From assembly GCA_002410925.1 (NCBI GenBank), contig DHPR01000033.1:122397-142396 (forward strand): a DNA stretch of 20,000 bases. The letters run 5' to 3'. Under the pieces are notes generated by a model, which saw nothing but the letters and a program-made list of their open reading frames with translations, did no database searches and was not told the origin of the DNA. Shown piece after piece: positions 1-20,000 of this stretch. Each line of letters starts with the position of its first letter. The first letter of the stretch is position 1. Source of the DNA: a bacterium UBP13_UBA5359. Lineage in GTDB: Bacteria; UBP13; UBA5359. The translations under genes and the position numbers were made by a program.

Positions 1-1611
1 AACGGTATCTATGCCGCTGATATGCCGCTGGCAGCCGAAAGACATGCCACCAGCAAGATATCCGAAGAGAGGGATTTATATGCGGTCAGCAGCCTGGGCT
101 TCAGAGGCGAGGCATTAGCCAGCATCAAGGCGGTATCTCGTTTGCGCATCATCAGCCGCCGGGCTGATTGTGATGAAGGAGCTGAATTGCTGGCACAGGG
201 AGATGAACCGGTGGAGGTAAGACCTATTGGATGTGCGCCGGGGACATCTATTACAGTTACGGATATCTTTTATAACCTGCCGGCCAGATTGAAATTTCTC
301 AAGACCAGCATCACAGAGCAGCGAAAGATACAGGAGGTTATAGAGAGATATGCCATGGCCTATCCGGAAAAGGCCTTTGTGCTTACAAGTGATAGTCGGG
401 AACTGCTCAATGCCGCACCGGCGGCGTCGGCTGAGGACCGCCTGATAGATATTTACGGCCGGCAAGCCGTAGAGGGCTTTGTGGCGGTAACGGCTGAGAA
501 TGATTACGTTTCCATTAAGGGGCTTGTTTCCAGGCCGGGATTCAGTCGCAGCAACAGATCCGATCAGACTATGATAATCAACGGCCGGCTGGTACAATCG
601 GCCATATTCCGATTTGCGCTGGACAGAGCTTATCGTGAGCTTCTGCCTGCGGGAAGATATCCTTTAGCCCTGATCAGATTGCAAGTTGACCCCTCCAAGC
701 TGGATGTTAACGTTCACCCGCAGAAAACAGAGGTACGTTTTGTCGACGAACGCGATGTCGGAATCCTATTGGAGCGTACCGTGCGCCGCACCCTGCTTGA
801 ACTTAGGCTCAGAACCTTAAATCCCTTTACTGAAGCAGGGTCGGAAATATCTGCAAGACCGGGAGCTATAGCGACCGATCGCAAGTCTTATGCCGCACAG
901 ACACCGGTTAATATGCAATTGATGGAGGAATCCTTTACCGATTTTTTTCCCGATAAAGATATGCCGGCCATGCGGCAGGATAGAGCAGGGGCTGAAGCAG
1001 ATATACCTGGAAAAGATAACGGCTTCTCCGAAAGTACGAGCATAAATATAATCGGACAGGCTTTACAGATGTATGTGGTGGCTTATGATGAGCTCTCTAT
1101 TATTCTGATAGATCAGCATGCCGCCCATGAACGAATTCTTTACGATCGCCTGATGCAAGCTGATGGAGGCGGATCAGAGGTGCAGGTGCTGCTTCTGCCG
1201 GAAACCATAGAACTACGCCCCGCAGAGGTATCTATTGTTGGAGAAAGAAGCGATATACTTAAACGTTTAGGCTTTACGGTAGAGCCCTTTGGGAAGAATA
1301 CATATCGTTTGACCGGGGTGCCGATGGAACTGGCCGAAGCTTCTCCCGCTACGGTTTTCAGAGATATCGTTTCCGATCTTATGGAGATAGGCGGTAGTGC
1401 ACGGGAGGAACAGATAAGAGCTTCTCTCTGTCGCAGGATAGCCTGCCATGCTGCCGTGAAGGCCGGCGATGTATTGAGTGAGAGTGAGATGAAACAGCTG
1501 ACAGTAGATCTCCTGACGGTTCCCGGCAGAGCCATGACCTGTCCACATGGGCGCCCGGTGCTGATAAAAATGGGGCAGGCAGAGTTGTTGAAAGCCTTTT
1601 ATCGGAGTTGA
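1..1611 (+). CDS. mutL: DNA mismatch repair endonuclease MutL (5'-truncated by window edge)
   Basis: Frame is open from base 1 (NGIYAADMPLA...). GHKL motifs RHATSKI and GFRGEALASI; DVNVHPQKTEVRF; C-terminal endonuclease motifs DQHAAHERILY, ACHAAVK and CPHGRP; clamp-binding-like QVLLLP. Confidence 0.98.
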   Translation, partial: NGIYAADMPLAAERHATSKISEERDLYAVSSLGFRGEALASIKAVSRLRIISRRADCDEGAELLAQGDEPVEVRPIGCAPGTSITVTDIFYNLPARLKFLKTSITEQRKIQEVIERYAMAYPEKAFVLTSDSRELLNAAPAASAEDRLIDIYGRQAVEGFVAVTAENDYVSIKGLVSRPGFSRSNRSDQTMIINGRLVQSAIFRFALDRAYRELLPAGRYPLALIRLQVDPSKLDVNVHPQKTEVRFVDERDVGILLERTVRRTLLELRLRTLNPFTEAGSEISARPGAIATDRKSYAAQTPVNMQLMEESFTDFFPDKDMPAMRQDRAGAEADIPGKDNGFSESTSINIIGQALQMYVVAYDELSIILIDQHAAHERILYDRLMQADGGGSEVQVLLLPETIELRPAEVSIVGERSDILKRLGFTVEPFGKNTYRLTGVPMELAEASPATVFRDIVSDLMEIGGSAREEQIRASLCRRIACHAAVKAGDVLSESEMKQLTVDLLTVPGRAMTCPHGRPVLIKMGQAELLKAFYRS

Positions 1612-1612
1612 T

Positions 1613-2584
1613 ATGTTTGAAGAAAACCGTTTATTGGTACTGACCGGGCCTACCGCAGTGGGCAAGACGGATATTGCCGTCAGAGTTGCGGCTGTGACTA
1701 ATGCTGAAATTATTTCAGCAGACTCCATACAAATTTACGAAGGCTTTGATATCGGGAGCGCCAAGCCCGGCGAGAAAGAGAGAGAGGGTATTCCTCATCA
1801 CCTCTTGGATGTGGCTGATCCATGCGAAGGCTTCAGCGTTGCTCGTTACAAGGATATGGCTGAAGCAGCTATTCGGGATATCTGGAGCCGTAGCAAACAG
1901 GCTGTATTGACAGGGGGAACGGGTCTCTACATATCCGCCGTCATCGATGGCTTTAGCTTTCCTGAAGGCACCGATAATCCGGCTGTAAAAATTGCATTTG
2001 AAGAGAGGGCTGATCAAGAGGGATTGGCTTCGCTCTACAAGCAGCTTGAAAGAATAGACCCTGCTAGCGCTTCCAGGATTCACCCCAATGACCGTAGGCG
2101 AATAATCAGGGCGTTGGAAGTCTATAACGCAACCGGTAGGCCCTTAAGCCATTTCAAGCGTCGTGGAAATGAACCGCCTCGCTTCGATGCCGTTATCATA
2201 GCTCTGACCATGCCGCGCGAGTTGCTTTACAGCAGGATAGAGGCCAGGGTAGAAGCACAGATAGAATCGGGGCTGATCGATGAGGTGCGGCAGCTTATGT
2301 CCAGAGCCTGCGTAAGGGATAGCCTGGCTATGCAAGGCCTTGGCTATAAAGAGATAGCCGCATATATTGATGGCCGATGCAGCCTGGAAGAGGCTGTTGC
2401 GATACTTAAACGCGATACCAGGCGTTATGCCAAGCGCCAGTTATCCTGGTGGCGGCGGGATTCCCGTGTTCATTGGCTAGATATCTGTGAGTTCGATAAT
2501 AAGGAAGCTCTGGTGCGGCACATAATTGATTTATGGCATACAGAAATGAAAAAGGGTAATTATATTCAGTATTGGAGAGAGTAA
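1613..2584 (+). CDS. miaA: tRNA dimethylallyltransferase MiaA
   Basis: GPTAVGKT P-loop, ISADSIQIY, DIGSAKP, GGTGLY, HPNDRRRIIRALEV, TRRYAKRQLSW; directly follows mutL. Confidence 0.98.
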   Translation: MFEENRLLVLTGPTAVGKTDIAVRVAAVTNAEIISADSIQIYEGFDIGSAKPGEKEREGIPHHLLDVADPCEGFSVARYKDMAEAAIRDIWSRSKQAVLTGGTGLYISAVIDGFSFPEGTDNPAVKIAFEERADQEGLASLYKQLERIDPASASRIHPNDRRRIIRALEVYNATGRPLSHFKRRGNEPPRFDAVIIALTMPRELLYSRIEARVEAQIESGLIDEVRQLMSRACVRDSLAMQGLGYKEIAAYIDGRCSLEEAVAILKRDTRRYAKRQLSWWRRDSRVHWLDICEFDNKEALVRHIIDLWHTEMKKGNYIQYWRE

Positions 2585-3507
2585 TGTTTCAACAGGTTAT
2601 GGGAAGTGTATTGGTAATACTTATTCTGCTTTTGGTAGGAGTTTGGGCACGTTTAAAGGGGCTGATGACCCGTGAAACCTCGGAAAGTATAAGCCGGATA
2701 GTAATCGACATAACCACCCCGGCTCTCATATTCACAGCTATGTACAGGCAGTTCACTCCGGATCTTCTGAGACAATCATATGTTCTGCCCTTGTTTGGAG
2801 CTCTGGCTATTTTGACCGGCTTCACAGTCGGCCTGCTTCTGTTGCGCGCAGCTCGCCTGGAAGAGGATGAAGATAACACCTTTCTCTATCTCACCGCCAT
2901 CAGTAACTTCAGCTATATGCCGCTGCCCCTGGCATATATGCTCTTTGGCGATAAGGGCATCATTCTGCTCTTTCTGGCTAATGTTGGCAGCTATTTTATG
3001 CTTTGGACATTTGGCGTCTGGATACTTACCAGAAACAGGCTGAATCTGTCCGGTCTGAAGAACCTTCTTACTCCGCCTCTGATAGGACTGGTGATCGGTT
3101 TTTTAGTGCCGCTCAGCCCCTTAAAGGGGCATATACCTGTTTTTATCATCGATGCTTTGGATATGCTGGGCAAAGCCACGGTTCCATTGGTAATGCTCTC
3201 TGTTGGCGGACTTATAGCAACTGTAGATTTTAAAAAGGCCTTCACTCAGGCCACGATGCCCGTGCTGGTGGTTGCTCGCCTGTTTCTGATTCCGGCCATC
3301 ATGATAGCTCTGGTCTATACCCTGAAGCTGCCGCCGCAACTGGCCAATATAGTCATCCTGATATCCGTCATGCCCTCGGCCTCCAGCTCGCCCATAATCA
3401 TCCAGCGCTTCGGCGGCAAGCCTGACCTGGCCGCCACCGGGGTCTTCTTTACCACCGTTGCCAGCGTAGTGACGGTGCCTGCTCTGCTGAGTTTATTTCT
3501 GCGTTAA
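2584..3507 (+). CDS. AEC (auxin efflux carrier/malate permease) family transporter
   Basis: About 10 hydrophobic segments; family-like motifs PALIF, SNFSYMPLP, ATVPLVMLSVG and MPSA...FGGKPDLA. ATG 2584 overlaps the miaA stop (TAATG). Confidence 0.88.
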   Translation: MFQQVMGSVLVILILLLVGVWARLKGLMTRETSESISRIVIDITTPALIFTAMYRQFTPDLLRQSYVLPLFGALAILTGFTVGLLLLRAARLEEDEDNTFLYLTAISNFSYMPLPLAYMLFGDKGIILLFLANVGSYFMLWTFGVWILTRNRLNLSGLKNLLTPPLIGLVIGFLVPLSPLKGHIPVFIIDALDMLGKATVPLVMLSVGGLIATVDFKKAFTQATMPVLVVARLFLIPAIMIALVYTLKLPPQLANIVILISVMPSASSSPIIIQRFGGKPDLAATGVFFTTVASVVTVPALLSLFLR

Positions 3508-3521
3508 GGGATATAGGGATC

Positions 3522-3611
3522 AACGCAGACGGCAGAAGGCGTAGCAGCATCACCAGTGGCGGAATAACAACAGAGTATATCTATGACGGCACCAGGATAG
3601 TAGCCGAAGTA
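3522..3611 (+). pseudogene. Orphan RHS/YD-repeat coding fragment
   Basis: Translates NADGRRRSSITSGGITTEYIYDGTRIVAEV, resembling the RHS repeat pattern YDxxGRR...GxTTxYxYDGxxIxAE; no start codon or RBS. Confidence 0.7.
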
Positions 3612-3654
3612 GCTGAGTATTTTCTTACGTCGAGCAATTTTACGCAAATAATCA

Positions 3655-3663
3655 TGCTATAAT
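3655..3663 (+). promoter_or_regulatory. Extended -10 promoter element (TGCTATAAT) upstream of the ferritin-like gene
   Basis: TGn-TATAAT about 40 nt before ATG 3705, with an AAAGGTGG RBS in between; no good -35. Confidence 0.55.
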
Positions 3664-3704
3664 AGCTGAATAGGCTGATAACATTCGAAAGGTGGTGCGG
3701 GTTA

Positions 3705-4172
3705 ATGCATATAGCTCCTACCGAAATTCTGGAGATCGCCATAGCAATTGAAACAAATGGCGCTATATTCTATCGCCGTGCAGCGGATAGCACCGACGAT
3801 CCTGAGATACGAAAGCTTTGCCTGCGCCTGGCAGCAGAGGAGGACGATCATAGAGCCAAATTCGAACGTATTTACAGTCACGAAGGCATACCGCTGGATC
3901 TTTATGACGGAAACAGGGAAGCGCATGCATATATTCGTGCCCTGGCATCGTCACAAATTTGCGATGATGCTTCTTTGGATCTCTCATCTTCCGATAGATT
4001 GCTGGAAACCGCTATTATTTTAGAAAAGGAGAGCCTGCTTTATTATCAGTATCTAAAAGACGGCACGGCGCAAGAGAAGAATCAGAAGTTGTTGGAGGAG
4101 ATAATTGCTGAAGAACAGACCCATGTTATCAGGCTCAATGAACAGCTTGAAAGAGATAAAAAGAACCGATAG
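3705..4172 (+). CDS. Ferritin-like/rubrerythrin family di-iron protein (no rubredoxin domain)
   Basis: EILEIAIAIETNGAIFY...LAAEEDDH and AIILEKESLLYY...IIAEEQTH: two E...ExxH carboxylate/His motifs. Confidence 0.9.
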   Translation: MHIAPTEILEIAIAIETNGAIFYRRAADSTDDPEIRKLCLRLAAEEDDHRAKFERIYSHEGIPLDLYDGNREAHAYIRALASSQICDDASLDLSSSDRLLETAIILEKESLLYYQYLKDGTAQEKNQKLLEEIIAEEQTHVIRLNEQLERDKKNR

Positions 4173-4917
4173 GCGGCTAAAGCTGAAAGTCGTCGCCTGT
4201 GGAGTGCTGGCACGAGAGCTTTATCGCATAGCTGCCGCAGCAAAGAGTATAATTGATATACAGCTCTTGCCGCAGGGGTTGCACGATGAGCCGGATAAGC
4301 TGAGGCAGAGATTGCAGCAGCAGATAGATGCCTTGCCGGAAGAGGGTATGCACTATGACGCAATTCTTTTAGGATATGGCCTCTGTTGCAACGGACTGGC
4401 AGGTATTACGGCGCGAAATATTCCTCTTATCGTTCCGCGCGGTCATGATTGCATTACTATTCTGCTGGGTTCAAAGGAGACTTATAAGGATTATTTCGAT
4501 ACTCATGGCGGCGTTTACTGGTATTCTCCCGGATGGATTGAGCGCTCTCTTCAGCCCGGTAAAGAGCGGTATGAAAGAACTTTGCAGCAATATACGGAGA
4601 GATATGGTGAGGATAATGCTTTATATCTTATGGAAACAGAGAACAGCTGGCATAAGGAATACTCGCTGGCAACCTATATCGATTGGGAGATGCCTGATAG
4701 CGAGGAGTATAAGGGCTACGCCAGAGAATGTGCCGCCTATTTAGGGTGGGGATATGATGAGCTTCCCGGCGATAAAGGCTTGTTGCAACATCTTCTCAAC
4801 GGTGATTGGAATAACGATGAATTTTTAACGGTGCCGCCGGGAAGTATAATTGTTCCTAATGTAAACTCCCCGGGAATAGTTGCCTGTAAACCCTATAATA
4901 AAGAGGCAAAGAGCTGA
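4138..4917 (+). CDS. DUF1638-like Cys-containing protein (start uncertain)
   Basis: KVVACGVLAREL, LLPQGLHDEPDKLR, GYGLCCNGLAG, PRGHDCITILLGS and YWYSPGW match my recollection of DUF1638. Start could be ATG 4138 or TTG 4147; both overlap the upstream gene end. Confidence 0.8.
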   Translation: MNSLKEIKRTDRRLKLKVVACGVLARELYRIAAAAKSIIDIQLLPQGLHDEPDKLRQRLQQQIDALPEEGMHYDAILLGYGLCCNGLAGITARNIPLIVPRGHDCITILLGSKETYKDYFDTHGGVYWYSPGWIERSLQPGKERYERTLQQYTERYGEDNALYLMETENSWHKEYSLATYIDWEMPDSEEYKGYARECAAYLGWGYDELPGDKGLLQHLLNGDWNNDEFLTVPPGSIIVPNVNSPGIVACKPYNKEAKS

Positions 4918-4922
4918 CGCTC

Positions 4923-4951
4923 TTGCGATAGATGGCCTTATGGTATAAAAT
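4923..4951 (+). promoter_or_regulatory. Putative sigma70 promoter for leuB
   Basis: TTGCGA (4923-4928), 17-nt spacer, TAAAAT (4946-4951). Confidence 0.55.
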
Positions 4952-5075
4952 ACAAAGCGGTCATATTCTCGTAATTCATGGCCACTTGAATATCCGTTCG
5001 GCTAAGGTCTTAATCTCGGCTTGAACGGAAGGATGAATAACCAGCTTTAAGCAGCAAGTGCAAGGAGGAGATATT

Positions 5076-6131
5076 ATGTATAAAATTGCCGTCATACCTG
5101 GTGATGGAACTGGTCCGGAGGTAGTAGCCCAGGGGCTTAGAGTGTTAAATGCGGCTGCATCCAAATACGGTTTCAAATATCAGACGGAGAGCTTTGATTT
5201 CGGTGGTGAGCGCTATCTGGCTACGGGAGAGATTCTGCCGGATTCCGGTGTAGAGGATCTCAAGGCTTTCAATGCCATATATCTTGGAGCCATTGGACAC
5301 CCGGCAGTAAAGCCCGGCATATTGGAGAAGGGCATTCTGCTTAAATTGCGTTTTGCTCTTGATCAGTATATTAATCTGCGTCCGGTAAAGCTTTACCCGG
5401 GAGTGGAGACACCGCTCAAGGATAAAGGGCCAGAGGATATAGATTTTGTGGTTGTGCGTGAGAATACCGAAGGCCAGTATGCCGGCGCCGGTGGTGTTTT
5501 AAAGAAGGGAACGCCGGATGAGGTCTCTATACAGGAAGCCATCAACACTCGCAAGGGTGTAGAGCGCTGTCTGCGCTATGCCTTTGAATACAGCCGCAGG
5601 CGTAAAAAGATGAACAAGCTGACCCTTTGCGGCAAGACTAACGTATTAACATACACCTTCGATCTCTGGGAGAGAGCCTTCGATGAGGTAGGCGATGCCG
5701 ATTATCCTGATATCACACGCGATTACGCTCATATAGATGCTATTTGCATGTGGATGGTTAAGAACCCCGAATGGTTTGATGTTATCGTAACAGAGAATAT
5801 GTTCGGTGATATCATCACGGATCTGGGCGCCATGATACAGGGAGGAATGGGTATAGCTGCCGGCGGCAATATTAACCCTGAAGGTGTTTCTATGTTTGAG
5901 CCGATAGGGGGGTCTGCTCCCAAGTATACCGGCATGAACATCATCAACCCCATGGCTGCTATATCTGCAGCGAGTATGATGCTCGATGTTTTGGGTGAAA
6001 GAACGGCGGCAGCCAATATTGAACAGTCGGTAACCATAGTCTGTCGTGATTACCTGAAGAGCATGGCCGCAGGCAAGATGGGCTACAGCACCAGTGAGGT
6101 AGGGGATCTGGTTATCAAAAACCTGCCTTGA
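5076..6131 (+). CDS. leuB: 3-isopropylmalate dehydrogenase (beta-decarboxylating dehydrogenase family)
   Basis: IAVIPGDGTGPEV, LRFALDQYINLRPV, VVRENTEGQY, ENMFGDIITD, FEPIGGSAP; AGGAGG RBS at 5063-5068 before ATG 5076. Confidence 0.88.
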   Translation: MYKIAVIPGDGTGPEVVAQGLRVLNAAASKYGFKYQTESFDFGGERYLATGEILPDSGVEDLKAFNAIYLGAIGHPAVKPGILEKGILLKLRFALDQYINLRPVKLYPGVETPLKDKGPEDIDFVVVRENTEGQYAGAGGVLKKGTPDEVSIQEAINTRKGVERCLRYAFEYSRRRKKMNKLTLCGKTNVLTYTFDLWERAFDEVGDADYPDITRDYAHIDAICMWMVKNPEWFDVIVTENMFGDIITDLGAMIQGGMGIAAGGNINPEGVSMFEPIGGSAPKYTGMNIINPMAAISAASMMLDVLGERTAAANIEQSVTIVCRDYLKSMAAGKMGYSTSEVGDLVIKNLP

Positions 6132-6149
6132 TCTAAGAAAGCAGAAGGG

Positions 6150-6177
6150 GAGGGAGCCGGCCAAGGCCGGCTCCCTC
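6150..6177. terminator. GC-rich hairpin, probable terminator between convergent leuB and the small membrane-protein gene
   Basis: GAGGGAGCCGGCC-AA-GGCCGGCTCCCTC perfect 13-bp inverted repeat; pyrimidine-rich tail on the minus strand. Confidence 0.8.
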
Positions 6178-6335
6178 TATTCGGAGACCGGTCTGGGCCC
6201 GCTGAACAGGCCGATAAGAAAGAGTACAGCCGCAGCCAGCAGCAGAAGATAGATCAGAGAGCCTCCGACTCTGAAAACGAGCCCCAAAATCCAGAAGAGC
6301 AGCAGCAAAACAACTAGTGTCCATATTATTCGCAT
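6177..6335 (-). CDS. Small two-helix membrane protein, lmo0937/DUF5670-like (52 aa)
   Basis: AAGGGAGG RBS, then MRIIWTLVVLLLLFWILGLVFRVGGSLIYLLLLAAAVLFLIGLFSGPRPVSE*; not in the supplied ORF track; ends at the hairpin. Confidence 0.85.
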   Translation of the reverse strand: MRIIWTLVVLLLLFWILGLVFRVGGSLIYLLLLAAAVLFLIGLFSGPRPVSE

Positions 6336-6407
6336 ATCACTTCCTCCCTTCGAATTATTAATACCCCAGCGGCTCTGTTTTAAACAGCATCATCAGCTTT
6401 AAGCCCC

Positions 6408-6437
6408 TTGAACTTGTAGCCCCTTCTACGTTAAAAT
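6408..6437 (+). promoter_or_regulatory. Putative sigma70 promoter for dapF-dapL-hflX
   Basis: TTGAAC (6408-6413), 18-nt spacer, TAAAAT (6432-6437). Confidence 0.4.
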
Positions 6438-6533
6438 AAGCTGTTGGATAGATAGATTAAGCGAAGCACCTATTTCGATCTCGGATCAAGCGATCAGTGA
6501 CGAATAACTAGCTTCGGATAGGCTGGTAGGATA

Positions 6534-7394
6534 ATGAAGTTTACTAAGATGCACGGCGCCGGCAATGATTTTATAGTTGTCGATGCCTTGAAAAAGAATT
6601 ACCTGAAGGATACTCTCGCGTCACCTGATATCATTAAGAGGCTTTGCGATAGGCATTTCGGCATAGGTGCCGACGGCCTGATATTGATATTGCCCTCTGA
6701 AAGCTGCGATCTTCGTATGCGGATACTGAACTCCGACGGCAGTGAGGCGGAGATGTGTGGTAACGGCATGCGATGTTTTGCCAAGTATGCCTATGAACAT
6801 GCTCTGATCAGAGAGTCTGCTCTGAGTGTAGAGACCCTGGCAGGTGTTATCTCCCCGGAATTGCATCTGCAGGATGGCAAGGTCATATCCGTATCTGTTG
6901 ATATGGGTAAGCCTAAGCTGGCCCGAGCCGAAATACCCATGGCCGGGCCAGGTAAAGAAAGAGCCATCGCCTTTGATCTTTGCGTGGAGGAGAACATTTT
7001 TCAGGGAACCGCAGTTTCTATGGGCAATCCGCATTGTGTGATCTTTACGGATAATTTGAATGATATTCGACTGGAGGATATCGGTCCCGCTATCGAAACG
7101 CATCCTCTCTTTCCCCGAAAGACCAATGTCGAATTTGTCCAGGTCATTGCATCGAATAGATTGAAGATGATGGTATGGGAGAGAGGTGCAGGTATAACCC
7201 TCTCCTGCGGAACCGGCGCCTGTGCTACCCTGGTAGCTGCTGTTTTAAATGATAAGGCGGAGCATACGGCTGATATTCTTCTCCCGGGAGGCGAATTAAA
7301 AGTCTGTTGGCGAGATGATCAGCATATTATTATGACCGGCCCGGCTGAAGAGGTATTCAGCGGTAATCTGGATATATCTGCTGCTATAGTGTAG
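6534..7394 (+). CDS. dapF: Diaminopimelate epimerase
   Basis: [58 protein letters not shown]; both catalytic Cys present. Confidence 0.98.
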
Positions 7395-7446
7395 TATCAG
7401 CAGTAGCAATAACATAATGAGAAAACTAGTGGAGGTTGCAGTTGTC

Positions 7447-8604
7447 ATGAAAAGAGCAGAACGCATAAGGAAAGTGCCACCGTATCTCTTTGCTGAGATC
7501 GATAAGAAGGTGGCTCAGGCCAAGGCAGCAGGCAAGGATGTTATCAGCTTGGGAATAGGCGATCCTGATCTGCCGACGCCGGGATATATAATTGATGAAC
7601 TTGTAAAAGAGGCTCATAATCCAGCCAATCATCAATATCCGTCATACGAAGGCATGTTTGCTTTTAGAAGTGCTGTGGCTGAATGGTGCCGCAAGCGCTT
7701 CGGTATAACATTAGATCCTGCCTCTGAGGTCTTAACCCTTATAGGTTCCAAGGAAGGCATCGCGCATCTGCCGTTGGCCTTTGTCGATCCAGGGGATATA
7801 GTCCTGATTCCTGATCCAGGCTATCCCGTTTATAAGGTTGCCACTCTCTTTGCCGGCGGCGAGCCGTATCCCTTCAAGCTTTTACCGGAAAGGGGATTTT
7901 TACCGGATTTTTCAACTATCCCTTCAAATATAGCTAAGCGTGCCAAGATGATCTTTTTGAACTATCCGAATAATCCTACTGCGGCGGTAGCCGATCTCTC
8001 CTTCTTTAAGGAGGCTGTGGATTTTGCTAAGAGCTATGATATCATAGTAGCCCACGATAACGCTTATTCAGAAGTAGCTTATGACGGCTATTGCCCGGCA
8101 AGCTTTTTGCAGGCGGAGGGGGCAATGGATGTGGGTGTGGAGTTCAACTCTCTTTCCAAGCCTTTCAATATGACCGGCTGGCGTATCGGCTTTGCTTATG
8201 GCAATAAAGATATAATCGCTGGATTATCTATTATAAAGACCAATGTAGATTCCGGCGTTTTTCAGGCTATCCAGTATGCTGGCATCAAGGCATTGCAGGA
8301 GAACAAGGGTACAGATGAATTAAATGCTGTGTATACTCGCAGGCGCAATATGGTAGTGGAAACCTTTAATGAGATGGGATGGAAGCTGGATAAGCCTAAA
8401 GCTACTTTCTATATCTGGGCACCGGTGCCGGAGACATACGGCTCATCAGTTGAATTTGCCGCTGCCATGCTGGAGAAAGCCGGAGTGGTGATAACTCCGG
8501 GAATCGGCTATGGAGAGGCTGGTAACGGTTATTTCAGGATATCCATCACTATCAATGATCAACGCCTTAAAGAAGCCATGGACAGAATTAGAAAGAACCT
8601 TTAA
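7447..8604 (+). CDS. dapL: LL-diaminopimelate aminotransferase (class I/II PLP aminotransferase)
   Basis: [55 protein letters not shown]; adjacent to dapF; GGAGG RBS before ATG 7447. Confidence 0.9.
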
Positions 8605-8622
8605 GGAGCGTGAGAATTCTCT

Positions 8623-9927
8623 TTGGCGATGCATGAAACATCCGGACTTCATTCAGAAATCGCTGTTATTGCCGCCATATATTTCTCTGCCGTCGGTGAG
8701 AAAGAAATCGATGAGGATATGGCTGAGCTGGACAGGTTGGCCGATACGGCCGGGGCATCGGTTGTTGCCAGAGTGACACAACGGCGCCAGAGTCCTGACT
8801 TGGCTTATTTTCTGGGCAAAGGCAAACTGGAGGAGCTGAAAGAGAGCGTTATTTCGGAAGGGGCCGATCTGGTAATCATCAACAATCAGCTTTCGCCGCT
8901 CCAGCAGCGCAATCTGGAGAACGCACTGGAAGTTAAGGTGATAGACAGAACAGCTCTGATTCTTGATATCTTTGCACAACGGGCCAGGACCAGGGAAGGT
9001 CAGTTGCAAGTTGAACTGGCGCAATTGAATTATCTTCTACCTCGCCTGGCCGGTAAGGGTATAGAGCTCTCACGGTTAGGAGGAGGTATCGGCACCAGAG
9101 GGCCTGGAGAGACTAAACTGGAAGCAGACAGGCGCCGTATAAGACGCCAAATCATCAGATTGGAAGAAGAGCTTGATAAGGTGCGAAAGCAGCGTTTGCT
9201 GCAGTCTCAACCGCGTCATGACGTTCCTGTGATGGTGACTGCGCTGGTAGGGTATACCAATGCCGGCAAATCAACTCTCTTCAATACGCTCACAGGAGCT
9301 GATGTCCTGACGGAGAACAGATTGTTTGCTACCTTGGATCCTACGCTCAGGCGTGTCAGATTGCCTAATGGACAGACTATAGTGCTGAGTGATACGGTAG
9401 GATTCATACGCAATCTGCCGCATAGTGTCGTAGCAGCATTCCGGGCTACTCTGGAAGAGGTGGTAGAGGCGGATATAATCATACATGTAGTGGATGCCTC
9501 CAATCCTCTATCGCATAAGCAAAGCGATGCGGTATACGAGGTTTTGGAAGAGCTGGGCGTGGCTGACAAGCCTATTATAACCGTGCTCAACAAGATGGAC
9601 CTGGTGGAGCATCCGCAGAGCCTTCAGCGCCTGGCAGATACGGCAGAGCGAACGGTAGCTCTCTCTGCCCTTAATGGAACAGGGTTGGATGATCTGCTGG
9701 ACGAGATTGTAGAAATTATGAATGAACGTCTGGCGGTTATCGAAGTAAGCTTGCCTTATAACAGGCTGGACATACTTTCACTGCTTTACGATACCGGCCA
9801 GGTGCTGGAGCGGCGCTATGATTCGGACGGCATATTTGTACGTGCTGAAGTGGATATGGTAGTAGCGGAAAGAATCAAGGAGTTTGTTAAAAGCAGAGTG
9901 AATTTGAGAGGAGACAGGGGACGGTAG
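8623..9927 (+). CDS. hflX: GTPase HflX (start TTG 8623 or ATG 8629)
   Basis: ILDIFAQRARTREGQLQVELAQL, GGGIGTRGPGETKLE, GYTNAGKST, LFATLDPT, DTVGFI, NKMD. Confidence 0.98.
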   Translation: MAMHETSGLHSEIAVIAAIYFSAVGEKEIDEDMAELDRLADTAGASVVARVTQRRQSPDLAYFLGKGKLEELKESVISEGADLVIINNQLSPLQQRNLENALEVKVIDRTALILDIFAQRARTREGQLQVELAQLNYLLPRLAGKGIELSRLGGGIGTRGPGETKLEADRRRIRRQIIRLEEELDKVRKQRLLQSQPRHDVPVMVTALVGYTNAGKSTLFNTLTGADVLTENRLFATLDPTLRRVRLPNGQTIVLSDTVGFIRNLPHSVVAAFRATLEEVVEADIIIHVVDASNPLSHKQSDAVYEVLEELGVADKPIITVLNKMDLVEHPQSLQRLADTAERTVALSALNGTGLDDLLDEIVEIMNERLAVIEVSLPYNRLDILSLLYDTGQVLERRYDSDGIFVRAEVDMVVAERIKEFVKSRVNLRGDRGR

Positions 9928-9978
9928 TGCCGGAATGAGTTGCTCGGGATTTGAGTGCGTTTGGAAGCTGGGTAAGAA

Positions 9979-10007
9979 TTGCATGTAATGGAAAAAAGCG
10001 ATATGCT
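9979..10007 (+). promoter_or_regulatory. Putative sigma70 promoter for the small protein at 10065
   Basis: TTGCAT (9979-9984), 17-nt spacer, TATGCT (10002-10007). Confidence 0.5.
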
Positions 10008-10064
10008 TAAAGATAAGGATATTGAGCCTGAAGGGTTCTATTTATTATATTGAGAGGAGAGACT

Positions 10065-10265
10065 ATGAGAAGAGAGAAAATCGATGCCTATATCGTAACC
10101 GGAGTGGTTTCTGCGGCGGCAGGCATCCTAATAGCTTCCTATCTCTATTCAAGGCAGCGTAGTCAGGATCCTTTGCTGATTGCTGAGAAGATTGTCAAGG
10201 AATGCCGAGAGAAGATAGAGGAGATAGAGAAAGACCTGACAACAGTTAAAATCACCGAGTCATAG
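10065..10265 (+). CDS. Small hypothetical protein, N-terminal TM helix plus charged helical tail (66 aa)
   Basis: GAGGAG RBS before ATG 10065; hydrophobic YIVTGVVSAAAGILIASYLY followed by AEKIVKECREKIEEIEKDL. Confidence 0.7.
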   Translation: MRREKIDAYIVTGVVSAAAGILIASYLYSRQRSQDPLLIAEKIVKECREKIEEIEKDLTTVKITES

Positions 10266-11150
10266 ATCCTCCAGCGCTGCGCGTTGCTTCTCTTGTGAAA
10301 CATGAGTATATATTTGCGTTGTTGATATGGAGGCATGTCCCAGAGTATCTTGCACCAGGCGCAGGTCATTGCCGCTTTTACGATAAAGGATGGTGGCAAA
10401 GGTATGGCGTAGCTTATGAGGAGTTATATTCTCATGGCAAGAGATATAACCGCGTTCACAGGCCAAGTTAATATACTTGCGCAGCATATCTCTAATACCC
10501 TGGGGGGTAAAGCGGCAGCGTTTACGGCTGGTGAAGAGAGGAGAGGAGGGGCTTTTATCCTCCTTTTCCGCTAGATAAGCCTTTAAGGCCGAATGGGAGA
10601 TACGGTTCAAAGGTATAACTCTCTCCTTATTGCCCTTACCGGTGACTTTCAGAGTATCGCCGTGCAGGTCGCTTATATCAAGACTGACAAGCTCCTGCAC
10701 TCGCAGACCGGTGTTGAGAAAGATGAGTATTATAGCGGTATCTCGTTTGTTGCTGGTCAGCTCTTCAAGGCTGATCAGATGGTTTTTTTCTTTCTCCGCC
10801 AGATAGACAGGCGTTCTGTTCTTGGTCAGGCGGGGCAGCCTGACGTTGGCAGTAGGATTTTTCTCAACGATTTCTTCCTGAAAGAGATATTTGAAGAAGC
10901 TTTTGAGAGAGGCTATCTTACGGGCCACGGAGCTCATGGCATAGCCCTTCTCCTGCAGAAAGACGCTGTAAGCTCTGATCTCCGTAGATGACACCGTATT
11001 TACGGCGGGAATCCGCTTGCGAGCGGCTCTATACCAGAGGTAGAAAGTACGCAGGTCTATCTCATAGCCCTGACGAGTGTTGGGCGATTTGCCCTCACTG
11101 GCCAGATACATAGCAAAATCGTCGACGTAATCAAAGAAATCTGCTGCCAT
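10260..11150 (-). CDS. XerC/XerD-type tyrosine recombinase (296 aa)
   Basis: N-terminal SPNTRQGY and SSVARKIASLKSFFKYL; full catalytic set R (TGLRVQEL), K (GKGNKER), HxxR (PHKLRHTFAT), H and Y (LGHASISTTQIYTHV); CAGGAGG RBS. Confidence 0.95.
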   Translation of the reverse strand: MAADFFDYVDDFAMYLASEGKSPNTRQGYEIDLRTFYLWYRAARKRIPAVNTVSSTEIRAYSVFLQEKGYAMSSVARKIASLKSFFKYLFQEEIVEKNPTANVRLPRLTKNRTPVYLAEKEKNHLISLEELTSNKRDTAIILIFLNTGLRVQELVSLDISDLHGDTLKVTGKGNKERVIPLNRISHSALKAYLAEKEDKSPSSPLFTSRKRCRFTPQGIRDMLRKYINLACERGYISCHENITPHKLRHTFATILYRKSGNDLRLVQDTLGHASISTTQIYTHVSQEKQRAALEDL

Positions 11151-11170
11151 ACGGCTGCCTCCTGTTGAAT

Positions 11171-11179
11171 ATTATAGCA
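11171..11179 (-). promoter_or_regulatory. Extended -10 (TGCTATAAT) for the Xer recombinase gene
   Basis: Minus strand reads ...CTGCTATAATATTCAACAGGAGGCAGCCGTATG. Confidence 0.55.
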
Positions 11180-11224
11180 GGAAAAGCCTCTCTATGGCAG
11201 TATCTGACAAGGAATGATAGTATT

Positions 11225-12409
11225 ATGAATTTTCAATGGCTGCAACTGGCCGGCTTAACGCTGATGCATCTTCATGTTGATATGCTTGGAGGTATGCTGC
11301 CAGCCATATTGCCGGTAATTCGCCAAAACTATGATTTAAGTTTGTCGGCCACATTTACCATGCTAGCTGTTCTGAACCTTTCATGCAATGGTATTCAGCT
11401 GGCAATAGGGCATTTGCGAGCCTCAAGCCGGCAGCCGCTCTTTCTATTCCTCGGTATATCTCTTACCGCTGCTCTCTGTGTATTTGGATTGCTTCCGCGC
11501 GTTGACTATATCTTCCCTTTGCTGCTTATGCTGATGGTTATAGGTGGAAGCGGCGTGGCCATGATTCATCCAGAAGGGCTAAGGGCGGTTCATGCCCTGG
11601 ATCGACTCCCTTCATCCATTGCTACCGTTCTCTTTATGGTTGGCGGCAATCTCGGTTTTGCCGGCGGAGGGTATCTATCGGCATTACTGGTGAGCCGGTG
11701 GGGACTGGCCGGGCTTTTGCCCCTTCTTCTCATTGTGCCGTTAAGCCTGGCGGCTATGCGCCTGCTGCGTATCCGCCTCGCGGTAGAAGATAAGAGCAGG
11801 AGAGAGGAAGAGCCTGTCGATGAAGAATTTCAACCGGCAGGGGTTCCCTTTGCCCGTCTCCTGCTTCTGTCTATTCCGGTAGCTACGGCCGCGACTCTGT
11901 TGGCCGGTTATCTACCTACTCATTTGCACGAACTGGGCTTTTCTATCTCATTCGGCGGACTGTCGACACTGGTTTTCGGCGCCAGTGGCGTGGCAGGATC
12001 GATAGTCTGGGGGATGCTGGCCCGGAACAGAGGGGACTACTACGCTTTGCGCGTTTCTCTGCTGGCAGGCATACCCTTTCTGGCGGCATATCTCTTTACT
12101 ATGCAATACCGGCCGGCTATCTGTCTGCTGGGCATGGCCGGCTTCTGTCTGATGGCCGCTTTTCCGCTGATAGTCTCTATAGCCAGATATGCAAGCGGGT
12201 ACAATCTTGGCCGTCGTATGGCTCTGATCGTGGGGGGATCATGGGGCGCAGCCAGTATAATTATGATGCTCACAGGTGCTTCAGCGAATGCAATAGGCGT
12301 GCGTCTGATACTCATGCTGACATTTCTTATCTATGCCGTGGCTGCCGGCATACTGATGTTTATGCTTCCTGTAAAGGCACCCTATGCGGCCAGAATCGAG
12401 GAAGTGTGA
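11225..12409 (+). CDS. MFS transporter, Fsr (fosmidomycin resistance)-like
   Basis: About 12 hydrophobic segments; HLHVDMLGGMLPAILP, HPEG and FMVGGNLGFAGG typical of Fsr-like MFS proteins. Confidence 0.85.
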   Translation: MNFQWLQLAGLTLMHLHVDMLGGMLPAILPVIRQNYDLSLSATFTMLAVLNLSCNGIQLAIGHLRASSRQPLFLFLGISLTAALCVFGLLPRVDYIFPLLLMLMVIGGSGVAMIHPEGLRAVHALDRLPSSIATVLFMVGGNLGFAGGGYLSALLVSRWGLAGLLPLLLIVPLSLAAMRLLRIRLAVEDKSRREEEPVDEEFQPAGVPFARLLLLSIPVATAATLLAGYLPTHLHELGFSISFGGLSTLVFGASGVAGSIVWGMLARNRGDYYALRVSLLAGIPFLAAYLFTMQYRPAICLLGMAGFCLMAAFPLIVSIARYASGYNLGRRMALIVGGSWGAASIIMMLTGASANAIGVRLILMLTFLIYAVAAGILMFMLPVKAPYAARIEEV

Positions 12410-12477
12410 CAAGATATCCAATTTATGTGACTCTTTATCGTATCTCCCCGTGCATTGTGAGAGAAGCCGAATTATTC

Positions 12478-12515
12478 CTCCAATCTTGCTTAACAGTTAT
12501 TAAGCAAGATTGGAG
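12478..12515. repeat. Perfect 16-bp inverted repeat with 6-bp spacer (dif-like recombination site or bidirectional terminator)
   Basis: CTCCAATCTTGCTTAA-CAGTTA-TTAAGCAAGATTGGAG, lying between convergent genes. The repeat is directly seen; its function is uncertain. Confidence 0.9.
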
Positions 12516-12547
12516 AGGACTGATTTCTTCCATCTGAGGAATTTATA

Positions 12548-12745
12548 TCAGTAAGCGCTTAAATTACGGCGCCAATACTGGCCATTGGGCGCTGCGCATT
12601 GACTTAGCATTGCTCCATGCGACTGCCATTCGACATGCCCATCTGCAAAGCCCAGGTTGAGACCATCGTTATGCCGGTATGTCATACCGTAAATAACGCC
12701 ATTCTTCATCGCGTCGGCGCCGTTTACAGGCACGCAGTTATTCCA
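12548..12745 (-). pseudogene. 3' remnant of a prepilin-type/DUF1559-like gene with H-X9-DG motif
   Basis: YRHNDGLNLGFADGHVEW has H-X9-DG spacing. The frame runs into the AraC paralog sequence and closes there; no N-terminal prepilin cleavage motif or RBS. Confidence 0.8.
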
Positions 12746-13230
12746 ACTCGCCTGATCAAAAGAATAAGCCTTAAAAGCTCGCTATACACCATCTCAACCC
12801 AGTAGGATTGCTTGCTTTCCTTCTCTGCGATTATGTTCCTAGCAATAACCTCTGTCACTGCCGCCTCTCGCTCCGATAATGCAAAAAGACGCGGAAAATC
12901 GTCGGGAAGATCAACTAAATAGCTCTCTTCATCCAAAAAATCGGCAGCAAAACAGATGGAATACTTCTCAACGTATGGAGTAAGCTCGATGTCTATACGG
13001 TGAAGTTCGTCAGGTCTTATGACGAGTAGAGAATTCTTGTGAAATGAGTAGTTGTGATCGTGAATGAAGTAAGCTCCCTGTCCTCTCTTGATATATTGTA
13101 TTTCTATTTCCCGGTGATATGTCAGAGAACTGGGCAGAGAAGGCTTCCCACAGACATACAATATCTTTACAGGACACTCTGTCGATGATTTGAAAATTGG
13201 ATCACCTATTAGCTTGCTGGCATCGCTCAA
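12724..13230 (-). pseudogene. Truncated AraC paralog (cupin sensor domain only, HTH lost)
   Basis: Collinear with the N-terminal ~165 aa of 13304..14158 (YHxExEIQYIKRGxGAYFI, YSFHKNSLLVIRPDExHRI, SELLRLILLIRR), then diverges and stops. Confidence 0.85.
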
Positions 13231-13269
13231 TGTATTATGACCTCGGCAGAAGAAACATCGCGTAGTTGT

Positions 13270-13298
13270 ATAATAACCTGGTGCAAGGCTACCAGCAA
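13270..13298 (-). promoter_or_regulatory. Putative sigma70 promoter for the truncated AraC paralog
   Basis: Minus strand TTGCTG, 17-nt spacer, TATTAT. Confidence 0.45.
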
Positions 13299-13303
13299 TG
13301 TGA

Positions 13304-14158
13304 TTATTTGCTCATACGATATGATAATTTGCGGTATTCGGAAGGAGTAAGGCCTGTGACCATTTTAAAGCTACGATTGAACAGGGCGAAATCCGGTTGC
13401 CCCACATCTCGGGCAATGGCGGCAACTTTGAGATCAGGCTCATCTTCCAATAATCTTTTAGCCTCGACTATTCTACGCTGAATCAAATACTGTTTGAAAT
13501 TCAGGCCATTACACTTCTTGAACAGTCGGGAGAGATGACTTGAAGAAACGGAAAAGAGCTCTGCTGTCTCACTTAATGTCAATTCTTGCCTGAAGTTAGT
13601 TTCTATGTAGTTCATAATATCGTTTATTAAGGGGTTTTTCTCTCTTTGTTGTTTATGGCGTAAAGCAATCCGCCTGATCAAAAGAATAAGTCTTAAAAGC
13701 TCACTGCGGATGACCTCTAGCCAATAAGGTTGTTTGTCCTCCTTCTCATCTATCATGTTTCTGATAATAATCTTTACGGCAGTTGCTTCTCTCTCTGTCA
13801 GTTCCAACAAACGAGGAAAACCCTCAGGCAGATAAGCTAAACGACATTGTTCTTTCAAAAAGGCGATAGCAAAGCAAAATGAGTATTTCTCAACATATGG
13901 GGAATGCTCGATATTAATACGATGAATTTCATCAGGCCTTATAACGAGCAGAGAGTTCTTATGAAACGAATAATCATTGCCCTGTATAAAATAGGCACCC
14001 CGCCCCCTCTTAATATATTGAATTTCCATCTCTTGATGATATGCAAATGGCCCCGGGGAAGGAGGTACACCATGAACATATAATATATTTACGGGACACT
14101 TTACAGATGCTTTGAATACTGGATTGCATATAGAATTGTTGATACTGTCTAGCTGCAT
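13304..14158 (-). CDS. AraC family transcriptional regulator
   Basis: N-terminal cupin; C-terminal double HTH (YIETNFRQELTLSETA...HLSRLFKK...RRIVEAKRLL...FNRSFKMVTGLTPSEYRK); GAGGT RBS. Confidence 0.96.
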   Translation of the reverse strand: MQLDSINNSICNPVFKASVKCPVNILYVHGVPPSPGPFAYHQEMEIQYIKRGRGAYFIQGNDYSFHKNSLLVIRPDEIHRINIEHSPYVEKYSFCFAIAFLKEQCRLAYLPEGFPRLLELTEREATAVKIIIRNMIDEKEDKQPYWLEVIRSELLRLILLIRRIALRHKQQREKNPLINDIMNYIETNFRQELTLSETAELFSVSSSHLSRLFKKCNGLNFKQYLIQRRIVEAKRLLEDEPDLKVAAIARDVGQPDFALFNRSFKMVTGLTPSEYRKLSYRMSK

Positions 14159-14319
14159 TACGACCTCGAGTCAGAAAGTAACCCTGCAGGGGTAAAACCT
14201 ATAAAACTTATTCGCTATTGCACCTCGAATAACCTTCAATTTCTCTGTTTAACCTCCCTGTCTTATGGTGCGCAGCCTGCTCGGCATCAGCAAAGAAATT
14301 GAATGGGGCAAAGAAGAGC

Positions 14320-14391
14320 GGCGAATCATTCTACGATGTAAGACATGTGACGATAACTGACGGCTATCGGTATTCCCTCTTCCTGAAAAGC
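14320..14391 (-). repeat. Decayed 72-nt copy of an internal part of the DegT gene (15148..15219)
   Basis: Reads AFQEEGIPIAVSYRHMSYIVE*FA versus ALQEEGIPIAASYRHLPHTMEWFA; 61/72 nt identical by manual alignment; TGG->TGA. Confidence 0.9.
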
Positions 14392-14393
14392 TA

Positions 14394-14898
14394 CTATGCC
14401 TTTAAGTGCGATAGTAATATATCTCCAACTATGCCCCGAAAGCTCCATGAGTGATTGTAATTGTTCGAATAGTCGAGCTGATGTGTCCGGTTGGTTAAAA
14501 CAATTACATATCTATCCTGCTCCGGATCAATCCATATTGACTGGCCTGTCCAGCCGCTGTGGCCTATAGCTGCATACGACATGGTTTGAGGACGGTCTCC
14601 AGCCAGTGCTTCTGAAGATTTAAGCATTCTCCAGCCAAACGCATGCAATGGGAAAGTCGGATAGCTGCAGGCATGCATGAGCCATAAGCGTGACTTGCTA
14701 TGAAGAACCTCTTCCTTGCTACCGAAAAGCATCATTTGGCAGAAACGGGCAAGGTCTTCAACCGTTGAGAAGAGGCCCGCATTGCCAACAGGCCCAAAGG
14801 AAATCAACTGATGTGCTTCTGCCGGCAGCAACCACAATGCCGTGCAGAAGCCCGTCTTCTACTGCATTAATACATGCGGCCTCCAGCGACCTGTACAT
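14394..14898 (-). pseudogene. Serine hydrolase (beta-lactamase class C/PBP family) with large internal deletion
   Basis: RBS and ATG 14898 give MYRSLEAACINAVEDGLLHGIVVAAGRSTSVDFLWAC. This joins out of frame at ~14788-14795 to the C-terminal PVGNAGLFSTVEDLARFCQM...GHSGWTGQSIWIDPE...VLTNRTH. The catalytic SxxK/YxN region is absent. Confidence 0.85.
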
Positions 14899-14943
14899 AA
14901 TATCTTCCTTCCAGATAACGCATGCTCTCTGCCTTTATCTCAT

Positions 14944-16209
14944 CTAGAAGGCCAGAATCTCCTCCACCTTATTAAGGGCCTTTAAGGTATCGGCAATCTC
15001 CTCATCTCCCCATCCCTCGTGGACGAAAAGATTGAACTGCTTATCCGTAACGGCTACGGCATTGGGGCAGGTGAAGGCTCTGTCGACATCGCCGGTATAG
15101 TGAGGCGATGTCCAGGGATGACCGCTGCTGCCGAATACCTGCCTCTTGGCGAACCATTCCATGGTGTGAGGCAAATGACGATAACTGGCGGCTATCGGTA
15201 TTCCCTCTTCCTGCAGAGCTTTGCAGTAAGTCTCTTTATTGCAGCTAGAGACCTCGCTGTTGAACTCCAACCGCATGAACCAGTAGCTTGATTCCGCTCC
15301 GGGTAATATATCGGGAGCTGTTATCAGCTTCAGCTTCTCTACGCCTTGCCTTATAGCAGCAGCTACATATTGACGGCGCTTGATTATATCGGGCAGCTTC
15401 TTTAGCTGTACTCTGCCTATAGCTGCCGACAGATCGTTAAGGTTAAAGTTAAGAGCACCTATGCAGTTGGTGCTCCCAGCGGGCAAACCGAAGGGCTTGC
15501 CTCTGTCCGAGCACCACCTGCTTCTCTGATACAGATGTCCATTTTGGGTGTAGACTACACCGCCCTGTCCTCCGGTACAGTGGTGCTTGCCGAACATGGT
15601 GGAGAAGGCGGCTATATCTCCAAAGGTGCCTACCTTCTCTCCATTGAGCGTAGCTCCATGGGCCTGAGCACAGTCTTCTATCACGGGTATGCCGTGCTTG
15701 TGAGCTAAGGCCATAACCCCTTTCATATCAACGGGCTCTCCTCCGATATGGGCTACTATGATGGCACCGGTAAGAGGGGATATCAGCTCTGCTATCTGCT
15801 CCGGCCCTGTGTTGTAACTGCCAGGGGCGGTATCGGCTATTATGGGTATGCAGTTGCACATTACTATGGGCATCATACCGCCGGGATCGGTTATGGGGCT
15901 GACTATAACCTCTGTAAAGGGTTCGGGATTAACAGCACGCAGAGCTGTATATACGGCCGTAGTGCCGGAGTTGACGGCATCGGCATAGCCGCCTCCCATA
16001 TACTCTGCAAACTCGAGGCAGTAGGCCTCTTCCTCTGGCCCGTTATAGCCGAAGGCGTTGCCCGTGGCTATGGCTTCATCAAAGAGGGCATTGACGGCTG
16101 CTCTCTCCTCTTCTCCCAGCAGCCCACGCCCTGGCCAGGGTTTGGTTCTGACCTTTGCACCGCCATATATGGCCAGTTTAAATAATTCCTTATCGGTGTT
16201 CATTTCCAT
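14944..16209 (-). CDS. DegT/DnrJ/EryC1/StrS family PLP aminotransferase
   Basis: KLAIYGGAKVR, VNSGTTAV, IEDCAQAHGA, FSTMFGKHHCTGGQGG (PLP Lys region), AAIGRVQLKKL; AGGAGG RBS 11 nt before ATG 16209. Confidence 0.95.
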   Translation of the reverse strand: MEMNTDKELFKLAIYGGAKVRTKPWPGRGLLGEEERAAVNALFDEAIATGNAFGYNGPEEEAYCLEFAEYMGGGYADAVNSGTTAVYTALRAVNPEPFTEVIVSPITDPGGMMPIVMCNCIPIIADTAPGSYNTGPEQIAELISPLTGAIIVAHIGGEPVDMKGVMALAHKHGIPVIEDCAQAHGATLNGEKVGTFGDIAAFSTMFGKHHCTGGQGGVVYTQNGHLYQRSRWCSDRGKPFGLPAGSTNCIGALNFNLNDLSAAIGRVQLKKLPDIIKRRQYVAAAIRQGVEKLKLITAPDILPGAESSYWFMRLEFNSEVSSCNKETYCKALQEEGIPIAASYRHLPHTMEWFAKRQVFGSSGHPWTSPHYTGDVDRAFTCPNAVAVTDKQFNLFVHEGWGDEEIADTLKALNKVEEILAF

Positions 16210-16294
16210 AGCTTCAGAATCCTCCTGTTTTTCACAGCTTGCTCTTTGCAAGCAACGTCACTTTCATTCTTTAAATATAGATCTCTTACTCTGA

Positions 16295-16323
16295 ATACTA
16301 TCAAATGCCCGATATATAAACAA
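16295..16323 (-). promoter_or_regulatory. Putative sigma70 promoter for the DegT gene
   Basis: Minus strand TTGTTT, 17-nt spacer, TAGTAT with an extended TG, in an AT-rich stretch. Confidence 0.4.
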
Positions 16324-16383
16324 TTCGATTTCTTGTGCTCTCTATATGAATTTTTGCGCTCTTCAGCAGAATTTAACAAGTAA

Positions 16384-16653
16384 TCACTCTTCAACAACAA
16401 TACCCCCACGGCGTGAGGGACCGAACACCGGATCTTTATCACCGCTAAGAACCTCCCGGCCTTTAGCCTGAAACTCCGGACCAGCGAACCAAATATAGCA
16501 TTTAATGCCACCGCTTTTATTTTCAACTTCCATAAAATCATATCCTTTAGGACAGATAAACTTATCAGCTACACTGTCCCGGAGAACATCCAGGCAAGCA
16601 TCTTCTTGAGTATTATTACAGCAGAGACTACGGAATATTGCTTTAGCGTTACT
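16384..16653 (-). pseudogene. Start-less 89-codon open frame; probable 3' remnant of an unknown gene (or a 49-aa protein from ATG 16533)
   Basis: SNAKAIFRSLCCNNTQEDACLDVLRDSVADKFICPKGYDFMEVENKSGGIKCYIWFAGPEFQAKGREVLSGDKDPVFGPSRRGGIVVEE*; protein-like composition, no family recognised. Confidence 0.4.
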
Positions 16654-16677
16654 TTATGCGGTGGGCAATAAAATTAT

Positions 16678-17282
16678 TTACAGCCCTATTCCGGCAGAAG
16701 AGGCCCATTGCGACAAGCCGTTCAATATCATATCCGCTCCTATGGCGGCTATGAAGAGTCCCGTTATTCTTATCAACGGTCCCAGCAGCTTCCATGAATC
16801 GAGAAATTTTCCCAATCCCATAGAGTAGACCATTATAAAGAGATTTACGCCTGTTGCCAGGAGCAAAGAGAGCGTTACTACCAGCGGCCCATAAGCTGCT
16901 GTTTTGGATATGGCTGCAGTGATTGTGGCCGGGCCTGCTATCAACGGCATAGCGATGGGAACGCAAGAGATATCCTGTAAGCTTATGCCGGATTTCATCT
17001 CAAAAAACTCTCCACTTTGCAAGGCATGCAGTCCAACAATAAAAAGAACAGCGCCACCGGCCAGTTGCAGCGAATAGAGCTCAATCTGAAAAAGATTACG
17101 CACTTGGCTCGTAAGGCCAGCCGTCGTAATTCGGATTTATTCATAGAATCTCGCAGAGAGAAGCATATGCCTATCTTGCTGACGGGATTGATGAGTACTA
17201 TAAAGAGGAGAAAACTGCGAAAGAGTTCATCTATGAATCCTTCACCGGCTAATTCACCGGCTAATTGTGCTAAAGCAAACAT
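16678..17282 (-). pseudogene. MarC family membrane protein, frameshifted by an internal deletion
   Basis: N-part FLLFIVLINPVSKI...RRLALRA and C-part LFQIELYSLQLAGGAVLF...VPIAMPLIAGPATIT are in different frames with a junction near 17104; the helix normally between them is missing. Confidence 0.85.
17241..17266. repeat. 12-nt tandem duplication (TTCACCGGCTAA x2; encodes LAGE-LAGE)
   Basis: ttcaccggctaa ttcaccggctaa tt, in the 5' end of the MarC gene. Confidence 0.9.
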
Positions 17283-17337
17283 AAATGTATTCTACCCTTA
17301 TTATCTTGCGGTGGCAAGCAGCATAGACTCTCAAAAG

Positions 17338-19848
17338 CTATTTTCCTACAAAGATGCGTTGAACACGAGGGCCAAGCCTGGCCAAAAGTTCGTAAACTAT
17401 GGTATCAGAGAGATCGGCGGCAATTTCCGGGCGCAAAGAGTATCCATTATGTTTGCCGTATATGAGAACATCCGAGCCTATGCGAACATTATCTATGTCG
17501 TTGATATCTATCATGGCTGAATCCATGGAGATCCGGCCTATCAGATCGGCTTTTCTTCCGTTTACCAAAACATATCCTCTGTTCGACAGATTAAGCGGTA
17601 ATCCGTCATGGTATCCCATTGGAATGACTCCGATAGTAAATCCATCATATGGCACAACAAAGGTACTGCTGTAGCCGATTCTGTCGCCGCTCATATATTT
17701 ACGAATATCTGCTATTCGGCTAAGCAATGTTACGGCCGAATTCAGTTTCAGCTGCTCTTCCATCGCCGGTCTTGGGTAAAGACCGTAAAGCCCTAACCCG
17801 ATACGAACCATATCGAAGCGTGCTTCCGGAAAACGAATGCTGCCGGCAGTGGCGGCTGCATGGCAGGTAAGATCTCTCAGACCCAGCTCATACATTTGAG
17901 TCGCAGCTCTCTCAAAGCGCCGGATCTGGGTGCGGGTGAATTCATCTTCAGCAGGATCATCAGCGCAGGCAAAATGCGTTGCCAGGCCGGTAATTCGCAG
18001 ATTACGATGCGACATAACCTCTTTTGCAAGATCTGAAAGCTCTTCGGGCTTGATTCCCAGACGCCCCATGCCGGTATCTACTTTCAGATGAACATCTATC
18101 TTTTGCTCGCTCTCTTCTGCTGCTTTTGCCAATGAAGCTGCTAATTCGGCCGAGTAAATTACCGGGGTCAGCCGATGCCTAACGGCTTTATATACCTCAT
18201 CCTGCGTACATAGCATCACCAGTATAGGCAGATCAACTCCGGCGGTTCTAAGGGTCATGCCTTCATCAGCCGTCGATACGCCCAGCAGATCAAGGTCCAA
18301 TTCCTGTAGTTCGCGAGAGAGGCTTACCAGATCACTGCCGTATGCCATAGCCTTGACCATTCCGAGGATTTTACACTTAGGCCCTACCAGGCGGCGAAAT
18401 TGAGCTATATTCTCTGCTAAAGCCTCGACATCGACAATTAAGCGATTGGAGGCCATGGCATCGATGATCTCATGCGCAGCCTTATCTATGCCGGCACTGC
18501 TTGCACCTTTGAAAAGGACTTTATCACCATTATGCAGGTACGGCCTTAGATCGTTTGCCAGCCTATCGGTATCTTGACAGCGAAACACACGCCCTTCAGG
18601 GTAAAGAGCTTTATAGGCCTCTTCAGTGGCATCAAGCTCCTCCCCTCCTATCAGCACCAGTAACCCTATGCCATACCGGGCAGCCATTTCGCCTATATGG
18701 TAATGCTCGCGCTGCTCCAGTTGGCCGAGATGCTGCATACCTCCAAAGACGAAGATGCTGCGATCGCCCTGACGTGTTAAATGTGACAGGGAGCGTAGTG
18801 CCGACTGCACAGAGATGGGGTCGGCACTGCAGGAATCGTTAATGAGTGTTATGCCTGCCGGAGAGCGCCATATTTCCATTCTGGTGTGGGCCGGTTCATG
18901 AAACTGTAGGGCGTGAACGATATTCTTTTCATCGACACCCAATAAAAAAGCGGCGCATATGACGGCCTCAACGTCCGATACCATCTCTGCAGAGAAGGTT
19001 CGGAGCAGAATATTATGAATAGCGCCGGATGGGAAGCTGATATCCAGTATTGTTCCGTTAACAGCGGCCTTTCGATCACAAATAAACGGTAGCTTGCTAT
19101 TCTCGCTGCCGTAGCGATATATTTTACACTGCAGGCCACCAAGAAATTCATCTGCATAGCGGCAATCATGCGGAATCAACACCCAGCCGCCGGGATCGAT
19201 ATTTTTAAAGAGCTCCAGCTTCTCTCGAGCGATATTCTTACGAGTGCCGAAACCTGCTATATGCGCCATGCCTACATTAGTCAGGATGCCGCAATCCGGC
19301 TTCAATATCTCTTCCAGAGCGGCCATCTCACCGAGCTGAGAAACGCCGGCTTCAATAACTGCCATATCAATTTTGCCGGGCAGGCGAAGGACGGATAGAG
19401 GAACACCCAGCTGGCTGTTGTAGCTGCCCCGGCTTCCGCCGGCCAGGTAGGAGTATTGAAGAGCTTGTACCAGCGCATCTTTCACAATCGTCTTGCCATT
19501 GCTGCCGGTGACGGCTACCAGGCGCCCGGAAATTTTTCTTCTCCACCAGGCAGCCAGGCGCTGTAGCGCTGTCAGGGTATTCTTTACGATTATTATAGGC
19601 TTATCGCCGATTTGTGCTTGAATATCTTTATAATTGGAAGAGATAACGGCAGCAACAGCCCCGTTCCGAAAGGCATCTTCAACGAAATCATGGCCGTCAG
19701 TATGGATACCTTGGAGAGAAAAGAATAGAGCGCGGTTGCCTATCCGCCTGGAATCAATGGTTACGGTTTGTATCTTCTCATCGGTAAATATGCCCAGCAA
19801 TTTGCCTTCAATGATATCCGCCAGTTCGGTCAAAGAGATTGAATCCAT
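17338..19848 (-). CDS. alr: MurF-like ligase / alanine racemase fusion (836 aa)
   Basis: N-terminal Mur ligase fold (IDSRR, DGHDF, AVTGSNGKTIVK, SYNSQLGVPLS, RME); C-terminal Alr (MVKAMAYGS PLP Lys, HLKVDTGMGRLG, THFACAD, IGYSSTF, GYHDG, GRISMD, TIVYELL). Confidence 0.95.
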   Translation of the reverse strand: MDSISLTELADIIEGKLLGIFTDEKIQTVTIDSRRIGNRALFFSLQGIHTDGHDFVEDAFRNGAVAAVISSNYKDIQAQIGDKPIIIVKNTLTALQRLAAWWRRKISGRLVAVTGSNGKTIVKDALVQALQYSYLAGGSRGSYNSQLGVPLSVLRLPGKIDMAVIEAGVSQLGEMAALEEILKPDCGILTNVGMAHIAGFGTRKNIAREKLELFKNIDPGGWVLIPHDCRYADEFLGGLQCKIYRYGSENSKLPFICDRKAAVNGTILDISFPSGAIHNILLRTFSAEMVSDVEAVICAAFLLGVDEKNIVHALQFHEPAHTRMEIWRSPAGITLINDSCSADPISVQSALRSLSHLTRQGDRSIFVFGGMQHLGQLEQREHYHIGEMAARYGIGLLVLIGGEELDATEEAYKALYPEGRVFRCQDTDRLANDLRPYLHNGDKVLFKGASSAGIDKAAHEIIDAMASNRLIVDVEALAENIAQFRRLVGPKCKILGMVKAMAYGSDLVSLSRELQELDLDLLGVSTADEGMTLRTAGVDLPILVMLCTQDEVYKAVRHRLTPVIYSAELAASLAKAAEESEQKIDVHLKVDTGMGRLGIKPEELSDLAKEVMSHRNLRITGLATHFACADDPAEDEFTRTQIRRFERAATQMYELGLRDLTCHAAATAGSIRFPEARFDMVRIGLGLYGLYPRPAMEEQLKLNSAVTLLSRIADIRKYMSGDRIGYSSTFVVPYDGFTIGVIPMGYHDGLPLNLSNRGYVLVNGRKADLIGRISMDSAMIDINDIDNVRIGSDVLIYGKHNGYSLRPEIAADLSDTIVYELLARLGPRVQRIFVGK

Positions 19849-19860
19849 AAGAACGAAGCC

Positions 19861-20000
19861 TCACCTTTCTAATGCAGTTCCATTTATAAGCGCCTCTACT
19901 TCACCTTTAGCAGGCAATGAGGGAATTACGCCGCGTTCAGTGGTCACCAGCGCACCAACGGCGTTGGCTAGACGCAATACTACATGGTAATCCTCTTTAT
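19861..20000 (-). CDS. PfkB family carbohydrate kinase, C-terminal end (5' part outside window)
   Basis: KEDYHVVLRLANAVGALVTTERGVIPSLPAKGEVEALINGTALER* matches the PfkB C-terminal ANAxGALxxTxxGxxPxLP pattern; not in the ORF track. Confidence 0.85.
   Translation of the reverse strand, partial: KEDYHVVLRLANAVGALVTTERGVIPSLPAKGEVEALINGTALER

Follow-up and report, generated by a model that had tools for sequence, protein, structure and literature searches.

A symmetric candidate dif site near a lone Xer-type recombinase at the replication terminus of an uncultured UBP13 bacterium

Does a long, perfect inverted repeat close to a single Xer-type recombinase gene serve in the resolution of chromosome dimers, or does it owe its presence to transcription termination, to mobile DNA or to another DNA-binding protein? 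This question is raised by a locus of the bacterium UBP13_UBA5359, which we analysed in a stretch of 20,000 nucleotides from contig DHPR01000033.1 (assembly GCA_002410925.1; hereafter the window, with positions counted from its first letter). The position, uniqueness and conservation of the repeat, the single Xer gene of the genome and the intact active site encoded by this gene suggest that the palindrome is, in all likelihood, a dif site, at which an Xer system with a single recombinase resolves chromosome dimers.

The palindrome and its neighbourhood

The inverted repeat reported in the first-pass annotation was verified in the sequence, with regard to both its arms and their 6-nt spacing (Table 1). 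The two arms are 100% complementary, and 6 of 16 arm letters are G or C. The 11-6-11 core that is typical of Xer sites reads ATCTTGCTTAA-CAGTTA-TTAAGCAAGAT; it is paired at 11 of 11 positions, and the pairing extends to 14 positions in relatives and to 16 in the genome that contains the window (G000). The G+C content of this 28-mer is 28.6%, compared with 49.0% for the genome. The repeat is located in non-coding DNA in G000, starting 68 nt past the stop codon of a gene for an MFS transporter and lying 32 nt ahead of the next ORF. A comparison of its right arm with the one XerD arm printed for Xanthomonas campestris (PMC2731167) showed a match at 8 of 11 letters.

Table 1. Positions of the repeat, its parts and the flanking features in the window.
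Feature	Position	Strand	Description
hflX	8623..9927	+	HflX domains; last conserved housekeeping gene before xer
xer	10260-11150	-	296 aa; Phage_integrase 127.3 bits (cut-off 27.1) and SAM-like N domain (Pfam)
MFS transporter	11165-12409	+	MFS_1; sole ORF between xer and the repeat
Perfect inverted repeat	12478..12515		16-6-16
Left arm	12478-12493		16 nt
6-bp centre	12494-12499		CAGTTA, asymmetric
Right arm	12500-12515		16 nt
Part conserved between species	12480-12513		14-6-14
Xer-type core	12483-12510		11-6-11
Variable, partly decayed accessory DNA	12516..16704	-	Domain matches and alignment to relatives
MarC-family gene, split	16678..17282	-	Two ORFs, 141 and 95 aa

A genome search for the site returned one copy in G000, and likewise one each in two related species (G001 and G002). 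Half-sites with at most one mismatch were found at 45 places, as against 13–84 for ten shuffled 11-mers, and are thus not enriched. Perfect hairpins of comparable size are not rare in this genome. Perfect repeats whose arms measure 12 nt or longer gave 181 matches in a scan, several for the same place; among the matches listed, arms of at least 16 nt occurred at no fewer than two dozen places. Perfect 11-6-11 palindromes number 42 across the whole genome.

On the left, the locus is bordered by mutL, miaA, an icd-type dehydrogenase gene, dapF, an aminotransferase gene and hflX. To the right, from position 12548 onwards, follow an H-X9-DG fragment, an AraC N-terminal fragment, an AraC gene, a C-terminal fragment of the beta-lactamase family, a DegT aminotransferase gene and finally the split MarC gene. 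The domain listing therefore agrees with the earlier description of housekeeping genes on one side of the repeat and fragmented accessory genes on the other. Within the accessory DNA, a repeat of 73 nt at 14320-14392 (D1) is copied from 15148-15220. In G002, the MarC gene is unbroken (L040:866-1513, 215 aa), and its stop codon is situated 5 nt from the palindrome.

Terminus position and recombinase complement

Most of the checks proposed in the first-pass annotation and carried out here favour its reading. One of them was to map the site against the cumulative GC-skew terminus. Because the assembly consists of 40 unordered contigs, the terminus was called from GC skew rather than from the angle to oriC. 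On contig C13 (499,903 bases), the cumulative skew reaches its maximum at C13:134804. This corresponds to window position 12408, at a distance of 70 nt from the repeat, with a skew of about +0.1 on the left of the site and about −0.1 on the right. The contigs of at least 15 kb, 26 in number, show only one other large switch, a minimum at C40:297969 that lies 1.3 kb from dnaA; the remaining ones are nearly monotonic. The sign of the skew also changes at the site in the relatives, from +0.119 to −0.067 in G001 and from +0.177 to −0.081 in G002. The maximum at 12408 is the signal of the replication terminus, and the chance that any of the 42 palindromes would fall within 110 nt of it is approximately 0.004. 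The MFS gene is a bystander, and with its stop codon the leading-strand genes of the left replichore come to an end.

Strand-skewed 8-mers flip their orientation between window positions 12029 and 14254. Such words are plentiful (205 with a bias of at least 85%) but confounded with gene orientation, and no specific FtsK-orienting word could be named among them. Small irregularities of the skew were observed near the ends of contigs C7, C23 and C27; none of the listed palindromes with at least 10 pairs lies near them.

The xer gene, which starts 1328 nt away from the repeat, encodes a predicted tyrosine recombinase, judging from its PF00589 score and a complete catalytic R-K-H-R-H/W-Y set. These residues (R150, K175, H245, R248, H272 and Y281) align to those of XerD (1a0p) and XerA (4a8e, 5hxy) and are invariant in an alignment of 35 sequences. 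ORF and Pfam listings agree that the gene is intact and that the MFS gene alone separates it from the repeat at a distance of 1.3 kb, as had been stated before.

PF00589 has four matches in G000, namely xer, a 397-aa integrase and two fragments. The integrase adjoins tRNA-Thr and reaches no more than 71 bits with any of the Xer models. The assembly of G000, which is 98.4% complete and could still miss a second Xer in a gap, contains one Xer-type recombinase, as in a single-recombinase system, and no XerC/XerD pair was found in it. Such a pair, together with a canonical dif elsewhere in the genome, had been named beforehand as a finding that would speak against the site. In G001 (99% complete), PF00589 gave one full-length match and three fragments, while G002 contains an extra recombinase frame of 311 aa (121.6 bits) in a genome that is 87% complete with 5% contamination.

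The scores of the protein are below the cut-offs of all four Xer models compared, with 226.5 bits against 335.15 for XerC (TIGR02224; E 4.5e-67), 219.5 against 329.6 for XerD (TIGR02225), 197.6 against 220 for XerA (NF040815) and 136.1 against 267 for XerS (NF003462), and it prefers neither the XerC nor the XerD model. In 10 comparison genomes, the best XerC-model proteins (n=10) scored 285–345 bits, and the best or nearly best XerD-model proteins (n=10) 309–381 bits. In a tree, the protein joins a clade of clostridial proteins annotated as XerC by NCBI. Its best match in the PDB is Escherichia coli XerD (126 bits), followed by two XerA structures (117 and 112 bits); the XerH chain 5jjv_A matches with 72 bits over residues 81–289. 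An FtsK with a gamma domain is encoded in the genome.

Conservation of the site and rival explanations

The sequences compared belong to a single genus-level group and comprise three species (G000, G001 and G002) and two metagenome contigs. In the three species, hflX, xer and the MFS gene form a collinear block, with 89–90% identity in G001 and 75–78% in G002 (contig C356). The 14-nt arms are identical in all three, the neighbouring genes are 73–90% identical, and the DNA on both sides of the site is unalignable among them. The sole change within the 14-6-14 core concerns the centre, which reads CAGATA in G002 instead of CAGTTA; 33 of 34 matching letters have a chance of approximately 0.002 at 78% identity. 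The full 16-nt arms of the initial description are perfect in G000, but only 14 of their 16 positions are kept in the relatives. Conservation of pairing with a variable loop length, which would have pointed to a mere hairpin, was not what we observed, as the relatives keep both the sequence and the 6-nt spacing. As to the suggestion that the core would be conserved near orthologous xer genes, the core is present in both relatives; one copy shares its contig with xer, at a distance of 3.6 kb, and the other is on a contig separate from that of xer.

The surroundings of the site differ from genome to genome. In G001, genes for LemA and an M48 peptidase (2.4 kb) lie between the MFS gene and the site, and the stop codon of the M48 peptidase gene falls within the left arm. 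To the right, the alignment to the window resumes at 14390 in G001, 57 nt past its site, and at 16705 in G002, 35 nt past its site. A fourth arrangement is seen in an independent metagenome contig of 61 kb (run X3), which spans the site with a joint at 12513; here 12513 is joined to 14390 via 57 letters, and more rearrangements follow further right. A contig of run X4 has only 12480-12511 in common with the window.

A metagenome scan with the Xer protein kept 80 loci, of which only L046 and L047 are close relatives. L046 belongs to the G001 species (99.9% identical), and L047 (89% identity, 1.4 kb) is without the site; the other kept loci are at most 40% identical. Searching public genome contigs for the pattern with spacers of 4–9 returned four stretches. 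Two of these are the G001 and G002 records; the others, from a Caedibacter and a cyanobacterial record, are palindromes without relation to the site, their spacers being 8 and 5. The same scan of viral contigs gave three stretches, all of them unrelated 11-6-11 palindromes with different flanks. In these scans of public genome and viral contigs, no phage or plasmid was seen to mimic the site. Further palindromes near xer in L051, L060 and L100 carry A and T runs and were set aside as terminator-like. A dif-like palindrome on contig C14 (10 of 11 pairs, similar centre) was judged operator-like, since it is situated in a promoter region beside a regulator-like ORF.

The position of the repeat between convergent 3′ ends in G000, G001 and G002, together with a strong fold (−31.4 and −31.9 kcal/mol on the two strands, with z-scores of −5.9 and −5.2), would suit a bidirectional intrinsic terminator or an RNA-stabilising hairpin for the MFS gene and the right-hand genes, in which case its place at the terminus would follow from gene convergence only. 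However, an intrinsic terminator consists of a G+C-rich stem and a subsequent T-run. The repeat has no T-run on either strand, its stem is AT-rich beside the loop, and it is not one of the 32 terminator-like sites listed by a scan of the window, whereas the other long perfect hairpins of the genome are mostly G+C-rich with A and T runs. An element conserved for its structure only is expected to drift in sequence, yet the 28 arm letters are unchanged and show no compensatory pair changes despite different flanking genes. Because the T-run is missing, the stem is AT-rich at the loop and the sequence rather than just the pairing is conserved, termination is very improbable as the main role, and the AT-rich terminator that the first-pass annotation had put forward as its main alternative is disfavoured, although the hairpin may still have some part in transcription. 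Palindromes are also typical operators, and fork traps are found in terminus regions, usually in several polar copies. AraC-family genes 0.2–1.6 kb to the right of the site in G000 could be taken to suggest an operator for such a local regulator; neither G001 and G002 nor the X3 contig has these genes next to the palindrome, which is nonetheless unchanged there, and the site is located at gene 3′ ends, outside any promoter region. A replication fork barrier would fit the terminus, but the genome has no match to the RTP or Tus families, and the site occurs in one copy. That the palindrome is bound chiefly by a regulator or a fork-trap protein is thus extremely improbable.

The changing flanks bear on mobile DNA. 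Insertions and deletions occur within approximately 20–60 nt of the site on either side: 2.4 kb are inserted on the left in G001, G000 has 1.9 kb extra on the right relative to G001 and the X3 contig, G002 has different genes on both sides, and the X4 contig places the core in yet another context. These observations could indicate a site at which mobile DNA attaches or cassettes are captured, with the recombinase as its integrase and not a dimer resolvase. Against this stands that none of the inserted genes is of phage, plasmid or transposon type, and that the recombinase is part of the conserved hflX-xer-MFS block, outside the variable DNA. It is also the sole Xer-type enzyme of the genome, and dimer resolution would otherwise be left without a candidate. 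DNA inserted by IMEX is bordered on its far side by another dif-like sequence, which is often degenerate. No second or degenerate copy (up to 7 arm mismatches) was found in the window or at the G001 and G002 loci, nor was an extra half-site with at most one mismatch, so the variable DNA does not have the signature of IMEX; a hitch-hiking of such elements at dif would agree with a dimer-resolution site as well. We consider an attachment site with its own integrase very improbable. As for the second copy proposed as a boundary of the island, none bounds the accessory region, and an island between two sites therefore lacks support; the flanks are nonetheless hot spots for indels.

Comparison with known Xer systems

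The preferred interpretation of the palindrome as a dif site is in line with the features by which Carnoy and Roten (2009; PMC2731167) recognise dif: the site is non-coding, lies at the skew maximum, is an 11-6-11 palindrome and is low in G+C. By analogy, recombination between sister chromosomes would produce a circular dimer, whose two direct copies of the site would meet at the closing septum. There, one Xer molecule would bind each of the identical 11–14-bp arms, giving four protomers in the synapse, and the catalytic tyrosines would cleave where the 6-bp centre meets the arms. Strand exchange in two successive pairs could then convert the dimer into monomers, with FtsK, which carries a gamma domain here, probably bringing the sites together and triggering the reaction. 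Because the arms are identical, the direction of the site would be set only by the non-palindromic CAGTTA centre, as in loxP.

A close parallel is XerL/dif of the Legionellales (Legionella pneumophila, Coxiella burnetii), which Nicholson et al. (2022; PMC9765430) describe as one recombinase with a dif site at the GC-skew inflection, of low G+C content and with varying flank genes. The XerL dif arms are given there as an uninterrupted perfect inverted repeat of 10 bp in Legionella and 12 bp in Coxiella, while other dif sites, including those of single-recombinase systems, are stated to have only partial dyad symmetry (PMC9765430). The locus studied here resembles this system in its one recombinase, skew-inflection site, low G+C, varying flanks and perfect arms, the last being longer (14 bp conserved). 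It differs in that XerL is reported to escape recognition as a XerC/D homologue at the sequence level (PMC9765430), whereas the present protein clearly is one, and in that xerL is placed more than 400 kb from dif in Legionella, in contrast to the 1.3–3.6 kb found here. The first-pass idea of an undescribed module with a single Xer and a palindromic dif calls for qualification, since neither single-recombinase systems nor a fully symmetric dif (XerL, PMC9765430) are new in themselves.

With XerS/difSL of streptococci and lactococci (PMC1914069, PMC2965235, PMC5357621), the locus shares a single recombinase linked to a terminus site, and FtsK. The XerS model has 360 positions as against a protein of 296 aa here, with 136 bits against a cut-off of 267, and difSL is described as an atypical 31-bp site (PMC5357621), unlike the perfect 11-6-11 symmetry of the palindrome. 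XerH/difH of Helicobacter and Campylobacter (PMC5241119, PMC3325230) likewise combines a single Xer with a gene-linked dif at the terminus; XerH is longer (363 residues in 5jjv_A) and only weakly similar (72 bits), and the partial dyad symmetry that PMC9765430 gives for other dif sites, single-recombinase systems included, differs from the perfect arms here. Archaeal XerA/dif (4a8e, 5hxy; PMC5357621) has one recombinase of similar size and a 28-bp 11-6-11 site. In the account of PMC5357621 it acts independently of FtsK, whereas the host here is bacterial and encodes FtsK with a gamma domain. XerC/XerD-dif (E. coli; CodV/RipX of B. subtilis) has in common the superfamily, the 11-6-11 layout with inner TAA/TTA, the terminus position and the low G+C, but employs two proteins instead of one, and these score 285–381 bits (20 proteins, 10 genomes) compared with 226 and 219 here. 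Its sites are partly symmetric, whereas the arms here are identical; for dif of Proteobacteria, the value given in PMC2731167 is 16.3 ± 3.0 of 28 letters in the palindrome.

It is possible, although doubtful at present, that the module represents a widespread and so far unpublished class, in which a lone, sub-threshold XerC/D-like recombinase would act on a gene-proximal, fully symmetric dif and the direction would come from the 6-bp centre only. Such a class would span the clade named XerC by NCBI in Clostridia, the small phylum of this bacterium and other uncultured lineages such as those of loci L052, L082 and L084, and foreign DNA would find in its site an unusually permissive point of entry. 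The identical protein on both arms could make the site permissive in this way, which would account for the gene turnover within tens of bases on either side.

The locus marks the terminus in a deep uncultured lineage and gives it a candidate system for dimer resolution. A symmetric dif has been reported as a peculiarity of the Legionellales, and the present case suggests that it recurs with ordinary XerC/D-like proteins. It also raises the question of how the order of strand exchange and the control by FtsK are arranged when one protein binds both arms. As the site marks the replichore boundary, it may be of use in binning and assembly checks.

Cre/loxP of phage P1 likewise has identical arms, one tyrosine recombinase and a direction given by the asymmetric spacer. 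Its 13-8-13 site belongs to a phage or plasmid, without a terminus position or FtsK control. The two share their site logic, and the 34-bp site of the present locus with its small recombinase would make a compact candidate for a recombination tool.

Position of the repeat at the replication terminus

We regard the inverted repeat as very probably the dif site of a single Xer recombinase; its position, its conservation and the lone Xer gene support the single-Xer/palindromic-dif reading proposed in the first-pass annotation. Sequence, open reading frames and domains confirmed a perfect 16-6-16 repeat near an intact Xer gene, with only an MFS transporter gene in between. Domain annotation likewise bore out the contrast between the two sides, with housekeeping genes on the left (mutL, miaA, isocitrate/isopropylmalate dehydrogenase, dapF, an aminotransferase and hflX) and, on the right, gene fragments together with accessory genes, all in minus-strand orientation.

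Coordinates of the repeat, neighbouring genes and similar palindromes (window positions unless a contig or locus is named)
Feature	Position	Strand	Description
Xer ORF	10260-11150	-	296-aa tyrosine recombinase with SAM-like N-terminal domain
MFS transporter gene	11165-12409	+	
Inverted repeat	12478-12515		CTCCAATCTTGCTTAA-CAGTTA-TTAAGCAAGATTGGAG
H-X9-DG ORF	12548-12733	-	61 aa, prepilin-type C-terminal motif (23 bits)
Direct repeat	14320-14392, 15148-15220		73 nt, 85% identity
Mur ligase-alanine racemase fusion	17338-19848	-	single 836-aa ORF; MurF-like ligase (three domains) and complete racemase
Same fusion in G002	L040:1589-4132	-	847 aa
Rubrerythrin-like ORF	3705-4172	+	
DUF1638 gene	4105-4917	+	
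Perfect 11-6-11 AT-rich palindromes	L052:7913-7940, L082:4388-4415, L084:7313-7340		[C/A]TTATACAAAA-N6-TTTTGTATAA[G/T]
Near-perfect palindrome	L050:7922-7949		ATTGCGCTAAA-TAACCA-TTTCGCGCAAT; 10/11 pairs
Near-perfect palindrome	L054:49-76, L066:278-305		AGTGCGTAAAA-TAATAA-TTTTACGCACA; 10/11 pairs
Palindrome on contig C14 of G000	C14:1995-2022		GTATTATACAA-TAGTTA-TTATATAATAC, inside a longer palindrome

Several further features were seen in the flanks. The 73-nt direct repeat is a piece of a DegT aminotransferase gene copied into the spacer upstream of a beta-lactamase-family fragment, and is a rearrangement trace in the decaying right flank. The H-X9-DG ORF belongs to a repeated gene family and is a likely assembly break point, since several other contigs of metagenome run X2 match the window at 12569-12746 alone. 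The Mur ligase-alanine racemase fusion is kept in G002, another species of the genus. In the otherwise housekeeping left flank, the DUF1638 gene overlaps the end of the rubrerythrin-like ORF.

When the genome was scanned for perfect repeats whose arms are 12 nt or longer, 181 rows resulted, several per place; among the repeats listed, arms of at least 16 nt occurred at two dozen or more places, and the genome holds 42 perfect 11-6-11 palindromes. In this genome a perfect hairpin this long is no rarity. The repeat by itself is weak evidence, and the weight rests on position and conservation.

The assembly (G000; 2.25 Mb, 40 contigs, 98.4% complete) places the window at 122397-142396 on contig C13 (499,903 bases), where GC skew is about +0.1 over the first 135 kb and about -0.1 over the remaining 365 kb. 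When the site was mapped against the cumulative GC skew, as had been suggested, the maximum fell at C13:134804 (window 12408), on the final base pair of the MFS gene, with the repeat 70 nt away. Skew is nearly monotonic on the other contigs of at least 15 kb, and the one further large switch, a minimum, lies at C40:297969, 1.3 kb from a dnaA match (C40:296155-296637). One switch is therefore of terminus type and one of origin type, and the repeat lies on the former. For at least one of the 42 palindromes to lie 110 nt or less from the maximum by chance, the probability is ~0.004. Those 8-mers that are strand-skewed in the remainder of the genome change strand between window 12029 and 14254, and in both further species of the genus, G001 and G002, GC skew likewise switches sign at the site. 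An assembly artefact at the junction can be dismissed: a G001 contig and a 61-kb contig from metagenome run X3 cross the site, and both have the same neighbours to its left and to its right.

Conservation of the site and competing explanations

The phylum comparison set comprised three species of a single genus, and the site was present exactly once in each genome. The expectation that the core would be conserved in relatives held: the unit CCAATCTTGCTTAA-N6-TTAAGCAAGATTGG, a 14-6-14 palindrome, has the same arms and spacing in all three species, while the outermost two pairs of G000 are not kept. The centre reads CAGTTA in G000 and G001 and CAGATA in G002, and its orientation relative to the flanking replichores is the same throughout (3/3). 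Adjoining coding DNA is 89–90% identical to G000 in G001 and 73–78% in G002; at 78% identity, 33 matches out of 34 have a probability of ~0.002.

The DNA immediately beside the site differs among genomes. In G000, the MFS stop lies 68 nt to the left, and an H-X9-DG fragment, AraC fragments and accessory genes follow on the right. In G001, LemA and an M48 peptidase (2.4 kb) come after the MFS gene, the peptidase stop codon lying inside the left arm, and the right side rejoins the window at 14390. G002 has a laminin-G gene on the left and an intact MarC gene on the right, rejoining at 16705. The X3 contig (~96% identical) has the MFS gene directly on the left, like G000, and on the right connects 12513 to 14390 through 57 intervening letters, like G001. 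A site kept letter for letter amid replaced surroundings resembles a protein recognition site, unlike a terminator travelling with its gene.

The X4 contig, from a fermentation metagenome, shares only 12480-12511 with the window, and for at least 255 nt to each side its DNA is different; a short direct repeat was seen in its two 30-letter flanks. This contig may be another relative, or an element with a mimic of the site.

That the repeat is mainly a transcription terminator between convergent genes is unlikely. Its predicted RNA folds strongly (-31.4 and -31.9 kcal/mol) and it separates convergent 3′ ends in all the genomes compared, but, in line with the first-pass annotation's remark that it lacks a clear U-tract, no T-run follows the stem on either strand. 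The site was absent from the 32 terminator-like sites of the window scan, its stem is AT-rich beside the loop, whereas the other long perfect hairpins of the genome are mostly rich in G+C and bordered by A and T runs, and no compensatory changes were seen among the relatives. The hairpin could possibly have a side role in transcription. Another possibility is that the site is a capture or attachment point of mobile DNA. Its flanks are indel hot spots, a pattern that fits plasticity of the terminus in general as well as occasional capture by Xer; the variable genes beside it, however, are not mobile-element genes, and none of the viral contigs scanned carries a mimic of the site. The suggestion of a second copy bounding the accessory region failed, as a search nearby, degenerate copies included, returned none.

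The recombinase and its predicted mode of action

A Pfam Phage_integrase search of G000 found four places: the window Xer (128.5 bits), a 397-aa integrase directly adjoining tRNA-Thr (no more than 71 bits with any Xer model) and two fragments on contig C33. The proposed count of Xer homologs thus gave one Xer-type gene. G001 (99% complete) has one full-length match plus fragments, and several additional recombinases are present in G002 (87% complete, 5% contamination). The window Xer retains R150, K175, H245, R248, H272 and Y281. It scores 226.5 bits on XerC, 219.5 on XerD, 197.6 on XerA and 136.1 on XerS, all below the curated cut-offs; ten comparison genomes each hold one XerC-best and one XerD-best protein at 285–381 bits. 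In a maximum-likelihood tree of 28 proteins (root arbitrary), it forms one clade with two close relatives (96% and 80% identity), joined with support 100/99 by four Clostridia proteins named XerC at NCBI plus P0003 (43% identity). Under that arbitrary root, this group of five sits apart from canonical XerC and XerD. Among 5.8 billion clustered proteins searched, none outside the genus exceeded 43% identity. The genome encodes an FtsK that has a gamma domain, at about C13:54-55 kb, and no match to the RTP or Tus families was found in the genome.

On the predicted dif site, one Xer protomer would bind each identical arm, two sites would synapse as a tetramer, and the tyrosines would cleave at the edges of the 6-bp centre, with two rounds of strand exchange turning a dimer into monomers. 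With identical arms, site orientation would be set by the non-palindromic centre alone. The loxP site follows the same logic, taking its direction from a non-palindromic centre.

Carnoy and Roten (PMC2731167) characterise dif as a non-coding, palindromic, G+C-poor site near the maximum of the cumulative skew, with one arm of conserved XerD type. The present site is non-coding, palindromic, low in G+C and close to the skew maximum. As to the XerD arm, 8 of 11 letters match the one printed there for Xanthomonas campestris, a single-species arm rather than a profile. Single-Xer dif systems as such are well known: XerS, XerH and XerA (PMC5357621; Kono et al., PMC3025954) and XerL (PMC9765430). According to the last of these papers, perfect dyad symmetry (10 and 12 bp) distinguishes Legionellales sites from other dif sites, and xerL lies far from dif in Legionella. 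Here a symmetric site (14 bp) occurs together with a linked gene that encodes an ordinary XerC/D-like protein. The module is not new as a single-recombinase system; for its symmetric, gene-linked, XerC/D-like form, full-text searches outside the subscription journals returned no description from the UBP13 lineage or Clostridia.

Similar palindromes beside other Xer-like genes

Among metagenome loci from a search with the Xer protein, three (L052, L082 and L084) carry a perfect palindrome 60–370 nt upstream of Xer-like genes scoring 218–226 bits on the XerC model. The arms of L052 are the same as those of the other two although the proteins are only 55% identical. Centres and flanking DNA vary from locus to locus, and each of the three shows weakly positive GC skew on its left side and negative skew on its right. 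They look like symmetric, xer-linked dif modules of a second lineage. Three further loci (L050, L054 and L066), short or one-sided as regards GC skew, have near-perfect palindromes 60–80 nt upstream of other sub-threshold Xer-like genes. A fully symmetric, gene-linked dif with a XerC/D-like enzyme may be widespread. The C14 palindrome lies on a 2.9-kb contig, in the region preceding a regulator-like ORF. It was rejected as dif-like: its centre resembles that of the site, yet its context is operator-like.
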